Shown: piece after piece, positions 1-64,000 of the stretch
Numbering within the stretch: position 1 is the first letter of the stretch
How the letters are laid out: the number at the start of each line of letters is the position of its first letter
From: Candidatus Pacearchaeota archaeon
Lineage (GTDB): Archaea > Nanobdellota > Nanobdellia > UBA10117 > JAFCGA01
DNA length: 64,000 nt
NCBI GenBank assembly: GCA_017608345.1
Contig: JAFCGA010000001.1
Coordinates: 97,766 to 161,765, forward strand
Direction: 5' to 3'
Position numbers and translations under genes: made by a program
The notes under the pieces: model-generated
Seen by the model: the letters and a program-made list of their open reading frames with translations, nothing else
The model's database searches: none
Told to the model about the DNA's origin: nothing

Positions 1-1
1 A

Positions 2-391
2 ATTGGTGACTTTAAGAGGAATTTACTAAACGGGGGCGGAGCTATCCTCGGTGTAATGGGTGCTAGCTTCTCAGAAGGGATTGACTTGCCCGGAGACTTA
101 TTGAAGGCTGTCGCAGTAGTCGGTATTCCTCTTGCACCGCCAGACTTAACTCAAAAAGCGCTAATAAACTATTATGAAACGAATTTTGGTAAGGGCTGGG
201 ATTATGGCTACATCTTTCCAGCTATGAACCGAGCTTTGCAAGCTGCTGGCAGATGCATTCGAAGTGAGAAAGATAAGGGCGTGATAGCTTTCTTCGATAA
301 AAGGTTTAGCTGGCCTAAGTATTCGAAGATCATACCGCCAGATTGGAATGCTAGAGTAGTTAGCGATTTTTCTAAGGTTGAGTATTTCTAA
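2..391 (+). CDS. XPD/Rad3 (DinG-like) SF2 helicase, C-terminal fragment; the 5' part lies upstream of the window
   Basis: The frame is open from base 2 (IGDFKRNLLNGGGAILGVMGASFSEGIDLPGD...). GxFSEGIDxPG and AAGRCIRSxxDKGVIxFxDxRF match the conserved C-terminal helicase motifs of XPD/Rad3 proteins. Confidence 0.75.
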   Translation: MGDFKRNLLNGGGAILGVMGASFSEGIDLPGDLLKAVAVVGIPLAPPDLTQKALINYYETNFGKGWDYGYIFPAMNRALQAAGRCIRSEKDKGVIAFFDKRFSWPKYSKIIPPDWNARVVSDFSKVEYF

Positions 392-410
392 GCATATCTG
401 CCAGATAGTA

Positions 411-424
411 AGCTTTTTAATATT
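411..424 (+). promoter_or_regulatory. BRE/TATA-like box (AGCTTTTTAATATT) upstream of ORF 443
   Basis: It matches the recurrent AAAGCTTTTTAA(A/T) motif seen 22-30 nt upstream of many start codons in this window. The ATG at 443 is ~22 nt downstream. Confidence 0.45.
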
Positions 425-442
425 ACTCCTAGATTCGAGTAT

Positions 443-757
443 ATGGAAATACTAATGATTGATACGGCGTGTAAATATTATTTGCCTGGTGACGTAGAAC
501 TAACTTTTAGGCTCAATGAAGACGGAACTCAATCATTGGATACATTCTCAATAGAGAATATAGTTATTGATTCAAAACAAGAAGGAGTATCTACAGAACA
601 AATTAAAGCAAGCCCGAGAGAACAATTAGCATTTATGTCTGGAGTAGATACTATAAGATTCAGAAAAGATTGGTTATATCGGAAAAGATTAGATGAAGCG
701 GATTCTGAGACAGGGCTCCGTGTTATTAAGTACTCATCTCATAGCTTAAGGCTGTGA
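443..757 (+). CDS. hypothetical protein (104 aa)
   Basis: An ORF with a consensus promoter box at the right distance; no recognisable motif. Confidence 0.4.
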   Translation: MEILMIDTACKYYLPGDVELTFRLNEDGTQSLDTFSIENIVIDSKQEGVSTEQIKASPREQLAFMSGVDTIRFRKDWLYRKRLDEADSETGLRVIKYSSHSLRL

Positions 758-792
758 TTCTTCTACGCTAAACAATTTTTTTTAAATTATTT

Positions 793-1533
793 GTGTATTA
801 TTCTATTACTTCGGAGATTATATTGACAAAAAAAGCTGCGGAAGAGAATATAGGTATTGGTGCGTATTCAATAACCGATAGAGCAGCATCCAGTAAGGGC
901 AGATTTAGCATAAAAGCAGGACCCTACGTCTTGCGATTTGCAGCTTGGGACTCTATTAAAATCATACACGAGAATCCAATTTCTGACTTAAGAACGATGG
1001 TGGAGACTCGAGCTTTTTGGAGAGAAAATTATATTCCTCCAGATTGGGAAGCTGGGATGGATCCTCTCACGCTTGAAATAAATTATATGCAGTTTCAGCT
1101 TAATAATACCAAGCATATATTTCAAGTTCGGAATAGAATATATGAAAACGAACTTAGGGAAGCCGGTTATGTTTTCGGGACAATAGAGAAAAATAAAACA
1201 TACATTGCTCGCGGCAGATTACCTACCTCTAAACTGGATAATCAAGTACTATTCGTTAATTTAGATGGAATCAGCAGCGCTAGCTGTGAAAATGGGGGCA
1301 CTCTAATCAAACTTCTAACTAACGATAAGAAAGAGGTCCTTGCTCTTAATTCAAATAGTATGGAAGATGCTATCGCTGTTTTTCAAGAAGCAGCAGCTAT
1401 CGTTGCATATGACCATTGTATCGAAACTTGGGGGAGGATAAATCAAGTTTATAATGATATAAAAAACATATGCAGAACTGATGAGCAAGCTATTGAGCTA
1501 ATTACAATGTATCGCGAATCTAGAACAAAATAA
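793..1533 (+). CDS. hypothetical protein (246 aa from the GTG; an alternative in-frame TTG start lies at 823)
   Basis: A long ORF. Its 5' ~30 nt fall inside a segment homologous to the upstream region of the next gene, so the true start is uncertain. Confidence 0.5.
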   Translation: MYYSITSEIILTKKAAEENIGIGAYSITDRAASSKGRFSIKAGPYVLRFAAWDSIKIIHENPISDLRTMVETRAFWRENYIPPDWEAGMDPLTLEINYMQFQLNNTKHIFQVRNRIYENELREAGYVFGTIEKNKTYIARGRLPTSKLDNQVLFVNLDGISSASCENGGTLIKLLTNDKKEVLALNSNSMEDAIAVFQEAAAIVAYDHCIETWGRINQVYNDIKNICRTDEQAIELITMYRESRTK

Positions 1534-1626
1534 ATTCCTCTACGCACTACTTCGCTAAACAATTCTTTTTATACGAGTAGTTACAACTCTCATCACTTCG
1601 GAGGACTACATAAGCAAAGATTTACA

Positions 1627-2595
1627 ATGACAGAAAACACACCTGAACCGCCAGCGTTAGGAGACTTATTTAAGAAAGGTGCTGGGAAGGTCAAGGAAAG
1701 ATTCATGCTATTAAGACCGCTCTCTAAGAAAGAGCAGTGGAGCGTTGACTCACTTAAGGAGTATATTTCTGAAGATAGTGCTAAAAAAGCGCTAGCGGCA
1801 GTCAAACAAAATAAGGCTGAGCTCAAATATATCAAGAAAGGTTTTTCATTTCTAATCGCTAATAAAGATTTAATACCTCAGCTAGATTCCGGAGAATTTG
1901 AAGATCTAAACAAGCAGATCGAGAAGGAATTCTATGCTACTAGCTTCAAAAACTTCGCGGAGCGGGCTTGGGGTGCCCTTCCGCAATACATCGGACCAAA
2001 TACATTAGGGCAGACCGAGATAAAGCAAGCGATTACTTTGCAGCTTTTCTCGCCTGAGCCAATTAAACTGCTGATACTGGGCAAGATAAACGCTGAGATG
2101 CTGACTTTTGCTAGGAAATTAGCGCCACCGGAGTTTCAGATCATTACGAACTTCTCACCAGAGAAGGAGCTAGATTTTGAGAAACCAATAATCACTAAAA
2201 CAGATAGGCAGACAAAACACTCAGACAAATTCGACCTGTTGTTCTTTACGAAAACCGCAGTGCTAAAAGACTTCGAAGATATTGCTGAGAAGATCATTAC
2301 TGGTAGCAAGGCCAAAGTCAAAGATGCGGATCTAGAATTCTTAAAAGAGTATATTGAGCAGGCTCGAGAGATCGAGGTGGAAATACCTGCGCACTTAGTT
2401 GAGCAATTAAAGAAGTTCATAGTTAAGCTAAAAAAAGAAGAATCAGAACTCAACTATTCTGTAACAACTGACTTCGTAGCTGTGGTGGTTAGCTTATGCA
2501 AAGCTGCTGCTCGGATGGAAATGCGGTCTCAGATAGATTCTAAGGACTTGGTAAGAGTTTTTGATATTGTTGAGAAATCGATTAGGGCAGAGTAA
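1627..2595 (+). CDS. MCM-derived protein lacking the ATPase core (degenerate Walker A; no Walker B or arginine finger recognisable)
   Basis: These blocks align with MCM: IGPNTLGQTEIKQAITLQLF (MCM IxGxxxxKxAxxLxLFGG), KLLILGKINAEMLTFARKLAPP (MCM hhLhGDPGTAKSxhLxxhxxhAPR with GDPGTAKS lost), KFDLLFF (SRFDLIF), LKEYIEQAR, and SVTTDFVAVVVSLCKAAARMEMRSQIDSKDLVRVFDIV (the lid helix ITxRQLEALIRLSEAxAKMxL...). Confidence 0.55.
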   Translation: MTENTPEPPALGDLFKKGAGKVKERFMLLRPLSKKEQWSVDSLKEYISEDSAKKALAAVKQNKAELKYIKKGFSFLIANKDLIPQLDSGEFEDLNKQIEKEFYATSFKNFAERAWGALPQYIGPNTLGQTEIKQAITLQLFSPEPIKLLILGKINAEMLTFARKLAPPEFQIITNFSPEKELDFEKPIITKTDRQTKHSDKFDLLFFTKTAVLKDFEDIAEKIITGSKAKVKDADLEFLKEYIEQAREIEVEIPAHLVEQLKKFIVKLKKEESELNYSVTTDFVAVVVSLCKAAARMEMRSQIDSKDLVRVFDIVEKSIRAE

Positions 2596-2647
2596 GCTTT
2601 ACAGAAACTTTAAATGCTTTTCCAACGATTCTACTTCAGTGATATTT

Positions 2648-3022
2648 ATGGGTATAGAAGATAATATGGTTGGAGGGATTATTATTGCAGGTAATCCTCC
2701 GAATAGCGATAGTTATACAATTATAGCTAAAGTAAGAAAAGGGTACTGGGCAGATAGTCAAAAAAGAATGCTGGGTATGGATCCAATTAAACGGATAAGC
2801 GTACTCATAGATATTATGAATTATTCAGATAGAGTTCTTTTTCCTGAGAGAAATCTATTAACTACACCAGAAATAAAGCATACTTTTAATTCTGCGAATA
2901 TACGCTACGAGGACATCAAAGATAAGTATGGGGAGAGCACCGTTATTGTCAATAAGAGCTTAGTAGGTTTGATACTCCCGCTTTCTCGAGGGGAATCTCA
3001 ACAATCAGATCGAGACCAATAG
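2648..3022 (+). CDS. hypothetical protein (124 aa from the ATG at 2648)
   Basis: The ORF 2561-3022 overlaps the end of the upstream gene. The first ATG at 2648 lies ~35 nt downstream of AAACTTTAAATGC. Confidence 0.4.
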   Translation: MGIEDNMVGGIIIAGNPPNSDSYTIIAKVRKGYWADSQKRMLGMDPIKRISVLIDIMNYSDRVLFPERNLLTTPEIKHTFNSANIRYEDIKDKYGESTVIVNKSLVGLILPLSRGESQQSDRDQ

Positions 3023-3030
3023 AATATTTT

Positions 3031-3162
3031 CTAATTGACTATCGCCCGAGCAATCGGTTTTATCTGCGCTACTACAAATCCAATTAGCTCTTTAGTCTGC
3101 GGTGTGAAATAATAAAGACCAAGGATTACAATGAATAGAATTATTATTATGAACCATTTCAT
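3031..3162 (-). CDS. possible small membrane protein (43 aa, MKWFIIIILFIVILGLYYFTPQTKELIGFVVAQIKPIARAIVN)
   Basis: An unlisted short ORF read by hand, with one strongly hydrophobic helix. Support is only ORF integrity. Confidence 0.2.
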   Translation of the reverse strand: MKWFIIIILFIVILGLYYFTPQTKELIGFVVAQIKPIARAIVN

Positions 3163-3200
3163 ACTGGACAAATAGATAACTAAGATATAAAAAGGTTCTT

Positions 3201-3255
3201 AACCAGAAATTAAAAATTTCTGGAGTAAAACTTACTTACGTAAGTTTTATAAATC
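3201..3255 (+). promoter_or_regulatory. copy 1 of a ~55-bp promoter/hairpin module (CCAGAAAT-N5-ATTTCTGG, AAAACTTAC-TTAC-GTAAGTTTT, TTTATAAATC) upstream of hicB
   Basis: It is a direct repeat of 3758-3812. The TATA-like TTTATAAA ends ~22 nt before the hicB ATG at 3276. Confidence 0.6.
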
Positions 3256-3275
3256 TCTAAAACGCTTAGAATAAT

Positions 3276-3545
3276 ATGGCAAAGGCAAGATTTTCTAAGA
3301 ACGGAATTACATTTAACGCTGATGTATATCCCGATGAGGACGGCTTTTTTGTAGCTCGTTGTGTCCAGCTAGATATAGCTAGCCAAGGAAAAACAGTAGA
3401 CGAAGCTATTGAAAACCTAAAAGAAGCTACTGAACTATATTTAGATGCTTATCCGGAAAAAGCTGCGTTAGGAAATCGTTTCTTTGTAAGCGCTACATTT
3501 GAGGTTCTCCAGAATGCCAAAATTACCCCTCCTGTCAGGGCATAA
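3276..3545 (+). CDS. hicB: HicB-family antitoxin (UPF0150-like)
   Basis: FNADVYPDEDGFFVARCVQLDIASQGKTVDEAIENLKEATELYLD fits the HicB N-terminal fold signature. It overlaps the downstream hicA. Confidence 0.7.
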   Translation: MAKARFSKNGITFNADVYPDEDGFFVARCVQLDIASQGKTVDEAIENLKEATELYLDAYPEKAALGNRFFVSATFEVLQNAKITPPVRA

Positions 3546-3747
3546 ACTAGTAAAACTGCTCGTTAACACTGCTGGATTCAAGATAATTAGACATAAGAAA
3601 GGTAGCCATACGATTCTTGAGAAGCGCGAGGAGGGTAAAGTAATAAGTACGGTTGTGCCCTTGCATCCCACTCTCGGACGCGGTATTCTACGAGAGATAA
3701 TTAAACAATGCAAGATGACTCGAGAAGAGTTCTTCGAACTAATTTAA
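3514..3747 (+). CDS. hicA: HicA-family mRNA interferase toxin
   Basis: MPKLPLLSGHKLVKLL..GFKIIRHKKGSHTILEK...VVPLHPTLGRGILREIIKQCKMTREEFFELI carries the YcfA/HicA hallmarks (GSH, VPxH, G..r.Ilkq). The ATG at 3514 overlaps hicB by 32 nt. Confidence 0.75.
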   Translation: MPKLPLLSGHKLVKLLVNTAGFKIIRHKKGSHTILEKREEGKVISTVVPLHPTLGRGILREIIKQCKMTREEFFELI

Positions 3748-3757
3748 TAACTTTTAT

Positions 3758-3812
3758 AACCAGAAATCAAAGATTTCCGGAATAAAATTCGCTGTCGCAA
3801 GTTTTATAAATC
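3758..3812 (+). promoter_or_regulatory. copy 2 of the ~55-bp promoter/hairpin module, upstream of the SRP RNA
   Basis: AACCAGAAATCAAAGATTTCCGGAATAAAATTCGCTGTCGCAAGTTTTATAAATC aligns to 3201-3255. The TATA ends ~20 nt before the GGGCTAGG RNA start. Confidence 0.6.
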
Positions 3813-3831
3813 AAAATTCTATTGTTTCTAT

Positions 3832-4080
3832 GGGCTAGGCTGGCCGGTGCAGGTGCGCGGCTGTTACCTGAAATCGTCTTTACAGGGGCCGAAAAGCTGG
3901 GGGCGGCATTGCTATTATTTGCTGTCCTGATTGTTAGCGTCGAAGCATCGCCTTCAGGGGTGTTATGTTCATATGAATCTGGTCAGACCTTGACGGGAGC
4001 AGCCATAGTGTGCTCATGGTGTGCTCTGGAGATACGGTGTGGAGCTGGCTTTTGGGGTTAGCAGTAAGTGATGGTTTTTT
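3832..4080 (+). ncRNA. signal recognition particle RNA (archaeal 7S/SRP RNA), ends approximate
   Basis: A GC-rich island in an AT-rich genome with its own TATA box at about -25 and a terminal T6 run. It contains UGGUCAGACCUUGACGGGAGCAGCCAUAG, which matches the universally conserved helix-8 core (compare E. coli 4.5S AGGUCAGGUCCGGAAGGAAGCAGCCAAGG). The 5' GGGCUAGGCUGGCC can pair with the 3' GCUGGCUUUUGGGGUUAGC. Confidence 0.65.
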
Positions 4081-4101
4081 CAACCTCAGTGACGCCCACT
4101 T

Positions 4102-4527
4102 TTAATTAAGTTGTCCCAACATTCTCAGAATTATAAACGCGAAGATAATAATAACCGCAATCTTAAGTAAGTCTATCGGATTGATATTTCCCTTTTTTGG
4201 CTTAAGATTATCTCTTAATAATCTCATATTATCCTTAAAGAATTCTTTTATTATATTTAACCTTTCCTTTATTGCTACAATATCCTTTTCTATAGAAATT
4301 AGACGGTTGTTATAGCTCAATTGGCGTTCAATTTCATCAATTTTCTTTAATTTCGAGATTATCCAATCAAAAGAAAGAATTATGAGAACAATGATTACTA
4401 TTGCAGCGATAGCTCCATAAAGCTGGTACTCTGTAATCACTTTGGAAGTATATATTAATAAACTAGTGACTAGGCTAATTATACCAAATAGGATAGTTAA
4501 TGCTTTAGAAGACCATTCTTGTTTCAT
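4102..4527 (-). CDS. hypothetical membrane protein with a coiled-coil middle (141 aa)
   Basis: The ORF has hydrophobic segments at both ends (ALTILFGIISLVTSLLIY, AIAAIVIIVLIILSF, IAVIIIFAFIILRML). Confidence 0.5.
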   Translation of the reverse strand: MKQEWSSKALTILFGIISLVTSLLIYTSKVITEYQLYGAIAAIVIIVLIILSFDWIISKLKKIDEIERQLSYNNRLISIEKDIVAIKERLNIIKEFFKDNMRLLRDNLKPKKGNINPIDLLKIAVIIIFAFIILRMLGQLN

Positions 4528-4682
4528 GTAGTTCAGCAGATACTCCTGTTCTTAAATGATTTTGTATCTTGTAGTCTAATCTATATTAATGCGCAATATA
4601 TATATAAATTATTGGTTAATTTAATAATAAAGGGTTAATAAACATAAGTCTTTTATGTGTTTAGTTTACTATATTAATTATT

Positions 4683-5591
4683 ATGAAAAATATCCTAGCT
4701 ATTAGTATTATTATAACACTCTTTGCGAGTATTCTTCTAGCTAGTGGCTGTGTCGAGCAAGATGTTACTTGTAACAAACCATACATTTTAGTTGGAAAAG
4801 ATTGTTGTTTGGATGCGAATGATAATTCTATTTGTGATACAGATGAGACGGTTAAGCAAGAAGAACCGAAAGCTCCAGAAGTAGCTGATACGCCTATCGA
4901 GCCTGAGCGAGTAGAAGAGCCAGTCATAACTGGCGAAGCGGTTAATGTGCCCGAAGAAGAACCAGAAGAGCAAGAGCGCGTGAACGTTATTTGTGGAGAC
5001 GATGACTGTGATGATAGTGAAATCGGAAGATGTTTCCCAGACTGTCCTGCAAATATTTATGGTGGAGATGACCCTTATGCTGATTACGAAGCTCCTTCTT
5101 GCGGTGACGGAGAGTGTAGCGGTTTTGAAGCAACTACTCAAACATGCCCAGAGGATTGTGATAGCACTCCCGATGTAGAAGAAGGGTGCCATATAGCGCA
5201 TAGCAGTTCTTCCCAGCCAGACTTTGAAGTCTGGTTTGAAGAGGATGGTGCTAGAGTAACAAGCTATACTGACAAAATAGCCGGAGTTGATTACACGAAT
5301 TTTGATTTGATGGTTGAGACGTTAACTGCATCAAGCTTAATTTGTGACGTAACTGAGTATTATAATGATGAAATAAATGAAGAATTTGAATTGCAAACTT
5401 TCGTTGATACATCTCTTGGAATAAACCCCATGAATATTATAATTGAACCTAAAGCTACGGAAGGAACATTACAAGTAAAATACCGATTAACTTGCTATAA
5501 TTTTGTGGAATATTCCTATAAAGATACTTGCGATACTATTGAATCTCGTACTAAGACGGCTACGATTCCATTATACTTTATTGAATCTTAG
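4683..5591 (+). CDS. secreted or lipobox-like Cys-rich acidic protein (302 aa)
   Basis: An N-terminal signal ends in LLASGC, followed by the CNKPYILVGKDCCLDANDNSICDTDE motif, an acidic linker and a further Cys-rich region. Confidence 0.6.
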   Translation: MKNILAISIIITLFASILLASGCVEQDVTCNKPYILVGKDCCLDANDNSICDTDETVKQEEPKAPEVADTPIEPERVEEPVITGEAVNVPEEEPEEQERVNVICGDDDCDDSEIGRCFPDCPANIYGGDDPYADYEAPSCGDGECSGFEATTQTCPEDCDSTPDVEEGCHIAHSSSSQPDFEVWFEEDGARVTSYTDKIAGVDYTNFDLMVETLTASSLICDVTEYYNDEINEEFELQTFVDTSLGINPMNIIIEPKATEGTLQVKYRLTCYNFVEYSYKDTCDTIESRTKTATIPLYFIES

Positions 5592-5609
5592 TGAAGCCCA
5601 CTAATATTC

Positions 5610-6113
5610 TTAGAAGTTGCTTATAAAGTCCTCTGAAGCTTTCTTAGCAGTCTCAATCTCTGCGTATAATCTCCTAAAACGTTCTGCATTAGAATGTGGA
5701 ACTGCGAAGTACTCGATTGGAGAATGAATAAGTGGCTCGAGATTTCTTAATAAACCTACTCTCTCTGAAAATCCTTCAATACTCTTAATACGACCAAAAG
5801 TATAGCTGCTATTCGAATTTTGGTAGAGATCGGCCCGTATAAATGCTTTATCTTCAGCTGGATGAGCTATTCCTTTCATCTTAACCGAGCGGCCTTGGAG
5901 AAGATCGGTGAGTTTTCCTTCTTCGAGTATGCCAATAAACGTCTGGCGATCCGGTACGGGAGTATCACCATACTTGAACTGGAGAGTCTTCTGGTCGGGA
6001 TCCATCTTCGGGTCATTATTTGTGATTATATATTCCTGACCCTCCAGTTTTACAATATATATAATGCGATCTGTCCGAGCTCTAAAATCTACGATCTCTA
6101 TTTCAGGTGCCAT
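5610..6113 (-). CDS. hypothetical protein (167 aa)
   Basis: Last gene of a tightly packed four-gene minus-strand string (7584 down to 5610). Confidence 0.5.
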   Translation of the reverse strand: MAPEIEIVDFRARTDRIIYIVKLEGQEYIITNNDPKMDPDQKTLQFKYGDTPVPDRQTFIGILEEGKLTDLLQGRSVKMKGIAHPAEDKAFIRADLYQNSNSSYTFGRIKSIEGFSERVGLLRNLEPLIHSPIEYFAVPHSNAERFRRLYAEIETAKKASEDFISNF

Positions 6114-6118
6114 ATGAT

Positions 6119-6727
6119 CTAATCTCCGACCTGCTCTCCCAGTAGAAGTTCTAGACCATCTGCCGCTTTCTGGATCTCAATAATCTGATTATCCTTGTAG
6201 TTAACCACTCCCCTGAGTTCTTGCTTTAATTCGCCATGACTAGACTGCAGGATTGATCCGCTATAAACTGGCAAGGAGGTATTAATACTTAATTTAGGTA
6301 TCTTTCTTGTTGAGATGGATAATAATAATGTCTCTTCAGGATTAAGCCCTAGCTCATGCATCACACTAAGGTAAGTTATTTTCTTGTTAATTGCAGCTTC
6401 AGGAAGCGGCTTATTAGTTAGCATATATATGTGTATGTCATCATGCGGCTTGAATACATAGACATTGCCCCATTCTGTTACTGGCTCGGATGGCAGCTCA
6501 GAGATCGCTCCGGATTCCCACTGCTTAATTAGCCTTCTGTCGACTTCAGTCTGAACATCATCAGGTAAAGCATCATAATTATCTAGCATGCCTTCTCCCC
6601 AGCGTTCATCAAAGAGCTCCGAATTAATCTCTTTTCTCTCTGTTACACTTATTTTAGTTCTAGTCGTAGTCGTGACAGTGTACCAACCATCCTGTCGAGT
6701 TTCCGTTTTAACATCTGCATCGCTCAT
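6119..6727 (-). CDS. hypothetical protein (202 aa)
   Basis: A long ORF 5 nt upstream of the next gene in the same string. Confidence 0.5.
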   Translation of the reverse strand: MSDADVKTETRQDGWYTVTTTTRTKISVTERKEINSELFDERWGEGMLDNYDALPDDVQTEVDRRLIKQWESGAISELPSEPVTEWGNVYVFKPHDDIHIYMLTNKPLPEAAINKKITYLSVMHELGLNPEETLLLSISTRKIPKLSINTSLPVYSGSILQSSHGELKQELRGVVNYKDNQIIEIQKAADGLELLLGEQVGD

Positions 6728-6791
6728 TTTAGATCAGCTAAGTTTCAGAGATAATTTCTTTTAAATATTTATACGCTGGAAGAAATAGTAC

Positions 6792-7115
6792 TTAATCTAA
6801 TTTAGACATCAAAGTAGCACAAGAAACACATTCTATTGGATCGCTCTCTGGATCAGCAGGTCTAGCTCGCCAACCATATTTTGCAAAAACTTCTCCGATC
6901 TTTTTTGGAGCTTTTTTATCGGGCAAATAGCAGACTTCGCATAGATCGCTGCGAACTAATACAGAATACTTGCGTAGTCCTTTCTTGAAAGTCATTATAT
7001 GATCTGGATGTAATCCTGTCTCTGGGTCTATAGAAGTAGCCCGCATAGATCCTAATCTATAGCCCTTGCTCTTTAAGTCGTGCATAATTTGTTTTAGATC
7101 TTCTCGTTCACTCAT
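6792..7115 (-). CDS. hypothetical protein (107 aa from the ATG at 7115)
   Basis: The start MSEREDLK overlaps the upstream gene end (7108) by 8 nt. The sequence contains CEVC...CVSC cysteine pairs. Confidence 0.5.
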   Translation of the reverse strand: MSEREDLKQIMHDLKSKGYRLGSMRATSIDPETGLHPDHIMTFKKGLRKYSVLVRSDLCEVCYLPDKKAPKKIGEVFAKYGWRARPADPESDPIECVSCATLMSKLD

Positions 7116-7584
7116 TGTCTCGCACCAGCAAGTCAGCCGGAATATCCTCATACAATAAATAATTATTCAGCGATCGAAAGTCGTATAACGCTTTGCACGC
7201 TTCCTTCAGTAGAATATAACTGCTGTGCGGTATCCTTGAAGTAAATTGATCAAATCTCGGATCATCCTCTATCCGCTCGAATTCCATGAGATTAAAGTAA
7301 ATCTCTTCAACCGGGACGCGGTGAGATCTAACATCTCTTAACACGTATTCATTAACATCTTGGTGATACATCTGAGCAGATGCTGGTCGCATTGACCTGC
7401 TCGAAGCAATTAACCCATAAACTTGCTTAGACTCGCCAGTACCAATATACTCCAGTTGTTCAAGCGTCGAGCTAAGGAAAACACCTTCCCACTTCTCGTT
7501 ACGCGCAGTAAGTAAAAAGCAAGTGGTTATATCATTCGTTTTAGTTATATGAAAGTTATGTGCCTGAGAAACAAACTCGATCAT
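7108..7584 (-). CDS. hypothetical protein (158 aa)
   Basis: First ORF of the four-gene string, with an AT-rich TATA region (TATATATAAATATT) upstream. Confidence 0.5.
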   Translation of the reverse strand: MIEFVSQAHNFHITKTNDITTCFLLTARNEKWEGVFLSSTLEQLEYIGTGESKQVYGLIASSRSMRPASAQMYHQDVNEYVLRDVRSHRVPVEEIYFNLMEFERIEDDPRFDQFTSRIPHSSYILLKEACKALYDFRSLNNYLLYEDIPADLLVRDNE

Positions 7585-7675
7585 TCAGTTTTCTTATCTC
7601 TTGTATATATAAATATTATTATTTTTCAGGAGCTAAAACTCCACAGCTTGCAGTGGTTTCTCGGAAAAATAATTA

Positions 7676-7700
7676 CAGAAATTAGTCTCAGGAATTTCTG
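7676..7700. promoter_or_regulatory. inverted repeat CAGAAATT-N9-AATTTCTG, related to the hairpins at 3203-3223 and 3760-3780
   Basis: Perfect 8-bp arms between two minus-strand genes. It uses the same half-site as the hicB/SRP promoter modules. Confidence 0.35.
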
Positions 7701-7748
7701 TTTATTATCTTTGTAACAACCGAATATAATCTATCACTTTAAGAGCTA

Positions 7749-8456
7749 CTAGCCGCAGAAATTCTGAGCAATATATACTTTATGACTCTTTTTATCAATC
7801 ACTACACTGATTCCATGCTTCTCAAAGAATTCAGAAAAAAGATTCCCTCCCTTGTCCGGATCACTCATCCATCCGCGGACGATAATCTCTGCTAGCTCTT
7901 CTTGCGACAGGAAATCATAGAATAGCCCTTTCTTTACTCGCGTCGGCTCAACTAAGACGTTCTCGCCCTTAAACGTGCACCCCAAATCTTCGTTCAAGTA
8001 TCTCTGAGAAAGATCTCCTAGCGCAGTTGGTTGTGATATATTGCCGAGCGTAACTAACTCCTCGCTCCTCGCTTTTGCAATCCTCGCTAGACTATGGCTC
8101 CACTTAATCTCGTGTATTCCCTGCGCTCCTCGCTCGCGATTAATTGCTTGATGTATCAGGGTGGAAATTGCTTCCTCATTTAGTTCTTGCTCTGAGACTG
8201 CGGAACCGGACACTTTTTGAGGCGTGGATTCCTTAGCTACTCCAGAGAACGAAGCAATCGACGCTGCTGCAATTATAATAGCAATAATAATTACACCGAT
8301 TATGCGCCGTTTGTCTAATTTGTCTGTTTTATAGCTGCTAGAATTTCGTCGCCGTATGTTATATAAATGGTATTTACGTTTTAGCTCACGCACATTTCGC
8401 GAGAAGTTCCATTTTAAGTCTTGAATCTTCCGCTCTAATTTATAATTCCGACGCAT
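7749..8456 (-). CDS. membrane-anchored CAP/SCP/PR-1-like domain protein
   Basis: It has an N-terminal basic region plus a TM helix (IIGVIIIAIIIAAASIASF). The AINRERGAQGIHEIKWSHSLARIAKARSEELV and GWMSDPDKGGNL blocks resemble CAP (YkwD-like) domains. Confidence 0.55.
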   Translation of the reverse strand: MRRNYKLERKIQDLKWNFSRNVRELKRKYHLYNIRRRNSSSYKTDKLDKRRIIGVIIIAIIIAAASIASFSGVAKESTPQKVSGSAVSEQELNEEAISTLIHQAINRERGAQGIHEIKWSHSLARIAKARSEELVTLGNISQPTALGDLSQRYLNEDLGCTFKGENVLVEPTRVKKGLFYDFLSQEELAEIIVRGWMSDPDKGGNLFSEFFEKHGISVVIDKKSHKVYIAQNFCG

Positions 8457-8557
8457 ATGTTAACTATAAGCTATTAATATAAAAGATTATTTGCTCGGAA
8501 CTGAATTGATTTTTGCTTAAGAAAAGCTTTTTAATAGCGTAATACTGCCCGAAAGTA

Positions 8558-9148
8558 ATGGTTAGAAAATATAATAAGCGAGAACTATCCAAAGCTAAGC
8601 TCCAAATACAAGATAATTCTAGCTTGCTAGATAAGATAAAATATCGCACTAAAGATATACTTAGCAGGAAAGCTACTTGGATAGCTACTGGTTGCGCTGT
8701 TCTAGATAATCTTAATACTCGCATATATTTAAATTCGCCCTCAGATGAGATGAATCAAGTCGCCAGATCGTTGATTGAGCAGTATGGTGTTGATAACGGA
8801 CTAACAATTTCCGCAGCAGTAGTTATCCCTCCGATGCTTGCCGGAGTTTATTTTATTGGCGAAATGATCCAGAGAAAAGCTAGTGAAAAAGATAGTGAAC
8901 CGATACTTAAAAAAATATTTTGCGGAGATCTAAGTGAGTATCTTATGTATAATCTAGCTGCCGGTAGCAGTGTCGCCGCTGCCGGATGGACTCTAAAGGA
9001 ATTCGTAGGTGACGGACTTATCGGGCAAGCGATATACGGCTGCTTATCTTCATTCTTTTTCTTAGATATGATTCGCATTAGTCTTGCTGTGCGTAAGTTA
9101 GATAAAGAATCTCGAGAGCAAGGAAGTAGTCATTGTTCGATAGATTAA
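8558..9148 (+). CDS. hypothetical membrane protein (196 aa)
   Basis: A consensus promoter box AAAGCTTTTTAATA lies at 8523-8536, and the protein has several hydrophobic segments. Confidence 0.5.
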   Translation: MVRKYNKRELSKAKLQIQDNSSLLDKIKYRTKDILSRKATWIATGCAVLDNLNTRIYLNSPSDEMNQVARSLIEQYGVDNGLTISAAVVIPPMLAGVYFIGEMIQRKASEKDSEPILKKIFCGDLSEYLMYNLAAGSSVAAAGWTLKEFVGDGLIGQAIYGCLSSFFFLDMIRISLAVRKLDKESREQGSSHCSID

Positions 9149-9215
9149 ATAACATAGTGCCGGAAAGATGGCTCCCAATCGATAAAGTTTTAAATACTAC
9201 TAATAAGTAAAATCT

Positions 9216-11963
9216 ATGACTGAAGACTTTAACTATGATGATATTTTTGCTCAAGTAGATCGAGAAAATGAGCAAGAGTCGGGACTTCGCGGTGAATGCG
9301 ATGATAATGGTTGTACTCCCTTATTTAATAAGCAAGGAAAGTACGTTGGATATGAGGATTCCGCGGGCAAGGTTCATTATGATAGCTTACATAAACAGCG
9401 AGGACGGCGAAACGTAGCATATGATTACGGTGCTAGAAAGCGGCTCGAAGAGAGAGCGCGCCGCCAGAAAATACGCGCGAGTCTCAAACCAGTAATAAAG
9501 AAAGTTAAATTAGCAGATAGGGATACAATTGAAGCAGAGACGATTCATCTATCTGCAAAAAATAGTAATTCGGTAATTGTTAATGATGCTGAGACTCTCG
9601 CCAAATTAGAAGAGGAATTTGAAGGTGTATACGCAGGATTTAATGGTTTCGGCGTGTTTGATATATCTGACGGTCGCCTAGATGAATTTGAAGAATTCGC
9701 AAAAGAACACAAACTAAAAGTATATCCTTTCCCATTAGCTACTTATTATCTAACTGAATCAAATTTTCGTAGCAAGCTAGCTGCACCAGCAGGTAATCAC
9801 AAGTATTGCATAATTGAAGAGCTGGACTTAGAAGATATGATCTTCTTTGATAAGGTGGTAAATAGAGAACTAATTGAAACTAATCTGAAGGGAGGAATAG
9901 ATTTACTAATCTCCACATGCAAATATATCGGATTCGACGATAGTACTGTCGCAGATTTAATTAACCAATTCAATCCCGAGATAGATAATACTCTCTTAAA
10001 CTACATCTTAGAAGAAGAAATTGGTGAATTCTTGGAAAATCGCCTCGATCTTCGAGCTAAATTAGAAACTGCAAGGAGAAAATGCTCAAACAGAGATGTA
10101 GCTAAATTAATCACTATAACGAATGACTCCGACCTTATTCAAGTTAAAGAAGAAATAATTGCGGGATTGCACACTAACGAGGAAATTGTGAATCATTACA
10201 TCAAACTGCAAACAAAAGGAGATAAACGTAAAATAAATTATCAGAAATCAGTGGATTTTTGGGATAACCTTGATCACAGAATAAGGAGTATGTGCAAAAC
10301 CGGTATAGTCCGCGGCAAAATAAAAGAGCTAGATCTAATCTCTAGTAGTAATAAATATCAATTAGATAATTTCCTAAGCAATAATCCTGAGATAAAACAA
10401 CTCTTCGAAGACAAAGCCATGGATTATTATGATTATAAAGCTCAGATTCTACTCAACTTAGATAAAGTAGATCTTGATATAACAAAGTCTTATCAAAAAG
10501 TTCAAAATGCCCAGAAAAGATTGAAGACTGCTCGAACTACCTTCGAAACTAAATTAAAACATAGCAACGAAAATTATGTTCCATTAAAACGGAGATTAAA
10601 TAGTTTAAAGTATTACTCAAAAGATGAAAACGCATCAGAAATCAAAGAGATAGAGCAACAAATAAAAAAGATTCAACTTACTGAACCAGCCTTATTTAAA
10701 AAACACGAAGATGCTAAATTTAAGATCCATCAATTGAAGCGGAGTTATGAGAACCTATTAGCAGATTCTAATCAATTACATGCCGCCCGGTGGGGCGAAA
10801 ACGAGAATACTTATCTTATTACTGCACTATTCGAAAATCGCATCTTGCTAACAGAAGAGCTAGATCAATCTTTCTTCTCGGAACTTGAATCCAAGCACTC
10901 TGCTTCAGAACTAATTAGAATACTTCCAGAACTAATTAGAGATTATAAGCCTCTAACGCTGGAAGACCTCGCCACAGATTCAGTAGACTCTGCCAAGAAA
11001 CAAATAAGTCAGATTTCCAATAAAGTTAAAGAACTATATGATAGAAAGGAGCTTATATTCAATAACATGCAGTGGAAGCGAGTAAAGCCAATGGTTTCAG
11101 CAGGATTAAGAACATTGCAAGGCAGATTAGATCGACTAATTTCTTTTGAAGATCGCAATAAAGATCGTTTTAGTGAAGCAGAAAATCTAAAAGGATATTA
11201 CTATTCTGGAGAGAGCAATGATAACTTAATCGAACATCATGATGAAATAAGCTTCCGAATAAAACAAATAGTAGCTGAGATTAAGCAACCAACGCCAACT
11301 AAAAAGGACGATGAAGATAAAAAGATTAGCATCGACAGTCGAGTAAGACTCGGAGTATTATCCAAGCTATCTTATTTAGATAAATTAATACAAGATCAGT
11401 CAAAACTATTCCATCAAGGAAGCAATCTCGTTAGGAATATAAGCAAATCCTTGCATAATCGTGATTACCTAGAGCTTCACTGGGCACAGGGTAACAATAC
11501 CTTCTACGTCAGTAAGGGAAATAAATATGCTGAATTAGAAGAACGCGGAGATGCCTGCCCAATGGGTTTAAGCAAGAACTGGTATACACCTAAGATAAGA
11601 TTCTTATCTAGTGGAATAGAGTTCTCCCAGCATTATTTCAATAACTTAGAAAATAAAATAATAACTGGGGAAGAAAAACCCGCTAAGATTGAATTCAAGG
11701 ATTATGATAATAGTTTTATCTTGCATTTAAAAGATAATCGTTCGGTTAGCCTGTCATTAAAGCATGCAGATGAATTACTAACACATATAGAAACCTACGC
11801 AATTGATGCGCTCCAGATAAGCTCCGCGAATAAGCAGAGTACAGGAGCTACTCCGACGATAGAGTATGATAGTGAGTTTATTAAACTAAGTGGTGAAAGT
11901 GATGTGGAATATAATTTATTTCACACTTACTCACGACTAAAAGAAGCTGTTGCTAATTGTTAA
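9216..11963 (+). CDS. large hypothetical protein (915 aa), Lys/Glu-rich with a probable coiled-coil
   Basis: A 2.7-kb uninterrupted ORF with no recognisable catalytic motif. Confidence 0.6.
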   Translation: MTEDFNYDDIFAQVDRENEQESGLRGECDDNGCTPLFNKQGKYVGYEDSAGKVHYDSLHKQRGRRNVAYDYGARKRLEERARRQKIRASLKPVIKKVKLADRDTIEAETIHLSAKNSNSVIVNDAETLAKLEEEFEGVYAGFNGFGVFDISDGRLDEFEEFAKEHKLKVYPFPLATYYLTESNFRSKLAAPAGNHKYCIIEELDLEDMIFFDKVVNRELIETNLKGGIDLLISTCKYIGFDDSTVADLINQFNPEIDNTLLNYILEEEIGEFLENRLDLRAKLETARRKCSNRDVAKLITITNDSDLIQVKEEIIAGLHTNEEIVNHYIKLQTKGDKRKINYQKSVDFWDNLDHRIRSMCKTGIVRGKIKELDLISSSNKYQLDNFLSNNPEIKQLFEDKAMDYYDYKAQILLNLDKVDLDITKSYQKVQNAQKRLKTARTTFETKLKHSNENYVPLKRRLNSLKYYSKDENASEIKEIEQQIKKIQLTEPALFKKHEDAKFKIHQLKRSYENLLADSNQLHAARWGENENTYLITALFENRILLTEELDQSFFSELESKHSASELIRILPELIRDYKPLTLEDLATDSVDSAKKQISQISNKVKELYDRKELIFNNMQWKRVKPMVSAGLRTLQGRLDRLISFEDRNKDRFSEAENLKGYYYSGESNDNLIEHHDEISFRIKQIVAEIKQPTPTKKDDEDKKISIDSRVRLGVLSKLSYLDKLIQDQSKLFHQGSNLVRNISKSLHNRDYLELHWAQGNNTFYVSKGNKYAELEERGDACPMGLSKNWYTPKIRFLSSGIEFSQHYFNNLENKIITGEEKPAKIEFKDYDNSFILHLKDNRSVSLSLKHADELLTHIETYAIDALQISSANKQSTGATPTIEYDSEFIKLSGESDVEYNLFHTYSRLKEAVANC

Positions 11964-11970
11964 TTTTATA

Positions 11971-12135
11971 CGCCGGGAACGGGATTTACATCGAACAAGT
12001 TCGCTAAAACAAACTACGTTCATTTTGAACCCGTATACCCCGAAGAGTCTAGCTAGCTACTACTTAAATTAGCAGGCTAGTGCCATTTTCTGCTGCCTTC
12101 AAAAGAAAGACAGTACCAGATTAGGCGATCCCGGC
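11971..12135 (-). tRNA. tRNA-Ser(GCU) precursor with at least three introns (D-loop region, canonical 37/38, T-loop)
   Basis: Read on the minus strand. Acceptor stem GCCGGGA/UCCCGGC is perfect and the discriminator is G73. The D-loop has A14 and G18G19. Anticodon stem CUAGC/GCUAG carries the loop CUGCUAA (anticodon GCU). The long variable arm is ACUC-UUCG-GGGU. T-arm ACGGG-UUCAAA[39 nt]AU-CCCGU. Total length is 165 nt against ~86-90 nt mature. Confidence 0.6.
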
Positions 12136-12195
12136 ACGAGATATCCTACTATAAATTTACTTAAAAAGTTGCCGATAGTTCTAATTTTAATAAAC

Positions 12196-12210
12196 GAAAG
12201 CTTTTTAAAT
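12196..12210 (+). promoter_or_regulatory. BRE/TATA box GAAAGCTTTTTAAAT upstream of ORF 12234
   Basis: A consensus motif ending 24 nt upstream of the ATG. Confidence 0.45.
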
Positions 12211-12233
12211 CAAAATTAGGGCGTTATTGTACA

Positions 12234-12605
12234 ATGACAACTAATAAACCACTAAAAAAGTGGTCCAAGATGGGAGAAGTATCTCCTGAACAAAGATTAC
12301 CTAAAGGCCAGCAAAGCTGGTTAACTAGAACTTGCAATCGAACTGGGATTAAAAATGTTCCCGAATACCAACCGACTATAGCACCAATACCTCGAGTCGG
12401 CGGACAGATTCACGCAGTCTCAACTCCATACGGAACTCAAGCTGCAGCTGAACTAACTAGCCAGAGACCGCTAGACTCCAGAGCAAAAAGCGCATTCGAG
12501 CTAGATCTTATTCTACGCGACGGTTTTACAATACCACAGAACAACGAAGGCGAAGCTGTTACTCAATGGCCTTGTCGGATCGGTAGTTATATCTCAAAAA
12601 AGTAA
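12234..12605 (+). CDS. hypothetical protein (123 aa)
   Basis: An ORF with a consensus promoter; no recognisable motif. Confidence 0.4.
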   Translation: MTTNKPLKKWSKMGEVSPEQRLPKGQQSWLTRTCNRTGIKNVPEYQPTIAPIPRVGGQIHAVSTPYGTQAAAELTSQRPLDSRAKSAFELDLILRDGFTIPQNNEGEAVTQWPCRIGSYISKK

Positions 12606-12612
12606 GCTCTTG

Positions 12613-12628
12613 AAAAGACTTTTAAATC
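12613..12628 (+). promoter_or_regulatory. TATA box AAAAGACTTTTAAATC upstream of tRNA-Phe
   Basis: It ends 24 nt upstream of the first tRNA base (12652). Confidence 0.45.
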
Positions 12629-12666
12629 ACTCTTTTACTTTAGTTATTATTGGGGTCGTAGCTCAG

Positions 12667-12703
12667 AGTCTTTCTTTCTCCTTGGGCGAGAAAGGCGAGT
12701 AAC
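12667..12703 (+). other. D-loop intron of tRNA-Phe (boundaries +/- 2 nt)
   Basis: The insert AGUCUUUCUUUCUCCUUGGGCGAGAAAGGCGAGUAAC lies between GCUCAG and UCGGGAGAGC. It has an internal hairpin CUUUCUC/GAGAAAG. Confidence 0.6.
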
Positions 12704-12747
12704 TCGGGAGAGCACTAGACTGAAGATCTAGGTGTCATGGGTTCAAA

Positions 12748-12859
12748 CGCTGCCCCTTTCTTTTAGAAAAAGAAAGGTGTAAGGTAGCCCAAAGAAAAGG
12801 CATTTACTACGCGACTTCGTCGCTCCGAATATGCCTTCGGCAACTTTGCAGCTGGAAAA
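12748..12859 (+). repeat. T-loop intron of tRNA-Phe, a member (C1) of the dispersed C-type structured repeat family
   Basis: A 10-bp hairpin CCTTTCTTTT-AGA-AAAAGAAAGG, then CCCAAAGAAAAGG and CGACTTCGTCGCTCCGAAT blocks, align with 38573-38670 and with the reverse complement of 35449-35552. The intron ends GCUGC/GCAGC pair next to the T-stem. Confidence 0.6.
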
Positions 12860-12873
12860 TCCCATCGACCCCA

Positions 12874-13305
12874 CTAAATTTTATAAAATAATTTTATGCA
12901 AAAATCCTGATCGAGGATAAGCTGTTTCTCTAAGGCTTCTTCCGGAGAAGCCCATTCAAAAGTCTTATGCTCAGTAGAATTAATCAAAATGCTTGGCTTA
13001 TCAGCTAATTTGAGATGAAACATATAGTAGACAAAATCAAACTCGGGATATTTAACATAGAGCTTATCAAAATAAGCTAACTGAGACTCAGTTATAACTA
13101 TTCCCGTTTCTTCTTTTAATTCTCTCAGCAGTGCGTTAATTGGAGATTCGCCTTCATCAATCTTACCTGCGGGAACGCCCCAAGTATTACCCTGCGGTTT
13201 GCGATCCTGTCGGTGCAATAATAGGATCTTTCCATCAAACTCCACTAGGCAGCTAACTACTTCGAATTTCGGATTGAATTCCTCGGGGCTAGCTCTAAAA
13301 ATCAT
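12874..13305 (-). CDS. NUDIX hydrolase
   Basis: Nudix box GKIDEGESPINALLRELKEETGI (GX5EX7REUXEEXGU). Confidence 0.8.
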   Translation of the reverse strand: MIFRASPEEFNPKFEVVSCLVEFDGKILLLHRQDRKPQGNTWGVPAGKIDEGESPINALLRELKEETGIVITESQLAYFDKLYVKYPEFDFVYYMFHLKLADKPSILINSTEHKTFEWASPEEALEKQLILDQDFCIKLFYKI

Positions 13306-13347
13306 TATTTACGTAAAGGATATATAGTATTAATTAAATATTTTTAT

Positions 13348-16035
13348 ATGACTGATTGGCATTCTATTCCGCTAGATAGTTTATTCAAAGAGCTAAATAC
13401 TTCTAAGCATGGATTAACTCAGGAAACAGCGAGATCGAGGCTAGCAAAATATGGAGAAAACAAGCTCAAGCAGGCTAAAAAGATTTCTCCGATTACAATT
13501 TTTATAAATCAGTTCAAGAATTTCTTGGTTCTTTTATTAGTGCTAGCTATAGCGATATCTATTGCGATTGGGCATTTTATTGATGCTGCAGTCATAGGAG
13601 TAATAATTTTAGTAAATGCTATTCTGGGATTTATACAAGAATACAAAGCTGAGCGAGCTATGGAAGCGCTCAAGAAGCTCTCTGCGCCGAAAGCAAAGGT
13701 TACTCGAGATGGAGAGTTTCGTACGATTCCAGCTACACAACTAGTTCCGGGAGATATCATTCTACTCGAGCAAGGAGACAGAATCCCTGCAGATGCTAGG
13801 CTCATAGAAGCCATTAATCTCCGCATTGACGAAGCTTCACTAACCGGAGAGTCGATTCCAATAATGAAGGACATCGCAGTAATCAAAAAGGCTAAACTAG
13901 CTATTGGCGATAAAAAGAATTGCGTGTTTATGAACACAATCGTAACCTACGGTCGGGGAACGGCTATGGTTACGCAAACCGGTATGCAAAGCGAGGTTGG
14001 CCATATTGCTAAGCTCCTTCAGACAACTGAGACACAACCTACTCCGCTGCAAAACAAGCTAAAAGACGTTGCTAAGACGCTAGGTATAGCTATTCTCATA
14101 ATCTGCGGAGCTATGTTTGCAGTAGGACTTCTACGGGGAGTCGATATATTTGAGATGTTCATAACTGCGATAGCGCTAGCTGTAGCCGCTGTTCCCGAAG
14201 GCTTGCCCGCAGTTGTTACTATAACTCTAGCCATTGGGCTAAACCGTATGGCTAAATCAAAAGCGATAGTTCGGCGATTGCCAGTTGTTGAAACTCTTGG
14301 TGCCGCGACAGTTATCTGCTCAGATAAAACCGGAACACTGACTAAAAACGAGATGACTGTTAAGGAGATTTACACAAATAAGAAAACATATACTGTGCTT
14401 GGTTCAGGATATGAGCCAAAAGGAGAAATACTCGACGGCAAGAAAGAGGCAAAAATAGATAAGAATCTAGACATGCTACTCAAAGCTTCGATCTTGTGCA
14501 CAACAGCTAATCTTTATCAAGATAAAGGCTGGAAAATCTCCGGTGATCCGACTGAAGGCGCGCTAGTTGTAGCAGCTGCCAAAGCTAATCTAATAAAAAA
14601 CAAATTAGTGAAAGAGTATAAATCCCTTGCTGAACTGCCATTTGATTCTAAGCGTAAGCGAATGTCGATAGTGTATGCGACGCCGACAAACAAAAAAGTA
14701 GCTTATGTTAAAGGCGCTCCGGAGATAATCTTAGGCAAGTGTGTAAGTATCTTTGAAGATGGAAAAGTTAGGAAACTCAGCGAGCTAGACAAAAAGCGAA
14801 TTTTAACTAAGAATCAGAATATGGCTTCCCGTGCGCTGCGGATTTTAGCTATTGCATATCGAGTAATGCCTAATGTAAAGAAATACTCCATTGAAAATAC
14901 TGAAAAAGATCTTGTTTTTGTTGGTCTTGAGGGAATGATTGACCCGCCGCGGATGGAAGCTAAGAAAGCTATCTCGCTCTGTTCCAAAGCAGGAATTAAG
15001 GTGATAATGATCACTGGAGACCATGAGCTAACCGCGCGGGCGATTGGAAAAGAACTTGGCATTGTTGGAAAAGCCGTAGATGGAGCAGAACTAGACCGAT
15101 TAAAAGCTAAAGGTTTGCTGGGAATTGTCGAAAAAACAGCTATTTTTGCGCGAGTTTCTCCAGAACATAAAGTTATGATCGTCGAAGCGCTGAAGAACAA
15201 AGGTCATATTGTTGCTATGACTGGTGATGGAGTAAATGACGCTCCTGCGCTGAAGAAAGCGGACATAGGAGTAGCCATGGGTATCAAAGGTACTGATGTT
15301 GCTAAAGAAGCTTCAGACATGATCTTAGAAGATGACAATTTTGCAACGATTGTATCGGCTGTCCGCGAAGGGCGAGGAATTTTTGATGATATTCGCAAGT
15401 TTATACTTTATTTATTATCCTGCAATGTTGGCGAGATTATGGCAATCTTTGGGGCTTCCCTTATCGGCTTACCGATTCCGTTACTAGCTGTTCAAATATT
15501 ATGGATGAATTTGCTGACCGATGGTTTGCCAGCTCTTGCTCTCGGTGTTGAGCCGCCAGGAGATCATATCATGGAAAGACCGCCTCGCGATCCGAAAGAA
15601 CACACGATTAACAAGCAAATGTGGACAAATATAGGTCTTGTTGGGACGGTTATGTGTATTGGTGTGTTATCTCTATTCTTCCTAGCAGACCCATCTAAGA
15701 ACTTGCCTTACGCTAGAACAATGGCTTTTTCCTCTATAGTTATGTTCCAATTGTTTAATGTATTTAATACTCGCTCAGATGGCTCGGTATTTAAAACAAA
15801 CTTCTTTAGCAATAAATACTTGTTATTAGCAGTCATTAGCTCGCTTTTGTTGCAGTTCTTTGTAGTCTATGTGCCATTCATGCAGCCGCTATTTGGAACC
15901 GTTGGATTAGCGGCCATGGATTGGGTGAAGATTGTGGGGGTTAGCGCTTCGATTATATTAGTTGTTGAGGTTTGGAAACTCGTCTCTAAATTAAGAAATC
16001 CACAATCCGTGAACACTGCAATACATTCTAGCTGA
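13348..16035 (+). CDS. P-type cation-transporting ATPase (type II, Ca2+/SERCA-PMCA-like)
   Basis: It carries the DKTGTLT phosphorylation site, TGES, MITGDH and MTGDGVNDAPALKKADIGVAMG, with multiple TM segments over 895 aa. Confidence 0.9.
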   Translation: MTDWHSIPLDSLFKELNTSKHGLTQETARSRLAKYGENKLKQAKKISPITIFINQFKNFLVLLLVLAIAISIAIGHFIDAAVIGVIILVNAILGFIQEYKAERAMEALKKLSAPKAKVTRDGEFRTIPATQLVPGDIILLEQGDRIPADARLIEAINLRIDEASLTGESIPIMKDIAVIKKAKLAIGDKKNCVFMNTIVTYGRGTAMVTQTGMQSEVGHIAKLLQTTETQPTPLQNKLKDVAKTLGIAILIICGAMFAVGLLRGVDIFEMFITAIALAVAAVPEGLPAVVTITLAIGLNRMAKSKAIVRRLPVVETLGAATVICSDKTGTLTKNEMTVKEIYTNKKTYTVLGSGYEPKGEILDGKKEAKIDKNLDMLLKASILCTTANLYQDKGWKISGDPTEGALVVAAAKANLIKNKLVKEYKSLAELPFDSKRKRMSIVYATPTNKKVAYVKGAPEIILGKCVSIFEDGKVRKLSELDKKRILTKNQNMASRALRILAIAYRVMPNVKKYSIENTEKDLVFVGLEGMIDPPRMEAKKAISLCSKAGIKVIMITGDHELTARAIGKELGIVGKAVDGAELDRLKAKGLLGIVEKTAIFARVSPEHKVMIVEALKNKGHIVAMTGDGVNDAPALKKADIGVAMGIKGTDVAKEASDMILEDDNFATIVSAVREGRGIFDDIRKFILYLLSCNVGEIMAIFGASLIGLPIPLLAVQILWMNLLTDGLPALALGVEPPGDHIMERPPRDPKEHTINKQMWTNIGLVGTVMCIGVLSLFFLADPSKNLPYARTMAFSSIVMFQLFNVFNTRSDGSVFKTNFFSNKYLLLAVISSLLLQFFVVYVPFMQPLFGTVGLAAMDWVKIVGVSASIILVVEVWKLVSKLRNPQSVNTAIHSS

Positions 16036-16368
16036 CTTTATCTCGCTCTTGCTTGCTTGGAAGATAGATTCGGGTTTATTAGTTGGTGTTAAAAACTTCC
16101 TACAGTTTCCTTTCTCAGTTTCTATCTCAATCCATTCAATATAGTGGTCTTCTTGCATCGGATGCTCGACAGCGCCGACCTTAACTTTTGTTCCATCTTT
16201 AGTTTCTTCTAGCACTGGCGCATGTTTGGCAGCATACTCTCCAGTAGATTGCTCTTCGATTAGCTCCATAGGCGCTCCGCAGCAGACTAGCTCGCCCGAA
16301 CTAGTGTGGAGAACTTCAATTATGTTGCCACAGATATGGCATTTATAAATTTGTGATTGCTTTGTCAT
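15991..16368 (-). CDS. dfx: desulfoferrodoxin (2Fe superoxide reductase)
   Basis: An N-terminal desulforedoxin CHICGN...CCG is followed by the SOR core KHAPVLEE...HPMQEDHYIEWIEI...YCSVHGLW. Confidence 0.85.
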   Translation of the reverse strand: MTKQSQIYKCHICGNIIEVLHTSSGELVCCGAPMELIEEQSTGEYAAKHAPVLEETKDGTKVKVGAVEHPMQEDHYIEWIEIETEKGNCRKFLTPTNKPESIFQASKSEIKSARMYCSVHGLWIS

Positions 16369-16418
16369 GCTCAGCTAAAGTGCGTTAAATATTTAAGAAT
16401 TATGCACAATTAGTATAT

Positions 16419-16796
16419 ATGGGACATACGAGAGGAATAAGCTTCACTGTATCTTTCCCCACATTAGCTAGACTCACAGAGATACCGCAAGAACTCTCTC
16501 AAAGACATGGAGCTATTGATCTAATGAAAGTCATTGGTGAAGAAACACAGGAAATATATGCGTTAGAGAATATGATATTAAATGCTATTTATAGTCCAGT
16601 AGAGCAAGTAAGGACTGAAATCCATAATGCTATTGATCTCTGTCTTTTGGGCACAGTTGAAGATGTAATTATCCGAGATAGACGAATATTTCTAAGTCTA
16701 CAAGCAGAAGGTGCACCTAAGAAGCTAGCTTACTTATGTGATATTCCCAACGAATATATGGATAAAACACAGTATTCTTATGCATCGCAAGTATAG
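16419..16796 (+). CDS. hypothetical protein (125 aa)
   Basis: ORF only; its 3' end overlaps the convergent radical SAM gene by 19 nt. Confidence 0.35.
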   Translation: MGHTRGISFTVSFPTLARLTEIPQELSQRHGAIDLMKVIGEETQEIYALENMILNAIYSPVEQVRTEIHNAIDLCLLGTVEDVIIRDRRIFLSLQAEGAPKKLAYLCDIPNEYMDKTQYSYASQV

Positions 16797-17875
16797 CAGT
16801 GGTTCTTTAGCTTACACGTCGATACAGTTCCGGACATTATTCCCTCTAGATTTTCGATGAACCACTTAAATTCTCGGTCGTGAAAGTTAGTTAGCTCAGC
16901 TTTTACTTGCGAGTAAGGCTTAGTGAAAAGATTAGAAATAATTGAGTGGTTGCAATTTACTGCTTCGAATGAAGCGCACAAATTTAGATCTCCGTTCGGC
17001 TCGATAATAATTCCCGGCCATTTTACTAAATCCGGACAGACGTATTCACTCATGGCTGCTTCGAACTGCTGAGTATAAGCATCAAGTATTCCTTGATTAG
17101 ACAAATATTGCTCAAATCTTCCGAAGGGATAAACTCGCGTGTCAATTGGCGGAATTATTATTTCGATAGCTTTTGTTCCTAGACTGGTTGAATACTCCGT
17201 ACGGTCGTTGATAACATCAAGGTGAACTCCTTCGAATATGGTTCTCTGATTGCCCCAGAAGGTGTTCTCTACCTCTTCTGCTCGCGTAGGGTTCTGCTGA
17301 GAGTAAATGTCTCCTAACAAGGAGATTAATATTTTATCTGAGAACTCCATTGAATTTCTTATCGACTGATTGAATGCCTTTGCTAGCTTTCCAGTATCTA
17401 ACTTATCGTAGTAATGGTGGTACGTTAGCATAATTTCTATGCTGACTTCGCGTTCGATTGAGAATTGCGCTAGCTTATCGATTATCGATGTGTGCTTATT
17501 CTGAAGCCCGAAGGCTAATGTGAATTCATTGATTCCATTATCATACAGAAACTCAAGAATATCAACTATGTCGTGTCCTTCAGAATTATAGATTAAAGGA
17601 TTTCCTCGCCGCCCGAAGTCAACAACGGAGAATATTTTCAGAAACTCGGGGTCGATTGAAGTAAATGAGCTATAGCTCATAACTTCTCCAGCCATATTTG
17701 AATCTGCAACACAATGTAAGCAGGAATGCTCGCACTGATTGCTCGGGGAAATAATCAGTCGTGGGTTTTCAGCGAACAAATCAGATATTTCGGTTACTTC
17801 AGTTGTTAAGTCTGCTTGCGCTCTGAGAACTGTCTGATAGATGGTTTGTAGTTCTGCAGGCGATAAAGAACTCAT
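16778..17875 (-). CDS. radical SAM enzyme with a SPASM/twitch-like C-terminal cysteine domain (putative peptide maturase)
   Basis: It has CEHSCLHC (CX3CX2C) and a GGE-like GRRGNPL. The C-terminus has CPDLVKWPGIIIEPNGDLNLC (C-x14-G-x4-C), VNCNH and STCKLKNHCYTC (C-x5-C-x2-C). Confidence 0.8.
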   Translation of the reverse strand: MSSLSPAELQTIYQTVLRAQADLTTEVTEISDLFAENPRLIISPSNQCEHSCLHCVADSNMAGEVMSYSSFTSIDPEFLKIFSVVDFGRRGNPLIYNSEGHDIVDILEFLYDNGINEFTLAFGLQNKHTSIIDKLAQFSIEREVSIEIMLTYHHYYDKLDTGKLAKAFNQSIRNSMEFSDKILISLLGDIYSQQNPTRAEEVENTFWGNQRTIFEGVHLDVINDRTEYSTSLGTKAIEIIIPPIDTRVYPFGRFEQYLSNQGILDAYTQQFEAAMSEYVCPDLVKWPGIIIEPNGDLNLCASFEAVNCNHSIISNLFTKPYSQVKAELTNFHDREFKWFIENLEGIMSGTVSTCKLKNHCYTCDA

Positions 17876-17876
17876 T

Positions 17877-18242
17877 TTATAAATATCTACAAGGATTTAT
17901 CCCGCCACGACTCAAGCTCATTCTGTACATCCTACAGGGATTTATTCCTCCGCGCGGCGTCAAGTCTCGCATTAACACCTCTAATGATCGGTCCAATTCC
18001 AGCTCTATCCGAGTATCCATTAGGTTTAGCCCCTTCTTTGATATAGTGTTATCTTCTTCTAACACGCCCCTCTGATGCAAGTAATTGACAATTGTATCAT
18101 ATTGTTCCTCTGGGAAAGACTCTTTTGGGGGTAATGCTTCTTTTTGTTTCAGCAAATGGTAGAAATTACCGAATGTGCGTGAATCTATTTCGAGGCGCTT
18201 TAACTCATCCTCAATCGTTAACCTACGCTCTAGTCTCGGCAT
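17877..18242 (-). CDS. precursor-like protein B (121 aa) ending in 2x RGGINPCR
   Basis: The C-terminus is ...TPRGGINPCRMYRMSLSRGGINPCRYL*. The stop lies 1 nt from the rSAM ATG. It is a paralog of the upstream ORF. Confidence 0.55.
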   Translation of the reverse strand: MPRLERRLTIEDELKRLEIDSRTFGNFYHLLKQKEALPPKESFPEEQYDTIVNYLHQRGVLEEDNTISKKGLNLMDTRIELELDRSLEVLMRDLTPRGGINPCRMYRMSLSRGGINPCRYL

Positions 18243-18661
18243 GGTGCAAAACCCCCCGTACTTCCTAAGTATCTATCTTGGCAAGGCGCGAATCCGCCAG
18301 AGTTCCCGGAGAGTACTCTGCTTCTAGCTCTAAACCTATTTTGTTGTTCCATATTTATTTCTCGCTGTCTTTCCAATACCTCCTCCCAAAGCTTATCCTC
18401 TAAGTCATAACGAGCCTTAAATAATTTAGCTGCATCGGGAATTAAGTTTCCATTATCCGCAATTACGTTACTGCTTCTCAGGTAAGCTACAATTGCGTTG
18501 TATTCTCTCACAGACGTTAATTTCGAGATTATGGATTCACACGGAGGGAGCTTTTCTTTAGCTGCTAATTCAGTATAAAAAATCTCGAAGTGATCTACAT
18601 TTATTTCTAGCGCTGTTAGTTTATATAAAATCGTTTTTCTTGCTTCTTCGGGCAATATCAT
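18230..18661 (-). CDS. precursor-like protein A (143 aa) ending in 2x GGFAPC(Q/R)D
   Basis: The C-terminus is ...SGNSGGFAPCQDRYLGSTGGFAPCRD*. It overlaps the next ORF by 13 nt. The N-terminal ~100 aa are paralogous to ORF 17877-18242. Confidence 0.55.
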   Translation of the reverse strand: MILPEEARKTILYKLTALEINVDHFEIFYTELAAKEKLPPCESIISKLTSVREYNAIVAYLRSSNVIADNGNLIPDAAKLFKARYDLEDKLWEEVLERQREINMEQQNRFRARSRVLSGNSGGFAPCQDRYLGSTGGFAPCRD

Positions 18662-18687
18662 TCTACTGCAACCTCTTATTTTACTAT

Positions 18688-19536
18688 TTACATATCCGCC
18701 ATTACTGGCTTGTCTGCTATGAACTTACAAAGTAGATTAAGCTTTTTAAAGTATTTGCACATCTCCATGCATGCAAATTTCTCTGTTGAATAATGTGTTC
18801 CGCCGAGAATACTAATTCCTTCTTGCTTTGCAAAGTCATGAGCTTTCTGCGAGTACTTATTCTTTATTGATATCCCAGTTATATGTAAATTTACTCCTTC
18901 CTTCGCGACTTCCTTAAGCAAATCTATATCATTTCCGCCGCCAGGAATAACTGAAACCAAGCCGTCTTTTATTTCGCTAGCTCCATAATTATATAATTCA
19001 GTTCTGTGTCCGATCGCTTCCTCGAATTTCTTCTTTAATTCTTCAATAGTTTTGCACTTTGTTTCCCCGATCACTCCAGATAACGAACCAAAATAGTGTG
19101 CAAACGCCTTCTTAGGTTTAATTCCAAGCGCTTTTGCTAGACTTACTCCGGTTGAATATGGACCATAATTATCGAGCGGAACATGAAGGTTATATATTGA
19201 AATTCTGTTTTCTCTGAATTTTTCGAGCAGCTTTCTATCCATTTGATAAAAAGCTGGATCTTTCCTTACATCCCAGATAGATGGATGATGAACAAAAAGC
19301 ATAGCGTCCTGTGTACCTTTATCTAAAATCTCCTTCATTACTTTCTTCGAAGGAAAGACAGCTGTATAAACTCGATTTATCTCTTCTGCGAAGTCGCAGA
19401 CTAAACCCATTGATCGCTTCTTAAAATTCTCGCTAAGAAAATCTGCGACAGAATCCATATATTTTGCCCACTCATCACTTAGTCCCGGATTTATGAAATC
19501 CTTTTCTAGCTGCGCGTAGAGTTTAGTTGCTTTCAT
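18688..19536 (-). CDS. NIF3-family dinuclear metal centre protein (GTP cyclohydrolase I type 2 homolog)
   Basis: MKATKLYAQLEKDF..., VHHPSIW, LHVPLDN and GGTHYSTEK are typical NIF3/YbgI blocks. Confidence 0.8.
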   Translation of the reverse strand: MKATKLYAQLEKDFINPGLSDEWAKYMDSVADFLSENFKKRSMGLVCDFAEEINRVYTAVFPSKKVMKEILDKGTQDAMLFVHHPSIWDVRKDPAFYQMDRKLLEKFRENRISIYNLHVPLDNYGPYSTGVSLAKALGIKPKKAFAHYFGSLSGVIGETKCKTIEELKKKFEEAIGHRTELYNYGASEIKDGLVSVIPGGGNDIDLLKEVAKEGVNLHITGISIKNKYSQKAHDFAKQEGISILGGTHYSTEKFACMEMCKYFKKLNLLCKFIADKPVMADM

Positions 19537-19910
19537 GTACTGATGCTACCCTTTGCGTCCCTAATAAGAACCTCTAAGCGATTAGGATCATCAATGTTGC
19601 TTCCCCTTTCCATTAAGAGTACATCGAGTCCAAAATAGCTGTATTCTCTTATTGCTCTTGAGGCAGTGTCAGAGAGATACGAAAGCAGAGTATTTGTGCA
19701 CCTGAATATCTCTCCGTCATGAGGCGAATATTTCGGGATAAAAGTATCTCGATAAAAATCAATAAATATCTGACCGCTATGGATTAGTCTCTCCTCGCGT
19801 TTCTTTATTCTTCCCAGATCCGAAGACATTGGCTCGTGCCTTGGATGCAGTTCTAAATAACGCTTACTCAAATCTTCTAAATCAGATACTAATGCAGCTA
19901 ATTGATTCAC
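19533..19910 (-). CDS. hypothetical helical protein, tandem paralog B (126 aa from the GTG at 19910)
   Basis: The GTG start sits in the same GTGAATCAATTAGC context as paralog A. (M)[20 protein letters not shown]... aligns with paralog A along its whole length. Confidence 0.5.
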   Translation of the reverse strand: MNQLAALVSDLEDLSKRYLELHPRHEPMSSDLGRIKKREERLIHSGQIFIDFYRDTFIPKYSPHDGEIFRCTNTLLSYLSDTASRAIREYSYFGLDVLLMERGSNIDDPNRLEVLIRDAKGSIST

Positions 19911-20287
19911 TGTACCGTCACCCCCGCTTTTGCTCTTTCGATAAACTTTTCTAGAACAGTTGGCTCGCCAATAAAAGAACTTTTCGTACACATCAGAACA
20001 CCTAATGCAAAATAGTTAGAATTACTTGCTGCTTCTGCGGCCTTTTGAGAAAGACCTAAAAGTAAATCCTTCGCCTCGCGGAAAATTGGTCCCTTCTCGG
20101 GAGCGTATCTCTGTTTGAAAATACTTTGATAAAAATCAATGACTAACTCTCCACTTTCTATCAGCGGATCCTTAATTAGATGTAGCTGTCCGATCGAGGG
20201 AGCGGCATCCATTGCAGAATTCAGAAGACCCAAATAAGTCTTATTAAGTTCCTCCAAATCCTCGATAAGTTCAGCTAATTGATTCAC
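19907..20287 (-). CDS. hypothetical helical protein, tandem paralog A (126 aa)
   Basis: The GTG start overlaps the cyclophilin stop (GTGA). The sequence is [21 protein letters not shown]...[27 protein letters not shown]. Confidence 0.5.
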
Positions 20288-21000
20288 TCTACCGTCACCT
20301 TCTCCATCACAATCGGCTCTAGCGGTCGATCCATTGGGCCAACTTCAACACTTCCAATTGCCATTAGCACGTCCTCGCCTTCGATTACATGACCGAAAAC
20401 TGCGTGTTTGTTGTCTAGCCAGGATGTTGCGGCGAGAGTTACGAAAAATTGACTGCCACCAGTGTTAGGGCCAGAATTAGCCATTGATAAAATTCCGGCT
20501 TTGTCATGTCCTAAGTCAGGATGGAATTCATCCTCAATTGAGTAGCCTGGGCCGCCTGTGCCATCGCCGTTTGGATCTCCGCCCTGAATCATAAAGTCTT
20601 TGATAACTCGGTGGAATACCAAGCTGTCGTAGTATCCCTTCTGAGCTAGATCAATAAAATTCTGAGATGTTTTAGGCGCTTTTTCAGTTTCTAGCTGGAA
20701 CTTCATAGTTCCTTTGTTTGTTTCGATAGTTACTATTCCTTTCATGTTAGTTTCCTCAGTTTCCCCAATAGGTTCTTCTATTCTCGCGGGTACTATATCT
20801 TCTTCTGTCAGAGGCTCAGTATCAGGAGCTTCTGGTTCCGACGTGTCTGCCTGCTCTCCATCTTGATCTTCAGTTTTAGCTGAATCCGTTGACTCTATTG
20901 CTCCTTTATCTCCTGCGAATACAAAATAAACCACGCTGCTGATAAGAGCTATTGCAATAATAGCGATTATTATTTTAGTGAGCTTTTTCATGAGCATCAA
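20284..21000 (-). CDS. membrane-anchored cyclophilin-type peptidyl-prolyl cis-trans isomerase
   Basis: An N-terminal TM helix and acidic linker precede [15 protein letters not shown]...GGPGY...[17 protein letters not shown]...[11 protein letters not shown]. Confidence 0.85.
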
Positions 21001-21084
21001 TTAAAGTAATAAGTTAAATGGTTTTCGACTGATCTCCGAGCGAAGAATCGATAAATATATAGAAAAGGAAGCGATCTGATTATC

Positions 21085-21495
21085 ATGCAAATTAGAAATT
21101 ATCAGGATTCTGATTTTCCACAAGTAGAAGGATTATTGAAAACTTTAGGTCTATTTCACCCGCATTTAGATACTCAAGATATTTATTCTACAAAAATAAA
21201 ATCAGATGCAGAGTCAATAATCCTGGCGCTTCAAGACAATAAGCCCGTTGGTTGTATTTTCTTCGTTTATGATCCATGGATTTCAACAATATTCCATCTG
21301 GGAGTTCACCCAGAATACCGGAATAAAGGAATTGCATCACAATTACTCGAAGAGGCAGAAAGAAGAATTCAAAGCAGAGAAGCTAATTCTGTTGGGATAC
21401 ATGTGGAAAATCAAAACAAAGAAGCATTAGAATTCTATAGAAAAAGAGGATACAGTGATTTTGGTACATATTTATGCTTAGAGAAGAGCTTTTAG
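21085..21495 (+). CDS. GNAT-family N-acetyltransferase
   Basis: It has the acetyl-CoA motif LGVHPEYRNKGIASQLLEEAERR and the C-terminal FYRKRGY. Confidence 0.8.
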   Translation: MQIRNYQDSDFPQVEGLLKTLGLFHPHLDTQDIYSTKIKSDAESIILALQDNKPVGCIFFVYDPWISTIFHLGVHPEYRNKGIASQLLEEAERRIQSREANSVGIHVENQNKEALEFYRKRGYSDFGTYLCLEKSF

Positions 21496-21634
21496 TCAAT
21501 ATTTTTACCAATCACGATGCTAGTTACTAGCACAAGGAGCATATCTATGATCGATAGCTTGCCGAGTTTGGTTAGTTTTTTCATGAGAATGTAAATTAGC
21601 GAGAGTTTTTATAGCTTATGCAGTTATAATTATA

Positions 21635-24376
21635 ATGCTAACACCCCCGCTAGAAGAAATACTTTCGAACTCGGCAGTTAAACTAAGAGAACAATTACTG
21701 ATACCAGAGATAGAAGTATTTGATGAGATATATACGAAAGTTCTATCTGAATTTAGAGCAGATATTAAGCTTGCTCAAGCCGAGAATAAGCTAGCTAAAT
21801 CAAGTGCTTTGCAAATAAGACAGCTTAAGCTTAGTGATCTATCTGAGAGTAAGGAAGAAATCTTAGAAACAATCGTCGGAGAAGAAGTAAATTACACTTC
21901 GTTCGAATATTCAGATCCGCCCGAGGGAGAGAAACTCGTATCAGTATTCATGCCAGTAAAGAATGGACGCGGGAAAATACTAAGATCTCTCTTCGGACTC
22001 AAAAAAGAACTTGACGCGCTAGACAAAAACGGATTCGAATACATAATTAATATTTGCATCAATAACACGCAAGATGGAACGCTAGAACGCGTATTAAAGT
22101 TCAAGCAGTTGTTTCCTCAAGCACCGCTCAATATTTATGAACTAGATAAGGAAAGTTTGCGAGCAACTGGAAAGATATATTCCCTGAATCTTTTGTATAC
22201 GCTACTAAAAAATAATATCAGTTCTGGAGAAAATGTCTACATTCATGTTGCAGACGATGATATTGGTTATCCCAAACCAACAAGCGGGATACTGTCAAAC
22301 ATTCAGGAGTTGCAGAATAATGACTCGCTAAAAGCCATTTGTGGCACATATACTACTAGCAAATCCACTGAAGGATTTCATTTTCTAAATTCAATTAGGA
22401 AAGATCGCGGAATTCTCGCTAAGGTTGGTCCATTGCCACAAGTTTATGGTGGCGCATTAACTATTAATTTTCAAGACTTCCCTGCAGAAGGTCTACCGCC
22501 AGATACTTCTTTTGATTGCTTTATTACGCTATACTATCTCAAGGATAAAATAACTAATATTGGCGCTTTAATTGAAAATCCCGAGGACTTACCAATCAGA
22601 ACAAATCCTGAATTCCTAATCGAGCATCCCGAAGAGCCGGCTTTCGCAAAATTTGTATGGCGCTTTTTGAGAGATGTAGACTGGAGAAAAAAGAGTGCAG
22701 AACAGCTTGGCGGCGATAAACTCGAAACAGAATTTCTAAAATTAAGACGGACACTATACGACAAAATAACGCAGACAATAGAAGAATTACCAAATACAGA
22801 TCCGCGGAAAATAGGTCAGAAGTGGTTAAGATTAATTAGAGATGAAGTATATTCACAGCGAGATTCTGGAGAGTTAACTCGAGAGCTTGTTGTTCCGCTA
22901 CTCCAAGACGGAAGTTCTGCAGATGAGCAAGCATTCTGCCATAGTTTAATAAAAGATATTCCGCGGTTTAATAGCACGTTAGAGCTGCTTGCACAAAATA
23001 GCTACTTCGATACTAATTCCCTCACTGAACTGTCTAAGCCCGAGTTAACCGAGAAAGTCAAATTCAAACACATTGAACGAGCAATTAATAAAAATAAAGA
23101 TCATCTCAGGGAGAATAATTGGTTAGGAGATCCGACAATTTATTTATTAGACTCGATTATCGAAAGAACATTATCACAACGGGAGCTATTATGTAAAGAA
23201 ACTACCTTAAGAGCAATATTCGAAAGAGCAGATATTAATTTAGGAAAAGACATAAATATCGAAAGACATGAAGCGCTCGGAAATTGCAATTTCTCTTTTT
23301 TCATAGAATCAGATGGACAAAAATATTTCTTAAGATATCATGATCCGTTAGGATTCAGATGGTTTCAGCGGCATACTCCGCGTAAAACAACTTACTTCAG
23401 CGTTTTGTGCGAGGAGATTTTCGGAGAATTGCTCGGAAAGGAAGCTGTCATCGGGACAATCTTTCCTAGCCTTGAAACAGCTGCAGATAACTACTTCGGA
23501 CTCGAGGAAACAAATCCAATTGAGAAGATCGCCCAGAGAGTACTGATTCAGAAAGACATTCGTAAGGACTATACTGAACTTATAAATTACTGTGAACTTG
23601 GTCTTGATTTACATCAAGCTACAGAGATATATGCTAGCATTCTTGCAGAGTATCATGGAAAATCCTTGGGAATAACAAAATATTTCCGAAACTCAGAGCA
23701 TAGTGACAAGAAATTTATGAAACTATTAAACCTAGCGGGAGAAGATATAAGATTCTCAAATGCAGCTAGCTATCAAACTTGGTTATGTGGTCCGAACTGG
23801 GTCACTCGAATATTTAATTCCTTAGAAGATGAATTCCATCGAGATAATCAATTTTATCATTGCGTTAAATCAATGCTCAACGAAGCAGACGTGGACATAT
23901 CTAACAAATTCTCTGAGGTTTGCACCCGATCTGTTAAGAGATTTGAAGAAGGCTCACTCGGACATCTTGATTTTAAACTAAATAATCTGTTTGTTAATCA
24001 AAACAATACTCTGGATCGAAAAATATACGATTTTGACCATATAACTTTCTTAGATCCAATGTATGAAGCAGGACATAGTATATATTCGCTAGTTAAACAT
24101 GCACTGCTAGCAGAAAATGCAAATGCAAATGAGCTCCTCGAGCTAACTGAGACTTTTAACAACACATATTATTCTCAATTTCAGCATCAGCTAGAGATCG
24201 GAAACTTTGCGGGTAAAAAGCAAATAATTACTTCAGCGAATCTACTGGCAGACTCAAACTTCTTTGCTGGAATAACTCTCTTATCCGTATTTGCTTCAGA
24301 GTATAAGAATTATAATCTATCTCCAGGTCAGCTGGAATCAATCAAGCAAGTATGCTATGCGTTACTAAAACAATGA
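21635..24376 (+). CDS. fusion protein: N-terminal GT2-like glycosyltransferase plus C-terminal APH/choline-kinase-like phosphotransferase
   Basis: VSVFMPVKNGRG...ICINNTQDGTLE...HVADDDI resembles GT-A/GT2. HLDFKLNNLFV...IYDFDHITFLDPMYEAG matches the HxDxxxxN...DFD kinase catalytic and activation motifs of the APH/ChoK family. Confidence 0.55.
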   Translation: MLTPPLEEILSNSAVKLREQLLIPEIEVFDEIYTKVLSEFRADIKLAQAENKLAKSSALQIRQLKLSDLSESKEEILETIVGEEVNYTSFEYSDPPEGEKLVSVFMPVKNGRGKILRSLFGLKKELDALDKNGFEYIINICINNTQDGTLERVLKFKQLFPQAPLNIYELDKESLRATGKIYSLNLLYTLLKNNISSGENVYIHVADDDIGYPKPTSGILSNIQELQNNDSLKAICGTYTTSKSTEGFHFLNSIRKDRGILAKVGPLPQVYGGALTINFQDFPAEGLPPDTSFDCFITLYYLKDKITNIGALIENPEDLPIRTNPEFLIEHPEEPAFAKFVWRFLRDVDWRKKSAEQLGGDKLETEFLKLRRTLYDKITQTIEELPNTDPRKIGQKWLRLIRDEVYSQRDSGELTRELVVPLLQDGSSADEQAFCHSLIKDIPRFNSTLELLAQNSYFDTNSLTELSKPELTEKVKFKHIERAINKNKDHLRENNWLGDPTIYLLDSIIERTLSQRELLCKETTLRAIFERADINLGKDINIERHEALGNCNFSFFIESDGQKYFLRYHDPLGFRWFQRHTPRKTTYFSVLCEEIFGELLGKEAVIGTIFPSLETAADNYFGLEETNPIEKIAQRVLIQKDIRKDYTELINYCELGLDLHQATEIYASILAEYHGKSLGITKYFRNSEHSDKKFMKLLNLAGEDIRFSNAASYQTWLCGPNWVTRIFNSLEDEFHRDNQFYHCVKSMLNEADVDISNKFSEVCTRSVKRFEEGSLGHLDFKLNNLFVNQNNTLDRKIYDFDHITFLDPMYEAGHSIYSLVKHALLAENANANELLELTETFNNTYYSQFQHQLEIGNFAGKKQIITSANLLADSNFFAGITLLSVFASEYKNYNLSPGQLESIKQVCYALLKQ

Positions 24377-25206
24377 GAGCAGCAATATTAGCCAAATTAT
24401 CACCAATACACAATGGACTAGTTGAATTTATCAAACTCGTTTATGCGGAAGCTGAATCAGTGTTTTTTCTTGTTGGCGGTTCCTCGAAGCAATCAATCAA
24501 ATATCCATTTTCATATACCGAAAGAGTAACTATGCTAAAACGAACAATGACAGATTGCTTTAACAACAAAGATTACTCCTACGGTCCGGTTGAGGGCGTA
24601 AGAGGAAATGACCAGAAATGGCTCGAGCAGATTATTTCAGCGTACGGCGATAGATTTGATGTGCTATATTCCGGCAATCCACATGTCAGAAAAATCTTCA
24701 GTGATAACGACATCGCTGTCAAGTCACACAACTTGGATGAGCTAATCTCTGCGACTAGCATCAGAGAACGGATTATTAGCGGTGAGCCTTATCAGCACTT
24801 AGTCCCGAAAGCTGTATTTGATTATCTTCAAGAAATAGACGCACATACAAGGCTCTGCGCGTTTAATGAAGAACTGCCTAGATCTGCAGTTTATGATAAG
24901 TATGCTAATTCAAAGCAGCCATTTGTTCCTGCGCAAGGTCATAATCTTTCATCGATGGAAGAATTTTCTCAAATGATAATATCAATAAATGAATTTACCG
25001 AGTCTGAGCTAATCTACCAACTTGAATGGGATTCACAGAATACATTAAAACTAATAACTACCAAAGATAGTTTCAATCTTGCTCGCCTGAAAGGAGAGTA
25101 TTTGGAAATCTTACCGATCGATAAACTAGTCAGCATTATGGGCACTACTCACACAGACATAGCGCGGTATTTATTTAATGGGATTGAAGAGCTCCAAGTG
25201 CAATAG
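24373..25206 (+). CDS. archaeal NMN adenylyltransferase-like nucleotidyltransferase with a degenerate HxGH motif (HNGL) and a C-terminal extension
   Basis: AKLSPIHNGLVEFIK (versus GRxQPFHxGHLxVIK), VLYSGNPHVRKIFSDNDIAV and ISATSIRERI align with archaeal NMNAT. The ATG overlaps the upstream stop (ATGA). Confidence 0.55.
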   Translation: MRAAILAKLSPIHNGLVEFIKLVYAEAESVFFLVGGSSKQSIKYPFSYTERVTMLKRTMTDCFNNKDYSYGPVEGVRGNDQKWLEQIISAYGDRFDVLYSGNPHVRKIFSDNDIAVKSHNLDELISATSIRERIISGEPYQHLVPKAVFDYLQEIDAHTRLCAFNEELPRSAVYDKYANSKQPFVPAQGHNLSSMEEFSQMIISINEFTESELIYQLEWDSQNTLKLITTKDSFNLARLKGEYLEILPIDKLVSIMGTTHTDIARYLFNGIEELQVQ

Positions 25207-25316
25207 TAAACGCCTTACAGAGGATTACAATAAATTCAGTTTAACAAATATTTTAGTCCCCTTACAAATATAACTAAAACAGGAATATTTAAAAATAAGT
25301 AAGGGTAAGATTTTAC

Positions 25317-26159
25317 ATGCAAATCATCAAGAAAAATGGCTATTACTATCTAAAGCATTCTCTTCGGAGAAGCGGAAAAGTCATAACAAAAGAGAGATAT
25401 CTCGGAAAAGAGATTCCAGAGAATATTGAAGCGCTAAAACAAGAACTTAAGAAAGAAAGCCAGGAAGCCGTATATCAAAAGCTAGAAAAAATACGAGCTA
25501 GCTTTCAAAAGGAATGGAAGCGACTGCCCGAGAGCGCTAAGCAGCGGGAAAAGGAAGAGCTAGCGATAGCTTTTACTTATAATACAAACGCTATCGAAGG
25601 TTCGGCTATAACTCTTGCGGAAACTCGGGAGATAATTGTTGATAAAACTGCGCCAAATAAATCTCTAGCAGATATTCATGAGACAGAGGCGCACTCTAAA
25701 GTGTTCTTAGAATTGCTAGACAAACACGAAAAGCTATCTAAGGCCATTCTATTGAGATGGCACAAGGATATCTTCGGAGAAACTAAGTCTGATATCTCAG
25801 GCAGATATCGCGACTTTCGAGTGAGGGTTGGAACCTACATTGCTCCAGACTGGCAAGATGTTGAGAAACTAATGCTCAGTCTTATTAAGTTTTTGAAGAA
25901 TACAGAAATGAATCTAGTAGAACTGTCTGCACGAGCACACTATCAGTTTGAGAAGATTCATCCATTTGGAGATGGGAACGGCAGGATTGGTCGGCTGCTA
26001 ATGAACCACATCTTATGGTTTGCTGGCTACCCTATGCTAATTATTGAGTACAAGAAGAGAAAGTCTTATTACCGCGCCTTACAGCGAGAAGAAGACGGTT
26101 TTGTGAATTACTTCTTAAGGAGATATTTGACTGTGCATAAGCGACGGCTCATTAACTAA
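25317..26159 (+). CDS. Fic-domain protein (AMPylase family)
   Basis: Fic motif HPFGDGNGRIGRLLMNH. Confidence 0.85.
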   Translation: MQIIKKNGYYYLKHSLRRSGKVITKERYLGKEIPENIEALKQELKKESQEAVYQKLEKIRASFQKEWKRLPESAKQREKEELAIAFTYNTNAIEGSAITLAETREIIVDKTAPNKSLADIHETEAHSKVFLELLDKHEKLSKAILLRWHKDIFGETKSDISGRYRDFRVRVGTYIAPDWQDVEKLMLSLIKFLKNTEMNLVELSARAHYQFEKIHPFGDGNGRIGRLLMNHILWFAGYPMLIIEYKKRKSYYRALQREEDGFVNYFLRRYLTVHKRRLIN

Positions 26160-26274
26160 GAAGTTAAATGATTTTCGCCGGATTAATATTTTTTGTTAAA
26201 TAATCTTCTTCATTAATTCAGAAGTAGTACTAAATAGGTATCTTTTTAAAAGACTAGAAAATTCTATTGATGAA

Positions 26275-26853
26275 ATGGGACTTATAAATAAAATCCAATT
26301 ATACCTTACTAAGAGAAGAGCAGAGCCCGCAAAAAATATTCATAGAAAAGCGCTAGAGCCAAAATGGAAATTAAGGACATACAAATTGGACGAAAAAATT
26401 GACGAAGAGATCCTACAAGAAGTTGGACAACTTGAAATGACTCTTATGATGAATATCGCAAGAGGATTAGATAGTGAAGTAGACGGCGATATAGTCGTTA
26501 AAGTTGCAAGTATAAGAAATCATGATGAATATGTAAATGAAAAGCATCTTATTTGGGTCGCAGAAAGATATACGACCGAAGGACAAACTATCGATTTACT
26601 CTTAACGCAAATATCAAAAGATTCTCACGGCATAACAAGTTTCGACGCTACAAGCTGGTCTAGGAACTTTGACGCCGGTGCTTTAATGGAAAAAGGTAAG
26701 TTCTTGACAGCATATAAAGAAACTGATGCTATAAATGCAAGGAATAAGCAGATAAAAGCAAATCTAAACCTTAACTTCGGATATGGCAAAGGTTGCTTTC
26801 CGGCATGTCCATATCAAGATGTATCAAGAAGTGCTGTCTTAGGGCGGGCTTGA
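26275..26853 (+). CDS. hypothetical protein (192 aa)
   Basis: ORF only. Confidence 0.4.
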   Translation: MGLINKIQLYLTKRRAEPAKNIHRKALEPKWKLRTYKLDEKIDEEILQEVGQLEMTLMMNIARGLDSEVDGDIVVKVASIRNHDEYVNEKHLIWVAERYTTEGQTIDLLLTQISKDSHGITSFDATSWSRNFDAGALMEKGKFLTAYKETDAINARNKQIKANLNLNFGYGKGCFPACPYQDVSRSAVLGRA

Positions 26854-26868
26854 TTTGGGGATTTGAAT

Positions 26869-27234
26869 ATGACAATACTAACTGATTTACTAACGCGTTT
26901 TGCAGGGCAACAGCTAAATAGAATCAAAAAAGAGAGTAGAGTTCTTCAAAGAGCTCAGATAGATTATATTTTCAATGAGCTTATGGGAAATAGTAGTTGG
27001 GTATATGAAACAACAGATGCTCAAAGAAAACATGGAGATATGGACGATGGTTACTTATACATCCCAATATCTCAACGTCCCGGTCCAGGCGGATTTCAAC
27101 CATTAATCGGATATTCTCAATTGGAATCTGGTCTCATTGTTAAAGACTGGCTAGCTAAAGAATCCGGTCTAGAACATGAACCCTTCAAAGACAAAGCAAG
27201 CATTATTCTCAGAGAGCTTGCATATCGCGCTTAG
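26869..27234 (+). CDS. hypothetical protein (121 aa from the ATG at 26869)
   Basis: The ORF lies 15 nt downstream of the previous gene, on the same strand. Confidence 0.4.
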   Translation: MTILTDLLTRFAGQQLNRIKKESRVLQRAQIDYIFNELMGNSSWVYETTDAQRKHGDMDDGYLYIPISQRPGPGGFQPLIGYSQLESGLIVKDWLAKESGLEHEPFKDKASIILRELAYRA

Positions 27235-27304
27235 TAGCTCTCTGAGAGAAGTATTTTCTATTAATCTTAGCAAACTATTTAGTCTAAAAATTCTTAACTA
27301 GCTT

Positions 27305-28111
27305 ATGGCTAGATATCAAGATCCATGGACAAGACCTGACTTAATTGACGAGGCACAGAGAAGGACAAAACAGTTCGTCAGGAAAGTACATACACTTATT
27401 CAAAAGACTAATTTTGATATAATCATCGCTGCTGGAAATTCCGGGCTCATGATGACCAAGCTAACTAAGCTAACTTACAAGCAGCTTAATCTGAAGATGC
27501 CTCTGGTTGTTAAGATTCCAATTTATCTTAGAGATAAGAGGGGAGTAAGAAATAGATTTGATAATTCTGTTCTAATTCCTGCGGTTAAAAAACAGCTCAG
27601 TGCGGTTGATAAAATTGAAAATATTTTGTTCGTTGATGATGAATTAAGTGAAAAAGATCCGAAAACATTCAGAGAAAGTATAAAGCTAATCAAAACTGCT
27701 GGAAAAGATAAAGTATCTACGCAGTTGAAAGTTTTTGTAGTAGCGGAGGGTGGCGAGCTAGGAGAATTAAGGAGAACTAAAGTCCTAAAGTGCGAAATAA
27801 AATATATACCTTTTGCTAAGCAGACAAAAGAATGGAAAGGAGTAACTAATTTTGTTGCTTATGAAATTCCTTGGAGTATTAAGAAGCAAGTATTAGAAGT
27901 TTATTCAGATGATGAACTATCTGCAGCGGAGTTATTCTGTACTCTGATTGGCGAGCCAATAAGAATAAAAGGCGAGCTAAGAAATGGAAAGCCTTTCTTT
28001 TCAAATAAATTTGAGATTCTGCTGAAGCGGGATGTGAAAAACTTTGAGGGGTTGCAGGCAGAATTTGAAGAACATTTAGTGCGGTTGGTTAACGGAGCAA
28101 TAAGGAACTAA
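27305..28111 (+). CDS. hypothetical protein, weakly phosphoribosyltransferase-fold-like
   Basis: FDIIIAAGNSGLMM and ILFVDDELSE resemble the PRTase core strands, but the TGxT part of the PRPP loop is absent. Confidence 0.35.
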   Translation: MARYQDPWTRPDLIDEAQRRTKQFVRKVHTLIQKTNFDIIIAAGNSGLMMTKLTKLTYKQLNLKMPLVVKIPIYLRDKRGVRNRFDNSVLIPAVKKQLSAVDKIENILFVDDELSEKDPKTFRESIKLIKTAGKDKVSTQLKVFVVAEGGELGELRRTKVLKCEIKYIPFAKQTKEWKGVTNFVAYEIPWSIKKQVLEVYSDDELSAAELFCTLIGEPIRIKGELRNGKPFFSNKFEILLKRDVKNFEGLQAEFEEHLVRLVNGAIRN

Positions 28112-28195
28112 TTGATTTTCTCACCGAAATTATATTGTGCAGCTATTTAGTGTAATAATGACAAGATTTATAAGTTTTCACCTCAGTATATAATT

Positions 28196-29062
28196 ATGAT
28201 TAAAAGCAATTCCTATACTGGAGCTTTTGAAGAGCTCGCAAAATATGACTTGCAGGAAATATCTGACTACACAGTTAGGCGACTTGGTGGACGGTCATCA
28301 GAATCGCCGCTCGAGGATAGCAGAGATTCAGTACCGTCTACGGCATTCTTAGAATGGGTAATTTCAGCTGCCGTACAAGCGAATCAGGAACATGTATATC
28401 GAGGAATCAAAGAAGGAGCACTAAAATGTCTTGAAAATGCTTTAGACACTGACGGAACGGGAATTATTTCTGATATTTGCACGACGCTTAATACGTTACT
28501 TGAGGATCTTAATGATAAAACCCGAGACGAAATTCGCACAGACTTAAGAGCTTATTTCATTCCCGAAAAAGATTCAAGAGTATCAGAGCTTCCGCCCACT
28601 GATTTACTTAACTTAATTTATACATTTAGTAAGTCAACTACACCTGCTGCGAAAAATGATCCGGAATTAGTAGCTTATTGGAGAGAAATGCAGGAAGATC
28701 CGAATCCGTTGAAGGGGCTCTTCTCAGATACTCATGTCCTTGCTAGCAGTGCAATCGCACTCATGGGAGATGTATCTGAAAGTTGGTGGACTTCATTAAA
28801 TGAACACATCATTTTGCCTAGATTCAATGAGTACATGAAAAAACGATCAGAAGCACCCGAAGAAGGACCAAATAGCAGAATACGCGAGTACTCTCCAGAG
28901 GATCTTTACATACATAGCGCTAAATGGTCAATTATAGGACTACAAAAACGTGGAATTCTAAAGGATAGTCATATGGATGAAAGAATAGCGTTTCTGAAAA
29001 CTTCTTCTTCAGAACTTGCTAATTATGAACAGAGATTATTACAGGAATTAAGAGCTAGTTAA
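28196..29062 (+). CDS. hypothetical protein (288 aa)
   Basis: ORF only. Confidence 0.4.
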   Translation: MIKSNSYTGAFEELAKYDLQEISDYTVRRLGGRSSESPLEDSRDSVPSTAFLEWVISAAVQANQEHVYRGIKEGALKCLENALDTDGTGIISDICTTLNTLLEDLNDKTRDEIRTDLRAYFIPEKDSRVSELPPTDLLNLIYTFSKSTTPAAKNDPELVAYWREMQEDPNPLKGLFSDTHVLASSAIALMGDVSESWWTSLNEHIILPRFNEYMKKRSEAPEEGPNSRIREYSPEDLYIHSAKWSIIGLQKRGILKDSHMDERIAFLKTSSSELANYEQRLLQELRAS

Positions 29063-29087
29063 TAACTACGAAGATTTTTGTAAGAGA

Positions 29088-29258
29088 TTATTTCTCTTTT
29101 AATCTATCCATTAAGGTCCTAACGTCTGTAGGATCAGGAATTCCACCCAGATCACTCACTATTTCATGAGGTAATTCCTCAGCAATACATTGAGATTCTA
29201 GTAGATATAATCCAGTTGTGATTAACTCTAATTCTCTCTGGTTTAGTTGATATTTCAT
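29088..29258 (-). CDS. small hypothetical protein (56 aa, MKYQLNQRELELITTGLYLLESQCIAEELPHEIVSDLGGIPDPTDVRTLMDRLKEK)
   Basis: An unlisted ORF read by hand. Its ATG overlaps the stop of ORF 29255-29545 (ATGA), which suggests translational coupling. Confidence 0.35.
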   Translation of the reverse strand: MKYQLNQRELELITTGLYLLESQCIAEELPHEIVSDLGGIPDPTDVRTLMDRLKEK

Positions 29259-29545
29259 TTTTGCGCTGTTTGAAATAACTCACTCCCGTCAGCTAAAGAA
29301 TAATAAAATATGTTATTTCCGGTCTCGAGAACTGCAACACCCTCAATATGTTCTGATTGAAGCTTTTCCGGGAGAGAAGCAGTCTCAGTCTGTATATATA
29401 ATCTACGCACGAAGCTAGTGGGTCTATCTTCTATCTGGATTCCATCATTATATTCCCGCATAAAAGTTATTAGTTCTAAGGGCAATTGTTTGCTCGCAAG
29501 ATCTAAAGTTCCTAACTTACTCGACAAATCTACTATTTCTACCAT
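29255..29545 (-). CDS. hypothetical protein (96 aa)
   Basis: An ORF in a minus-strand gene string downstream of rubrerythrin. Confidence 0.4.
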   Translation of the reverse strand: MVEIVDLSSKLGTLDLASKQLPLELITFMREYNDGIQIEDRPTSFVRRLYIQTETASLPEKLQSEHIEGVAVLETGNNIFYYSLADGSELFQTAQK

Positions 29546-29595
29546 ACTTTCACTACTTTCTAGTGTTTTATAAGCTTACCGATTGCGCTATTAGC

Positions 29596-30039
29596 TCAGA
29601 ACATAGCAATTTTTCTCTCTTGATTAGGGGGTATTGAAAAGGCATTTCGCCAGTAAGTACTCATTGCTGTCCATTTCAAGCGATTAGCTCCTAGCCAACG
29701 AACTTCGCCAATAGGATTATAAGCATAAGCACACCCACTAGCGAGACATTCAGATACGCCGTCACGTATAATAATTGTTCCACTCAGCTTAAGATCCAGC
29801 GCATTGATCCGTGCTACTAGATCGCTACGGTCGCTGAATTTCTGACCTTCTAGCACCTGATACATCTCAGAGGTATTAATTAATTTAAAGGTATGTCTCC
29901 CTGTCCGTTTACTCCGTCTCAAGGGAGCTCTGTCATCACTGCTCCGATAGCTTTCCCGACTATTCTTAAAGCTCTCTCGGCTATCCTTAAAAATCTCTCG
30001 ACTACCTCGATAGCGATGCATGAAATAAGTTATTCGCAA
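29596..30039 (-). CDS. hypothetical protein (147 aa) with an N-terminal SRE(I/S)(F/Y)(K/R)x heptad repeats
   Basis: The ORF contains three tandem 7-aa units, GSREIFKDSRESFKNSRESYRS. Confidence 0.4.
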   Translation of the reverse strand: MRITYFMHRYRGSREIFKDSRESFKNSRESYRSSDDRAPLRRSKRTGRHTFKLINTSEMYQVLEGQKFSDRSDLVARINALDLKLSGTIIIRDGVSECLASGCAYAYNPIGEVRWLGANRLKWTAMSTYWRNAFSIPPNQERKIAMF

Positions 30040-30091
30040 GTTTATTTAATCCTTTTGGCAGCAGAGGAGATTAGTACTCTTCACACTTCAG

Positions 30092-30349
30092 CTAATCAAT
30101 CTTCACGCTTCCGCCAGGGTATTGATACTTACCTTTTGGAAGCTTCTCTCCAGGCGTTAGATTATGAAGCGTTTCACCAGAATAAGGCGGACGTTCATCA
30201 ATCTCCCCTACTTTACGCACATAATTAACATCTGGGGCGTCGGCAATAGCCTGCTCAACTCGTTCATCAATTGCTTCTCCTCGACTCTCAGATGCAGCAA
30301 TAATTATGTCTAGTTCGACCAGAAGCTCTTCTCGTGTCTTTTTTCCCAT
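30092..30349 (-). CDS. hypothetical protein (85 aa)
   Basis: The ATG shares one base with the rubrerythrin stop (TAATG). Confidence 0.45.
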   Translation of the reverse strand: MGKKTREELLVELDIIIAASESRGEAIDERVEQAIADAPDVNYVRKVGEIDERPPYSGETLHNLTPGEKLPKGKYQYPGGSVKID

Positions 30350-30921
30350 TAGTATTCCTCGCTCTTCAGCTGATAATAGCTCTGTGGATGATCACAGCTA
30401 GGACACTTCTTCGGAGCTTCTTCACCATAATGCACATATCCACACTCTCGACAAACCCACGAGACTTTCTTGGACTTCTTAAAGACTGTGCCAGCTTCGA
30501 CTTCCTTTAACAGCTGCTTATAGCGCTCTTCGTGGTGCTTTTCAGCAACTGCTATTGATCGAAGGCGCTTAGCAATCTCTTTATAGCCTTCTTTCTCGGC
30601 AACATCAGCGAATTCAGGATACATCTCTGTATGTTCATAGTGCTCGCCGGCAATTGCAGCCTTCAAATTGTCTTTTGTCTTACTATAGACTAGCGGCGCC
30701 GCAGCAGCCACTTCTAGCTCATCAGTCTTGCCTTTAAGCGACTGTATGTGTTCGAAAAGTCTCTTAGCGTGCTCTTTCTCCTGCTCAGCAGTTTCAAGAA
30801 ATATCCCTGCTATTTGCTCATAGCCTTCTTTTTTAGCAACTTTTGCGTAGAATGAGTAGCGGTTTCTAGCTTGGCTCTCGCCAATAAAAGCTTTGGTTAG
30901 ATTCATAATAGTTTGTTTCAT
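30349..30921 (-). CDS. rbr: rubrerythrin
   Basis: Ferritin-like diiron motifs ([36 protein letters not shown]) are followed by a C-terminal rubredoxin-like CRECGY...CPSCDHP. Confidence 0.9.
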
Positions 30922-30983
30922 AAAAATTCACCTACTCTCTAAAACAGTTAAAAGTTTTTAAGTTTGTCCATACCAAAATATGC

Positions 30984-31367
30984 ATGCAAAAGGTGTATTT
31001 AGCACATTCAACTCACTTTGATTATAAAACGCTCTATGATTCAATAAGAAGTAGTTTGCTAGATAGCAAATACGATTTCATTCTCCCGCATGAGAACAGC
31101 GATGAACAATTTAACTCTAAAGAACTTTTTCAGCGAGAGAGACCGATTATTGTACTAGAAGCCTCGTTCTGGAGTCCAGGTCCATTTATTGAATTCGGCG
31201 GCGGAGTATGGATGCTCGGACTTTCTGGCATTACGATGTATAACAAAGAATCTAGATTCTCACAGTCTCTTGACGAAATCAGTCAGCGAATATTCATTTA
31301 CAAAGATTATCCAGATATGATTTCGAAGTTAGGTTCTGCGCTTGAAAAAGTTGCAGCCGAGCTCTGA
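30984..31367 (+). CDS. hypothetical protein (127 aa)
   Basis: ORF only. Confidence 0.4.
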   Translation: MQKVYLAHSTHFDYKTLYDSIRSSLLDSKYDFILPHENSDEQFNSKELFQRERPIIVLEASFWSPGPFIEFGGGVWMLGLSGITMYNKESRFSQSLDEISQRIFIYKDYPDMISKLGSALEKVAAEL

Positions 31368-31504
31368 GTTTAAGCTATCCTTGTCTATTTAATCATTTTT
31401 ATGAACATATTGCAAGGAAGTACTTAGCAGAAGAAGAAATAATAGTACTGTGACGGATCAGAAGTTATGCAAATCCTTAAATATCTCTATAACCTTATAC
31501 GAAT

Positions 31505-32002
31505 ATGAATTTAGATCCAGAATTTCTGGAAGTTGCACAGCTCAGCACACTCTACGGATTAGCTAGTTTTGCTATTGGAGTGTTTTGCTGGACAGTATAT
31601 GATTTCTTTGATAAATGTAATTTTAACAAACAAATAAAAGCTCATCCAGAGATTCGACCGCTATGTGAAGAAATAAATAGCTTACACTTTGCATATAGCG
31701 TATTGCGGAGGGATAGCCCGAAACAGCGCGGAGCGTTAAAGCAAGCTTATCAGCAGCACTATTCTGGATTACTTGAATCAGCTCCAGAAGGTCTCGAGAG
31801 AATAGCTAAGCAAGCTCGCTACAGAACTCCGGGCGAAAGGGTTTTATCTGTTCTTCCTGCATCCACGCTTCGAGATTTTGCACCGCAGATTGAAACTCTG
31901 CTAGTAGATACTGGTCGAACTATTGAGGACATCAAAGATCCAAATCTCTATAGAAAAATAACTGCAATTAAAGCTGGCGAACCGCTTTACCTCGTTCAAT
32001 AA
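31505..32002 (+). CDS. hypothetical protein (165 aa) with an N-terminal hydrophobic segment
   Basis: ORF only. Confidence 0.4.
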   Translation: MNLDPEFLEVAQLSTLYGLASFAIGVFCWTVYDFFDKCNFNKQIKAHPEIRPLCEEINSLHFAYSVLRRDSPKQRGALKQAYQQHYSGLLESAPEGLERIAKQARYRTPGERVLSVLPASTLRDFAPQIETLLVDTGRTIEDIKDPNLYRKITAIKAGEPLYLVQ

Positions 32003-32026
32003 ATAATAAGAAATAGTAGGTCTAGC

Positions 32027-33052
32027 CTACTCGTTCTTTTTGTCTTTATTTTTATTTCCTTTATCTTCGCTATCGTCTTCAGAATCTACAGCATTGCCAG
32101 TTACTTCAGTATCTGCGTCTTCTGAATCTTCGGAATCTGCATCATCAGCAGTTTCATCTGCATCCTCTGCATCATCAGAGCCTTTGTCTTTCTTATTTCC
32201 TTTGTCCTTAGCTTCGTCTTCTGTTTCAGTATCCTCTGCTACTTCCTCTAGCTCTTCAGGTTCTTCTGTCTCTGCCTCATCAGCTGTATCTGCTTGGTCC
32301 TTAAGCTTCTGCTTCTCCTGTAGCTTTATTTTAATCTGCTCTTTCTTGTTCTGAATCTTTACTTTTAACTCTTCAGCGCTTCCTTCCAAGTCAGAGAACT
32401 TTGCCATCAATTTGGTTTTTGTTGCTTCAGGGATATTTACATTAGCAGATATCTTTGCCTTGACTTTCTCGAGAGCAGCTAGATGATTAGCCATTCCATT
32501 CTCGATCCCAGTCATTTTCTCTTCGGCGATGTCTTCGATCTTTCCGATATCTTCTTTTATTTTACCTAGTGCCAATCCATGCTCTTTTTCTGCTTTCTCC
32601 ATAGCTTTGTCCTTGCCTTTCTCAGCCATGGCTTTTACTTCTAGCAGTCTCTCTTGAGCAATCTCTAATCCTTTCCTAGCTTTCTTCTCAGGATCCATTG
32701 TTAGAGCATAGCTAATCTTATCAAGAGCTACATCTATTCCCCAGAACGGACTATCTGGCGTTACTCCAGCATCTCCCTCAAGATCATCATCAGTCGTTTC
32801 AGGTATTTCAACCACATCTGTTTGCTCAATTTCGGGTTCAGTTTCAACCGGTTCAGTTGTTTCTGGCGTTTCTTCATCTATAGTTTCAGCATCTGTTGTT
32901 TCTGGAATCACTTCCACATCAGCGTCATCAGTTATTTCAGAATCAGTGCCGTCATCCATAATTGTAAGTGGTGTATCTTCAGCTGCGGCGCTAGCTGGGA
33001 ATATAAACATCACAACTATTGCCAAAGCAATTAATATTTTTTTCATTTCCAT
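32027..33052 (-). CDS. secreted, highly acidic protein with low-complexity Asp/Glu/Thr tails
   Basis: A signal peptide MEMKKILIALAIVVMFIFPASAAA precedes a central helical block PDSPFWGIDVALDKISYALTMDPEKKARKGLEIAQERLLEV. Confidence 0.55.
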   Translation of the reverse strand: MEMKKILIALAIVVMFIFPASAAAEDTPLTIMDDGTDSEITDDADVEVIPETTDAETIDEETPETTEPVETEPEIEQTDVVEIPETTDDDLEGDAGVTPDSPFWGIDVALDKISYALTMDPEKKARKGLEIAQERLLEVKAMAEKGKDKAMEKAEKEHGLALGKIKEDIGKIEDIAEEKMTGIENGMANHLAALEKVKAKISANVNIPEATKTKLMAKFSDLEGSAEELKVKIQNKKEQIKIKLQEKQKLKDQADTADEAETEEPEELEEVAEDTETEDEAKDKGNKKDKGSDDAEDADETADDADSEDSEDADTEVTGNAVDSEDDSEDKGNKNKDKKNE

Positions 33053-33150
33053 TTTAACTCCAAGGTTAAATCCTTATTTTAACATAGAACTACCTATATA
33101 TTATATCTTTGTGAAACAAGATGAAACAATATATCTAACTTATTGAAACA

Positions 33151-34011
33151 TTACCTAAGCTCAATATAATTAGTTGTTCCATGCGGGATTCGCTTAATAA
33201 CACCGCGCTCTTCGAGATGTCTGAGAACCCTACTTAGTTTAGCTTTTGAGAAGTCGACTTGCTTTTCAATTTGCTTCTGTCTTATTGGCTCCTTATACTG
33301 CTTAATTATATCTACAACTCGCGCTTCATCACCGAGCAGTCTGACTTTTGGTTTAGACTTGCGTCTCAATTTCTTTCGGTAAAATATGTATGTGGGTGGG
33401 ATAAGCAATAGCAAAAGCAGAATATACCAATAATTTACTTGCTGGGCTTGCTCATAAATAGCAGAAACTTCGAAATCTCTACTCAGATTTTCCCGCTCAA
33501 AAAGGAGAATTATTCTGCGACCATCTGAGTAAACGCTCGTAGGCTCGGGAGTTACATATTTATTTATATCTTCAGAGATTATAACATATCCTTCAGGCAA
33601 TTTTAAGCGGAATCTAAGTTCTTCTGTTTCGAAGTTGAATCTAATAGTCTGTTTGAATATTCTCTTATTGTGCAACGGTACAACCGGGTACTCCGTCTTA
33701 AAACTCGCTGTTATAAAGTAGTCTGAGTCTATTCCTGCTAGCGGACAGGTGATTTTAGTAGCGCCCCTGATGAGTTCCTGCTCGCAAGATGTGGCTCGGT
33801 CGTTGATTTTTAGGTCTAGCTCCTCAATGTCTGGCGGCAAGAAAAGAATTATCTTTCTCCCGCTATCATATTTAACAAATATTTCTAGCTGCTCGCTAGC
33901 AATACCTTTATCTAGAACTGCCTCTAAGTCATAAGAATAAAATTCTAAAGCCGAGGCAGCAGGTATCAATACCAACATCAGGAAAAATATAGCTAAGCGC
34001 CGAATGAACAT
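33151..34011 (-). CDS. membrane-spanning protein with an extracellular N-domain and a cytoplasmic C-terminal winged-helix DNA-binding domain
   Basis: It has a signal or TM segment at the N-terminus, a TM helix WYILLLLLLIPPTYIFY, then VVDIIKQYKEPIRQKQIEKQVDFSKAKLSRVLRHLEERGVIKRIPHGTTNYIEL (MarR/TrmB-like wHTH). Confidence 0.55.
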   Translation of the reverse strand: MFIRRLAIFFLMLVLIPAASALEFYSYDLEAVLDKGIASEQLEIFVKYDSGRKIILFLPPDIEELDLKINDRATSCEQELIRGATKITCPLAGIDSDYFITASFKTEYPVVPLHNKRIFKQTIRFNFETEELRFRLKLPEGYVIISEDINKYVTPEPTSVYSDGRRIILLFERENLSRDFEVSAIYEQAQQVNYWYILLLLLLIPPTYIFYRKKLRRKSKPKVRLLGDEARVVDIIKQYKEPIRQKQIEKQVDFSKAKLSRVLRHLEERGVIKRIPHGTTNYIELR

Positions 34012-34073
34012 GTAGTAATATTAAGTAATATTCTTTTAAATTTACGCTTTTGCACTGAAATAACTAACAAATA

Positions 34074-34085
34074 CCTTTTTAAATT
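34074..34085 (+). promoter_or_regulatory. TATA box CCTTTTTAAATT positioned for the orphan ATG at 34105, not for the intact aIF2-gamma ATG
   Basis: It ends 20 nt upstream of 34105. No comparable box precedes 34231. Confidence 0.45.
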
Positions 34086-34104
34086 CCCTTCTTTACTTTT
34101 CTAC

Positions 34105-34158
34105 ATGACAAAAGAATGCCTCCCCGAAATGAATATTGGTCTCATCGGCCATGTTGAG
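34105..34158 (+). pseudogene. orphan duplicate of the first 18 codons of aIF2-gamma
   Basis: ATGACAAAAGAATGCCTCCCCGAAATGAATATTGGTCTCATCGGCCATGTTGAG encodes MTKECLPEMNIGLIGHVE. The gene start encodes MVKECLPEMNIGLIGHVD. Most differences are synonymous. Confidence 0.7.
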
Positions 34159-34230
34159 GTCACTCACTTTTCCTCGTGGGTTTACAACCCGACTCGCAAA
34201 ACCGAGGCCAAAAACCAAAGAGAATAACAA
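34159..34230 (+). repeat. I-type structured insert (72 nt) between the orphan and the intact aIF2-gamma 5' ends
   Basis: GTCACTCACTTTTCC...GCAAAAC...CCAAAAACCAAAGAGAATAACAA shares its terminal blocks with the reverse complement of 61274-61362. It has nested hairpins CCTCG/CGAGG and GGGTT-TAC-AACCC. Confidence 0.6.
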
Positions 34231-35448
34231 ATGGTAAAAGAATGCTTACCCGAAATGAACATTGGCTTAATCGGCCATGTTGATCATGGAAAAACAACCC
34301 TAACTGCGGCGCTCTCTGGCAAGTGGACAGATATTCATTCTGAAGAACTTAAGCGAGGTATCACTATAAAGTTAGGATACGCAGATGTAGACATACGAAA
34401 GTGTCCCAAATGCAAAGCACAGGAAGCTTACACTACTAAAGAAAAATGTCCGAAATGCAAATCAAAGACTAAACTCCTCAGAAAAGTCTCGCTAATCGAC
34501 GCTCCTGGCCACGAAACGCTTATAGCAATCATGATCTCCGGAGCTGCAATTATGGATGGCGCGCTATTAATGATCGCTGCTAACGAGCCTTGTCCTCAGC
34601 CGCAAACCCGCGAGCATTTAGCTGCATTAAAAATTCTAGGAATCAAAAATCTAGTAATTATTCAAAATAAAGTTGATCTAGTAACTAAAGAAGAAGCTAA
34701 GAAAAATCACAAAGCTATAAACAAGTTCGTAACGGAAGCTCTCGGTTTCGAGGTTCCAATCATACCAATCTCTGCTCAGAAACAAGCAAACGTAGACTTT
34801 GTAGTCGAAGCAATTGAAGAACTTTTGAAAGCTCCAGGCAAATGCAGTGGAAATCCAGAAATGGTAATTGCACGTAGCTTCGACATTAACAAACCTGGAA
34901 CTAAAATTCCCGAACTCTGTGGCGGTGTTCTTGGCGGAGCAATTATTTCCGGCGAGTTCAAAGTCGGAGATAAACTAGAGATCAGACCTGGTCCAAAGAA
35001 CGAGAAAGGACAATGGGAACCTATAATAACGAAGCTGAACTCAATAGCTTGCGGTTGTGTATGCGTTAAATCAAAGTGCTCTGGCGGTTCTATAGCCTTT
35101 GCAACCGCTCTAGATCCTTCGATGACAAAAAGCGACTCCCTTGTAGGTAATCTAGTTGGAATTGCTGGCAAAATGCCTCCGGTTTTTCATAACCTCGAAT
35201 TAGAAACAAAGCTCTTCGGTAAAGTTATGGGCGTTAAAGAAGACACACTTATCGCACCAATAAAAGGTAACGAGCCACTTATGATTTCTGTAAGCACCTG
35301 TACAACGCTCGGAATAGTAGCTCAAGCAGGCAAAAAGATCAGATTAAATCTAAAACGCCCAGTATGCGCACATAAAGGAGATAAGGTAGCAATTTCTCGC
35401 CAGATTAGAAATCGCTGGCATTTGATTGGCTTTGGGATTATTAAATAA
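34231..35448 (+). CDS. eif2g: translation initiation factor aIF2 gamma subunit
   Basis: G-domain NIGLIGHVDHGKTTL, DAPGHE, NKVD; zinc ribbon CPKC...CPKC; 405 aa. Confidence 0.95.
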   Translation: MVKECLPEMNIGLIGHVDHGKTTLTAALSGKWTDIHSEELKRGITIKLGYADVDIRKCPKCKAQEAYTTKEKCPKCKSKTKLLRKVSLIDAPGHETLIAIMISGAAIMDGALLMIAANEPCPQPQTREHLAALKILGIKNLVIIQNKVDLVTKEEAKKNHKAINKFVTEALGFEVPIIPISAQKQANVDFVVEAIEELLKAPGKCSGNPEMVIARSFDINKPGTKIPELCGGVLGGAIISGEFKVGDKLEIRPGPKNEKGQWEPIITKLNSIACGCVCVKSKCSGGSIAFATALDPSMTKSDSLVGNLVGIAGKMPPVFHNLELETKLFGKVMGVKEDTLIAPIKGNEPLMISVSTCTTLGIVAQAGKKIRLNLKRPVCAHKGDKVAISRQIRNRWHLIGFGIIK

Positions 35449-35552
35449 AGCGAGCTGATGAGTGAGCGATTATTCCCGAGCGCAGCGAGCAATCTGCTTC
35501 TTTCTTTTTGGACGCCTAGTTTTTCTTTCTTGCAAGAAAGAAAAAATGGCTT
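35449..35552 (-). repeat. C-type structured repeat (C2, inverted orientation) inserted between the two copies of the aIF2-gamma 3' end
   Basis: Its reverse complement aligns with 38573-38670 and 12748-12859. Shared parts are the polypyrimidine/polypurine hairpin (TTTTTCTTTCTTGCAAGAAAGAAAAA), CCAAAAAGAAAG, and GCTCGCTGCGCTCGGGAATAATCGCTCACTCATCAG. Confidence 0.6.
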
Positions 35553-35594
35553 AGAAATCGCTGGCATTTAATCGGATTCGGAATAATTAAGTAA
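35553..35594 (+). pseudogene. orphan duplicate of the last 13 codons plus stop of aIF2-gamma
   Basis: AGAAATCGCTGGCATTTAATCGGATTCGGAATAATTAAGTAA encodes RNRWHLIGFGIIK*, as does 35407-35448. There are 7 differences and all are synonymous third positions. Confidence 0.7.
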
Positions 35595-35602
35595 ACTGGA
35601 TA

Positions 35603-37288
35603 CTATAATCTCTGTGCTGTTCCAGCGCGTAGTTTAAGCGTAACAGGTATTGTTTCTATATATATATAGTTATAATCTATATCTGCAAGCGCAGTGAGCG
35701 TTTGATAGGGCGCACCGCCGAGGTATTCATCATCTACATAAAAATTCAGATAAACTACTTCACTCTTCCCTACTTCGAGTGGTCGCAAATATTCTCGAAG
35801 ATAGCTCTCAGATAATTCATAGTGCTGCAACTTAGGGTACTGATTTCCGGCTACATAAGTCTGTCCAGTTTTTCTAAATTGGCTTCCCGTGCTAACTGCA
35901 GTCACATGTTTTGCAGGCAATACTAAAGTAAGGCTATTAATCGACAACTGATTACTAAAATCCCCAGATTTAAACGCAATCCCTAAATCTTGTCGGTATG
36001 TTGAAGTTGGCTCGTTTTCAACTGCAGGCAAGAAACTATCTGAAGGGTTCCCGCTGGAAAATACACTAGTAAGAAAATCCTTTTTCGAAACTCTTGCCAA
36101 ACCCATTGACAAGTCAATTGTTTTTCCATCGCTAGCTACGTGCGCTTTAGTCTGATCCGCAGTTATTTTAAAGCGATCTGCTGGATTGCCAATATACGAA
36201 GCAGTATCTGTAACAAATAGATTCTTAGAAACTTTCGCACGCGTATTGTGAATCAGTTTGAAAGTTACTTCGAAAGTTCGTAATGGCATCTTGAGAAGAT
36301 CAGACGTCCCAAGTGGGGGATGAGTACATGTAAATCGAGTATCACTTATACTGGTAACGGTGAATGAGTTTTCTCCTTCGAAACCAAAAAGCTCGCAAGT
36401 CCAATCATGTGCTAACTCTGGTGCTGTCGCTAACGGATCTGGATCAATTCCTAATGTCAACATTACGTTCTCATCTGCAAAAGTGCTAATCGCATCTAAC
36501 GTACCGCTAATGCGAATAGGATCGCCAGTAAAAAAATCCACTGGTGCGCCCAAATCATGAATTACCACACCTGCACCGTCATTAACTACTAATTCCGAAG
36601 AGATTTCTCCTGAATCCCATTGCTGACCGGGTCCAACAGTAATTGTCTGCCACATGTTACTTAAATGCCCTTTAGCTGGTCGGAATGCGTTCATCAATCC
36701 AACTTTGGTTTCTACTCCTTCACTACCTATTACTCCCCCAATATAAGTTCCTTCAACAGAAGGCGCAATAAAGAAGATATATACTAAATAAAGTATTCCC
36801 AGAACTATCAAAATAAGTAATAAATGTCTAAAGAAATACCCCGTTTTATGTCCTGCTTCAGCAATTTTCGCTCTATGCTCTTCGCCTGCTTGCTTCCATC
36901 CTGAAGCAAGAGATGACTCTCTCATTAACGCCTTTTCCTTAAATTTAGCTAATCTGGTTTGCTCTTTTTCTTCTTTTTCTTTAACTGGAATCTCCCGAAC
37001 TTGCTCTTCTTCTATTACTTCTTCCTCGGGGTCTTCTCTCGGTTTCCCACCAATCCATGCAAGAGCTTTTGTCCTGGCTTTTTCTTTAAATTCACCTGCG
37101 CCAGCTTTTGCTTTTTCTTTAAATTGGCTTGTACTTGCTCTTACTCGTGTCGGTGCATATTTAGCTCTAGCACCGAATGATCTAAATCTTGCTGTAAATT
37201 TAAGTGCGCCATTACACCATACACAATAATTCTGACCCGCTGGTGTTTCTTTTCCACAATGAGGACAAATCTCAGATTTTTCAATCAT
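35603..37288 (-). CDS. zinc-ribbon / single-pass membrane protein with a large extracellular domain (561 aa)
   Basis: An N-terminal CPHCGKETPAGQNYCVWC is followed by a Lys/Glu-rich linker, the TM helix FFRHLLLILIVLGILYLVYIFFI, and ~380 aa beyond it. Confidence 0.55.
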   Translation of the reverse strand: MIEKSEICPHCGKETPAGQNYCVWCNGALKFTARFRSFGARAKYAPTRVRASTSQFKEKAKAGAGEFKEKARTKALAWIGGKPREDPEEEVIEEEQVREIPVKEKEEKEQTRLAKFKEKALMRESSLASGWKQAGEEHRAKIAEAGHKTGYFFRHLLLILIVLGILYLVYIFFIAPSVEGTYIGGVIGSEGVETKVGLMNAFRPAKGHLSNMWQTITVGPGQQWDSGEISSELVVNDGAGVVIHDLGAPVDFFTGDPIRISGTLDAISTFADENVMLTLGIDPDPLATAPELAHDWTCELFGFEGENSFTVTSISDTRFTCTHPPLGTSDLLKMPLRTFEVTFKLIHNTRAKVSKNLFVTDTASYIGNPADRFKITADQTKAHVASDGKTIDLSMGLARVSKKDFLTSVFSSGNPSDSFLPAVENEPTSTYRQDLGIAFKSGDFSNQLSINSLTLVLPAKHVTAVSTGSQFRKTGQTYVAGNQYPKLQHYELSESYLREYLRPLEVGKSEVVYLNFYVDDEYLGGAPYQTLTALADIDYNYIYIETIPVTLKLRAGTAQRL

Positions 37289-37362
37289 CTTAATACACTA
37301 TTGATAAGTATTAATCAACCCACACTAATCTAATTTAACCATTTGGCTCTTCTAAGAAGTAG

Positions 37363-38526
37363 TTACTCGTTCTTAATCGTAATCTTAAGCTTGCTTATCT
37401 CAGCATCGTCTTCAGCTGACAAAGTTATCTTATTAGTTCCTTCGTGTATCTTCTCGCAAATATCATCCCTTACTTCGCCGCCTTCGAAAGAATATATCTT
37501 AGCATTGGAATTTATGGTAACAGTAATTTTATCTGCGCCGTGATCTTTTAGCAAGTATAGTTCGCAGTCGTACTTCTTTGGTTGGTTAGCGAAGTACATG
37601 TCATCCTTGCTAACTGAAAAATAGTACCGCTCCGCACCTTCTTCGACTGCTAACTCATTAACAGTTACTTCGGCGTATTTCGTGCTATACTTGCCTCCGC
37701 GGTCTGTAGACCAAGTGATTGTATTTGAGCCGTAATTTAATAAATGAGATGGAAGCGCTACAGTAAGATCAGCATCGGGTATTGCGTTAAAGATTTGCTC
37801 GTCATTCAAAGCAATCTCTAGATTAACTCTGCTTCCGAGGGTTTTAATGAGTGCTGTGAGTTTAGCGGTTTCCATGCTTTTAGCAGAATTCTGTGTCAGC
37901 GAGAAATGCTGAGTTGATTCAGTATCGGGATAGTTATCTATCTCAAGGCGGACGTCAGTTAGCCCGTAGGATTTAGTCCGCCATACATCGCTACCGAGGA
38001 TCGATATCCGGATATTATTGACTTCTTCATGCAAGTACATCCTTGGGAAAGCAATATCTAGAGTCTCACCAACACCTGCCGCTCTTGAAAATACAGTATG
38101 CTGGTTAAGGCGTACAGTTAATATTCCATTTCCAACTTTTTCAGATACAGCAAAATGTAGCCTTGCTGAAGAGAACATGTCTGTGTTGATCGAGAAGTCA
38201 TAATCGTTATGCACAGACTTTATTAGACTCTTCGTGATGGTTAGCTGATCGCTAATATACCTGCTCTCGGGCGCCGGAGAATTATCGATGATGGCCCCAG
38301 ATAGCTTAATCATTTTAATACTCGATCGCTCGCTAGCAGGTCTTATTAATCCCGGAGTAGCATCTAGAATTACATTATTATACTCCGCAGTGGGTAAGTC
38401 CGGCAGCTGTCCCTCTCGCCAAGGAGCTGGCACAATCGCGAAATAGCCAACAATTCCTCCCAGCATAATAAGGATAATCGTCATAGCAGCAGTATTTCCC
38501 TTTAGCTGAGCTCGCTTAGACTTCAT
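37363..38526 (-). CDS. membrane-anchored extracellular protein (387 aa)
   Basis: N-terminal anchor AAMTIILIMLGGIVGYFAIV; no recognisable motif. Confidence 0.5.
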   Translation of the reverse strand: MKSKRAQLKGNTAAMTIILIMLGGIVGYFAIVPAPWREGQLPDLPTAEYNNVILDATPGLIRPASERSSIKMIKLSGAIIDNSPAPESRYISDQLTITKSLIKSVHNDYDFSINTDMFSSARLHFAVSEKVGNGILTVRLNQHTVFSRAAGVGETLDIAFPRMYLHEEVNNIRISILGSDVWRTKSYGLTDVRLEIDNYPDTESTQHFSLTQNSAKSMETAKLTALIKTLGSRVNLEIALNDEQIFNAIPDADLTVALPSHLLNYGSNTITWSTDRGGKYSTKYAEVTVNELAVEEGAERYYFSVSKDDMYFANQPKKYDCELYLLKDHGADKITVTINSNAKIYSFEGGEVRDDICEKIHEGTNKITLSAEDDAEISKLKITIKNE

Positions 38527-38572
38527 AATTTAACTTAAGGTGGTTCCAAATAAATACTTTTCCCCTGTCAAT

Positions 38573-38670
38573 CCCTTTTCTTTGCGAAAGAAAAGGTCTA
38601 GACGTTACCCCAAAAGAAAGCAGTTAACTCCGCTTCGCTCCGAATTAAACGCTCACTCATCAGTTCGCTC
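38573..38670 (+). repeat. C-type structured repeat (C3) in the divergent intergenic region upstream of the primase
   Basis: A perfect 10-bp hairpin CCTTTTCTTT-GCG-AAAGAAAAGG (38574-38596) is followed by CCCCAAAAGAAAG, CTCCGCTTCGCTCCGAATTAAACGCTCACTCATCAG. Confidence 0.6.
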
Positions 38671-38712
38671 TAAACTACCATATTCTTATTAAACTTTCTT
38701 ACTACTAGCAGT

Positions 38713-40068
38713 ATGATGGTTCGCCAATCGGAAGTTATTAAGCATTATTCCAATCCGGCGGTTGCTGCTGAGCTAATTAGAGTATCACAAGATCGAGAGG
38801 TTAGTGTTCAACTGCGGAGTAAGGGTTACGGTAAAAGACCCTCAGTGTTGCAGTTTCCAGCTGAAGTCAAGGATCTGGTTAGATCTGGAGCTACTTCGTT
38901 TCATATGTCAGAAGAAAGATGGTCGGATCCTATGCAATTGCGGACAGATATGAATAAACGGGAGCTGAACGATCTTCGTATTGGCTGGGATTTCATAATC
39001 GATATTGATTGTCCTTGGTTTGAATACTCGACTATTGCCGCTTCGGTGTTGCTCGACGCGATTAAACAACATGGAGTGAAAGCTGCCCTTAAATTCTCAG
39101 GTAATCGTGGCTGGCATATTGGAATTCCGTTTGAAGCTTTTCCCGCAGAGATTGGTCGGCGTAAAACTGAATCTCTTTTTCCAGCAATTACTGCTACGAT
39201 TATAACTTACTTAAAGCAGTATACTGAAAGCTCGATGAGCGACAGAATAATTGAATTTGAGGGCAGTGATGTGAAAAATATTCTAAAACGTACGGGTAGG
39301 AAAAAAGAAGATTTTATGGTATCGGGCAAATTAGACATATTCACGCTTATCGAACTAGACCTTGCCCTCAGCTCCTCACGGCACTTGATAAGAGCACCGT
39401 ATTCAATACACGAGAAGACTGGTCTTATTTCGATTGTTATTGATCCGGATAAGCTGAACTACTTTAAGCGAGAGCATGCTAAACCTGAAAATATAGCGGA
39501 AATTAATGACTCTTTTCTAAATCCTTCAAAGATTGCGGCTGGTTCTGCTTCGCAATTATTGACGCAGGCTCTTGATTTTGAAGCACAAGAGAAAAGTAAA
39601 GCTAATTCTGAAAAAGTTACTGTGGAGTTCGAGCCGTTCGAAGGCAAGGTGCCCAAAGAGAAATTTCCTCCGTGCGTAAAGAATATACTAGCAGGACTAG
39701 AAGACGGTCGTAAAAGATCATTATTTGTTTTGATGAATTTCTTAAAGTCGGTCGGCTGGCCTTGGCCAGATATTGAAAATGAGGTCAGAGAATGGAACTT
39801 AAAGAACAAGCCGCCGATGAAAGACGGCTATCTTAATAGCCAGCTAAAATGGTCCAAGCAACAGAGTTCGGTGTTTCCTCCACCTAATTGCGCAGATGTT
39901 GGCCACTACAAAGATACTGGAATCTGCAAGCCAGACAAGTTCTGCGAGAAAATCAAGAATCCGCTGACGTATGTGAAAAGACAGCTAAGATTTAGTGCTA
40001 CTCAACCTAAACGTAGAAAAAAGAAGAAGTCAGAAGCTCCAGTAAAATCAGCACCAATAAAAACGTGA
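38713..40068 (+). CDS. archaeo-eukaryotic DNA primase, fused PriS-like catalytic domain plus PriL-CTD-like domain
   Basis: WDFIIDIDC and FSGNRGWHIGIPF are PriS catalytic blocks. The C-terminal FPPCVKNILAGLEDGRKRSLFVLMNFLKSVGW resembles the PriL Fe-S domain PPC(M/I) helix region. The tail is basic. Confidence 0.7.
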   Translation: MMVRQSEVIKHYSNPAVAAELIRVSQDREVSVQLRSKGYGKRPSVLQFPAEVKDLVRSGATSFHMSEERWSDPMQLRTDMNKRELNDLRIGWDFIIDIDCPWFEYSTIAASVLLDAIKQHGVKAALKFSGNRGWHIGIPFEAFPAEIGRRKTESLFPAITATIITYLKQYTESSMSDRIIEFEGSDVKNILKRTGRKKEDFMVSGKLDIFTLIELDLALSSSRHLIRAPYSIHEKTGLISIVIDPDKLNYFKREHAKPENIAEINDSFLNPSKIAAGSASQLLTQALDFEAQEKSKANSEKVTVEFEPFEGKVPKEKFPPCVKNILAGLEDGRKRSLFVLMNFLKSVGWPWPDIENEVREWNLKNKPPMKDGYLNSQLKWSKQQSSVFPPPNCADVGHYKDTGICKPDKFCEKIKNPLTYVKRQLRFSATQPKRRKKKKSEAPVKSAPIKT

Positions 40069-40123
40069 TTCTCGTTCACTCAGCCATAAAAATCTACTTA
40101 AGCTTTCTCTCGTAAGTTAATTC

Positions 40124-40900
40124 ATGGTGGACGCGTATAGCTACGAAGATCTTTATGAACTTCTCAGGATAGAAAGAGCGTCAGCTGACCTTGAAAAGCT
40201 AGAACTTAAGGATTTAGAGAAGATCGCCGCATATCTTAAAGCCAAGGAAGAGCTGCTCAAAAAACAGGAAATATCGACAACTTTTTTTAGCACTAAAGGA
40301 CGAGTTAAAATCCAGCTAGAAATAGATAATGCGCTTCAGCTGCTGAAAGATCTATTTGAAAAGCGCGAAGGGAAAGTTGTTAATCGAGCGATGTTTAGCA
40401 TCCGCGCTGATTCCAAGCTAAAAGACACAACTAACATGCTCGAGCATGAAGAGGAGCTATATAATGCGCTTCTCGAGCTACTGCAGAAGAATAAAGAATC
40501 CTTTTTTACAATTATTGAGACGCAGAAAGCGCTAGCTCAATCAACAATTCCTAGCGAACTAGAGATTAAGAGCGCTGCGGAATTAGTTCCGAAGCCAGAG
40601 ATTAGACAAGAAGAATCAAAGACCGAGCTGACAAGTAACGGCTCTGAAAAGCTAGAACCTGCCACTGAAATAAAAAAGCCCGAGCCGGAGATAACGTCAG
40701 ATCCTACTCCAGAAATAGCAGAAGCTCCTTCTAAGCTAACACACGAAACTAAATTAATGGAGTTTCTAGCAGACACGCCCGAGTTCGTAGATGAGACCCT
40801 AACTCCTTGCGGGCCATTTAAACAGGGCGATCAGGCCAAATTATCTTACACAATTTGTAATATTTTACTAAAACAAGGGAAAGCGAAAGAGGTTAATTAA
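40124..40900 (+). CDS. hypothetical protein, possibly GINS-like (N-terminal helical domain) with an acidic low-complexity middle
   Basis: YSYEDLYELLRIERASADLEKLELKDLEKIAAYLKAKEE resembles the archaeal GINS A-domain N-terminus. Primase-adjacent GINS genes are known in other archaea. The call is weak. Confidence 0.35.
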   Translation: MVDAYSYEDLYELLRIERASADLEKLELKDLEKIAAYLKAKEELLKKQEISTTFFSTKGRVKIQLEIDNALQLLKDLFEKREGKVVNRAMFSIRADSKLKDTTNMLEHEEELYNALLELLQKNKESFFTIIETQKALAQSTIPSELEIKSAAELVPKPEIRQEESKTELTSNGSEKLEPATEIKKPEPEITSDPTPEIAEAPSKLTHETKLMEFLADTPEFVDETLTPCGPFKQGDQAKLSYTICNILLKQGKAKEVN

Positions 40901-41124
40901 TGAAACTACAAACATTTAGTATATCCGAATCAGAACTAACAGCTAAAATTAAGGAGCTAGAAGCAGAGTACGATATCCAATTTAGGCCAGAATCAACAGC
41001 TAACACCCACAAAAGGTACAAAACAGCCGAGCCATATGTAAAAGATGGCTATGAATTCGAACTAATTGCGGAATTCTGGAACGGCCAGCTGACAATATAT
41101 CCAACCAGATTAAATACTAATTAA
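40900..41124 (+). CDS. hypothetical protein (74 aa)
   Basis: The ATG shares one base with the upstream stop (TAATG). Confidence 0.35.
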   Translation: MKLQTFSISESELTAKIKELEAEYDIQFRPESTANTHKRYKTAEPYVKDGYEFELIAEFWNGQLTIYPTRLNTN

Positions 41125-41168
41125 CGCTTAAACGAAACTGTTTAAAGGCTTTGCTGAGAGGATATTTT

Positions 41169-43580
41169 ATGAAAAAGATAGCCATATTCTTAATGTTAAC
41201 TATCGCTCTAGCTAGTTTAGTTACTTTTGCAGATGCTAGCACAACTGAGCCACTTATAATTGAGGAATGGATTGACTTCGGTTGTCCATTTTCTGCGAGA
41301 GTGCAAGACGCTCTAGTCGGGATCCAAAACGAGTTTGGAGATCGTGTGCAGATAGAGCTTAAACATCACCCTTGGGAGATTCACGAAGGCGCATACGAAG
41401 CGGCACTAGCTTATGAATGTGCTAAGGATCAAGGCAAAGCAACAGAATATGCTGCTAAACTATTTTCGTACTACCCTGAATCCCTTAATGAGTTTGCTGA
41501 AGGAGAATTTATTAGGTATGCTAACGAGCTAAATCTCGATGAGACGCGGTTCGAAACCTGCCTGTCTTCGAGAGAATTTGAGCGAGTTATTGAATCAGAT
41601 ATGCAGGAAGCAAGGTCTAAGGGAGTAACTGGCACACCTACGTTACTTATCGGATCACAGACTATAACTGGTGCTCATCCTTATGAGAAAATCCGAGATG
41701 CAGTATTATCCGAGCTAGGAGATACTTGCATAGATTATATTTGCGAGAACGGAGAAACAGCTGAGTGCCATTTTGAAGGAGATACTTGCGTCTGCGAGGC
41801 TTGCGCAGATGAAGACGTACTAGAATGGGATGAACCAATTATTACATTTGATGATGGACAGGCTCCGCAGATTGGAAGTTGTTGGGTTCGAATGGACAAT
41901 GAATGGGTTCAGTTCAAATTCGATAATATTGATAAAACCAAAATTGATAGCTATGTGCTAGTTGAGCTTAATCTCGGAGTGACTAACCGAATGAGCGGCT
42001 CGGGGGGATTAGACGGCCTTCTTGACGTTGTGATCAATCCAGACAGTTCAGATTCTAAGACTTACCGAGAAGTATTATTCAATAACGTAGACACTAATAA
42101 TATAGTAAAAGAGTTCTATACTTCCGGATCATATGATACTAAAGCCTATGTCGCTATTCCAAAGGAATACATAAGCGATGACGGCGAATTAATAATTAAA
42201 GTAATTAGGCACAGAGATAATTCTCGTGCTCCTCAGGCTCCAACAGGACATCGAGTCCCGATACGAGCATACGGCGGAGAAAGGTATCTAGCAAACGTCT
42301 ATGAAAATAGCGATCCGCACACAGTTCACCTCGGAGTCAGCTCTCCTAGTTGCGAAGATGGAGCTAGAATAACTGCTGGAGAAGTAGTTGTAAAATCAGA
42401 CAGGATCGTTGAATTTACTTGTACAGATTCCGACGGCGGAGAGAACTACTACCTTCCCGGAGCTGCTTTACGGATCGAACAAGGCGAGTATTATAGCTAT
42501 ACGGATCGATGTATAATGCCAAATGGACAATCTAATGGCGGATACGTTACAGACGGAACAATATGGTACGATGATATCTATAGTTGTGATGGCGATGCTT
42601 GTCGGCTAGCAGAAGCCTTCTGTACTGACGCGTCAGACCCATTTATCGTTTATGACTGCCAGTACGGCTGCTCAAACGGAGCTTGTATTGAAGAAAGTAA
42701 TCAAGGAATAATCGTCGACGGGAGTCCATCAGATTGGGATGAAAGCGATGTTGTCTATACGTATTTAGGCGACGACAAGAATGAAGTGAGCCATACGATT
42801 CGGAAAGACGGTACCCCGAATTGGGTTAAAAGACTGTCCATTACTGATGATGGTGAGAAAATATACTTCTTAATGGAAATGAGAAATCCTATTTTATTCA
42901 ATTATAACGAACAAGAATACATAAAGCTAGATTTAGATGCTAATGAAAATACTGGCTGTGCAGGTAGTGAAATAAGTTTCACAATAACCGACCAGTACAA
43001 GTATCTGGGCGACGTAAGAGACTGCAGTGCAGGACCAAATTCAGACTTCAATACTGAAGAAATAGCAGTTTATGGGCAATATATTGAAGTATCTGCACCG
43101 CTATCCACCTTAGCACGTATCTATGGTCACGTAAGTAAAATCGGCATTTCTACTCAGCCAGGTGTATCACAACCACTATTCTATTATGTTGGAGATGAGG
43201 TTGCAGAAGAAGTAACTGAAGAAGTTATTGGAGATAGCTGCCCAATAGGTTGCATTTGTACTGAGGACTCAATAACTTGCGAAGGAAGCAGTAGTTCTGG
43301 TGGCGGAGCAGGTCAGCTAGCATGCATTTCCGGATGTAAGCTTAACGATAAGTGCTTAGCACACGGAATAAGAATAATGTTAGATGGTAAAAACTCCTTT
43401 TGCGATCTAAATAGCGAGTGGGAACTCCAGAAAGACACAGGAAAGAACTGTCAGAACAGCTATGAATGCGAGACTAACTTCTGCTCGAAAGGTGCTTGCG
43501 TAGATATTGCTGGGCAGATGGAAGAAAACAGAAGCTTGATGGAGAAGATATTAGCTTTCTTTAGAGGCTTGTTTGGGTAA
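41169..43580 (+). CDS. secreted DsbA-like thioredoxin-fold domain (CPFS instead of CxxC) fused to a ~600-aa Cys-rich extracellular region
   Basis: The ATG at 41169 follows a GAGAGG SD-like site. A signal peptide precedes EEWIDFGCPFSARV...KGVTGTPTLLIGSQTITGAHPYEKI (DsbA/FrnE family blocks), followed by many Cys pairs. Confidence 0.65.
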   Translation: MKKIAIFLMLTIALASLVTFADASTTEPLIIEEWIDFGCPFSARVQDALVGIQNEFGDRVQIELKHHPWEIHEGAYEAALAYECAKDQGKATEYAAKLFSYYPESLNEFAEGEFIRYANELNLDETRFETCLSSREFERVIESDMQEARSKGVTGTPTLLIGSQTITGAHPYEKIRDAVLSELGDTCIDYICENGETAECHFEGDTCVCEACADEDVLEWDEPIITFDDGQAPQIGSCWVRMDNEWVQFKFDNIDKTKIDSYVLVELNLGVTNRMSGSGGLDGLLDVVINPDSSDSKTYREVLFNNVDTNNIVKEFYTSGSYDTKAYVAIPKEYISDDGELIIKVIRHRDNSRAPQAPTGHRVPIRAYGGERYLANVYENSDPHTVHLGVSSPSCEDGARITAGEVVVKSDRIVEFTCTDSDGGENYYLPGAALRIEQGEYYSYTDRCIMPNGQSNGGYVTDGTIWYDDIYSCDGDACRLAEAFCTDASDPFIVYDCQYGCSNGACIEESNQGIIVDGSPSDWDESDVVYTYLGDDKNEVSHTIRKDGTPNWVKRLSITDDGEKIYFLMEMRNPILFNYNEQEYIKLDLDANENTGCAGSEISFTITDQYKYLGDVRDCSAGPNSDFNTEEIAVYGQYIEVSAPLSTLARIYGHVSKIGISTQPGVSQPLFYYVGDEVAEEVTEEVIGDSCPIGCICTEDSITCEGSSSSGGGAGQLACISGCKLNDKCLAHGIRIMLDGKNSFCDLNSEWELQKDTGKNCQNSYECETNFCSKGACVDIAGQMEENRSLMEKILAFFRGLFG

Positions 43581-43582
43581 AC

Positions 43583-43598
43583 GCAAGCTTTTTAATAC
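43583..43598 (+). promoter_or_regulatory. BRE/TATA box GCAAGCTTTTTAATAC upstream of the L44e-S27e genes
   Basis: A consensus motif ending 22 nt before the ATG at 43620. Confidence 0.5.
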
Positions 43599-43619
43599 CT
43601 AATTTGAATCCGTAAGCTA

Positions 43620-43910
43620 ATGAAAGTAGTTAAGCAAGCAAAAAAGTACTGCCCTAAGTGCAAAAAGCATACTGCTCATAAGATTAAGCAGCAGAAAGTT
43701 AAGCCCCGACCGAAAACTAAGAAACATGGCTTGAAGTGGGGAGTAAGACATCAGGCTAAAATCGAAGCAGGCTACGGCAGCTTCCCAAAGCCAAAAGCTG
43801 CTAAATCAGAAAAGACTAGCAAGCACCCAACGTTTGTTTGTACTTGCTCAGTTTGTAATAAATCTCAGATAAAAGTTTATAGGAGAACTAAGAAAGTTAG
43901 TCAAGTATAG
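43620..43910 (+). CDS. rpl44e: ribosomal protein L44e (eL42)
   Basis: YCPKCKKHTAHK...AGYGSFPKPK...CSVCNKS is the zinc-ribbon pattern of L44e. Confidence 0.85.
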   Translation: MKVVKQAKKYCPKCKKHTAHKIKQQKVKPRPKTKKHGLKWGVRHQAKIEAGYGSFPKPKAAKSEKTSKHPTFVCTCSVCNKSQIKVYRRTKKVSQV

Positions 43911-43916
43911 TTTAAG

Positions 43917-44099
43917 ATGAAAGATAAAGGTCCAAAATCAAGATTTGTAAGAGTAAGATGCGCTAAATGTAAAAACGAGCAGACTATATTCGGCCATGCT
44001 TCTCGTGTGGTTAAGTGCTTAGTTTGTAGCGAAGTTCTAGCTGAGCCGCGAGGCGGAAAAGCTAATATTAAAGCTAATGTTCTAGAAGTTTTGAGCTAA
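43917..44099 (+). CDS. rps27e: ribosomal protein S27e (eS27)
   Basis: [41 protein letters not shown]. Confidence 0.9.
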
Positions 44100-44135
44100 G
44101 AAAGGCTTTTTAAGGTTTTATTTAGCGATTATCGC

Positions 44136-44426
44136 ATGATAAGTGCTCATGCTCACATAATTACTAAAAATAATAATAATCGAGTAGATCTGTATTATAT
44201 TCTAGAATCCTCTAAATATTCAGCTCTCGGTTCAAGGCGAAGACGAAAGAAAAACAAGGGTCTTGAAGTCATAATTACTGAAATTCAAATTCCTTTCGGA
44301 GAAATAGACCTAATTCTGAAATTAGAATCCAAAGAAAGAGGATTAATTGAGAAATTCGCTGAGAAATATTTAAGGAAGTTAGAAGAAGTTGAAAAAGTGG
44401 AGATAACAACTGAGCCGAAACTCTAA
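44136..44426 (+). CDS. small Lrp/AsnC ligand-binding (RAM)-domain-like protein with an insertion after strand 1
   Basis: VIITEIQIPFGEIDLILKLESKERGLIEKFAEKYLRKLEEVEKVEI has the pattern of stand-alone RAM domains. It uses the same promoter box as the next gene. Confidence 0.35.
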   Translation: MISAHAHIITKNNNNRVDLYYILESSKYSALGSRRRRKKNKGLEVIITEIQIPFGEIDLILKLESKERGLIEKFAEKYLRKLEEVEKVEITTEPKL

Positions 44427-44461
44427 GAAAGGCTTTTAAGTTTTTATCTAGAGAGCAGAAT

Positions 44462-44932
44462 ATGGTAATTGGATTTGTATTAATAAGCGCCGATTCAGGA
44501 AGAGAGCATGATGTATATCATGGACTTACTGAAAAGTATATGAAAAAAAGCGAATCTGCTAAACAAACAGTGGACTTTACAATATCAAATATACCTTGTA
44601 GTAAGCAATATGATTTAGAAGTACAGATCCAGATCACAGATAAAGCCAGCAATGAACTAATTGCTGAGAGCAAGACTGACCTCGGAGAATTAGTGCTGAA
44701 TGCAAACGAGGAATATAACTTAAAGACGAGCATTTACATCGGATTACCAACAGAAGATATGAAAAACGCACCTGGTGAAATTCTAGAAATAAAACCGCTG
44801 TTCGGAGAGTATGATATGATCGCGAAAATATATGCTAAGGGATTTAACGAAATTGGAGAGTTTGTAGTAGATTGTATTCGAGCAGAACCCGGAGTAACAG
44901 GCACAAAAACTCTAACGGGAATCACGTTCTAA
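44462..44932 (+). CDS. Lrp/AsnC ligand-binding (RAM)-domain-like protein interrupted by a ~75-aa insertion
   Basis: MVIGFVLISADSGREHDVYHGL...[insertion]...ILEIKPLFGEYDMIAKIYAKGFNEIGEFVVDCIRAEPGVTGTKTLTGI. Confidence 0.45.
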   Translation: MVIGFVLISADSGREHDVYHGLTEKYMKKSESAKQTVDFTISNIPCSKQYDLEVQIQITDKASNELIAESKTDLGELVLNANEEYNLKTSIYIGLPTEDMKNAPGEILEIKPLFGEYDMIAKIYAKGFNEIGEFVVDCIRAEPGVTGTKTLTGITF

Positions 44933-44971
44933 ATAACTAATTTTATAAAGCCTCTTTCTTAGTATTCTTCT

Positions 44972-45751
44972 ATGTTTAAGAAGCCAGGCTTCCCTGAAAA
45001 GGGAGATTTCGTCATATGTACCGTAAATGAAGTTAGGCAGTATGCTATCCGCATGGATCTAGATGAATATGATCATAAGCAAGGCATGCTTTATACTTCG
45101 GAAATAACGCGGCGGCTGGTCAGAACGCTCAAGATTTTCTTTAAGGTCGGTAGGAAAGTGATTTGCAAGGTTATGGATGTCGACCCGGAAAAGGGCCATA
45201 TAAATCTCTCACATCGTCGAGTCGGCGCTGGACAAGAGCGGAACAAGCAGAAGGACTGGAAAAAGGAGAAGCGAGCAGATGACTTGCTCAAGCAATTAGC
45301 TAAGCTAAACAAGCTAGACATAAAGAAGCTCCATAAAGAAATCGCTCTAAAACTAATTAATAAATACGGTGCGGTGTTTCCTGTTTTTCTTGAGGTCGCT
45401 CGCGGCGATGAATCTTATTTGAGCATTATTGATAAGAAAATAGCTACTAAGCTAATCGCTCTGATCAAGCAGAGAATTCTTATTCCTAAAGCTGTGATTC
45501 GAGGCACGCTAGTTATGAGTTCTGAAGCTTCGGACGGCGTTGATGTTGTAAAGAAAGCAGTGGATAAGGCATACGATGTTTCTAAGAAAGCCAAGTGCGA
45601 GCTAGAGATTAAATATATTGGCGCTCCCAAGTATAAGTTAATGCTAAGCTGTACTGAGTTTAAGGAAGCTCAGAAAGCTCTGGACTCAGTAGTTGCTGCT
45701 GTTGAGAAAGTTATTGGGAAAGCGGGCAAGGTTGAGTTTAAGAAAGCTTAG
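44972..45751 (+). CDS. eif2a: translation initiation factor aIF2 alpha subunit
   Basis: N-terminal S1 fold FPEKGDFVICTVNEVRQYAIRMDLDEYDHKQGMLYTSEI, then helical and alpha-beta domains; 259 aa. The TATA TTTTATAAAG lies at 44941-44950. Confidence 0.85.
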   Translation: MFKKPGFPEKGDFVICTVNEVRQYAIRMDLDEYDHKQGMLYTSEITRRLVRTLKIFFKVGRKVICKVMDVDPEKGHINLSHRRVGAGQERNKQKDWKKEKRADDLLKQLAKLNKLDIKKLHKEIALKLINKYGAVFPVFLEVARGDESYLSIIDKKIATKLIALIKQRILIPKAVIRGTLVMSSEASDGVDVVKKAVDKAYDVSKKAKCELEIKYIGAPKYKLMLSCTEFKEAQKALDSVVAAVEKVIGKAGKVEFKKA

Positions 45752-45785
45752 AAAACTTTAAAACGTTCACTGAATAACTACTGAT

Positions 45786-46169
45786 ATGGAACTAAAAAAA
45801 GCTCTCGTTATCAGCATAGACGGTCTTTGCGAACCAATTACAACCTCTCTCATTCACGCAGGAGTTCTTCCATATATACACCAAAACCTTGGAATTATTC
45901 ATACAGGAAGCGCTCCCTCAGAAGAAGAAATCGCAAATTATGTCTATGAACACCCTTCAGAATATGACGCTATACTCATCCATGAAATATATGATAATGT
46001 AGGCACCATACTTCGAGAAAAAGGAAACATTAATGGAAAACTAGTAAGAGTAACATCAGTAAGTTCTGAAAGTAATCCACCGCCATATGCTCCTGACTTT
46101 CAAGTCTCCTCTAGACAGATTTGCGATTTTGAAAAAACACCGACTCTCCTGAATCAAATGGGATTATAA
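45786..46169 (+). CDS. hypothetical protein (127 aa)
   Basis: An ORF with an upstream GAAAACTTTAAAACG box. Confidence 0.4.
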   Translation: MELKKALVISIDGLCEPITTSLIHAGVLPYIHQNLGIIHTGSAPSEEEIANYVYEHPSEYDAILIHEIYDNVGTILREKGNINGKLVRVTSVSSESNPPPYAPDFQVSSRQICDFEKTPTLLNQMGL

Positions 46170-46203
46170 CAACCCTTTTATTCTTTTATTCCCTTTTTAA
46201 CTT

Positions 46204-47079
46204 ATGCTAACTCGCAAACCAGCAGTAGCAGGCTCATTCTATGCAGCTGATCCAAATAAGCTAGCTAATCAACTCCAACAAGCTTTCAAAGCCTGTGGCG
46301 AGCCCGAGAAGCCTACCGATCGGAAGATAATCGCGGGGATTGTTCCGCATGCAGGCTACACCTATTCCGGATCCACAGCCACCTACGCTTACAAAGCTAT
46401 GGCAGAATCAAAACGCCCAGATACAATTATTCTTTTAGGACCAGACCACCGGGGCTTGGGAACGTCAGCTTCTATCTGGCAAGGCTCTGCGTGGGAAACG
46501 CCACTCGGACAGCTAGAAATAGATTACGAGCTCGGTAGAATTATTCTCCAAGAGGATCACATCTTTAACAAAGAGCTAGATCCGCATCAGGAAGAGCACT
46601 CGCTAGAAGTTCAGCTGCCTTTCATACAAGCAATTTACAAAGACCCGCCAAAGATCATTCCGGTCTCTATCTCTACGCAGTTGGACATAGCAATGGCTCG
46701 CAGGATGGGCGAAGCGATTTATCGCGCGACTAAGGGAAGAAACATAATATTCCTAGCTTCCTCAGATTTTACTCATTACGGCGTAAATTATGGCTATTTT
46801 CCCTTCTTTGGCTCATCAGCAGAGGTTGAAAAGCAAGTCCACGAGCTAGACATGACTGCTATCAAAGCAATCGAGGCGATAAAGCCAGATGAGTTTCTCG
46901 ACCACATTCAGCGAACAAAAGCCACGATTTGCGGAGCAATGCCCATAGCGATCCTACTAAATACACTAAAATCAATGAAAATAGAAAAAGGCAAGCTGCT
47001 AAAATATGCAACTTCAGCCGATGTTACTGGCGACCGTGAGAATTTTGTAGCTTACGCGAGTATTATTTTCGAGAAGTAA
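46204..47079 (+). CDS. MEMO1-family protein (AmmeMemoRadiSam system protein B)
   Basis: RKPAVAGSFY..., GIVPHAGYTYSG, LGPDH, EHSLEVQLPF and SSDFTHYG are the conserved Memo blocks. Confidence 0.8.
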   Translation: MLTRKPAVAGSFYAADPNKLANQLQQAFKACGEPEKPTDRKIIAGIVPHAGYTYSGSTATYAYKAMAESKRPDTIILLGPDHRGLGTSASIWQGSAWETPLGQLEIDYELGRIILQEDHIFNKELDPHQEEHSLEVQLPFIQAIYKDPPKIIPVSISTQLDIAMARRMGEAIYRATKGRNIIFLASSDFTHYGVNYGYFPFFGSSAEVEKQVHELDMTAIKAIEAIKPDEFLDHIQRTKATICGAMPIAILLNTLKSMKIEKGKLLKYATSADVTGDRENFVAYASIIFEK

Positions 47080-47125
47080 TCTTTTTAAATACTGGGCTAT
47101 ACTATCTAGCAGAGGTTATTTTGAT

Positions 47126-49363
47126 ATGAAAAAGCTAATTTTCCTAATAATAGCAGCTATGCTTTGCTTTAGCGTTGCTACTGCTGATGAAATTATAGAT
47201 GCAGATGGCGATGGCATTCCTAACGAAATTGATAATTGTGTAAGCATCCCAAACGAAGATCAGGCAGACGCCGATGGAGATGGCGTTGGTGATGTCTGTG
47301 ATACTTGTCCGGGATCAGATGATAGAAATGATAAGGATAATGATAATATCCCCGATGGATGTGATGCAGAGGCTTGCGGAGCAAATGCGGAATTAAAAAC
47401 TGTCGAAGGAGATATTTGGTGTGAATGCATCGACGACTACGAAGACGCTAATGGGGATCAATATGATGGCTGTGAAGTAGATACTCAAACTGATTATATT
47501 GTCGTAGATAATAATTGGATAGAAGCAGATTATAACGAAGGCGATAAAATAGTCATCGGAAATTCAGAATACTTCTTTGATTATAATGCTTTTACATCTA
47601 TCGAAGACGCAATTGATGCGGCAAACGAAGAAGAATTTGCACTTGATGCTCAAGTAGAACCCGTACCTGGAGACGGAGATTTCACGAGAAGTACTATCTA
47701 TGTTTATGAAGGTACTTATGAAGGATATAGCATAGGCATTGGAAAGAGTGTAGAAATAATTGGAGAAAATAAAGACACAACTATAATTAATGATCCTGAC
47801 TGCGGTAATGTTTTCGACATATTCCCAGATGGAGAGGTTCCAATCGCAGTAGCTCTTAGTGGCTTCACTCTTTCGGGCAATAACTGGATGGGTACAGAGG
47901 AGGACGAGACATATGCTATCTATGTAGATTCTGTAAGCAATATTGAATTGAATAATCTGATATTCACCAATGCGCAGAGGTATTACAACATATACATCAC
48001 GGATACGCTAGCAGGAACTATCGAAAATAGTGAAATAAGCAACGCATGTAGTGGAATCTATATCGAACAATCAAGCAATATAATTGTTCAAGATAATACT
48101 ATTGATTCAAACGGAGATGGAGAAATGTGCGGTGGAGACACTGGAGTAGACATCATAACTTCTAGCAATGTAAATTTACTTAGAAACACAATAATTGACA
48201 ACAACGGTGGAGTTAAAGTTGATGAGATTCAAGTCCCAGACGGCGGTGACGTTTTTAATCAGATGATCGAATGCAGTATTGACATCACACTTCTAGATAA
48301 TATAATTACTGGGAATTCAGGATACGGAGTTGCTTCTACCTGTGGTCAAACAGACGCAAGATTAAACTACTGGGGATCAGTAGATGGACCGAGCAGAGAT
48401 GGGACAGAAACCGATGGAGATTCAATAATTGGGGATGTACTATACTCCCCATGGTTTACTTCTGAAGACCTTAATTCAATCTTAGCTGAATCTGACTTAA
48501 ACGGAGAAACTAACATGCGAAGCATAACCGTTCCGGAATTAGAATTCTCAATTGGTGAAAATATATTAGTGGAGATACAAGACGGAACCACTATAAGTGG
48601 AGATACAGATCTATGGGATGGAACATTCAACTCGCCGGAGCTAGCAGAGAGCGCAGCAACAGCTCCTCCGACAACTGCAGGGTATACTAACTCGGTTGAT
48701 AATATAATTGAGATTGGTTTCCCAACTGCTAAACTTCTATTGAACAAAGCTGCAAAAATAACTCTTAGCGGAGTAACTGGAAGATTAATCGGATACACCC
48801 GAGCTGGAGAAGACTTCACTAAGATAACAACTCTATGTAAGGCTATCGATGACTCAAGCAATATAGATGGAAATGGAGATTGCTATTTCGACGATGGAAC
48901 TAACACAGTTATTTGGACTAAGCACTTCACTCAGTTTGTAACTTACACGCAGAGCGCTCTTCCAGCAGATCCAGCACCGACAATCACCAGTGGAAGATCT
49001 AGCAGCGGTTGTAGTCCGCTCTGGACTTGCGGAACTTGGTCAGATTGTACTAATGGAATCAAAACAAGACACTGTGATATCGTAAGAACCTGCGGCACAG
49101 CAGGACCAGAAACAACAAAAACTTGTGATATTCCGTTGATAGCTACATCTAGCGAGCCAGTTCAAGAAAAAGAACTAGAGCAAGTCAAATCTGACTTAAA
49201 CAATACTAAAAGCAATCGATTAGAAACCGGAAGCTTAGGAGTCGGACAAGCGACTAGCTTCATGGACGGACTCAGAGAAAGATGGTGGGCAATATTAGTA
49301 TTCCTTGGAATATTTGGATTACTAGCAGGTTTTGGGTTCAAGACTAAGAAGCAGAAGAAGTAA
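47126..49363 (+). CDS. surface protein: TSP type-3-like Ca-binding repeats, parallel beta-helix region, six-Cys module and C-terminal TM anchor
   Basis: A signal peptide precedes DADGDGIPNEIDNCVSIPNEDQADADGDGVGDVCDTC. Then come repetitive NosD/pectate-lyase-like I-x-N/G turns, CSPLWTCGTWSDCTNGIKTRHCDIVRTCGTAGPETTKTC, and ...LRERWWAILVFLGIFGLLAGFGFKTKKQKK. A GAGGT SD site lies 10 nt upstream. Confidence 0.7.
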   Translation: MKKLIFLIIAAMLCFSVATADEIIDADGDGIPNEIDNCVSIPNEDQADADGDGVGDVCDTCPGSDDRNDKDNDNIPDGCDAEACGANAELKTVEGDIWCECIDDYEDANGDQYDGCEVDTQTDYIVVDNNWIEADYNEGDKIVIGNSEYFFDYNAFTSIEDAIDAANEEEFALDAQVEPVPGDGDFTRSTIYVYEGTYEGYSIGIGKSVEIIGENKDTTIINDPDCGNVFDIFPDGEVPIAVALSGFTLSGNNWMGTEEDETYAIYVDSVSNIELNNLIFTNAQRYYNIYITDTLAGTIENSEISNACSGIYIEQSSNIIVQDNTIDSNGDGEMCGGDTGVDIITSSNVNLLRNTIIDNNGGVKVDEIQVPDGGDVFNQMIECSIDITLLDNIITGNSGYGVASTCGQTDARLNYWGSVDGPSRDGTETDGDSIIGDVLYSPWFTSEDLNSILAESDLNGETNMRSITVPELEFSIGENILVEIQDGTTISGDTDLWDGTFNSPELAESAATAPPTTAGYTNSVDNIIEIGFPTAKLLLNKAAKITLSGVTGRLIGYTRAGEDFTKITTLCKAIDDSSNIDGNGDCYFDDGTNTVIWTKHFTQFVTYTQSALPADPAPTITSGRSSSGCSPLWTCGTWSDCTNGIKTRHCDIVRTCGTAGPETTKTCDIPLIATSSEPVQEKELEQVKSDLNNTKSNRLETGSLGVGQATSFMDGLRERWWAILVFLGIFGLLAGFGFKTKKQKK

Positions 49364-49400
49364 TTCTTCTTTTCTTTTCTGATTTTTTTATTTTATTAAT
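49364..49400 (+). terminator. T-rich tract (TTCTTCTTTTCTTTTCTGATTTTTTTATTTTATT), a probable archaeal oligo-T terminator
   Basis: Multiple T4-T7 runs directly after the stop codon. Confidence 0.4.
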
Positions 49401-49546
49401 CTGCTGATTGATTTATTCGAAAGATTAATGCGAAGTTTTTATCTGATTAACCGAGATTTTCTTGTTTTAATTTTTACTACTATTCTCGATAACATAAAAT
49501 AATATAAAGGTTCTACCAATAATTAATCCATAGCAGAGGTTTTAGG

Positions 49547-52500
49547 ATGAAAAAGGCAATTAAGAAAGTAATATCTATAATTATTATAGCTGCAGTGTTT
49601 ATTTTAGTAGTACCAATCATAACTGCAGGTGCAACTGAGGCAAGTATTGTTGTAAGTGAAGTTCAAACAGATAGTACTGTTGGTGCAGGAGGCACAGCAG
49701 ATGATTGGGTCGAACTGTATAACCCAACAGATTCTGCGGTGATTTTAGATGGCTGGTCAATCCAAGAAGGATTAAGTGATGGATCTTCTTTTTATCGGAA
49801 AGAACTAATTGGAACAATCCCCGCACAGGGTTATTTCTTAATCGTTAGAAGTGATGCAGATTCTTCACTAACAGACCTAGCGGATGTAATTGCAGCAACT
49901 AGTTTTTCGCTAACAGACGATAATGTTATTTATTTAGTTAATAATAATGAAGATATTACTGGTGCAGATGATCCAGATATTGTTGATTTAGTTGGATTTG
50001 GAGATTCTACCATTTTTGAAGGCACTGGCACTGCAGCTAATCCTGCTGAAAGTGGAAGCATAGAAAGAAAATCTGGAGAGATTCATTCCGAAGGAAAGGG
50101 AAATGGATGGGATAGTAATGATAATTCTGCTGACTTCTTTGTCTCAACTCCAAATCCACAGAATACGGCGAGCACTTCTGAAGCGCCGCCGCTAGACGTC
50201 TGTAAGACAGGATGTGTTTATTCAACAATCCAATCTGCAATAGACGCTGCAACAGAAGGAGACACAATTAATGTTGCTGCTGGGACTTATACTGAAGACC
50301 TAACAATTGATATAGGAATTACTATGTCTGGTTCAGACGCGTCGGAAGTAACTGTAAATGGTGAACATACAATATCTTCAGACGATGTAACTTTGGAAGA
50401 AGTTACTTTTAATATAGCTGCAGATACTGCAGGAATATTAATTGATTCATCTTCTTCTACAATAAATAATATTATAATTACAGATTCTGTTTTTGATTTT
50501 CCAAGTAATCCGGGAACCGGAGTTGTAGGAATTATACTTGGTGGATATTCTTCACCAAATAAGGTATCAAATATATATATCAACAATAACGTATTCAATG
50601 GACCGGATAACAAAAACTGCAATCCTTGGAAAATCGGTGGAGGATTCGGTAGCCCGGTCTCTTGCGAAGTTCAAGACGTAGACTTTGAAAATAACGCTGT
50701 TGATAGATGTTCAACGCCAATAAATTTACAGGATAGTAATATTGATGACCTTTTAATAAATAATAATGTATATACAAACACAGACGGAGTTCTATATGTA
50801 TGGGCTCAAGATGGATCAGCACCATCCGGAGCTTTGTCTAACTTTGTATTTACAAACAACGATGTTGATTCTACGAATTCTTATGGTGTAGCTTTCTTCG
50901 ATAATGATCTAAATGGAGATACTTTTACCGATACGAACTTCGGAACAGGCAATAGGATCAATAATAATGAATTCGTCGGAATTACTGAAACATATGGATT
51001 AAAATCTCTTAGCATGCTAGCAGATCTAACTACTTATGAATTAGATGCAGAAAACAACTGGTGGGGCTGCAATGAAGGTCCTGGAGAAGCTGGCTGTGAT
51101 GCGGTAAGTGGAACTGTTGATTACACTCCATGGACAGTTCAAGCTGAAGACACTATCTCAACTACTAATGGAATAGCAGAAACAGTTGATACAGCTGGAA
51201 CAGCCGCGGGACTCACTATAACTACCATCGGAGATCAATCAGGAACAGTAACTATCCAGCAATCTAGCGAAGAATATCATGGCGGATTCGGAGCTACAGC
51301 ACTCGGAAAGTTCATCAATATTGAATCAACAATAGCTAATGAAGATATCTCCGAAGTTGAGATAAGAATTAGTTATACTGATGATGAGCTTACTGCAATC
51401 GGACTAGATGAAACTTCTCTGAAGCTATACTGGTGGAATTCTGCTAGCGAAGCATGGGAACTTCTAGGAAGTACGGGTGTTAATACAACTGGAAATTATG
51501 TGTGGGCCATCACAAACCACTTCAGCGATTTTGGAGTTGGGGGTGACCCAGATACTGACGCGCCAGTTATAACTGATGTTTACACTTCACCAAAATACGC
51601 TAGTCTAGCTGATAAGCTAGTGACAATATTTGCTACAATTGCAGATGGTGGAAGCGGAGTGAAACATTCTTTCTTATATTATCAAATCGGAGACGAAGAT
51701 TTACAAAATATTACTTTCAGTGGTCCACTAACTGGCGGAAGCGCGGGAATATTCCATGGAAATCCTCAAGATGGAATTGTAGTAAATTACCATATTAATT
51801 CTACAGATAATGTAGATAACAGCGCAAGATATCCTGGCTCGGGCTGGCTAAGCTATACTTATGATGGCACAGATCCAGTCACAACCTTGACAATCGACGA
51901 TCCGAAATACGGCTCGACATTCATTAGCTCTTCAACAAGTATCGAGCTAAGCTGCACTGATGCGACTAGCGGCTGCAACAAAACATACTATCGCATTAAT
52001 GAAGGTAGCGTTACTGAATATACTACTCCTTTCACCGTCGCTAATGAAGATGGAGATCATACAATACATTATTACAGCGTAGATAATGCAACAAATGAGG
52101 AAAACTCAACACCGGAAGTAATAACTCTAGATAATAGCGCCCCAATCACCACAGATAATGCAGCAAGTGATTGGCAAGGCGCCGACCTAGTCGTAGGTCT
52201 TACACCAACAGATGGCTCAGGAAGCGGTGTAAACATTACTAAATATTGTGTTGACACAACCGGAGCGTGTACTCCAGCTACGCAAGGTATTTCTGCATCA
52301 GTTACCTGCGCTGCAGATAGCGTTTGTGAAAGTCAATATGTAAATTATCAATCGCAAGACAATCTTGGACAATGGGAAACTGCGCATATGTCAAGTATAA
52401 TTAAAATAGACAAAGAAAAGCCAGATACAACCGACGATGCTTCGAGTGATTGGCAAAATACGAATGCAACTGTCTCTCTTACCTGCGAGGATCATGAAGC

Positions 52501-55500
52501 TAGCGGGTGCCAAGTAACATATTATACAACTGACGGGAGCGACCCAACAACTGGATCTGCTCAAGGTACTGAGATTCTAGTAACAGCAGACGGAACAAGT
52601 ACGGTAAAGTACTTTTCAGTTGATAATGTCGGCAATTCAGAAGCAGTGCAAACTGCAGCAAATACCGTTAAGATCGATAGAACTGTTCCTACCATTACAG
52701 AGGATTATGCGAATGATGGAGTATGGGTAAATGAAGCTCAGGATGTCACTTTAGATCCAACCGATACCGGTGGTTCTGGAATTGGAGATGTAGAATATTG
52801 CGAAGGTGAGGGATGTGCTCCTAATATCGTGCTTGCTGCACCATACTTACTGTCTTACCTGGCAGACAAAAACACAATAGTAAGATACAAAGTAACAGAC
52901 AGGGCTACAAATCCAAGCGAAATTGATGAGTTTAACCTCAAGCTTGATATGACTATACCAACAATCACGGATAACTACGAACATGACGGTACATGGGTAT
53001 CAGAAAACCAAACTGTCACTCTTTCTCCAGCAGATGCTCTTAGTGGGATAAACGTTGTTAAATACTGCACCGGAGCAGCATGTACACCCGACATTACAAC
53101 AACAGACTACGCTATTGAGTTTAACGGAGATCAGGACACCATCTTAAGATACCAAACTTGGGACAACGCAAGTAATCCTAGCGAAATCGGAGAAGTTAAT
53201 ATTAAAATAGACACAACTGGACCAACAATTATCGATGACTATGCAAATGATGCTGTATGGGTAAACACAGATCAGACGATTACTCTAACTCCCAGTGATT
53301 CAGGTGGCTCAGGAATAAAAGAAGTAAAATATTGTAGCGGAGCTGAGTGCACACCTACAAATGTTCTAGCAGCACCTTATCAATTAGCTTACACTACTAA
53401 TCAAGATACAATTGTTAGGTATATTGTTGTAGATAATGCTAACCGAGAATCTGGGATCGGAGAATTTAATGTTAAGATTGACAAGACTATACCAACAGTT
53501 ACTGAGGATTACGGGAATGATGGTGTATGGGTAACTACCGATCAGACAGTTAATCTAACTCCTGCTGACGAAGGTGGCTCAGACATCGACGTCGTTGAAA
53601 TATGTTACAGTGCTGGGTGCACTCCATCTGACGAACTAGAGGAATACGCAATTTCCTTCACCGAAGATATAAACATGATGGTGAGATATCAAGCATGGGA
53701 TAATGCAGACAATCCATCGTTGATTGGCGAATTCAAGATCATGCTAGATAAGCATGCGCCAACATTCATAACAAATGAAGGAACAGACGGAGAAGCTGTA
53801 ACTAGCGATATAATCAATGTGAACGTTGATGATACTTACTTAGATGAAAGTTCATTAAATTATGGATTTAGCGCAGATATTAATTGCGAGGAAGAAGTTG
53901 CATGGGAAGAGGGATTTACAAATAACGTTGATTTCACAATCACTGGAGATCATACAGATTATTTATGCGTAAAAGCAGCGGATCTTGCAGGAAATATTGG
54001 CTATCATCTAGTTGGACAGTTGAATGTGGATAATTCAAATCCAACTTTGACAAGTGTATCTATTATGTCCAGTAATACGAACAATGCATATGCGCAAGTT
54101 GAAGATACAGTTACAATTGCATTTACTGCAAGTGAAGATCTTAAAGCGACTCCTGACGTCACAATTGATGGCAATACTGCAACAATAACGCAGCAAGAAA
54201 CTGCTAGCACTTGGATAGCAACTCGAACAATGCAAACTGGAGATACAGCTGGAGTTGTAACTTTCGCTATTGACTTCAGTGATCTTGCAGGTAATGATGG
54301 CACTCAAGTAACTGATGTTACTGACGAGAGCTCAGTCACGTTCGACGAAACTAATCCTGTTGGAGACCTCGCAGACATTCCGGTGGAATGGCAGAATACT
54401 GACGCTACGCTAACGCTATCTTGCACTGATTCAGAAGGAAGCGGATGCAATTCTAATGAATTCTACCTGACAGTTGTGCCGATTGGGGATTTTGGGGTGG
54501 ACATGGCTATAAGCAACGGTGGATGTACTCCTATCGACCAGTATACTGAACCAGTATTCGTATCTGAGCATTCAACAGTTTGTTGGAGAGTAACAGATAA
54601 CGCAGGGAATGTCCATTCGGGTTCAGCAGAAATCACTGTTGATGAAATTGATCCAGATCTAGAAGATGATTATGGCGAGAATAATGGAATGTGGGTAAAC
54701 AGCGACCAGACGATCACTTTATTCCATTCAGATAGCGGGAATTCAGATATAGATGACGTTCTAATCTGCTACGGATCTGAATGTGATCCGGATATTGACG
54801 GTACTGAACTAAATGAACCATATACAATCGACTTTAACAACGATACTGATACGGTTTTGAGATATCAAGCGTGGGATAATGCGGGTAATCCTTCAGGGGT
54901 TGGTGAAATAGACATTATGATAGACAAAACTATTCCTACAACAAATGATGATTATGCCTACGATGCGGTTTGGATAAATACAGACCAAACCATTACGCTA
55001 ATTCCTTATGACGAACTAAGCGGGGTGGATGAAGTGCTATACTGTATCGGAAGTGAATGCGAACCAGATCTGCTGATTAACGAACCTTATGATGTACCTT
55101 TCTCGGGAGACACTGTAGCAACTTTAAGATATCTAACAATTGATGCTGCAGGCAATTCTGGCGAAACAGAAGAAGTTATTGTAAAGATTGACGAGACCAT
55201 ACCAACGATTGCGGATGATTACCTCTTCGACGACATTTGGGTTAATACAAATCAATTAGTAACTCACACACCTACAGACGGTCTAAGTGATATAAAAGAA
55301 GTCAGATACTGCAATTCTGGTCCTGATTGCGAGCCAGACACACTATTAACTGGGCTCTATCAGATAACTTATGTAACTGACCAGGAAACTACGGTGAGAT
55401 ATCGAGCATGGGATAATGCAGACAATCCGTCTGTAGTTGGTGAATACATCGTCAAAATTGATACTGTATCTCCAGATGTAACTAATTCCGGACCTAGTGG

Positions 55501-56050
55501 AGAACTTGATTACAGCACGCCTACGCTAACCGTAACAACTGATAAGGAAACAATCTGCAAATATGACACTAATCTGAAGTCCTTTGATAATATGGCTAAT
55601 TACTTAGGTTCATCAGAGACGCTGGGGCTAGCACATACAGCTAACTTGAACCTATATGATGGTAGCTATACCTACTATATCCGATGCAGAGACAAAGCAA
55701 ACAATGAAATATCAACTACTGTAACCTTCACGATTGATACCGCAGCTAACTATGGATTTACTGAAAATTTAGTACCTACTTGGGATACTTTCACTCTCCC
55801 TAAATTCGTGCTAGAAGATCTCGGCTACACAACTCCTGAACTAAGAAGCCCTGAAAGTATATTAGCCTCCATCGCAAGCAATTATGAGATAATCTGGTAT
55901 TATGACGGAGTTAATTGGGTATCTTACAAACCAGATACACCTGAATGGACTAATGACTTAATTGAATTTAATGACATGCAGAGCAATCCTTATTGGATAA
56001 CAATGATCAATGAAGATAGACTTGAGATAGCCGATTTAAATGAAATATAG
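49547..56050 (+). CDS. giant surface/adhesin-like protein (2167 aa): N-terminal anchor, lamin-tail-domain-like module, beta-helix region, and arrays of ~90-aa Ig-like repeats
   Basis: The N-terminal TM or signal is followed by VVSEVQTDS...DDWVELYNPTDSAVILDGWSI (LTD signature) and NNN-rich beta-helix turns. There are at least 7 well-conserved plus at least 3 diverged repeats of the type (K/M)IDxTxPTxxDDYxxDxVWVNxDQTxTLxPxDxxSGIxxVxYCxGxxCxP...xRYxAWDNAxNPS. Confidence 0.8.
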   Translation: MKKAIKKVISIIIIAAVFILVVPIITAGATEASIVVSEVQTDSTVGAGGTADDWVELYNPTDSAVILDGWSIQEGLSDGSSFYRKELIGTIPAQGYFLIVRSDADSSLTDLADVIAATSFSLTDDNVIYLVNNNEDITGADDPDIVDLVGFGDSTIFEGTGTAANPAESGSIERKSGEIHSEGKGNGWDSNDNSADFFVSTPNPQNTASTSEAPPLDVCKTGCVYSTIQSAIDAATEGDTINVAAGTYTEDLTIDIGITMSGSDASEVTVNGEHTISSDDVTLEEVTFNIAADTAGILIDSSSSTINNIIITDSVFDFPSNPGTGVVGIILGGYSSPNKVSNIYINNNVFNGPDNKNCNPWKIGGGFGSPVSCEVQDVDFENNAVDRCSTPINLQDSNIDDLLINNNVYTNTDGVLYVWAQDGSAPSGALSNFVFTNNDVDSTNSYGVAFFDNDLNGDTFTDTNFGTGNRINNNEFVGITETYGLKSLSMLADLTTYELDAENNWWGCNEGPGEAGCDAVSGTVDYTPWTVQAEDTISTTNGIAETVDTAGTAAGLTITTIGDQSGTVTIQQSSEEYHGGFGATALGKFINIESTIANEDISEVEIRISYTDDELTAIGLDETSLKLYWWNSASEAWELLGSTGVNTTGNYVWAITNHFSDFGVGGDPDTDAPVITDVYTSPKYASLADKLVTIFATIADGGSGVKHSFLYYQIGDEDLQNITFSGPLTGGSAGIFHGNPQDGIVVNYHINSTDNVDNSARYPGSGWLSYTYDGTDPVTTLTIDDPKYGSTFISSSTSIELSCTDATSGCNKTYYRINEGSVTEYTTPFTVANEDGDHTIHYYSVDNATNEENSTPEVITLDNSAPITTDNAASDWQGADLVVGLTPTDGSGSGVNITKYCVDTTGACTPATQGISASVTCAADSVCESQYVNYQSQDNLGQWETAHMSSIIKIDKEKPDTTDDASSDWQNTNATVSLTCEDHEASGCQVTYYTTDGSDPTTGSAQGTEILVTADGTSTVKYFSVDNVGNSEAVQTAANTVKIDRTVPTITEDYANDGVWVNEAQDVTLDPTDTGGSGIGDVEYCEGEGCAPNIVLAAPYLLSYLADKNTIVRYKVTDRATNPSEIDEFNLKLDMTIPTITDNYEHDGTWVSENQTVTLSPADALSGINVVKYCTGAACTPDITTTDYAIEFNGDQDTILRYQTWDNASNPSEIGEVNIKIDTTGPTIIDDYANDAVWVNTDQTITLTPSDSGGSGIKEVKYCSGAECTPTNVLAAPYQLAYTTNQDTIVRYIVVDNANRESGIGEFNVKIDKTIPTVTEDYGNDGVWVTTDQTVNLTPADEGGSDIDVVEICYSAGCTPSDELEEYAISFTEDINMMVRYQAWDNADNPSLIGEFKIMLDKHAPTFITNEGTDGEAVTSDIINVNVDDTYLDESSLNYGFSADINCEEEVAWEEGFTNNVDFTITGDHTDYLCVKAADLAGNIGYHLVGQLNVDNSNPTLTSVSIMSSNTNNAYAQVEDTVTIAFTASEDLKATPDVTIDGNTATITQQETASTWIATRTMQTGDTAGVVTFAIDFSDLAGNDGTQVTDVTDESSVTFDETNPVGDLADIPVEWQNTDATLTLSCTDSEGSGCNSNEFYLTVVPIGDFGVDMAISNGGCTPIDQYTEPVFVSEHSTVCWRVTDNAGNVHSGSAEITVDEIDPDLEDDYGENNGMWVNSDQTITLFHSDSGNSDIDDVLICYGSECDPDIDGTELNEPYTIDFNNDTDTVLRYQAWDNAGNPSGVGEIDIMIDKTIPTTNDDYAYDAVWINTDQTITLIPYDELSGVDEVLYCIGSECEPDLLINEPYDVPFSGDTVATLRYLTIDAAGNSGETEEVIVKIDETIPTIADDYLFDDIWVNTNQLVTHTPTDGLSDIKEVRYCNSGPDCEPDTLLTGLYQITYVTDQETTVRYRAWDNADNPSVVGEYIVKIDTVSPDVTNSGPSGELDYSTPTLTVTTDKETICKYDTNLKSFDNMANYLGSSETLGLAHTANLNLYDGSYTYYIRCRDKANNEISTTVTFTIDTAANYGFTENLVPTWDTFTLPKFVLEDLGYTTPELRSPESILASIASNYEIIWYYDGVNWVSYKPDTPEWTNDLIEFNDMQSNPYWITMINEDRLEIADLNEI
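52670..53749 (+). repeat. four tandem 264-270-nt coding repeats (repeat block A) inside the giant protein gene
   Basis: Unit starts at 52670, 52940, 53204 and 53474 (KID-T-PT...). Each unit contains one Cys pair (for example KYCSGAECTP). Confidence 0.75.
54641..55462 (+). repeat. three further tandem ~265-280-nt coding repeats (repeat block B) of the same family
   Basis: Units start near 54641, 54920 and 55184, separated from block A by ~900 nt of non-repeat sequence. Confidence 0.7.
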
Positions 56051-56110
56051 GTCAATACTTCGGGATTAAGAAAAAACTATATAAGTGATTAAGATATTAC
56101 ATAACCTAAA

Positions 56111-57412
56111 ATGAAAAAGATAAACCTAATTTGGCTAACTGTATTACTTGCTCTTGTGTCTGTTAGTATGGCGCTAGCCCTTGGCGATCAAGCAGACGAA
56201 GAAATTCCTTGCGAGTTTTATGGTACAATTACTGTCAACGGAGATGATAACACCTTTGATACCACTACAGTCACAGCTTATTTAACTATGAGTGGAGAAA
56301 ATGCGAACTACCTATATGGTATAAATACAACTCCTCCTGCAGGTAATTACTTTATTCGAATAAGCAATATTGGTTCAGAGATAGGATTTAAGATAAGTGG
56401 CGTGAATGCAGATCAAGAACCAGTTATATGCGAATCAGGAATTAGAACCGAGCTAGATCTAACAGCTACGCTTCAGAGCATTATTGGTTCAGAAGAAGAT
56501 ATGCTAACAAATCTTGAAAACCTAGACGTAGTTGTTGGAGGATCAACTGACCTAACACAAACCTATTTTGGCGAGCAAACAGTACAATTCAAAGAGGGAG
56601 AGGATGTTCTGGTAGAATTTACTTTTGATTTTACTGGAAATCAGCTGAACTTAACTGCAATAACAATAAACAAACAAGATAACACTTCTGAGACTGGCGG
56701 AATAGAAATCAGCGGCATTGACCTACTGGAAGGTCAAACAAAAACAGCTTACATTGATATAATAAATAATAAAAGCTACGTATGTATTAAAGACGAAGAG
56801 AACGCTGCGATCTCAGAAATGGCTAATGATTGCGCCGGGGACTTCTCGGTTGCATGCGATGGAATAGAAACTGCTGAAGGATATGCTTGCACCGAAGAAG
56901 GCAGCAAATTAAAAATAACTGGTCTAAAGCACTCGGCTGTTACGGAATATACGCCAGCTGAAGAAGAAGCAGAAGAAGAAACAAGTACTGATGATACTAC
57001 GGACACTACTACAACTTCTACGGGCGGAGGCGGTGGCTGTTCACCTTATTGGACTTGCGAAGCATGGTCAGAATGTAGTGCAGATGGAACCCAAACTAGA
57101 GAATGTATAATATTAAGAACTTGTGGCGGTCCAGGCCCCGAGCTAGTTAAAGAATGTACTCCCACAATAGCACCCCTTGCAACAACTGCCGCAGAAGAAC
57201 AGCCAGAAGAAGTTGAAGCACAACCTGAAGAAACTACAATCAGCACGGAATCTGCAGCTGAGACCGGAAGTGTCGGAGTCGGAATGGCAACAGGAATTTT
57301 CGGGACACTAAAAGAGAGATGGTATGTAATTCCAATATTTATGACGATACTTGGGTTATTATCTGTGTTTGGATTCAGAGCTAGATCTGTAAAAAGAAAG
57401 CGCAAGCGCTAA
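56111..57412 (+). CDS. surface protein with the six-Cys module and a C-terminal TM anchor (433 aa)
   Basis: It has a signal peptide, CSPYWTCEAWSECSADGTQTRECIILRTCGGPGPELVKEC, and ...LKERWYVIPIFMTILGLLSVFGFRARSVKRKRKR. Confidence 0.65.
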   Translation: MKKINLIWLTVLLALVSVSMALALGDQADEEIPCEFYGTITVNGDDNTFDTTTVTAYLTMSGENANYLYGINTTPPAGNYFIRISNIGSEIGFKISGVNADQEPVICESGIRTELDLTATLQSIIGSEEDMLTNLENLDVVVGGSTDLTQTYFGEQTVQFKEGEDVLVEFTFDFTGNQLNLTAITINKQDNTSETGGIEISGIDLLEGQTKTAYIDIINNKSYVCIKDEENAAISEMANDCAGDFSVACDGIETAEGYACTEEGSKLKITGLKHSAVTEYTPAEEEAEEETSTDDTTDTTTTSTGGGGGCSPYWTCEAWSECSADGTQTRECIILRTCGGPGPELVKECTPTIAPLATTAAEEQPEEVEAQPEETTISTESAAETGSVGVGMATGIFGTLKERWYVIPIFMTILGLLSVFGFRARSVKRKRKR

Positions 57413-57450
57413 TTTTCTTTTTTATTCTTATTTTTTATTATATTCCTAAT
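57413..57450 (+). terminator. T-rich tract after the stop, a probable oligo-T terminator
   Basis: TTTTCTTTTTTATTCTTATTTTTTATTAT. Confidence 0.4.
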
Positions 57451-57494
57451 TTCAATCCGTAAGATTTATAATCAACCCGTGTTTGATATCGAAT

Positions 57495-57944
57495 ATGAAA
57501 AAAATAGTACTTCTTCCACTCCTCCTTATCTTTATGCTCGCACCAGTATTAGCTGAGTGCATACCGAACTTCTCATGTACTGACTGGTCAGAATGTAATG
57601 ACGCGGGTATACAAACTCGAACCTGCGCAGTAGTCAACATGTGTGGAGAGCCTAGCCCAGAGATAGCAAAGAGTTGTCTGCCACCAAATATGTCTCCCGA
57701 GGAACCCGAGATAGAAATAGAACAAGAAGAAACCGCCGAAGAAATCATCGAGCCAAAAGTAATTGATGGCGCGGGAATAACTGGAGCAGCGACAGTAGAT
57801 GGTTCACAAGTTACTGGCTTCACAGTCGGCGGAGTTAATTTATCAATCGACACTCTTGCAATTGCAGCTGCGCTATTCATTGGCGTAGGGATGATGGCTT
57901 TCGTTGGACGAAGACCAGCTCGCAAGAAGAAACGTAAGCGCTAA
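57495..57944 (+). CDS. small surface protein: signal peptide, six-Cys module, acidic linker, TM anchor and basic tail (149 aa from the ATG at 57495)
   Basis: MKKIVLLPLLLIFMLAPVLAECIPNFSCTDWSECNDAGIQTRTCAVVNMCGEPSPEIAKSC...AALFIGVGMMAFVGRRPARKKKRKR. Confidence 0.6.
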   Translation: MKKIVLLPLLLIFMLAPVLAECIPNFSCTDWSECNDAGIQTRTCAVVNMCGEPSPEIAKSCLPPNMSPEEPEIEIEQEETAEEIIEPKVIDGAGITGAATVDGSQVTGFTVGGVNLSIDTLAIAAALFIGVGMMAFVGRRPARKKKRKR

Positions 57945-58318
57945 GCACTCTTTTCCTTAAATTCTATTTGATAATCTTGGTTAGCTGCTATATTTGAAAC
58001 TAAAGTATAAAAAGTACCTAATATTTTATAGAAATTAGTATCACGGCTCTTCCTTGGAAAATCCACATCCGCAAAGTAGAATGTTCCAATAATCTTATCA
58101 ATAGTAGTATGATTACCATTAACATCTGGTCCGATTGCTAGTACTTGATCCTGAAAAGTATATTCTTCGCGGGTTAGCTTTGCATCTCCCTGCCCACTTA
58201 ACTTTGCGAATTCAGTTAACAATGCATCGATACAGTCTTCTGGCTGTGGAACCAAGATAATTTGACAGTGTTCATTATCAATCTGATACGTTATTAACCC
58301 TTGTTTACTTCTTTTCAT
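57941..58318 (-). CDS. hypothetical protein (125 aa)
   Basis: An ORF whose start codon lies 2 nt from the structured element at 58321-58440. Confidence 0.45.
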   Translation of the reverse strand: MKRSKQGLITYQIDNEHCQIILVPQPEDCIDALLTEFAKLSGQGDAKLTREEYTFQDQVLAIGPDVNGNHTTIDKIIGTFYFADVDFPRKSRDTNFYKILGTFYTLVSNIAANQDYQIEFKEKSA

Positions 58319-58320
58319 AT

Positions 58321-58440
58321 GTCGGGAATACCACCAGTCTACTGACTGGTGGTCCAGTGAGTGTATTCCCGAGCATGCTCAAGGATGGACCAACTGGAAC
58401 ATGCCACCGGTCTATTGACCGGTGGTCCTTGACATATTGC
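58321..58440. other. densely structured element: two paralogous 9-bp hairpins plus nested inverted repeats (candidate small RNA or structured 5' leader of the minus-strand gene)
   Basis: Hairpins CCACCAGTC-TACT-GACTGGTGG (58331-58352) and CCACCGGTC-TATT-GACCGGTGG (58404-58425); outer stem CGGGAATA/TATTCCCG (58323-30 / 58364-71); palindrome GAGCATGCTC (58371-80). A minus-strand TATA (GTAAGTTTTATAA) lies at ~58453-58465. Confidence 0.45.
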
Positions 58441-58510
58441 TACTTAACCGTTACCTTATAAAACTTACGCAAGGAGAAACCTTTATCTACTTCTGCACTA
58501 TTAATTCTCT

Positions 58511-59185
58511 GTGAAATCCGTAATTAAGCTAACTGATGTTTATAAAACATATATGATGGGTAGCGTAGAGGTGCAAGCAGTTAGGGGAATCAATCTAGAG
58601 ATACATTCTGGCGATTTCATTATATTAATGGGACCTTCTGGCAGCGGCAAATCAACAGCTATGAATTTAATCGGCTGCTTAGATACACCATCTCAAGGAA
58701 GCATCTTTCTAGATGGACAGGATATATCACAGTTAGACGAGAGTAAGCTAGCTCAGATTCGCGGCAAGAAGATTGGATTTGTATTTCAGAAGTTTAACTT
58801 ATTACCTGCACTAACTGCTAAAGAGAACGTAACAATCCCGATGATTTTTCAAGGGATTCCGGAGTCAGAAGCTAATCAACGAGCATTAGAACTTCTAAGA
58901 TTAGTTGAATTGCAAGATAGATCACATCACAAACCAAACGAACTGTCTGGTGGCGAACAGCAGCGAGTGGCTATCGCGCGAGCCCTAGCTAATGATCCCG
59001 AAATAATACTTGCTGACGAGCCAACAGGTAATTTAGATACGAATACGGGAAATACAATTATGGAACTTCTAGTCAGTCTAAACAAAAAAGGTAAGACGCT
59101 AATAGTAGTTACTCACGATCCAGATGTGAGAAAATTTGCTAAGAATGAGAAAGTCTTTAATATACGTGATGGTAAACTTATTTAA
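58511..59185 (+). CDS. ABC transporter ATP-binding protein (MacB/LolD-type)
   Basis: Walker [11 protein letters not shown]-loop, signature [15 protein letters not shown] and Walker [12 protein letters not shown]; GTG start. Confidence 0.9.
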
Positions 59186-59186
59186 T

Positions 59187-60086
59187 ATGAAAAAAATAAT
59201 CTTTGTTTTAGCGCTACTTGCATTTATACCGCTAGCTAGCGCGGCATTGAATACTGCAGAGCTAGGCAATGTTCTTGTCGAAGAGACAAAATATGATCCT
59301 TATCCTGCTGAGCCAGGTAAATATATAACGGTTTGGATTAGCGTAGACAATCAAGGATCAACAACGATGGATAATATGTTCTTCAAGTTTGATCCAGATT
59401 ATCCTTTTCAGCTAAATCCTGGACAAAGCGGAATAGTAAGCACTGGGAAGCTGCCTCCAGGTCAAGATAAGCTAGTTGAGTATACGCTAAGAGTTGACGA
59501 AGAGGCCATGGAAGGCAGTTATGAGCTTGATTTAAAACTATGTTATGGTAGCGATTGTTCTAGCTGGGCGAGAACTTATAGCCTTCAGATATCTGTCCGT
59601 ACCGGCGGAGAGCCAAAAGTCGAGCTAGGATTAGAAGAAACCGACGTATTCAATGCAGGTAAATTAGGTGAATTCACACTTAATATTGTAAATCGAGGTC
59701 AATTAGATACTAAATTCCTAAGAGTTGCAGTTCAGGAGTCAGATAACTATGAGATTATCGGGCCTGCGGAGAAATATATTGGAGAGCTAGAATCAGACGA
59801 CTTCGAGACTGCTCAATATCAAATATTCATTGAGAATAATATCGGAAGCGAAGAAAGTGAAATGTTAGAAGTTCCGATTAAAGTAGAATACAGCGATGAG
59901 AATAATAAAGACTATTCAGATTTCCAGACAATATATCTAAAGTCATATTCTACAGAAGATTTAGAAAAGATGCATCTCGCGGCTAGCAGTCTCACTTGGA
60001 TTTGGGTTCCAATTGTAATTATTATAGGTATTAGTTATTTCATCTATATACGGGTTAAAAAGAAGAAACAGCAGAAAAAGGCATAA
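59187..60086 (+). CDS. secreted protein with a C-terminal TM anchor, encoded between the ABC ATPase and permease (299 aa)
   Basis: The ATG at 59187 lies just after the ATPase stop. It has a signal peptide MKKIIFVLALLAFIPLASA and the C-terminal WIWVPIVIIIGISYFIYIRVKKKKQQKKA. Confidence 0.6.
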   Translation: MKKIIFVLALLAFIPLASAALNTAELGNVLVEETKYDPYPAEPGKYITVWISVDNQGSTTMDNMFFKFDPDYPFQLNPGQSGIVSTGKLPPGQDKLVEYTLRVDEEAMEGSYELDLKLCYGSDCSSWARTYSLQISVRTGGEPKVELGLEETDVFNAGKLGEFTLNIVNRGQLDTKFLRVAVQESDNYEIIGPAEKYIGELESDDFETAQYQIFIENNIGSEESEMLEVPIKVEYSDENNKDYSDFQTIYLKSYSTEDLEKMHLAASSLTWIWVPIVIIIGISYFIYIRVKKKKQQKKA

Positions 60087-61273
60087 TGATCGAGTATCTA
60101 AAGATAGCCGTAAGGAATATTTCTCAGCGGAAACTTAGAAGCTGGCTAACTATTATTGGTGTAATTATCGGTATTGGCGCGATTATTTCTCTTATTTCCA
60201 TTTCAAACGGAATGGAGCATGCTATTACAGAACAGTTTGAATCATTTGATACCGATCTTATAACTATTACTCCTTCTAATTTTAGAGGTCCGGGAAGTTC
60301 CTCAGGGGAATTCACAGATAAAGAAGTTGATGCGATTCGTAAAATCTCTGGACTAAAACATGTAACTCCGATGATTATGAGTAGTGCAAAAATCAGTTTT
60401 CATAACCAAGATAAATATTTATCTGTCATGGCGTACGAGGCCACTTCGGAGTCAGAAGATATGTGGGAGGATTTTGGGTTCGAGATAAATAAAGGCCGCT
60501 TTCCGCGAGAAGGTCAAGGTAAAGTAGTTGGGTTGGGCGCAAGGGCTGCAACTGATTTATTTGATGATGAACTTCACGTTAGAAATAATATCTACATTGA
60601 TGATATTAAATTTAAGGTTACGGGAATAGCCGATGAAATAGGCAATGCTCAAGATGACAATGCTATATTCATGCCCCTTGATACTGCTAAAGAGTTATTC
60701 AATAAAACAAATTATGGATTTATTATTGCTGTCGTAAACGAAGGCGTTGATGTAGATAAAATGGCTGATAGAGTTGAGAAAAAGATGAGTCGGCTTCGCG
60801 ATGAAGAAGAATTTCAAGTCATGACTGCTACTGAGATGCTAGCAACAGTCGGTACGATCCTCGGAATATTACAGCTCGTATTAGTGGGAATCGCAGGGAT
60901 TAGCTTGTTGGTCGGAGCAGTTGGTATTATGAATACGATGTACACATCAGTTATGGAACGAACGCGAGAGATTGGCGTGATGAAAGCCATCGGAGCTACA
61001 AACAGATCGATTATGACTATATTCTTATTTGAAGCCGGCATTATTGGGATAATTGGTGGAACAGCTGGTGCAGCGATAGGTACAGGGATTGCTCAGGTAG
61101 TCGGATTCGTAGCTTCAAATATGGCTTTACCGCTACCATTAAAAGTAATTATCGAATGGAAACTAATCGGCTACTGTATTGCATTTGCTTTCGGATTGGG
61201 CGCCTTAAGCGGATTCTTGCCTGCTAGGTCAGCTGCTAAAATGAAGCCTGCGGATAGTCTTAGGTATGAATAA
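60086..61273 (+). CDS. ABC transporter permease, MacB/FtsX family
   Basis: It has an N-terminal TM helix, a large extracytoplasmic domain, and a C-terminal FtsX-type three-TM bundle (GAVGIMNTMYTSVMERTREIGVMKAIGA). The ATG shares one base with the upstream stop. Confidence 0.85.
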   Translation: MIEYLKIAVRNISQRKLRSWLTIIGVIIGIGAIISLISISNGMEHAITEQFESFDTDLITITPSNFRGPGSSSGEFTDKEVDAIRKISGLKHVTPMIMSSAKISFHNQDKYLSVMAYEATSESEDMWEDFGFEINKGRFPREGQGKVVGLGARAATDLFDDELHVRNNIYIDDIKFKVTGIADEIGNAQDDNAIFMPLDTAKELFNKTNYGFIIAVVNEGVDVDKMADRVEKKMSRLRDEEEFQVMTATEMLATVGTILGILQLVLVGIAGISLLVGAVGIMNTMYTSVMERTREIGVMKAIGATNRSIMTIFLFEAGIIGIIGGTAGAAIGTGIAQVVGFVASNMALPLPLKVIIEWKLIGYCIAFAFGLGALSGFLPARSAAKMKPADSLRYE

Positions 61274-61362
61274 AGCTAGAGCTAGCCATTATGGCTCTTT
61301 GATTTTTTGATCTCACTTTTGCCGACCGAAGTATGAAGAGGGAAAAGTGAGTGATGAATCTA
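61274..61362 (-). repeat. I-type structured insert (89 nt, inverted orientation) between the two copies of the permease 3' end
   Basis: The reverse complement reads ...TCATCACTCACTTTTCC...GGCAAAAG...TCAAAAAATCAAAGAGCCATAA..., sharing its terminal blocks with 34159-34230. It contains a 9-bp hairpin CTCACTTTT/AAAAGTGAG. Confidence 0.6.
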
Positions 61363-61386
61363 GCGGATAGTCTTAGGTATGAGTAA
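61363..61386 (+). repeat. second copy of the permease 3' end (GCGGATAGTCTTAGGTATGAGTAA), overlapping the stop of the convergent gene
   Basis: 23 of 24 nt are identical to 61250-61273, and the single change GAA>GAG is synonymous. The last codons and stop of minus-strand ORF 61373-61969 lie inside it. Confidence 0.7.
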
Positions 61387-61969
61387 TCAAGGACTCCATA
61401 ACTATTGGTTTAATTTTCTCCCGCATTATAGCATAAACGACTTCAAATAATTGATTCTCAGTTAGAATTACTCTTGTAGCGCGTTTAGGCTTAGGAAGCA
61501 CTTTATAGATACATTCGCGTAATGATTCCGTCCGCCAGTATCTCCTATCTCCCTCGACCTTGTGCACAATTACATACCTACCTTTCTTATCTGTCGAATC
61601 TGCTTCTAACATAAGCACTACAGGGATACTTCCAGGATCAAATAGTTTATTTATCTCCCTAAGCGTCGGGAATTCTCCTGCTTGATATTGCTTATCCCAA
61701 GCACCACATAAAATATATTCCTCGGGATAAAGGCTAGCAAAATTATCTGGTGCAACAGAAGTTATGAAATTCCCATAATAAGGTCCAGTTAAGGCGTATT
61801 TTCGGTCTAATTTAGCCAAAACAATCTTGCCCGCAAGATCATCCCGACCGCCGCAAACAACTTTTATGTCTCGTTTGGGCGTTCCAAGCCAGACTCCGAT
61901 TCCATGCTTATCCACTATCTCTTGTATATACGCTCGTCCAAGCGTGCCAGGAATATCTTTTCTAATCAT
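61373..61969 (-). CDS. hypothetical protein (198 aa)
   Basis: ORF only. Confidence 0.5.
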   Translation of the reverse strand: MIRKDIPGTLGRAYIQEIVDKHGIGVWLGTPKRDIKVVCGGRDDLAGKIVLAKLDRKYALTGPYYGNFITSVAPDNFASLYPEEYILCGAWDKQYQAGEFPTLREINKLFDPGSIPVVLMLEADSTDKKGRYVIVHKVEGDRRYWRTESLRECIYKVLPKPKRATRVILTENQLFEVVYAIMREKIKPIVMESLITHT

Positions 61970-62002
61970 TCTCGAGTTAACTAAAGTAAGCTTTTTATTC
62001 TT

Positions 62003-62434
62003 TTATCTTTCCGAAGAACTGTGGTTATTCGTTATCCATTCCTCAAACGCTTCTTTACTAGTAAAAATCTTAGTAGAATGATAAACTAGCCAAGAGTGAT
62101 CTTCTTTTCCACTTGTGACAATAGAATAGATTGGCTTATTCCAGAGATAAGCATAAACCATCTCTTGGTAGGTTCCAATAGAAGATGAGCCGTCGATGAT
62201 CGCGACCAAGCCCTCAGTACGTTCAATCAGAGCCAAGTCGTCGGGAACAACTTCTTCTGGAGGTTTTATTCTCGGATTAGGAACTCCAGCGTCTAAGTCT
62301 TCTATATCTGGTCGATAAACATCATAAAACGGGTTAAGTAATTGAATACTCGTTCGCTTTTCAATGCCTTGCTCCCATTTTCGCACCGCGTGGCGAGATA
62401 CGAGCGGATGCGCAAGATATAGCTCAGAAGTCAT
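62003..62434 (-). CDS. nucleoside 2-deoxyribosyltransferase-like protein (weak call)
   Basis: The N-terminal LYLAHP, GLVAIIDGSSSIGTYQEMVYA and KPIYSIV resemble the YLAGP / G(T)xxExGxA / P(V/I) pattern of the NDT-like Rossmann family. Confidence 0.4.
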   Translation of the reverse strand: MTSELYLAHPLVSRHAVRKWEQGIEKRTSIQLLNPFYDVYRPDIEDLDAGVPNPRIKPPEEVVPDDLALIERTEGLVAIIDGSSSIGTYQEMVYAYLWNKPIYSIVTSGKEDHSWLVYHSTKIFTSKEAFEEWITNNHSSSER

Positions 62435-62484
62435 GCTAATTCAAAATAAGTAACATTTATATCTTTTTAGGATATCCACACTAT

Positions 62485-62769
62485 ATGAAAATCCAAAACT
62501 CTGGCGAGAAATTAGATGATGATCAAAAGGCTATTCTTAGCAATGTAATCGCAGGCTTTCACTTTCAAAACCACACTGAGCTGCTAGAAATAAATCTAAA
62601 AACATACGACAAAGAAGGCAACCGAGCTAAGTGGGTCTCGAATATACGGGCTTCAACTGATTGGGGCTTATTCACCGCAGAAGCTGATGATTGGAAGCTG
62701 AATCTCTCGGCTAAGCAAGCTCTTCGAAAGCTAGAAGAACAACTCGAGAAAGCAAAAACTAAACGATAA
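62485..62769 (+). CDS. small protein with a ribosome hibernation factor (HPF/YfiA/RaiA)-like pattern (weak call)
   Basis: Its 94-aa length, beta-alpha-beta-beta-beta-alpha-like pattern and the C-terminal AKQALRKLEEQLEKAKTKR resemble Ai..a.dKLeRQL.K.K.K of HPF. Confidence 0.3.
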   Translation: MKIQNSGEKLDDDQKAILSNVIAGFHFQNHTELLEINLKTYDKEGNRAKWVSNIRASTDWGLFTAEADDWKLNLSAKQALRKLEEQLEKAKTKR

Positions 62770-62802
62770 CAGCGCAGTATAGCGATATCCCCTTCATATA
62801 AA

Positions 62803-62820
62803 GAGAAAGCTTTTTAAATC
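62803..62820 (+). promoter_or_regulatory. BRE/TATA box GAGAAAGCTTTTTAAATC upstream of ORF 62846
   Basis: A consensus motif ending 26 nt upstream of the ATG. Confidence 0.45.
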
Positions 62821-62845
62821 AATTTTAAGTTCACTTATTAGTTAA

Positions 62846-63763
62846 ATGGTAGATCGCTCACAAATAATAGCTAGCTTAGAGGAATATAGACTAATTAAGG
62901 ATCAGCTTGAATACGAACGTGCTGTATCGCAATTAGGTCATGAATTTACAGCAGGGCAACTCGAACAAATTCTATTTAATCTCGGCGGAAAACCTGCTCA
63001 GATTGCAAAACCAGTAAATAAGTATACTGATCAATCTCTAAACTCATTACAGCACTATTGGCGAGTATTCAATCTTGATGCAAAGCAACGAATGCAAGTA
63101 TTTGAAGCTGCTGCGGATAAAGGAAAAGCACTAGAAACTCCGGAAAATATAAGACTACGACTCGAGCCTTCTGAGGAAGCCGCAGTGGGATTCGATGGAG
63201 ATTTTGAGAAATACGCATTCCCTACGACGATGCATCGATATGATAAATTATGTTCTCAGATTTCGGCTAGAATGCCAGATGCGTCATTAAAAGAAATACA
63301 CGAATCTGCTGCAAATAAACTAATTGATATTAATTATAGCAGATCATACCTTGGCGGAAGCCCTGGTCGATGGACTGCGAAAATACTCGAAGAACTTAGC
63401 GAGCCGCTACAGCAATCCTTTCTTATAATCAACAACGATGATCTTCTTGCTACAGATGGCCTCGTGGGAGCTTTCCAGAGCAGATTTATATTATACCAAG
63501 CGCTAACTAAGAAAATGGATCCAGGATTCTTAGCATCTATCCAAGGTTTCAAGACAATGAATGATATGATTTCGAGATACAGCAATGCCGGAAATTTAAC
63601 CGTCAATATAACTGACTGTATAATTCAAGGAAGCAATCTCAATTTCGGTACATATTCTAATGGAAAAGTCGATATAGATAACTCAGTTATCCAACGCTCA
63701 GAAATTGATGCTAGCAAAGGAAAAATCTCCGATACAGTTATTCAGCGTTCAAGGATAGAATAA
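62846..63763 (+). CDS. hypothetical protein (305 aa) with C-terminal short repeats (VIQRSxI)
   Basis: An ORF with a consensus promoter. It converges on uvrA with a 1-nt gap. Confidence 0.45.
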   Translation: MVDRSQIIASLEEYRLIKDQLEYERAVSQLGHEFTAGQLEQILFNLGGKPAQIAKPVNKYTDQSLNSLQHYWRVFNLDAKQRMQVFEAAADKGKALETPENIRLRLEPSEEAAVGFDGDFEKYAFPTTMHRYDKLCSQISARMPDASLKEIHESAANKLIDINYSRSYLGGSPGRWTAKILEELSEPLQQSFLIINNDDLLATDGLVGAFQSRFILYQALTKKMDPGFLASIQGFKTMNDMISRYSNAGNLTVNITDCIIQGSNLNFGTYSNGKVDIDNSVIQRSEIDASKGKISDTVIQRSRIE

Positions 63764-63764
63764 A

Positions 63765-64000
63765 TCATACGATTTTACGTAGATATTGTCCAGTATAGCT
63801 TTTCTTAATCTTACTAACTTCTAAAGGAGTTCCTGAAGCAATCACTTCCCCACCTTTAGCTCCGCCTTCTGGCCCGAGGTCAATGATCCAGTCAGCGTTC
63901 TTGATAACATCTAAGTTATGCTCAATGACTACTACTGTGTTGCCATTCTCCACCAACTTATTGAGCAGCTTTAACAACTTCTCAATATCTGCCATATGCA
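63765..64000 (-). CDS. uvrA: excinuclease ABC subunit UvrA, C-terminal fragment (the gene continues beyond the window end)
   Basis: ...(H)[60 protein letters not shown] matches the end of the second UvrA ABC domain. The frame is open to base 64000. Confidence 0.85.

What the first reader, a model, noticed from the sequence alone, without database searches (positions are those of the whole stretch)
3201..3832. hicBA toxin-antitoxin cassette bracketed by a duplicated ~55-bp promoter/hairpin module that also drives the SRP RNA
Seen: 3201-3255 and 3758-3812 are direct repeats. Each contains AACCAGAAAT-N5-ATTTC(T/C)GG, a second hairpin, and GTAAGTTTTATAAATC or GCAAGTTTTATAAATC. Copy 1 puts its TATA ~22 nt before the hicB ATG, giving a leaderless mRNA. 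Copy 2 puts it ~20 nt before the first G of the SRP RNA. Deleting one repeat plus hicBA would leave a normal SRP RNA promoter. Inference: hicBA inserted into, or recombined at, the SRP RNA promoter and duplicated it. The TA pair thereby acquired a strong RNA-gene promoter and its palindromic operator-like sites. Alternatively, both are co-regulated by a factor that binds CCAGAAAT/ATTTCTGG.
Basis: partly seen in the sequence, partly recalled or inferred. Interest (0 to 1): 0.6.

Follow-up and report, generated by a model that had tools for sequence, protein, structure and literature searches.

The report
hicBA cassette between two hairpin promoter modules
In a tiny DPANN (Woesearchaeota-like) archaeon, a toxin-antitoxin gene pair has been inserted in front of the signal-recognition-particle RNA gene, and both are preceded by a copy of a double-hairpin promoter unit that this genome also uses at ribosomal-protein, tRNA and other housekeeping genes.

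Summary
Positions 3185-3255 and 3742-3812 are a 71-nt direct repeat (77% identity; 81% over the 57-nt core). Each copy has two hairpins and a TTTTATAAA box, 22 nt before the hicB ATG and 21 nt before the SRP RNA. The SRP RNA is real (95 bits, E 4e-22, 1.5 bits below Rfam's cut-off). HicA is clear and HicB is supported by homologues.

The two nearest relatives keep the same neighbourhood but have a plain promoter, no hicBA and no module, so hicBA is an insertion. However, the module is not an SRP-specific promoter. The genome holds 15 units at 10 loci, alone or in tandem arrays: S12, SecE-NusG, the L3 leader, ProRS, two tRNA loci (one read by eye only), DnaG, UvrA, SRP RNA and hicBA. The hairpin stems covary.

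The hicB and SRP copies are far more alike than neighbouring units in arrays (81% against 55-63%). That favours duplication at insertion. The SRP copy is nevertheless closer still to a SecE unit (88%). Toxin-antitoxin cassettes in two other Woesearchaeota contigs are also bracketed by promoter-containing repeats. What the hairpins do is unknown. No transcript data could be obtained.

The parts
3031..3171 (-). Divergent 46-aa small membrane-like ORF. It is conserved next to the SRP RNA gene in relative L033. Its own TATA box (AGATATAAAAA on the + strand, 3183-3193) anchors the comparison with the relative.
   Evidence: ORF list. L033 has the matching 47-aa ORF at 5826-5969 on the minus strand, with the same AGATATAAAAA about 20 nt from its start. 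No Pfam match.
3196..3202 (+). Degenerate TATA-like box TTCTTAA, directly 5' of module copy 1. It sits where relative L033 has its SRP RNA TATA box (TCTTTTTAAAGG).
   Evidence: Sequences. The genome-wide promoter consensus is (C)TTTT(T)AA at -29/-30. Treating this box as homologous to the relative's TATA box is an inference from position only.
3201..3255 (+). Promoter module copy 1. Hairpin A: 3203-3210 with 3216-3223. Inverted TATA-like AGTAAAAC: 3224-3231. Hairpin B: 3226-3235 with 3240-3249. TATA box TTTTATAAA: 3245-3253, ending 22 nt before the hicB ATG.
   Evidence: Covariance model R1 scores 76.5 bits, E 4e-10.
3276..3545 (+). hicB antitoxin, 89 aa. Probably translated from a leaderless mRNA. 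No recognisable DNA-binding domain.
   Evidence: Homologues named HicB family. BLASTP E 4e-11 to the L033 HicB-like protein. Pfam DUF7387 at 22.6 bits, below the cut-off. Weak match to PDB 2YZT, E 0.02.
3514..3747 (+). hicA toxin, 77 aa. Overlaps hicB by 32 nt. Contains the KKGSH motif.
   Evidence: Pfam PF07927 at 48.4 bits against a cut-off of 27. 41% identity to the L033 HicA. One of three HicA genes in the genome.
3752..3759 (+). TTTTATAA box 4 nt after the hicA stop codon, directly 5' of module copy 2. It has the same 8-mer as the box at 3245-3252 on the other side of hicBA.
   Evidence: Read.
3758..3812 (+). Promoter module copy 2. Hairpin A: 3760-3767 with 3773-3780 (one A-C mismatch). 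Inverted TATA-like AATAAAAT. Imperfect hairpin B: 3784-3792 with 3797-3805. TATA box TTTTATAAA: 3802-3810, ending 21 nt before the SRP RNA.
   Evidence: R1 scores 73.5 bits, E 1.4e-9. 88% identical to unit 4 of the SecE array.
3832..4101 (+). Compact archaeal SRP (7S) RNA gene, about 270 nt.
   Evidence: Rfam RF01857 at 95.0 bits (gathering score 96.5), E 4.2e-22, full model, 3828-4101. The first 54 nt (3832-3885) are identical to the SRP RNA of L034.

Best explanation
A self-contained hicBA type II toxin-antitoxin cassette was inserted between a small divergent gene and the SRP RNA gene.

Both transcription units now start from one unit each of a roughly 57-nt promoter module. The module runs: hairpin A (8-bp stem, conserved GAAAT-loop-ATTTC core); an inverted TATA-like AATAAAAC; hairpin B, whose 3' arm lies at the BRE position; and the box TTTTATAAA. 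TBP and TFB would bind that last box, and transcription would start 21-22 nt later. That would give a leaderless hicB-hicA mRNA (the genes overlap by 32 nt) and an SRP RNA transcript that begins at or near its mature 5' end.

The module is not special to this locus. It is a lineage-specific promoter type used at 10 loci in this genome, mostly for translation-apparatus genes.

The two flanking copies most likely arose when the cassette inserted into a module-type SRP promoter with a long target duplication, or by an equivalent recombination at the promoter. Later divergence and sequence exchange with other module copies would have followed.

Shown: the repeat, the hairpins and their covariation, the spacing, the dispersed family, and the absence of hicBA and module in relatives. 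Inferred: the transcription start points, the order of events, and any function of the hairpins.
For: - Repeat, hairpins and spacing.
- Genome-wide TATA position: TATA-like 8-mers peak at -29/-30 from the ATG across 706 ORFs, so leaderless mRNAs are the norm here and the hicB box fits.
- Dispersed family: 15 units at E below 1e-3, at 10 loci.
- Identities of the downstream genes: S12 and SecE; NusG and L11 after SecE; UvrA, DnaG and ProRS; tRNA-Gln.
- Spacing at other loci: at seven loci the last box ends 21-27 nt before the start codon or the RNA 5' end.
- Covariation: 89.5% of cells are paired, 10 of 18 pairs change on both sides, 0 of 500 shuffles reach the observed score, and slid controls give 27-54% paired.
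- Insertion: L033 and L034 keep MCM-lid ... SRP RNA with plain promoters and no hicBA, and no hicBA lies near SRP RNA at 32 other loci.
- Duplication: hicB and SRP units are 81% identical, against 55-63% for neighbouring units within arrays.
- Parallels: L033 hicBA is bracketed by a 31-nt repeat ending at the TATA box. The L048 MazE-PIN pair is bracketed by a repeat of about 50 nt. Three other single genes in this genome are bracketed by promoter duplications of 25-44 nt.
Against: - The SRP unit is closer to unit 4 of the SecE array (88%) than to the hicB unit (81%).
- Hairpin B plus TATA of the hicB unit is 26/26 identical to unit 3 at UvrA. High similarity between unlinked units therefore exists, and 81% between neighbours is not proof of local duplication.
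- The available empty sites (L033, L034) carry a plain promoter with no module. The repeat therefore cannot be aligned to a single target copy, which is the decisive feature of a target duplication.
- Three other hicBA loci (L051, L053, L055) and the two other hicBA pairs of this genome show no bracketing repeat.
Confidence: 0.55

Rival explanations
1. Pre-existing array or independent family members. The SRP RNA promoter already carried two tandem module units, as at S12, DnaG, UvrA and SecE. hicBA then landed at the internal TATA box and duplicated only about 8 nt (TTTTATAA on both sides). Alternatively, hicBA arrived with its own module-type promoter by recombination between dispersed module copies.
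For: Tandem arrays of 2-5 units exist at four other loci. TTTTATAA lies on both sides of hicBA, at 3245-3252 and 3752-3759. Hairpin B differs in type between the two copies, and each matches units elsewhere. In L048 the module lies inside the inserted segment, 5' of the toxin-antitoxin pair.
Against: Neighbouring units within arrays are only 55-63% identical, whereas the hicB and SRP units are 81% identical, among the four most similar of 91 pairs. No relative with a two-unit SRP promoter was found.
Confidence: 0.25
2. The module is a small mobile or copy-spreading element, similar to a MITE or REP element. It inserts at TATA boxes and brings a replacement BRE/TATA. Two copies bracketing hicBA would then act like a composite element, or hicBA would sit between two independent insertions.
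For: - The module is absent from the orthologous SRP promoters of the nearest relatives.
- The 43 nt available upstream of SecE in a relative with 86% NusG identity show no module, and a 73% relative has a plain promoter. The arrays therefore look recent.
- Among 300 other genomes of the class, only one has a match.
- Stems covary.
- The leftmost box of each array has the genome's usual TATA flavour (TCTTTTAA-like), while internal and last boxes have the module's own flavour (AAGTTTTATAA).
- Single units with the same core occur before different genes (L7Ae, L35Ae, a small basic protein, a MazE-PIN pair) in other Woesearchaeota.
Against: - Every unit points towards the downstream gene and ends at promoter distance from it.
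- The downstream genes are strongly enriched for translation and housekeeping functions. That fits a regulatory element better than random insertion.
- No Y1/RAYT transposase is present. There are only two tyrosine recombinases, which were not typed.
- Target duplications could not be defined, because the flanks are AT-rich and low in complexity.
Confidence: 0.15
3. Co-regulation. Hairpin A (core GAAATC-N3-GATTTC), hairpin B, or both, are binding sites of a transcription factor that controls a regulon of translation-apparatus genes. hicBA has joined this regulon.
For: The AAATCAAAGATTT core is conserved within the genome and in distant Woesearchaeota contigs. Targets are coherent: three ribosomal-protein operons, ProRS, tRNAs, SRP RNA and SecE-NusG. 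A hairpin-A-like palindrome also follows a TATA-like box before RNase Z-like, GluRS-like, CPSF-like and recombinase genes; these gene names are my reading of the translations, except the recombinase, which matches PF00589.
Against: Seven of the eight stem positions of hairpin A change on both sides while keeping pairing. That is the signature of a base-paired structure, not of a fixed protein-binding sequence. UvrA, DnaG and hicBA do not fit a translation regulon. This reading is compatible with the best explanation rather than opposed to it.
Confidence: 0.3
4. The similarity of the two copies is chance resemblance between AT-rich archaeal promoters.
For: The TATA and BRE parts are low in complexity. 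AAGTTTTATAAATC with up to two mismatches is only weakly enriched in the window (5 found, 2.1 expected).
Against: None is expected in shuffles for the hairpin A pattern. The repeat runs 71 nt at 77% identity. Covariance model scores are 73-76 bits.
Confidence: 0.01

Closest known systems
Insertion with long target duplication, described for restriction-modification gene units (Nobusato et al. 2000, as cited in Furuta, Abe and Kobayashi 2010, PMC2853133)
   Same: A small selfish gene unit with no recombinase of its own lies between direct repeats of tens of bases. Related genomes have the site without the insert. The downstream host gene keeps a working copy of the duplicated sequence.
   Different: The cargo here is a toxin-antitoxin pair in an archaeon, and the duplicated segment is a promoter. 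The repeats are only 77-81% identical. The empty sites of the available relatives do not contain the repeated sequence, so the defining alignment of repeat to single target could not be made.
hicAB/hicBA type II toxin-antitoxin systems (HicA mRNA interferase, HicB antitoxin)
   Same: A HicA domain with the GSH motif; a small HicB-like partner; overlapping genes in one operon.
   Different: HicB is short (89 aa) and has no recognisable HTH or RHH DNA-binding domain. Autoregulation through the palindromes is therefore unlikely (inference). The gene order is antitoxin first.
Archaeal BRE/TATA core promoters, and tandem promoters of stable-RNA operons (for example haloarchaeal rRNA operons; from my own knowledge, not checked here)
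   Same: A TATA box ends about 22 nt before the start. Mostly highly expressed translation genes and stable RNAs lie downstream. Promoter-like units are repeated in tandem.
   Different: Each unit carries two covarying hairpins and an inverted TATA-like box. The TATA flavour (AAGTTTTATAA) differs from the genome's usual (C)TTTTTAA. The orthologous promoters checked in close relatives (SRP RNA, SecE) lack the unit.
REP/BIME elements and MITEs of bacteria; integron attC sites
   Same: Short dispersed imperfect palindromes whose structure is better conserved than their sequence. They are often clustered in arrays and, in the case of attC, bracket cassettes that include toxin-antitoxin pairs.
   Different: - All units here sit at promoters in one orientation, not at gene 3' ends.
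- No Y1/RAYT transposase is present.
- The attC core sites RYYYAAC and GTTRRRY are not present as such (read).
- There are two separate hairpins rather than one long one.

Membership tests
HicA toxin (PF07927) | Match to the HicA domain above the curated cut-off | tested here: met
   48.4 bits against a cut-off of 27, residues 10-67. Also found by the whole-genome scan.
HicA toxin (PF07927) | Conserved Gly-Ser-His motif with the catalytic histidine (feature recalled from my own knowledge) | tested here: met
   RHKKGSHTIL is present in the translation.
HicB antitoxin | Match to a HicB-type domain model above the cut-off | tested here: not met
   Only DUF7387 at 22.6 bits against a cut-off of 27.9. 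No NCBIfam match.
HicB antitoxin | Homology to proteins annotated as HicB, and a position next to HicA | tested here: met
   149 homologues, many named HicB family antitoxin. E 4e-11 to the HicB-like protein (PF15919) of L033. Overlaps hicA by 32 nt.
Archaeal SRP RNA (RF01857) | Score at or above Rfam's gathering score | tested here: not met
   95.0 bits against 96.5. The shortfall is 1.5 bits; E 4.2e-22; full model length.
Archaeal SRP RNA (RF01857) | Full-length match with the conserved helix 8 strands, and orthologues in relatives | tested here: met
   Model positions 1-317 are aligned and AGCAGCC of helix 8 is present. 32 of 41 genomes searched (own genome included) have a match of similar length. 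The 5' end is near-identical in L034.
Insertion with long target duplication | Inserted genes flanked by direct repeats of tens of bases | tested here: met
   71 nt at 77% identity.
Insertion with long target duplication | The repeat aligns to a single copy at the empty site of a related genome | tested here: not met
   L033 and L034 have the empty site, but with a plain promoter and no module. These relatives may be too distant (68-69% protein identity).
REP/BIME with RAYT, or IS200/IS605-derived elements | A Y1 (HUH) transposase gene in the genome | tested here: not met
   PF01797: no match in the genome, which is 88% complete.
Integron attC site | Core sites RYYYAAC ... GTTRRRY and one long imperfect hairpin; an IntI integrase | tested here: not met
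   Unit ends read TTATAAC ... GTTTTAT, with two separate hairpins. There are two tyrosine recombinases, which were not typed.
Archaeal BRE/TATA promoter | TATA box at the distance from the start that is typical for this genome | tested here: met
   TATA-like 8-mers peak at -29/-30 across 706 ORFs. The hicB box starts at -31. Actual transcription starts were not testable.

The most novel reading that the evidence does not exclude
The double-hairpin unit may be a previously undescribed, promoter-restoring mini-element of Woesearchaeota. In this reading it copies itself into TATA boxes and brings its own BRE/TATA, so that the downstream gene stays expressed. Repeated insertion builds tandem arrays. 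Two copies can bracket and carry cargo such as hicBA. That would be a recombinase-less or trans-mobilised cassette system that uses promoters as docking sites.
Probability: 0.15. Interest if true: 0.8.

Novelty: new variant of a known kind. Interest (0 to 1): 0.45.

Why it matters
Two points matter here.

First, the locus shows how a bare toxin-antitoxin pair can settle in front of an essential RNA gene without harming it. The insertion leaves a working promoter on both sides, and the cassette gains a promoter of the type used by ribosomal-protein operons. This adds a promoter-level example to the 'insertion with long target duplication' pattern, which has been documented mainly for bacterial restriction-modification genes.

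Second, following up the repeat uncovered a lineage-specific promoter architecture. It consists of two covarying hairpins plus a distinct TATA flavour, often in tandem arrays, in front of translation-apparatus genes. I found no description of it, and it is absent from the orthologous promoters that could be checked in close relatives (SRP RNA, SecE). Very little is known about promoters of DPANN archaea. This module is a concrete object for in vitro transcription and binding experiments.

Tried and rejected
- The Rfam gathering-threshold scan of the window found nothing. The SRP RNA appeared only in the E-value search.
- My first regular-expression search for hairpin B failed because of a register error. 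I replaced it with nhmmer and a covariance model.
- A global alignment of the window's promoter region to L033 and L034 was uninformative, because the spacers are AT-rich. Only the anchor at the divergent gene's TATA box is usable.
- A strand-asymmetry test, counting G-T against A-C mismatches in the stems, gave no clear answer.
- HicB as the binder of the palindromes: rejected as unlikely. HicB has no DNA-binding domain, and the same palindromes occur at nine other promoters.
- The hairpins as terminators of upstream genes: rejected as a general explanation. Some units follow divergently transcribed genes (the intron-bearing tRNA locus), and the T runs are only four long.
- No Rfam family matches the 125-210 nt between the module and the gene at DnaG and at the L3 leader.
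- The whole genome of the relative behind L033 is not held, so its other promoters could not be checked.
- Two literature searches for DPANN or Woesearchaeota promoter elements returned nothing relevant.
No reads or transcript ends could be examined.
Full report
**1. The observation**

The window is part of contig C1 of a 1.05-Mb, 39% G+C archaeal genome, 88% complete. Notes from other agents and the record titles of related contigs place it among the DPANN / Woesearchaeota-like archaea.

- The repeat is real. Positions 3185-3255 and 3742-3812 match over 71 nt at 77% identity.
- Hairpin A, CCAGAAAT-N5-ATTTCYGG, occurs only at 3203-3223 and 3760-3780 in the window, with none expected by chance.
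- The 14-mer AAGTTTTATAAATC is identical in both copies.
- Copy 1 folds into two perfect hairpins (-14.4 kcal/mol as DNA, z -7.5). Copy 2 is degraded.
- The TATA box ends 22 nt before the hicB ATG and 21 nt before GGGCTAGG of the SRP RNA.

**2. The genes**

- The SRP RNA fails Rfam's gathering score by 1.5 bits (95.0 against 96.5), so the whole-window scan was empty. The match is full-length with E 4.2e-22.
- Of 41 genomes searched (the window's own plus 40 same-order or same-class relatives), 32 have an SRP RNA match of the same compact size.
- HicA is a clear PF07927 member.
- The upstream 89-aa protein has only a sub-threshold domain match. It does have about 150 homologues that their sources call HicB, and it overlaps hicA by 32 nt.
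- The genome holds two further hicBA pairs. Both have plain promoters.

**3. The module is a dispersed promoter type**

BLAST, nhmmer and a covariance model built from 14 units find 15 units (E below 1e-3) at 10 loci in this genome. The downstream genes are:

- hicB and the SRP RNA;
- the S12 operon;
- SecE, NusG and, by the gene order in relative L060, L11;
- the mini-ORF leader of the L3 operon;
- ProRS, DnaG and UvrA;
- tRNA-Gln;
- a probable intron-bearing tRNA. I read its acceptor-stem halves GCCCGTG ... CACGGGC and anticodon GTT by eye. Neither ARAGORN nor Rfam calls it.

Four loci carry tandem arrays of two to five units. All units point at the downstream gene. At seven loci the last box ends 21-27 nt before the start codon or RNA 5' end.

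In this genome TATA-like 8-mers peak at -29/-30 from the ATG, so mRNAs are mostly leaderless. The usual box is (C)TTTT(T)AA. The module's TTTTATAA is a minority flavour. The 16S rRNA promoter does not use the module.

**4. The hairpins covary**

On the 14-unit alignment, 89.5% of cells pair. Ten of 18 pairs change on both sides, including seven of the eight pairs in hairpin A. No shuffle out of 500 reaches the observed score. Sliding the partner columns drops pairing to 27-54%. The sequences are related and the structure was derived from them, so this is strong but not formal proof. The centre of hairpin A (AAATCAAAGATTT) is conserved. The outer stem varies with compensating changes.

**5. Distribution**

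With the covariance model, only one of 38 other genomes in the order, and one of 300 in the class, has a match. That genome is G023, with two weaker single units.

An exact-pattern scan of public genomes and metagenomes found three more single units with the same core. They lie before L7Ae, L35Ae and a MazE-PIN toxin-antitoxin pair.

**6. Is hicBA an insertion?**

The MCM-lid protein gene 0.7 kb upstream has relatives at 68-69% identity on two contigs. Both contigs keep the SRP RNA downstream.

- In L033 the order is MCM-lid, a 47-aa divergent ORF (the counterpart of window 3031-3171), then a plain promoter (TCTTTTTAAAGG) and the SRP RNA 62 nt from the ORF start. In the window that distance is 660 nt.
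- In L034 a radical SAM gene lies in between, and the promoter is again plain.
- Neither contig has hicBA or a module at the SRP locus.
- None of 32 SRP loci from other genomes or contigs has hicBA within 1.5 kb.

So hicBA and both module units are specific to this lineage. The 43 nt available upstream of SecE in a relative with 86% NusG identity show no module, and a 73% relative has a plain promoter. The arrays therefore appear to be recent.

**7. How did the two copies arise?**

The hicB and SRP units are 81% identical, among the four closest of 91 unit pairs. Neighbouring units inside arrays are only 55-63% identical. That favours duplication at insertion over a pre-existing array.

Against a simple duplication:

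- The SRP unit is 88% identical to SecE unit 4.
- Hairpin B plus TATA of the hicB unit is identical over 26 nt to UvrA unit 3.

Units therefore exchange sequence or are copied between loci.

Independent parallels for duplication:

- In L033 a different hicBA pair (38-41% identity) at another locus is bracketed by a 31-nt repeat (29/31). The repeat contains the last five codons of the upstream gene and ends at the TATA box.
- In L048 the segment [module + MazE-PIN pair] is bracketed by a repeat of about 50 nt that ends in a TATA-like box.
- In this genome three other single genes are bracketed by 25-44-nt promoter duplications. One is a perfect 44-mer that includes the first four codons.
- Three other hicBA loci show no such bracket.

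Earlier agents of this scan reported the same footprint around toxin-antitoxin cassettes in other DPANN genomes. I treat those notes as leads that agree with my result, not as evidence. The closest published concept is 'insertion with long target duplication' of restriction-modification units (PMC2853133). Its defining test, alignment of the repeat to a single copy at the empty site, could not be met with the relatives available.

**8. What the hairpins do remains open**

- A fixed-sequence operator is unlikely, because the stems covary.
- HicB has no DNA-binding domain.
- A terminator role does not fit units that follow divergent genes.
- A regulatory role is suggested by the conserved core and by the coherent set of translation genes.
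- A copy-spreading element is suggested by the lineage-specific and recent distribution, and by the native-type degenerate box at the left end of each array. However, there is no Y1 transposase, and target duplications cannot be defined.
- A hairpin-A-like palindrome directly after a TATA-like box, followed by a second hairpin that abuts the ATG, also precedes RNase Z-like, GluRS-like, CPSF-like and small tyrosine recombinase genes. The first three names are my reading of the translations.

**9. Verdict**

Noticed in passing
G000 contig C14, about 33680-33745 (minus strand), outside the window: In unit 2 of the SecE promoter array, hairpin A is split by an insert of about 58 nt (CCAGAGAAAAACACTAGGTGTTTTTCTTGTCCAAGAAAAAGCTTTGCTTTTTCTCTGG). 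The insert is itself two nested hairpins. It looks like the purine/pyrimidine hairpin elements that other agents reported in this genome's tRNA and rRNA introns.
   Followed up: partly
window 3972-3996 (helix 8 of the SRP RNA): The apical loop of helix 8 reads CCUUGACGG, whereas the relatives L033 and L034 have the usual GGAA-type loop (GGGGAACC, CGGGAACG). The SRP RNA of L033 also carries an extra stretch of about 56 nt in helix 5 (L033 6140-6200).
   Followed up: no
window 7675-7701; also G000 C10:114286 and C11:42233: A second palindrome family, ACAGAAATT-N7-9-AATTTCTGT, with three copies in the genome. One copy lies directly after a stop codon. It may be a terminator-like or regulatory hairpin.
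   Followed up: no
G000 C12:25809-25852 and 26547-26590; C7:32559-32590 and 33725-33756; C1:48152-48176 and 48846-48870 (outside the window): Single genes are bracketed by duplicated promoters: a C39-like peptidase, an HhH-GPD glycosylase and an unknown protein. The C12 repeat is a perfect 44-mer that includes the first four codons (MEIK) of both genes.
   Followed up: partly
G000 C2:145161-145230, C1:8962-9030, C6:46303-46360, C2:13739-13800, C1:176590-176697, C1:63402-63510: A recurrent 5' arrangement: TATA-like box, hairpin CCAAAAATC-loop-GATTTTTGG, a second hairpin TTGTAAATC-loop-GATTCACA, then the ATG directly. It precedes RNase Z-like, GluRS-like, CPSF-like, nucleotidyltransferase-like and small tyrosine recombinase genes (names read from the translations, except the recombinase, which matches PF00589).
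   Followed up: partly
G000 C2:87750-88000 (upstream of the 16S rRNA gene): The rRNA promoter is of the plain type (AAAGATTTTTAAAGG). It is preceded by two copies of a 28-nt direct repeat, AATAACCAAAATACGCCTTCAGTCAGACC.
   Followed up: no
window 2561-3022: A 153-aa ORF with no Pfam match lies between the MCM-lid gene and the small divergent ORF. It has no counterpart at this position in L033, so it may be another lineage-specific insertion.
   Followed up: no
whole genome G000: ARAGORN finds only 8-13 tRNA genes in 1.05 Mb. Most tRNA genes appear to be split by introns, as other agents have noted.
   Followed up: no

Follow-up and report, generated by a model that had tools for sequence, protein, structure and literature searches.

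The minus strand of the window (the entire 64-kb stretch of DNA that was analysed) carries a tRNA-Ser(GCU) gene of 165 nt, which runs from G1 at position 12135 to G73 at position 11971 and in which four exons are separated by three inserts (Table 1). Read along that strand, the order of its elements is GCCGGGA UC GCC UAAUCUGGU(28 nt)AU GGC A CUAGC CUGCUA(15 nt)A GCUAG ACUCUUCGGGGUAU ACGGG UUCAAA(39 nt)U CCCGU UCCCGGC G, the lengths in parentheses standing for the inserts. Their removal leaves a class II tRNA of 83 nt with G73. The 7-bp acceptor, 3-bp D, 5-bp anticodon and 5-bp T stems and the long variable arm of a class II tRNA-Ser are all present in the structure that ARAGORN gives for this product. 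U8, G18G19, A21, U33, the anticodon GCU, A37, G53:C61, UUCAAAU and G73 are likewise kept (invariant columns of our alignment; the anticodon as called by ARAGORN). The genome assembly comprises 1.05 Mb in 15 contigs and is 88% complete.

An earlier note on this DNA had placed a minus-strand tRNA-Ser(GCU) gene with at least three introns at positions 11971-12135. These coordinates are exact and the introns number three. Every element that it had described was found again: the acceptor GCCGGGA/UCCCGGC, the GG of the D-loop, CUAGC-CUGCUAA-GCUAG, the UUCG-capped ACUC/GGGU, ACGGG/CCCGU, the 39-nt insert in UUCAAA↓U (arrows mark junctions) and the hairpin CUGUCUU-UCUUUUG-AAGGCAG of the D region.

Table 1. 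Positions of the tRNA-Ser(GCU) gene parts and neighbouring features in the window
Feature	Position	Strand	Remarks
TATA-like box CTTTTTAA (within AACTTTTTAAGT)	12161..12168	-	-33..-26 from the mature 5′ end; putative promoter
Exon 1: acceptor GCCGGGA, U8 C9, D-stem GCC, D-loop UAAUCUGGU (positions 1-20)	12115..12135	-	
Intron 1, D-loop 20/21, 28 nt: A-CUGUCUU UCUUUUG AAGGCAG-CAGA-AA	12087..12114	-	
Exon 2: A21 U22, D-stem GGC, A26, anticodon stem CUAGC, loop CUGCUA	12070..12086	-	anticodon GCU 12073..12071
Intron 2, canonical 37/38, 15 nt: AUUUAAGUAGUAGCU	12055..12069	-	
Exon 3: A38, GCUAG, variable arm ACUC-UUCG-GGGU-AU, T-stem ACGGG, T-loop UUCAAA	12024..12054	-	
Intron 3, T-loop 59/60, 39 nt: AUGAACGUAGUUUGUUUUAGCGAACUUGUUCGAUGUAAA	11985..12023	-	family A
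Exon 4: U60, T-stem CCCGU, acceptor UCCCGGC, discriminator G73	11971..11984	-	CCA not encoded
123-aa ORF	12234..12605		no Pfam match
tRNA-Phe gene	12652..12873	+	T insert at 59/60

Exon boundaries and identity of the spliced product

In its unspliced form the gene escapes the usual finders. ARAGORN found no tRNA in the whole window, and no tRNA was returned by Rfam, whether at gathering scores in the window or at E ≤ 10 around the tRNA-Ser(GCU) locus. Intron-aware prediction had been proposed as a check in the earlier note, and ARAGORN does recover the gene after splicing: the 83-nt product was called tRNA-Ser(gct), as opposed to none of 300 shuffled controls. The call is lost when either the D or the T insert is retained; with the anticodon insert retained, it is made only in intron mode.

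We compared the spliced sequence with seven tRNA-Ser(GCU) sequences of the same order, five without introns and two from which a 37/38 intron of their own had been removed. It aligns with these over its full length, with a single 1-nt gap that falls in the variable loop and with identities of 71-80%. In an alignment of 11 Ser sequences, 99.5% of the stem cells are paired and changes on both sides are seen in 15 of the 20 pairs; when the structure was slid along the same alignment by 1-3 columns as a control, only 29-44% were paired. Searched against its own genome, the spliced query gave an exact 31-nt match over its positions 39-69, which are exon 3.

The intron-less orthologue of genome G015 has the same D-loop as the spliced product, TAATCTGGTAT, and the D intron was therefore placed at 20/21; register 21/22 gives the same product (A repeat). 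Two GGC triplets had been considered as possible partners in the D stem. The second one (12084..12082) proves to be the partner, the first being inside the intron hairpin. Because the T-loop must read UUCAAAU, the T insert is 39 nt long; registers 56/57 to 59/60 give identical products, and the geometry of the bulges favours 59/60.

The length of the anticodon insert had been left at 11-15 nt. We retain 15 nt, which makes the second GCUAG the 3′ side of the anticodon stem, because the resulting variable region of 14 nt agrees with the 13-15 nt of the orthologues; registers 37/38 and 38/39 give the same product. The same gene could also be read with an 11-nt anticodon intron (12068..12058) and the first GCUAG as the 3′ stem strand, and ARAGORN indeed accepts the corresponding 87-nt product as tRNA-Ser(gct) and returns i(39,11) in its intron mode. 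However, this shorter intron leaves a variable region of 18 nt that departs from the orthologues, with which the 83-nt product aligns with its single 1-nt gap. Moreover, the MFE structure pairs CUAGC with the second GCUAG, and a helix CUGC:GUAG with its 3-nt bulge suits the 15-nt reading only. We thus regard the 11-nt intron as improbable.

A split or permuted gene was rejected, all exons being colinear within 165 nt. Self-splicing group I or group II introns were also rejected: the inserts measure only 15-39 nt and not hundreds of nucleotides, and Rfam recognized no ribozyme core, giving no match in the window.

Folding, splicing motifs and proposed processing

Folded by RNAfold without constraint, the unspliced 165 nt adopt an MFE structure of -62.3 kcal/mol that contains the four tRNA stems, the variable-arm hairpin and three extra arms. 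Dinucleotide shuffles of the sequence reach -42.4 ± 4.0 kcal/mol (z = -5.0), and none of the 200 folds as well. A bulge-helix-bulge (BHB) motif, or a relaxed hBH/BHL form of it, can be read at all three junctions, from the MFE structure for the D intron, manually for the anticodon intron and in relaxed form for the T intron. At the D intron of the MFE structure, exon UCUG pairs with intron CAGA over 4 bp, followed on the 5′ side by a 3-nt bulge GUA and then by an 8-bp hairpin; the bulge contains the predicted 5′ cut site, and AAAU of the 3′ side lies in an internal loop. At the anticodon intron, CUGC (32-35) can be paired manually with GUAG, with a 3-nt bulge CU↓A adjoining the stem CUAGC:GCUAG. 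On this manual reading, the motif would be a bulge-helix-loop (BHL) with the 5′ site in the loop; RNAfold favours a neighbouring 4-bp register, GCUA:UAGC, instead. The T intron forms a 13-bp hairpin of its own in the MFE structure. There, UUCA:UGUA pairs at three of four positions (one U-U mismatch) with bulges AA↓A and AA↓U; this helix is open in the MFE structure, and the modelled motif is best described as a relaxed BHB.

A single EndA gene was found in the genome (C6:49291-49551, 98.9 bits; locus L021 1057-1788). The protein of 243 aa has N and C domains and is closest, among PDB structures, to the N. equitans alpha subunit and M. jannaschii alpha4; it is without the insertion that N. equitans alpha carries beside the catalytic His. 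Enzymes of the alpha4 type are classically thought to require strict BHB motifs. Ahead of the usual N and C domains, the protein has a Lys-rich N-terminal extension of 69 aa (MPKAKTKTAKKTTKK...KKKKKS...), a basic tail that might help to bind relaxed splice motifs. The genome also encodes RtcB (C10:10548-11846, 531.7 bits).

In tRNA-Ser(GCU), the start of a TATA-like box precedes the mature 5′ end by 32-33 nt, and the box CTTTTTAA is found at -30 to -33 before most candidate tRNA genes, including those of Phe, Ser(UGA) and Ser(GGA). Across the genome, about 25 candidate tRNA genes are preceded by such a box (CTTTTTAA, TTTATAA or TTTAAAA) at a near-fixed spacing of 30-33 nt, which implies that 5′ leaders of tRNA genes are very short or absent. 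Loss of RNase P as the cause of this fixed spacing was rejected, since the genome has a full-length RNase P RNA candidate at C2:80007-80332, with 69.7 bits, which is under the Rfam gathering score.

In the processing route that we propose, the gene's own TATA-like promoter would drive the synthesis of a pre-tRNA of about 165 nt. The pre-tRNA would fold into a cloverleaf in which the introns form extra arms at 20/21, 37/38 and 59/60. Exon bases would pair with the 3′ ends of the introns (UCUG:CAGA, CUGC:GUAG and UUCA:UGUA), so that the cut sites come to lie in bulges or loops. The single EndA would then cut at these sites and RtcB would join the four exons into the 83-nt class II tRNA, to which CCA, not being encoded, would be added afterwards. 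We infer both the cleavage and ligation of the pre-tRNA and the exact registers within the A-runs.

The case for the gene rests on its anatomy and fold, on how well it agrees with orthologues, and on the finding of both a promoter box and the two enzymes, EndA and RtcB. As far as sequence can tell, we consider it very probable that the locus is a single functional tRNA-Ser(GCU) gene with three EndA-type introns of 15-39 nt in an uncultured DPANN archaeon of about 1 Mb, of the Woesearchaeota/Nanoarchaeia type as judged by the names of its EndA homologues, that is, a real gene probably with an essential role. Its invisibility to standard finders and its imperfect T-loop splicing motif would also be expected of a decaying pseudogene, a former tRNA-Ser that took up three insertions and has ceased to be processed into a working tRNA. 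Yet the four stems are intact, U8, G18G19, A21, U33, G53:C61, UUCAAAU and G73 are all kept, and both a splicing motif and the promoter box are present. In addition, dozens of tRNA genes in the genome share such a build, and the gene is the sole AGY decoder found: no second tRNA-Ser(GCU) gene was found in the 88%-complete assembly, in which AGY accounts for 34% of serine codons (197 long ORFs). A pseudogene is therefore very unlikely.

Relationships of the D-loop and T-loop introns

Two other serine tRNA genes of the genome, Ser(GGA) (C12:11321, 94-nt intron) and Ser(UGA) (C10:5512, 33 nt), carry an intron at the D site of Ser(GCU). The three D introns have in common a UCUG:CAGA core and the end ...GCAGAAA↓AU, the first 27 nt of the three genes are 89-96% identical, and their acceptor stems are identical. 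Ser(CGA) of the same genome is without intron and resembles the orthologues of relatives, and no Ser gene interrupted at position 21 was found in 40 related genomes. These observations point to a D intron common to the three serine genes by descent or duplication, or by gene conversion. Ser(UGA) (C10:5512-5628) has a chimeric appearance: its first 27 nt, a stretch that takes in the D-loop intron site, are 96% identical to Ser(GGA) (C12:11321-11572), and its remainder matches the intron-less Ser(CGA) (C7:30669-30752) with 86% identity. Such a mosaic suggests recombination or gene conversion among serine tRNA genes. A D insert following GGU (GGU↓AC...AA↓AU) is present in Ser(GCU), Ser(GGA) and Ser(UGA) as well as in Gly(GCC), Val(GAC) and Val(CAC). 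A permissive BLAST of the three introns against their own genome produced nothing beyond noise where the D and anticodon introns were concerned, words of the CTTTCTTT type being ubiquitous.

T-loop inserts are numerous in this genome: 17 candidate tRNA genes have one, always as TTCAAA↓...↓T (59/60). For the neighbouring tRNA-Phe gene, the earlier note had claimed T-loop and D-loop inserts at the same places as in Ser(GCU), and it had suggested the spread of introns between tRNA genes. The T-loop site is indeed common to the two genes, at 59/60. The D sites differ, however, since the Ser intron follows G18G19U20 (20/21, central helix UCUG:CAGA) and the Phe intron precedes the GG (15/16, helix GCUC:GAGU). 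The proximity of the genes, each with a 59/60 and a D-loop insert, and the presence of GTCTTTCTTT in both D inserts could be taken to mean that the two genes swapped introns, both Ser inserts being copies of Phe inserts at identical sites. This is hardly credible in view of the different D sites and of T introns that are unrelated in sequence (z = 0.5), and GTCTTTCTTT is a polypyrimidine 10-mer that is frequent genome-wide, with a non-significant E-value. A genome-wide comparison of T introns, also proposed in the earlier note, places the Ser intron with those of Gly(GCC) and Cys(GCA), and the Phe intron with those of Trp(CCA) (C4:25007) and Pro(UGG) (C1:88612). The idea of intron spread is supported in general by the 17 inserts at 59/60, by Gly(GCC) and Cys(GCA) and by the related genomes described below, but not for the Ser-Phe pair.

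The two neighbours are divergently oriented in the window, and the region between them (12136-12651) contains a short ORF (Table 1). In relatives, tRNA-Phe and tRNA-Ser(GCU) form a same-strand tandem with 60-160 nt between them (loci L003, L010-L012 and L019).

The T intron of Ser(GCU) aligned significantly with those of Gly(GCC) (z = 5.5), Cys(GCA) (z = 6.6), Glu(UUC) and the gene at C2:69861, with z values of 3.8-6.6 over the set. We named this group family A. Its members are about 40 nt long, are inserted at 59/60 and follow the pattern AYGRAC...GUUUUA(A)GCGAACUKGUUCGAUGUAAA; the outer helix YGRAC:GUUYG is kept, and all changes in it preserve pairing. The genome contains at least two T-loop intron families besides family A. 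Family B consists of CAGCCTTTTTCT...AGAAAG hairpins in Ser(GGA), Ile(GAU), Val(GAC) and the genes at C2:97007, C7:11208 and C1:91007, and family C unites the Phe, Trp(CCA) and Pro(UGG) introns mentioned above, which have common blocks of 37-45 nt with 92-96% identity. GAACTTGTTC, a word that forms the core of the hairpin in the T intron, occurs 12 times in the genome against about 2 expected. Several copies stand outside tRNA genes, as CGAACTTGTTCG mini-hairpins; sites of the word include C1:6393, C1:21701, C1:37217, C1:202358, C10:14250 and C10:35590.

A pattern scan of the order revealed a family A element at 59/60 in genomes G013, G019, G035 and others. The hosts are Ser(GCU) and Ser(CGA) in G013, Pro in G010, Phe and one more tRNA in G019, and other tRNAs in G002, G035 and G037. 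Family A is thus present in the genome studied here and in at least six others of the same order (at least seven genomes in three families), in tRNAs of varied identities. A 23-mer of its 3′ end, searched with up to 3 mismatches in 401 genomes of the class, matched only genomes of the same order; the family was not found in about 360 genomes of the class outside the order, and reversed-pattern controls gave no hit. Between our genome and G013, the T introns of Ser(GCU) are identical at 37 of 40 positions (92.5%), compared to 67 of 85 (79%) for the exons (Fisher one-sided p = 0.044). G013 and the congeneric G019 have Ser(GCU) exons that are identical at 82 of 84 positions (98%), and the T intron is present in G013 only.

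Closely similar introns are therefore found in tRNA genes of different identity, which is how transposed tRNA-intron families are recognized. Tentatively, and with slightly less than even confidence, we propose that the 39-nt T intron may be a copy of a mobile structured element of about 40 nt that targets 59/60 of many tRNAs, with fast turnover and possibly horizontal movement, within one DPANN order. For the distribution of family A, precise intron loss is an alternative to transposition. Should family A prove mobile, it would extend the description of intron-transposition systems beyond Thermoproteales for the first time, and G013 and G019, with a filled and an empty site respectively, would form a tractable pair.

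The pattern of family A resembles the intron 'transposition' of Thermoproteales (PMC4090602), in which multi-intron tRNA genes and introns 'transposed' between genes have been described (Sugahara et al. 2008; Fujishima et al. 2010, as summarized in PMC4090602 and PMC3239211). According to the same summaries, the tRNA genes of Thermoproteales share with Ser(GCU) up to three BHB-type introns per gene, non-canonical sites, near-identical introns in unrelated tRNAs and a failure to be seen by standard finders. [quoted passage not shown] Unlike in Thermoproteales, the introns of the present genome cluster at two hot spots, 20/21 and 59/60. Membership of the host in the Thermoproteales lineage was rejected on account of its single EndA gene, whose homologues in a large database are named Woesearchaeota, Nanoarchaeia, Nanoarchaeota or DPANN.

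Disrupted tRNA genes in the genome, its order and other archaea

Only 14 tRNAs of the genome score above the Rfam cut-off, and ARAGORN reports 13. Our own scan (perfect 7-bp acceptor, U8, G53:C61 T stem with TTCRA, T-loop insert allowed) retrieved 73 candidates, of which 38 are distinct, with a GC-rich acceptor and a tRNA call, and most of these are interrupted. This census serves for counts and junction patterns only, the identity calls of ARAGORN -i being noisy (enumerated D-loop excisions). The T introns of the genome usually end in (N)GAAAA, with a central helix UUCA:NGAA. Ser(GCU) is the only tRNA gene of the genome resolved with three introns. It is also the only AGC/AGU decoder found, and it was missed by both ARAGORN and Rfam. 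The apparent tRNA gap, with 14 of about 45 detected, is an annotation artefact of the heavy intron load and not a loss of genes.

Within the same order, the number of tRNAs detectable with Rfam RF00005 varies from 3-8 up to 30-42 per genome. The low counts (3-8) are those of G002, G014, G017, G023 and G035-G038, some of which are 86-92% complete, and the high ones (30-42) belong to other families of the order. Because the counts range so widely across the order, heavy disruption of tRNA genes is patchy yet widespread. The low numbers suggest that it is even heavier in these eight genomes than in our own, and the presence of only 3-8 detectable tRNAs in several sister lineages is probably an annotation artefact too. 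Searches for close relatives of the locus in metagenomes, using a 25-mer of exon 3 and the neighbouring 915-aa ORF, gave no match.

Multi-intron archaeal tRNA genes are already known and are rare, three introns being the reported maximum (PMC3239211), and tRNA-Ser(GCU) is a further example. In the micrarchaeon ARMAN-2, pre-tRNA-Cys(GCA) has an intron at 59/60 and pre-tRNA-Pro(GGG) has introns at 53/54 and 59/60, and cleavage at 59/60 was shown in vitro (PMC3239211). ARMAN-2 is comparable to our case in its DPANN host, its T-loop 59/60 site and its relaxed hBH/BHL motif (PMC3239211). It differs in its EndA, a three-unit epsilon2 enzyme of about 395 aa as opposed to 243 aa here with a single N and C unit and a Lys-rich tail, and in a 59/60 intron of 13 nt instead of the 39 nt with a long hairpin of Ser(GCU).

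According to Kaneta et al. (2018, PMC5829648), DPANN lineages with an alpha4-type EndA possess numerous disrupted tRNA genes, and their predicted tRNA sets are incomplete, standard prediction being unable to fill them. These lineages belong to the same superphylum and have the same type of enzyme as our archaeon (PMC5829648). That study did not resolve the hidden genes, whereas Ser(GCU) is here resolved to the base and assigned to intron families. The L3 loop discussed in PMC5829648 was not identified in a non-rigorous look at the present EndA. A base-resolved DPANN tRNA gene with three introns and a simple alpha-type EndA bears on the evolution of substrate breadth, and the intron families, together with filled and empty 59/60 sites in congeneric genomes, provide material on the gain and loss of archaeal tRNA introns.

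A scan of genome contigs with the 21-mer of exon 1 returned only tRNA-Ser(GGA) genes of Nitrososphaerales, and no close relative. The first 21 nt of these genes, found in metagenome-assembled genomes (MAGs), are identical to those of Ser(GCU) (GCCGGGATCGCCTAATCTGGT), and the genes contain several inserts, one of them in the T-loop after GGGTTCAAA. They differ in phylum, anticodon and intron sequences, and their upstream insert follows the D-arm and is not in the D-loop. The common 21-mer reflects the conservation of tRNA-Ser. In the Nitrososphaerales/Thaumarchaeota MAGs (L022-L049), Ser(GGA) has up to three inserts of its own, whose sites follow the D-arm and lie within the anticodon and T loops.

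Follow-up and report, generated by a model that had tools for sequence, protein, structure and literature searches.

Positions 12652-12873 (+) of the window (the whole stretch of DNA analysed here, 64,000 nucleotides long) raise the question of whether a tRNA gene with inserts in both its D-loop and its T-loop is genuine, and how its transcript would be processed. A sequence-only reading of the stretch had called it tRNA-Phe(GAA), with introns in the D-loop and the T-loop and none at 37/38. That call is upheld by the uniqueness of the gene, its orthology with tRNA-Phe genes of relatives, covariation in its stems, BHB-like junctions at both inserts and the presence of genes for EndA and RtcB. 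We regard the locus as a genuine and essential gene for tRNA-Phe whose two introns, at 15/16 and 59/60, are predicted to be spliced by proteins. Its type, the non-canonical two-intron archaeal tRNA, is already known and rarely catalogued. The assembly that contains it (1.05 Mb, 15 contigs; G+C content, 39%) is estimated to be 88% complete.

Anatomy, uniqueness and orthology of the tRNA-Phe gene

Minus two segments, the locus is a perfect tRNA-Phe(GAA) cloverleaf (ARAGORN on the spliced sequence). Deletion of 12667-12703 and 12748-12859 leaves 73 nt, which ARAGORN calls tRNA-Phe(GAA), and a 74-nt spliced version is called likewise. All pairs of the spliced tRNA are standard (7 in the acceptor stem, 4 in the D-stem, 5 in the anticodon stem and 5 in the T-stem), so that the four perfect stems and the uninterrupted CUGAAGA anticodon loop claimed from the letters were both recovered by ARAGORN on the spliced product.

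Exon 1 (12652-12666, +) supplies the acceptor 5' strand GGGGTCG, U8, A9, the D-stem 5' strand GCTC, A14 and G15. Exon 2 (12703-12747, +) opens with the remainder of the D-loop, CTCGGGA, and carries the D-stem 3' strand, the anticodon arm CTAGA-CTGAAGA-TCTAG, the variable loop GTGTC and the T-stem 5' strand ATGGG, ending at 12747 with T54-A59 (TTCAAA). Exon 3 (12860-12873, +) consists of T60, the T-stem 3' strand CCCAT, the acceptor 3' strand CGACCCC and the discriminator A73. The gene does not encode CCA; the bases after the discriminator are CTAAATTTT, a T-rich tail. Upstream, a candidate TATA-like box, TTTTAAAT (12620-12627, +; read from the sequence), has its centre about 28 nt before tRNA position 1, a spacing that fits an archaeal promoter, and the purine-rich GAAAAGAC just before it is a candidate BRE. 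The stretch upstream of the gene at 12613-12627 reads GAAAAGACTTTTAAAT.

The unspliced gene is missed by both finders used, as the sequence-only reading had said of standard tools with such genes. ARAGORN found no tRNA anywhere in the unspliced 64-kb window, nor did it find this gene in intron mode over the whole genome. Rfam gave no match in the window at the gathering threshold; under permissive settings its tRNA model matched exon 2 alone (16.3 bits against a cut-off of 29), and no Rfam family matched intron 1 or intron 2 at gathering or permissive thresholds. Across the 1.05-Mb assembly, a GAA anticodon arm in a tRNA-like context occurs at this locus only, and exon 2 had no other match in a BLAST search of its own genome (G000).

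Against relatives, exon 2 is 93-98% identical to their tRNA-Phe (BLAST). When the spliced tRNA-Phe was aligned with those of 12 relatives, the cloverleaf was 99.3% paired over the 13 sequences and 11 of the 21 stem pairs showed a compensatory change; none of 500 shuffles matched the observed pairing and covariation, and no slid register came close. The gene is uninterrupted in 11 relatives. Inserts are present in three others: a single one in the T-loop, at the same place, in G001; one in the D-arm and one in the T-loop in G035; and two in G005, both in the anticodon arm. Three relatives (G015, G004 and G028) have a P-type ATPase gene after an intron-less tRNA-Phe gene. The window has its ATPase gene at 13348-16035, separated from the tRNA-Phe gene by a NUDIX gene, and this shared neighbourhood supports orthology. 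The best relatives of the ATPase come from genomes labelled Candidatus Pacearchaeota, Woesearchaeota and Nanoarchaeota, which places the host in the Pace-/Woesearchaeota group of DPANN archaea.

The tRNA-Phe gene is one case among many in this genome. Rfam scores just 12-14 of its tRNA genes above the cut-off, where many relatives have 30-43; the majority of its tRNA genes must therefore be disrupted. With the sole tRNA-Phe gene also among those that finders miss, tRNA counts, completeness estimates and decoding inferences for such DPANN genomes are badly biased.

A second gene of this kind was seen in the window at 11971-12135 (-): a class II tRNA-Ser(GCT)-like gene with the acceptor strands GCCGGGA/TCCCGGC, also missed by ARAGORN and Rfam. 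Of its three inserts, one is in the D-loop, one adjoins the anticodon loop and one, of 39 nt, is at 59/60 in the T-loop. Most of the splice combinations tried were called tRNA-Ser(gct) by ARAGORN, and its junctions are approximate.

Junctions of the two introns

Both junctions form BHB motifs, in relaxed form only. Intron 1 (12667-12702, +; 36 nt) lies at position 15/16. Its helix H pairs the D-stem 5' strand GCTC (12661-12664) with an intronic decoy, GAGT (12697-12700), in 4 of 4 bp. On one side of H, B1 is a clean 3-nt bulge, AG|A (12665-12667), followed by h', the 9-bp stem of a hairpin (12668-12676 with 12688-12696); on the other, B2 is AA|C (12701-12703). AAC is followed by TCGGGA and the outer helix h is absent, so the motif is classed as relaxed HBh', a form published for a D-loop intron (PMC5829648). 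Both the MFE and the centroid fold of the precursor contain the acceptor stem together with H, the 3-nt bulge and h' of intron 1 (z = -3.25).

The cut sites of intron 1 were placed by a rule calibrated on paralogues. Cutting two bases into each bulge comes from the literature on the eukaryotic anticodon-intron pair. Six tRNA genes of this genome have an insert at 15/16, and each shows NN|N after a stretch that pairs perfectly with positions 10-13 over 4 bp. At a class II tRNA gene (C1:10749-10957) the rule yields TGCCCGAG+CGGTCAAAGGGGC, letter-identical to the D-arm of an uninterrupted paralogue at C12:15664. The introns that ARAGORN placed in other tRNAs were in part arbitrarily positioned, and were therefore not used for the calibration. 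Applied to tRNA-Phe, the rule would end exon 1 at G12666 and start exon 2 at C12703, giving a 9-nt D-loop (AGCTCGGGA) and a 74-nt tRNA.

The sequence-only reading had reached 73 nt by the arithmetic 222 - 37 - 112. The product is a valid tRNA, as ARAGORN confirms, and the 37-nt intron 1 behind it is probably one base off; junction geometry, the paralogue-calibrated rule and D-loop length in relatives together favour 36 and 74 nt. The competing placement leaves gene and mechanism as they are and takes 12667-12703 as intron 1, for an 8-nt D-loop (AGTCGGGA). A D-loop of that length does occur in one relative, G005 (AGCTGGGA), and the 3' site, having no outer helix, is less constrained in where it is cut. 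We nevertheless judge this placement unlikely: a cut two bases past the 4-bp helix matches the uninterrupted paralogue exactly and fits all six 15/16 introns, and 10 of the 12 relatives have a 9-nt D-loop, with which the 74-nt product aligns gap-free.

Intron 2 (12748-12859, +; 112 nt) lies at position 59/60, a published site of non-canonical introns (PMC4090602), and forms a relaxed hBH motif. The T-stem is its outer helix h. H consists of 3 bp between T54-C56 (12742-12744) and GAA (12855-12857), next to a mismatch of A57 with G12854, and B2 is the 3-nt bulge AA|T (12858-12860). Beyond the 5' site, h' has 5 bp (12749-12753 with 12848-12852) and an extra unpaired T stands at 12853, so that the 5' cut would fall in an asymmetric internal loop (A58, A59 and C opposite T12853), which makes the motif relaxed on this side. 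Because of runs of A, the T-loop splice site can slide over four positions (56/57 to 59/60) with no change in the product; paralogous introns favour 59/60, where we place it.

Those paralogues are numerous. A strict home-made scan of this genome, which replaced an earlier permissive split-tRNA scan with 2019 hits, identified at least 18 tRNA genes with an insert of 26 to 141 nt after TTCAAA at 59/60. The 3' ends of 18 such inserts share the signature G-N-R-A-A|T, followed by T60 and the T-stem: AA is invariant at -1/-2, as is the G at -5, which pairs with C56; -3 is A or G, pairing with T54; and -4 pairs with T55 in 15 of the 18. The signature corresponds to the h-B-H half of a BHB motif, and the predicted cuts are at A59| and |T60. 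Together with the rule for 15/16 (H followed by NN|N), it gives a calibrated splice rule that may be used to find the remaining tRNA set. Loci with a 59/60 insert include C1:88612-88834, C2:85684-85868, C4:25007-25234 and C7:11208-11545.

A shifted register for intron 2, TTCA/TGGA (4 bp, with a 4-nt bulge and an 8-nt T-loop), was considered and rejected. It is possible in tRNA-Phe only; the 94%-identical tRNA-Ala copy supports only the register given above, and the GAA-AA|T spacing kept in most of the 18 T-loop introns also speaks against it. In the tRNA-Ala copy a T faces A57, making a perfect 4-bp helix, versus the G mismatch in tRNA-Phe.

Splicing enzymes and the repeat families of the introns

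EndA is encoded by one gene (C6:48847-49575; 243 aa) and is a single alpha unit with N-terminal and catalytic domains (PF01974, 97-99 bits; PF02778, 47 bits); in the control, PF01974 matched in archaea only. RtcB is also encoded (PF01139, 531.7 bits). Among all ORFs of at least 70 aa in the 88%-complete assembly, phmmer (--max) found no second EndA-like ORF; an EndA beta subunit, like a second tRNA-Phe gene, could lie in the missing part.

An endonuclease of broadened specificity, as the sequence-only reading had supposed, finds no support in the assembly. The Tyr, His and Lys of its EndA align to the M. jannaschii alpha4 enzyme, over a catalytic domain free of gaps. Against the N. equitans alpha subunit there is a 6-residue gap just before the catalytic His, at the basic loop (residues 90-98, PMC3488258; called L3 in PMC5829648), and at the CSL site the A. 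pernix EndA is 7 residues longer. The published marks of broad specificity are an (alpha-beta)2 or epsilon2 architecture or a loop L1, L2 (ASL) or L3; neither such an architecture nor, at the CSL and N. equitans-loop sites, such a loop was found. EndAs of this kind are reported to cut strict BHB motifs only, and alpha4-type EndAs noted in disrupted DPANN genomes have been linked to L3 (PMC5829648). Judged by its sequence, then, the EndA is of the strict-motif type, yet the genome is full of relaxed motifs.

One feature of the protein may bear on this. Its N-terminal tail comprises 68 residues, 21 of them Lys or Arg. Among 30 relatives, where the extension ranges from 0 to 100 residues, a longer tail goes with fewer Rfam-detectable tRNA genes (Spearman -0.56, p = 0.001, kinship ignored). 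The tails are heterogeneous, from Lys-rich to acidic, and in the most disrupted family they are acidic, not basic. We treat the possible relation between tail length and tRNA disruption as a lead only.

Relaxed motifs in a genome with a plain alpha-type EndA are the sole reason to suppose that the inserts are not EndA substrates at all and are instead kept as expansion segments, or removed by self-splicing or by RNase trimming and trans-ligation. We find this scarcely credible. The inserts interrupt the D-loop and the T-loop, two loops that have to make contact with each other in a tRNA (G18/G19 with positions 55/56); their sizes of 36 and 112 nt and the lack of any Rfam match exclude group I and group II introns; and the junction signatures, a 4-bp helix with bulges, are those expected for EndA.

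The account that we favour, and hold with fair assurance as a whole, is that the locus is the sole functional tRNA-Phe(GAA) gene of this Pace-/Woesearchaeota-like DPANN archaeon, with two BHB-type introns spliced by EndA and RtcB. Its transcript would be a precursor of about 222 nt. At intron 1, GAGT would pair with GCTC in a 4-bp helix, the 5' cut falling in the AG|A bulge beside the 9-bp hairpin and the 3' cut, AA|C, in an unconstrained stretch. At intron 2, T54-C56 would pair with the intronic GAA, with the 3' cut in the AA|T60 bulge closed by the T-stem and the 5' cut after A59, within the asymmetric internal loop. EndA would make the cuts at both introns and RtcB would join the exons. The predicted product is a 74-nt tRNA with the D-loop AGCTCGGGA and the T-loop TTCAAAT, to which CCA would be added afterwards.

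Within this one genome, tRNA genes for different isoacceptors share highly similar introns. The T-loop intron of tRNA-Ala(TGC) (C2:85684-85868, in the rRNA operon region) matches intron 2 at 94% identity over 125 nt, and the T-loop intron of tRNA-Trp(CCA) (C4:25007-25234) matches it at 79%. The similarity to tRNA-Ala ends at the conserved T-arm, so the shared part is the intron. BLAST against its own genome also gave partial copies of intron 2: in tRNA-Pro(TGG), within D-loop introns, in an insert of the 16S rRNA gene and at C1:26432, where the copy lies just past an ORF and no tRNA is near. For intron 1, the 15/16 intron in the D-loop of tRNA-Arg(CCT) (C7:15157-15317) showed about 76% similarity (BLAST). 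By these alignments intron 2 is a copy of a repeat family present in other tRNA genes, and intron 1 is probably one as well. Relatives are intron-less at the syntenic site, tRNA-Phe orthologues without an intron being found among them, and the introns are such copies; both facts point to gain, and copying between genes within this lineage is the most likely source of the tRNA-Phe introns.

In its 5' half, intron 2 contains a module at 12753-12800 (+), whose layout is shared with about 30 loci in the genome. It consists of a pyrimidine tract, CCCCTTTCTTTT (12753-12764), a loop AGA, a complementary purine tract, AAAAGAAAGG (12768-12777), a 13-nt spacer and AAAGAAAAGG (12791-12800), the core of which mirrors the purine strand of the hairpin. 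At the approximately 30 occurrences of the pyrimidine hairpin, a second purine tract follows the first after 4-15 nt and is its mirror image, co-varying with it (AAAAGAAA with AAAGAAAA, AAGAGAAAGAA with AAGAAAGAGAA). The module is present in one orientation only. Its order of tracts is the sequence layout of a putative intramolecular purine-motif triplex. A literature search found no description of the pyrimidine-hairpin/mirror-purine module.

Downstream in intron 2 is a second structured module (12797-12837, +), with a stem AAGGCAT/ATGCCTT, a 7x7 internal loop and a hairpin GCGAC-TTC-GTCGC, in which the tRNA-Ala copy has one compensatory change, C-G to T-A. Over the whole intron, 4 pairs show a compensatory change among 4 alignable copies, too few for a claim of a conserved fold. 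No C/D-box, K-turn feature or ORF was seen by eye in intron 2.

The first module was also observed outside tRNA genes. The 16S rRNA insert (C2:~87044-87092, -) opens with the module of the tRNA-Phe and tRNA-Ala T-loop introns (ACTGCCCCTTTTCTTTAGGAAAGAAAAGGTGTAAGGTAGCCCAAAAGAAA). In the relative G016 (C26, 1495-1740), tandem copies of the module recur every 85 nt, interleaved with repeated CAAGCAACATTATCATACACCTCT and outside any detectable tRNA; the tRNA-Phe gene of G016 is itself intron-less.

Copies of this kind outside tRNA genes (C1:26432; the tandem copies in G016), and a sole EndA that looks narrow in specificity, would suit a decaying pseudogene, that is, a former tRNA-Phe gene inactivated by two dispersed repeats and no longer processed. 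We hold this to be quite improbable. It would leave the assembly with no tRNA-Phe gene, this being the only one, and would have to account for 21 of 21 stem pairs intact in a gene whose exon 2 is still 93-98% identical to relatives. Both inserts sit exactly at sites that form BHB-like junctions, a candidate TATA-like box stands at about -28, and the 59/60 architecture with its conserved 3' signature recurs in 18 tRNA genes, which cannot all be dead.

With the gene taken as functional, enzyme and introns might be joined in a broader scheme, which we offer tentatively and consider less probable than not. A plain single-subunit EndA, free of the published specificity loops, would handle relaxed BHB junctions by the dozen, perhaps helped by its variable charged N-terminal tail or by a partner, and the introns would be copies of a mobile pyrimidine-hairpin/mirror-purine module. 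This module would spread between D-loops, T-loops, rRNA and intergenic DNA, to any place able to form a 4-bp helix with a bulge. The locus joins two questions: how an M. jannaschii-like EndA meets relaxed motifs, and how BHB introns are copied between genes, as in the 94%-identical tRNA-Ala copy.

Comparison with known systems

The Thermoproteales are known for tRNA genes that hold several BHB introns at non-canonical positions (Marck and Grosjean 2003; Sugahara 2008; reviewed in PMC4090602). Introns there also lie outside 37/38, including at 59/60, two or three per gene are possible, their motifs are relaxed (HBh' or hBH) and standard finders miss them, all as in the present genome. The D-loop site used here, 15/16, is not among the positions named in the review text (PMC4090602). 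The host also differs, being a DPANN archaeon of about 1 Mb with a single alpha EndA, whereas the Thermoproteales have an (alpha-beta)2 enzyme with the crenarchaeal loop.

Large-scale transposition of tRNA introns has likewise been described in the Thermoproteales (Fujishima et al. 2010, as reported in PMC4090602 and bioRxiv 10.64898/2026.10.13.758758). Near-identical introns across amino-acid identities are common to both systems, here with 94% identity between Phe and Ala and related copies in Trp and Pro. Unlike there, the shared sequence here contains a distinctive module, a pyrimidine hairpin with a mirror purine tract, copies of which are also present in an insert of the 16S rRNA gene and on their own between genes.

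Closer in cell type, ARMAN-2/Ca. Micrarchaeum is an ultrasmall DPANN archaeon that also has D-loop and T-loop introns with relaxed BHB motifs, but its EndA is a three-unit epsilon2 enzyme with an ASL loop, in contrast to the single alpha unit here (PMC3239211, PMC3488258). The DPANN survey of PMC5829648 offers the same pairing of an alpha4-type EndA with heavily disrupted, partly undetected tRNA sets; the alpha4 enzymes there are linked to L3, whereas the EndA here has a 6-residue gap at that place relative to N. equitans. Asgard archaea, too, have inserts in most of their tRNA genes, many of which escape annotation, and enlarged D-loops are common (bioRxiv 10.64898/2026.10.13.758758). Shared intron families are nearly absent from them according to the same work, whereas the T-loop intron of this tRNA-Phe gene clearly belongs to one.

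Follow-up and report, generated by a model that had tools for sequence, protein, structure and literature searches.

A window of 64 kb, taken from a metagenome-derived contig, was analysed. It holds at 12652-12873 (+) a tRNA-Phe(GAA) gene that is split by two inserts and is the only tRNA-Phe gene in the window. Read from 12652 on the (+) strand, the locus consists of GGGGTCGTAGCTCAG, a 36-nt insert, CTCGGGAGAGCACTAGACTGAAGATCTAGGTGTCATGGGTTCAAA, a 112-nt insert and TCCCATCGACCCCA (Table 1). In this interrupted form the gene escapes standard searches: ARAGORN reports no tRNA anywhere in the 64-kb window, and Rfam none at gathering score and none at E<=1. Joined, the three exons make up 74 nt, which ARAGORN recognizes as a canonical tRNA-Phe(gaa) cloverleaf. 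A TATA-like sequence, TTTTAAAT, is found ~28 nt 5′ of the gene and a P-type ATPase gene lies 470 nt 3′ of it. The initial annotation had described the tRNA as "otherwise perfect" apart from an insert in the T-loop; this was wrong, as a second intron of 36 nt interrupts the D-loop (12667-12702).

Table 1. Coordinates of the tRNA-Phe gene segments, the repeat copies and their parts (positions are those of the window).
Feature	Position	Strand	Description
Exon 1	12652..12666	+	nt 1-15: acceptor 5′ strand, D-stem 5′ strand, A14 G15
D-loop intron	12667..12702	+	36 nt, position 15/16, relaxed BHB (HBh′), predicted
Exon 2	12703..12747	+	D-loop 3′ part through T-loop A59, anticodon GAA inside
T-loop intron	12748..12859	+	112 nt, position 59/60; positions ~6-83 are the repeat copy
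Hairpin, intron	12755-12777	+	CCTTTCTTTT-AGA-AAAAGAAAGG, perfect 10 bp
Purine tract (block 2) in intron	12791..12800	+	AAAGAAAAGG
Block 3 in intron	12820..12830	+	TCGCTCCGAAT, identical to 38635-38645
Exon 3	12860..12873	+	U60, T-stem 3′ strand, acceptor 3′ strand, discriminator A; without encoded CCA
Copy A of aIF2-gamma 3′ end	35405..35449	+	functional gene end, left flank of c35k
c35k	35450..35550	-	between convergent aIF2-gamma (stop 35446-35448) and 561-aa ORF (stop 35603-35605)
Hairpin, c35k	35520-35545	-	TTTTTCTTTCT-TGCA-AGAAAGAAAAA
Copy B of aIF2-gamma 3′ end	35551..35595	+	displaced duplicate, ancestral position by convergent gene, right flank of c35k
c38k	38568..38672	+	between divergent 387-aa gene (start 38526, -) and fused PriS-PriL primase gene (start 38713, +)
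Hairpin, c38k	38574-38596	+	CCTTTTCTTT-GCG-AAAGAAAAGG

The gene has uninterrupted counterparts in related archaea. An intronless tRNA-Phe(GAA) lies directly 5′ of the orthologous P-type ATPase gene (61-62% amino acid identity) at L011:5410-5484 and L012:5892-5967, an arrangement found throughout L012-14, and it is preceded by a TATA-like box at a similar distance. This shared position identifies the window gene as their syntenic ortholog. The joined exons share 84% identity with the L011 ortholog and, by manual count, 88% with that of L012. As read from the sequences, the stems differ from the L012 ortholog at three pairs (4:69, 5:68 and 29:41), and all three differences are compensatory. The window gene has G4-C69, U5-A68 and A29-U41 at these positions. 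Since the tRNA-Phe of two relatives is intronless at the same place, both introns would be recent gains in the window lineage. They appear to have been gained in a gene kept under selection for tRNA structure, loss in these distant relatives being formally possible. Judged by its sequences, the host is a DPANN, Woesearchaeota-like archaeon without a close sequenced relative. Its aIF2-gamma (34231-35448) shows at most 55% identity to species representatives, which are labelled Woesearchaeota or Methanosarcinales MAG, the latter label probably being wrong.

Structure prediction at the junctions yielded relaxed bulge-helix-bulge (BHB) folds at both the D-loop and the T-loop insert. At the D-loop, the 5′ strand of the D-stem (GCUC) pairs with an intron mimic (GAGU) to form helix H, with 4/4 pairs; the bulges, AG|A on the 5′ side and AA|C on the 3′ side, measure 3 nt each, helix h has 1 bp and helix h′ has 9 bp (GUCUUUCUU/GAGAAAGGC). 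Cleavage and joining at these sites would leave a 9-nt D-loop, AGCUCGGGA, equal in length to that of both orthologs. When the D-loop intron was considered as a member of the repeat family described below, no significant match was obtained, and it has no relative in the window.

For the T-loop insert, the initial annotation gave the correct coordinates and length (12748-12859, 112 nt), but it drew the junction as UUCAAA|AU, which has to be corrected to UUCAAA|U. Its proposal that the insert ends, GCUGC and GCAGC, pair with each other is also sound: 12749-12753 and 12848-12852 form helix h′ of the relaxed BHB. The fold can be drawn in more than one register, with U54-A57 as the exon strand of helix H in each. 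In one (register ii), helix H is UUCA/GGAA, with 3 bp and one A.G mismatch, the bulges are AA|C and AA|U, helix h is the intact 5-bp T-stem, h′ is GCUGC/GCAGC, and the canonical 7-nt T-loop UUCAAAU is restored. In another (register i), H is UUCA/UGGA with 4/4 pairs, and there is either a 4-nt 3′ bulge or, under the strict two-nucleotide cleavage rule, a predicted 8-nt T-loop. With bulges of 3 and 3-4 nt, the register is ambiguous at the 3′ site, and the BHB, as modelled, is irregular: perfect pairing costs an 8-nt loop, and a 7-nt loop costs an A.G mismatch in H. The intron as a whole folds better than shuffled sequence (z=-3.3). In the DPANN archaeon ARMAN-2, position 59/60 is a known tRNA intron site that is cut in vitro, and broad-specificity endonucleases accept BHB bulges of 1-4 nt (PMC3239211).

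A strict BHB motif scan of the window returned 2085 motifs among ~1.5e7 position pairs, or ~1e-4 per fixed boundary pair. At this frequency, two well-placed motifs are not a matter of chance. We conclude that both inserts are real BHB-type introns, and infer that they are spliced. The T-loop insert had been called a BHB-type intron from the start, and the assignment is in keeping with joined exons that are canonical and a gene that is syntenic and apparently functional. No splicing endonuclease or RtcB ligase was found among the ~38 window ORFs scanned with Pfam. DPANN lineages with an L3-loop EndA contain many disrupted tRNA genes and have incomplete predicted tRNA sets (PMC5829648); a tRNA-Phe that ARAGORN and Rfam miss entirely matches the cases of "missing tRNA" that this work notes in DPANN genomes.

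The core of the T-loop intron is one of three copies of a ~100-bp repeat in the 64 kb, the others being two intergenic segments, here called c38k and c35k. The initial annotation had listed the three segments together with their common motifs, and they are as it described them. All have the same layout, in which a perfect polypyrimidine/polypurine hairpin is followed by a purine tract and then by a CGCT-rich block. c38k aligns with the reverse complement of c35k over 101 nt at 75% identity (blastn E=1.4e-11), and a covariance model (CM) built from c38k only scores c35k at 58.5 bits. The intron is 71% identical to c38k over 79 nt (blastn E=1.5e-5), and Smith-Waterman alignment of the two gives z=11.6 against dinucleotide shuffles. 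Because shuffling destroys low-complexity tracts, stricter controls were applied. With a model built from just c38k and c35k, nhmmer ranked the intron first among independent matches (E=0.095 in 480 kb), and the c38k-only CM scored the intron at 17.6 bits (E~0.04), with no other credible match beyond c35k; both of these E-values are modest. The block that follows the purine tract, which is not of low complexity and holds the 11-mer TCGCTCCGAAT at equal offset, gave p~0.003 against random windows, so that the similarity is not only one of low-complexity sequence.

The relationship does not extend over the whole insert. For the last 29 nt of the intron, similarity to c38k or c35k could not be demonstrated, and its first ~6 nt are likewise not common to c38k and c35k; these two parts build the BHB. 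Membership of the intron in a dispersed family, as initially claimed, holds for the core (positions ~6-83, ~70% of the intron). Compared with c35k alone the intron gives no significant match, and the kinship of these two runs through c38k. The two intergenic copies are closer to each other than either is to the intron, and share a 3′ block that is absent from it; CGCTCACTCATCAG occurs in c38k (38650-38663) and in c35k. CAGCT is found near the 3′ end of the intron and of c35k. The length from the hairpin to the 3′ end is 105 nt in the intron and 99 nt in both intergenic copies. The family is defined on these three copies, all from one metagenome-derived contig.

The 64-kb window contains exactly three perfect polypyrimidine/polypurine hairpins whose arms reach 8 bp or more, one in each copy, and none is present in 184 kb of the relatives' loci. 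Pairs were tabulated by hand with the loops as anchor, since MAFFT shifts the hairpins by one column. In this table, 31/31 stem pairs are Watson-Crick without a mismatch, and compensatory changes are seen at 6/10 positions across the copies. That pairing is kept in this way while the copies diverged by 25-30% outside the hairpin argues that the hairpin has been maintained. RNAalifold, run on the MAFFT alignment, pairs the pyrimidine arm with the purine tract instead. When the tract was compared with the 3′ arm of the hairpin, the mirror match exceeded the direct one in length in each copy (8 vs 7, 8 vs 7 and 12 vs 9); the margin for the mirror was judged too small to uphold a triplex or H-DNA arrangement, with the tract as an exact mirror of the arm.

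The surroundings of c35k record a rearrangement. In L009, L015 and L016, whose aIF2-gamma is 69-77% identical to that of the window, no element follows the gene and the next gene abuts or overlaps it. In the window, c35k is bordered on either side by a version of the last 15 aIF2-gamma codons (copies A and B in Table 1), a 45-nt duplication in which the first 19 nt are identical and all 7 differences fall on synonymous third-codon positions (7/7). A simple target-site duplication followed by neutral decay of copy B is not expected to produce this pattern (estimated p~0.005). Rather, copies A and B look like two diverged alleles of the aIF2-gamma end that have been joined. Such a scar could have been left by an integrating element that carried a replacement gene end, or by illegitimate recombination involving DNA from a related strain. 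Considered as an att-type site, it shows an identical core of 19 nt, beyond which the repeats diverge at synonymous positions only, with 101 nt between the repeats, and no integrase was found among the ~38 ORFs scanned. Att-like gene-end repeats were seen neither at c38k nor at the tRNA copy. The possibility that the tail of the element is a degenerate copy of the duplicated gene end was examined and gave no significant match; splicing of an mRNA intron from copy A to copy B was discarded as no BHB with the required 146-nt spacing exists. c35k has runs of T5-T6 on both strands where the convergent genes end.

c38k occupies the spacer between two divergent genes. A promoter block at 38548-38567 (AAATAAATAsTTTTCCCyT) is conserved in L009 at the same 23-nt distance to the start codon, and c38k starts no more than 6 nt after this block. 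No significant target-site duplication was found at c38k. As read from the sequence, the two neighbouring genes are apparently leaderless and c38k is situated upstream of the TATA-like box of each, and for this reason is probably not transcribed. Beyond the hairpin, c38k and c35k fold no better than shuffled sequence (z~0). The initial suggestion that these other copies may be RNA-processing substrates is therefore not retained, c38k being probably untranscribed and neither copy having a fold beyond the hairpin. A BHB-like motif at either of them would mean nothing, given ~2000 chance motifs per strand in the window.

The family appears small. Neither nhmmer --max nor an unfiltered CM found more copies in the window, and nhmmer found none in 16 loci from relatives. 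An exact 20-mer scan gave one match among metagenome contigs, in a GC-rich coding region of L010, which was set aside as chance, and 0 matches among viral contigs; blastn against phage and plasmid collections gave no match. No Rfam family matches the element, even at E<=1, and the intron strand has no C/D boxes (RUGAUGA, CUGA). CUGAUGA is confined to the opposite strand of c38k and c35k, where no correctly spaced D/D′ boxes accompany it, and is absent from the intron copy. A hammerhead or box C/D reading of the opposite-strand sequence CUGAUGAG was rejected on the lack of an Rfam match at E<=1 and on wrong box spacing.

Empty sites are seen at tRNA-Phe in two relatives and at aIF2-gamma in three, and to this extent the initial view of a mobile or recombining element is upheld; that the element moves would follow from these sites. 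The relatives concerned are distant (61-77% amino acid identity), and a loss on their side is formally possible. The ~38 window ORFs scanned with Pfam include no transposase, integrase or recombinase. Conserved terminal inverted repeats were not found: GCTGC/GCAGC occurs in the intron copy only, and the others have at most 3-4 complementary nt in corresponding positions. No clear target-site duplication emerged: AAA stands on both sides of the tRNA insert, and the diverged 45-nt duplication at aIF2-gamma is not one of the simple type. Homology reaching into the flanks (5′, 3′, and tRNA exon versus aIF2-gamma end) was non-significant in all comparisons (p=0.14-0.66). The intron has no relatives in other tRNA genes of the window, which contains no other tRNA; the related copies are intergenic.

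Our favoured reading, to which we assign a probability of roughly 0.6, is that the 112-nt insert is a BHB-type 59/60 intron, ~70% of which is a copy of a ~100-bp non-autonomous repeat that acts at the DNA level and is tolerated at harmless sites. Such a non-coding element would spread or recombine as DNA, and its copies would persist only where they do no harm. One such place would be the space between convergent genes, where the T-runs of c35k could also terminate transcription; another would be the spacer between two divergent promoters occupied by c38k. The third would be tRNA-Phe, where BHB splicing would erase the element from the RNA. There the two insert ends would form h′ between themselves and H together with the T-loop, giving the relaxed BHB, which the tRNA-splicing endonuclease would cut and an RtcB-type ligase would reseal, yielding a normal tRNA. 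As to the order of events, insertion of the element into the loop of a short 59/60 intron that was already there seems somewhat more likely than creation of the intron by the element in a single step. This preference follows from the BHB-forming ends (first ~6 and last 29 nt), which are not common to the other copies, and from the rarity with which a random insertion would be spliceable (~1e-4 per boundary pair).

The one-step alternative holds that the element itself made the intron, its own ends (GCUGC...GCAGC-UGGA) supplying h′ and half of H, and that both intergenic copies result from neutral mis-insertion of this mobile, intron-like element. The 105 nt between hairpin and end, against 99 nt elsewhere, would leave little room for an older host intron, the AAA on both flanks of the insert would fit a 3-nt target duplication, the CAGCT near the 3′ end recurs in c35k, and intron transposition has been proposed for Thermoproteales (Fujishima 2010, as cited in PMC4090602 and PMC4033280). 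We nevertheless regard it as unlikely, as the parts that make the BHB, the last 29 nt and the first ~6 nt, have no significant match in the other copies, a random insertion has the low chance of being spliceable just given, and the other copies do not reside in tRNA genes. A fuller version, in which a ~100-bp mobile element turns directly into a BHB tRNA intron and also inserts at a gene end, bringing recoded last 15 codons with it, is possible though doubtful. The direction could also be the reverse, with the tRNA intron as the source and the excised, circular intron RNA, or intron DNA, copied into intergenic sites. Excised archaeal introns are circularized and stable, and the intron is the best folded of the three copies (z=-3.3 against ~0). 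This origin is improbable all the same: the intergenic copies, at 75% identity and with a common 3′ block that the intron lacks, are far closer to each other than to the intron, no reverse transcriptase was seen in the window, and the duplicated gene end that accompanies c35k is a signature of DNA recombination.

About equally improbable is the idea that the three copies are selected modules, either sRNA genes or bidirectional terminator or regulatory cassettes, one of which is hosted by the tRNA intron. Maintenance of the hairpin by compensatory changes and the T5-T6 runs of c35k on both strands, exactly at two convergent gene ends, would suit such a function. The absence of any Rfam match at E<=1 and of C/D boxes on the intron strand does not, nor does the lack of structure beyond the hairpin in the intergenic copies; moreover, the aIF2-gamma site is without the element in relatives, and c38k sits where no terminator is needed. 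Finally, the tRNA-Phe locus might be a pseudogene hit by two insertions, with another gene supplying tRNA-Phe. Standard tRNA finders fail at the locus and the view of the genome spans 64 kb only, both of which would agree with this; yet we consider it very improbable in face of the synteny with the relatives' tRNA-Phe, the conserved promoter position, the intact exons with compensatory stem changes, and a BHB geometry at both inserts that restores ortholog-like D- and T-loops and is very unlikely to occur by chance.

On the origin of non-canonical archaeal tRNA introns, the present locus offers an intronless ortholog together with the recurrence of most of the intron sequence in intergenic positions. 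It also offers, in c35k, a datable insertion with a recombination scar, and given the whole genome and RNA data would become a testable case for tRNA introns as domesticated or tolerated mobile DNA. If the fuller one-step version were true, non-canonical archaeal tRNA introns would arise from general MITE-like DNA elements and not only from other introns, and the aIF2-gamma scar would point to an uncharacterised integration mechanism that preserves gene ends.

Among known systems, the available portion of the ARMAN-2 report describes a pre-tRNA-Cys(GCA) that resembles the tRNA-Phe in its 59/60 site, in a relaxed BHB built on the T-stem and in its DPANN host, and a pre-tRNA-Pro with two T-loop introns that provides a precedent for several introns in one tRNA. 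Its 59/60 intron, however, measures 13 nt against 112 nt here, and that portion of the report links no ARMAN intron to intergenic repeats (Fujishima et al. 2011, PMC3239211). In Thermoproteales, the occurrence of similar introns in different tRNAs prompted the proposal that introns transpose as DNA; as in our case, these introns are recently gained, non-canonical and made of sequences that recur elsewhere in the genome (Fujishima 2010, as summarised in PMC4090602 and PMC4033280). Their copies are introns of other tRNA genes, whereas the two further copies here are intergenic and the phylum is a different one. In Caldiarchaeum subterraneum, gain of a tRNA-Thr intron is linked to integration of a recombinase-encoding mobile element of 1.8 kb (Sugahara et al. 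2012, PMC3293823). There too, intron gain is tied to a repeated inserted element, and a duplicated fragment of the target gene lies beside the insertion, a feature that in the window is seen at aIF2-gamma and not at the tRNA; unlike the Caldiarchaeum element, the present one is ~100 bp long and non-coding, with no recombinase found in the window.

In size (~100 bp), non-coding nature, dispersal, possession of a hairpin, location at gene ends or between promoters, and presence or absence among relatives, the element is reminiscent of MITE or REP-like repeats. It differs from them in that neither terminal inverted repeats that are conserved nor target-site duplications can be demonstrated, and in having no known parent element. 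The euryarchaeal tRNA-Trp intron, with its box C/D guide RNA, resembles the tRNA-Phe intron in carrying a module also found outside tRNA genes, but the latter has no C/D boxes, no k-turn and no sign of a functional RNA. What sets the present case apart is that the intron has its relatives among intergenic repeats that are short and non-coding, of which one bears an insertion scar of its own; a limited literature search found no published report of this combination. Few cases tie an archaeal tRNA intron as directly as the tRNA-Phe locus does to a dispersed DNA element that has been inserted elsewhere.

The copy of the repeat family that lies between the convergent aIF2-gamma gene and 561-aa ORF (c35k) is bordered on both sides by the 3′ end of aIF2-gamma. 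The two 45-nt segments share an identical 19-nt core and then differ at seven positions, all seven being synonymous third-codon positions. This pattern is not that of a simple target-site duplication; the arrangement is an att-like or allele-recombination signature. Within each of the three repeat copies, the purine tract downstream of the hairpin exactly mirrors the hairpin purine arm (over 8, 8 and 12 nt in the T-loop intron of tRNA-Phe, the copy beside the primase gene and c35k, respectively), whereas the direct match is shorter in every case (7, 7 and 9 nt). Formally, this would be the layout of an intramolecular triplex (H-DNA type), but three copies and so narrow a margin over the direct match do not justify the claim.

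In the D-loop intron of tRNA-Phe, helix h′ likewise pairs a pyrimidine strand with a purine strand (GUCUUUCUU/GAGAAAGGC); similarity of this intron to the repeat family is not significant. The tRNA gene does not encode CCA. Its discriminator base is immediately adjoined by the stop codon (12874-12876) of a convergent NUDIX gene (12874-13305, minus strand).

Coordinates of features in the window
Feature	Position	Strand	Remarks
aIF2-gamma 3′-end direct duplication, 45 nt	35405-35449 and 35551-35595	+	both sides of c35k
Hairpin plus downstream purine tract, three repeat copies	12755-12800, 38574-38620, 35499-35545		
Second tRNA-Phe intron, 36 nt	12667-12702	+	position 15/16, HBh′ type
Archaeal SRP RNA	3828-4101	+	Rfam, 95 bits
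Perfect palindrome	58330-58353		ACCACCAGTC-TACT-GACTGGTGGT
Perfect palindrome	58404-58425		CCACCGGTC-TATT-GACCGGTGG
Two consecutive ORFs, possible MCM	793-1533 and 1627-2595	+	MCM AAA-lid domain in second only
Primase, fused PriS-PriL, one polypeptide	38713-40068	+	Pfam DNA_primase_S plus DNA_primase_lrg

A conserved promoter block, AAATAAATAsTTTTCCCyT, is common to window 38548-38567 and to 6978-6997 of L009, the closest relative of the window. In both it stands 23 nt from the start of a gene (387 and 384 aa, respectively; 50% amino acid identity), an arrangement that implies a leaderless transcript. The two palindromes are mutually related and look like operator sites; an ABC-transporter operon begins at 58511, approximately 100-180 nt downstream of them. 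The SRP RNA scores slightly below the Rfam gathering score (96.5) and is therefore overlooked at default thresholds. Finally, the ORF pair may represent an MCM that is split, carries a frameshift or has diverged strongly, and the fused primase has counterparts in other DPANN archaea.
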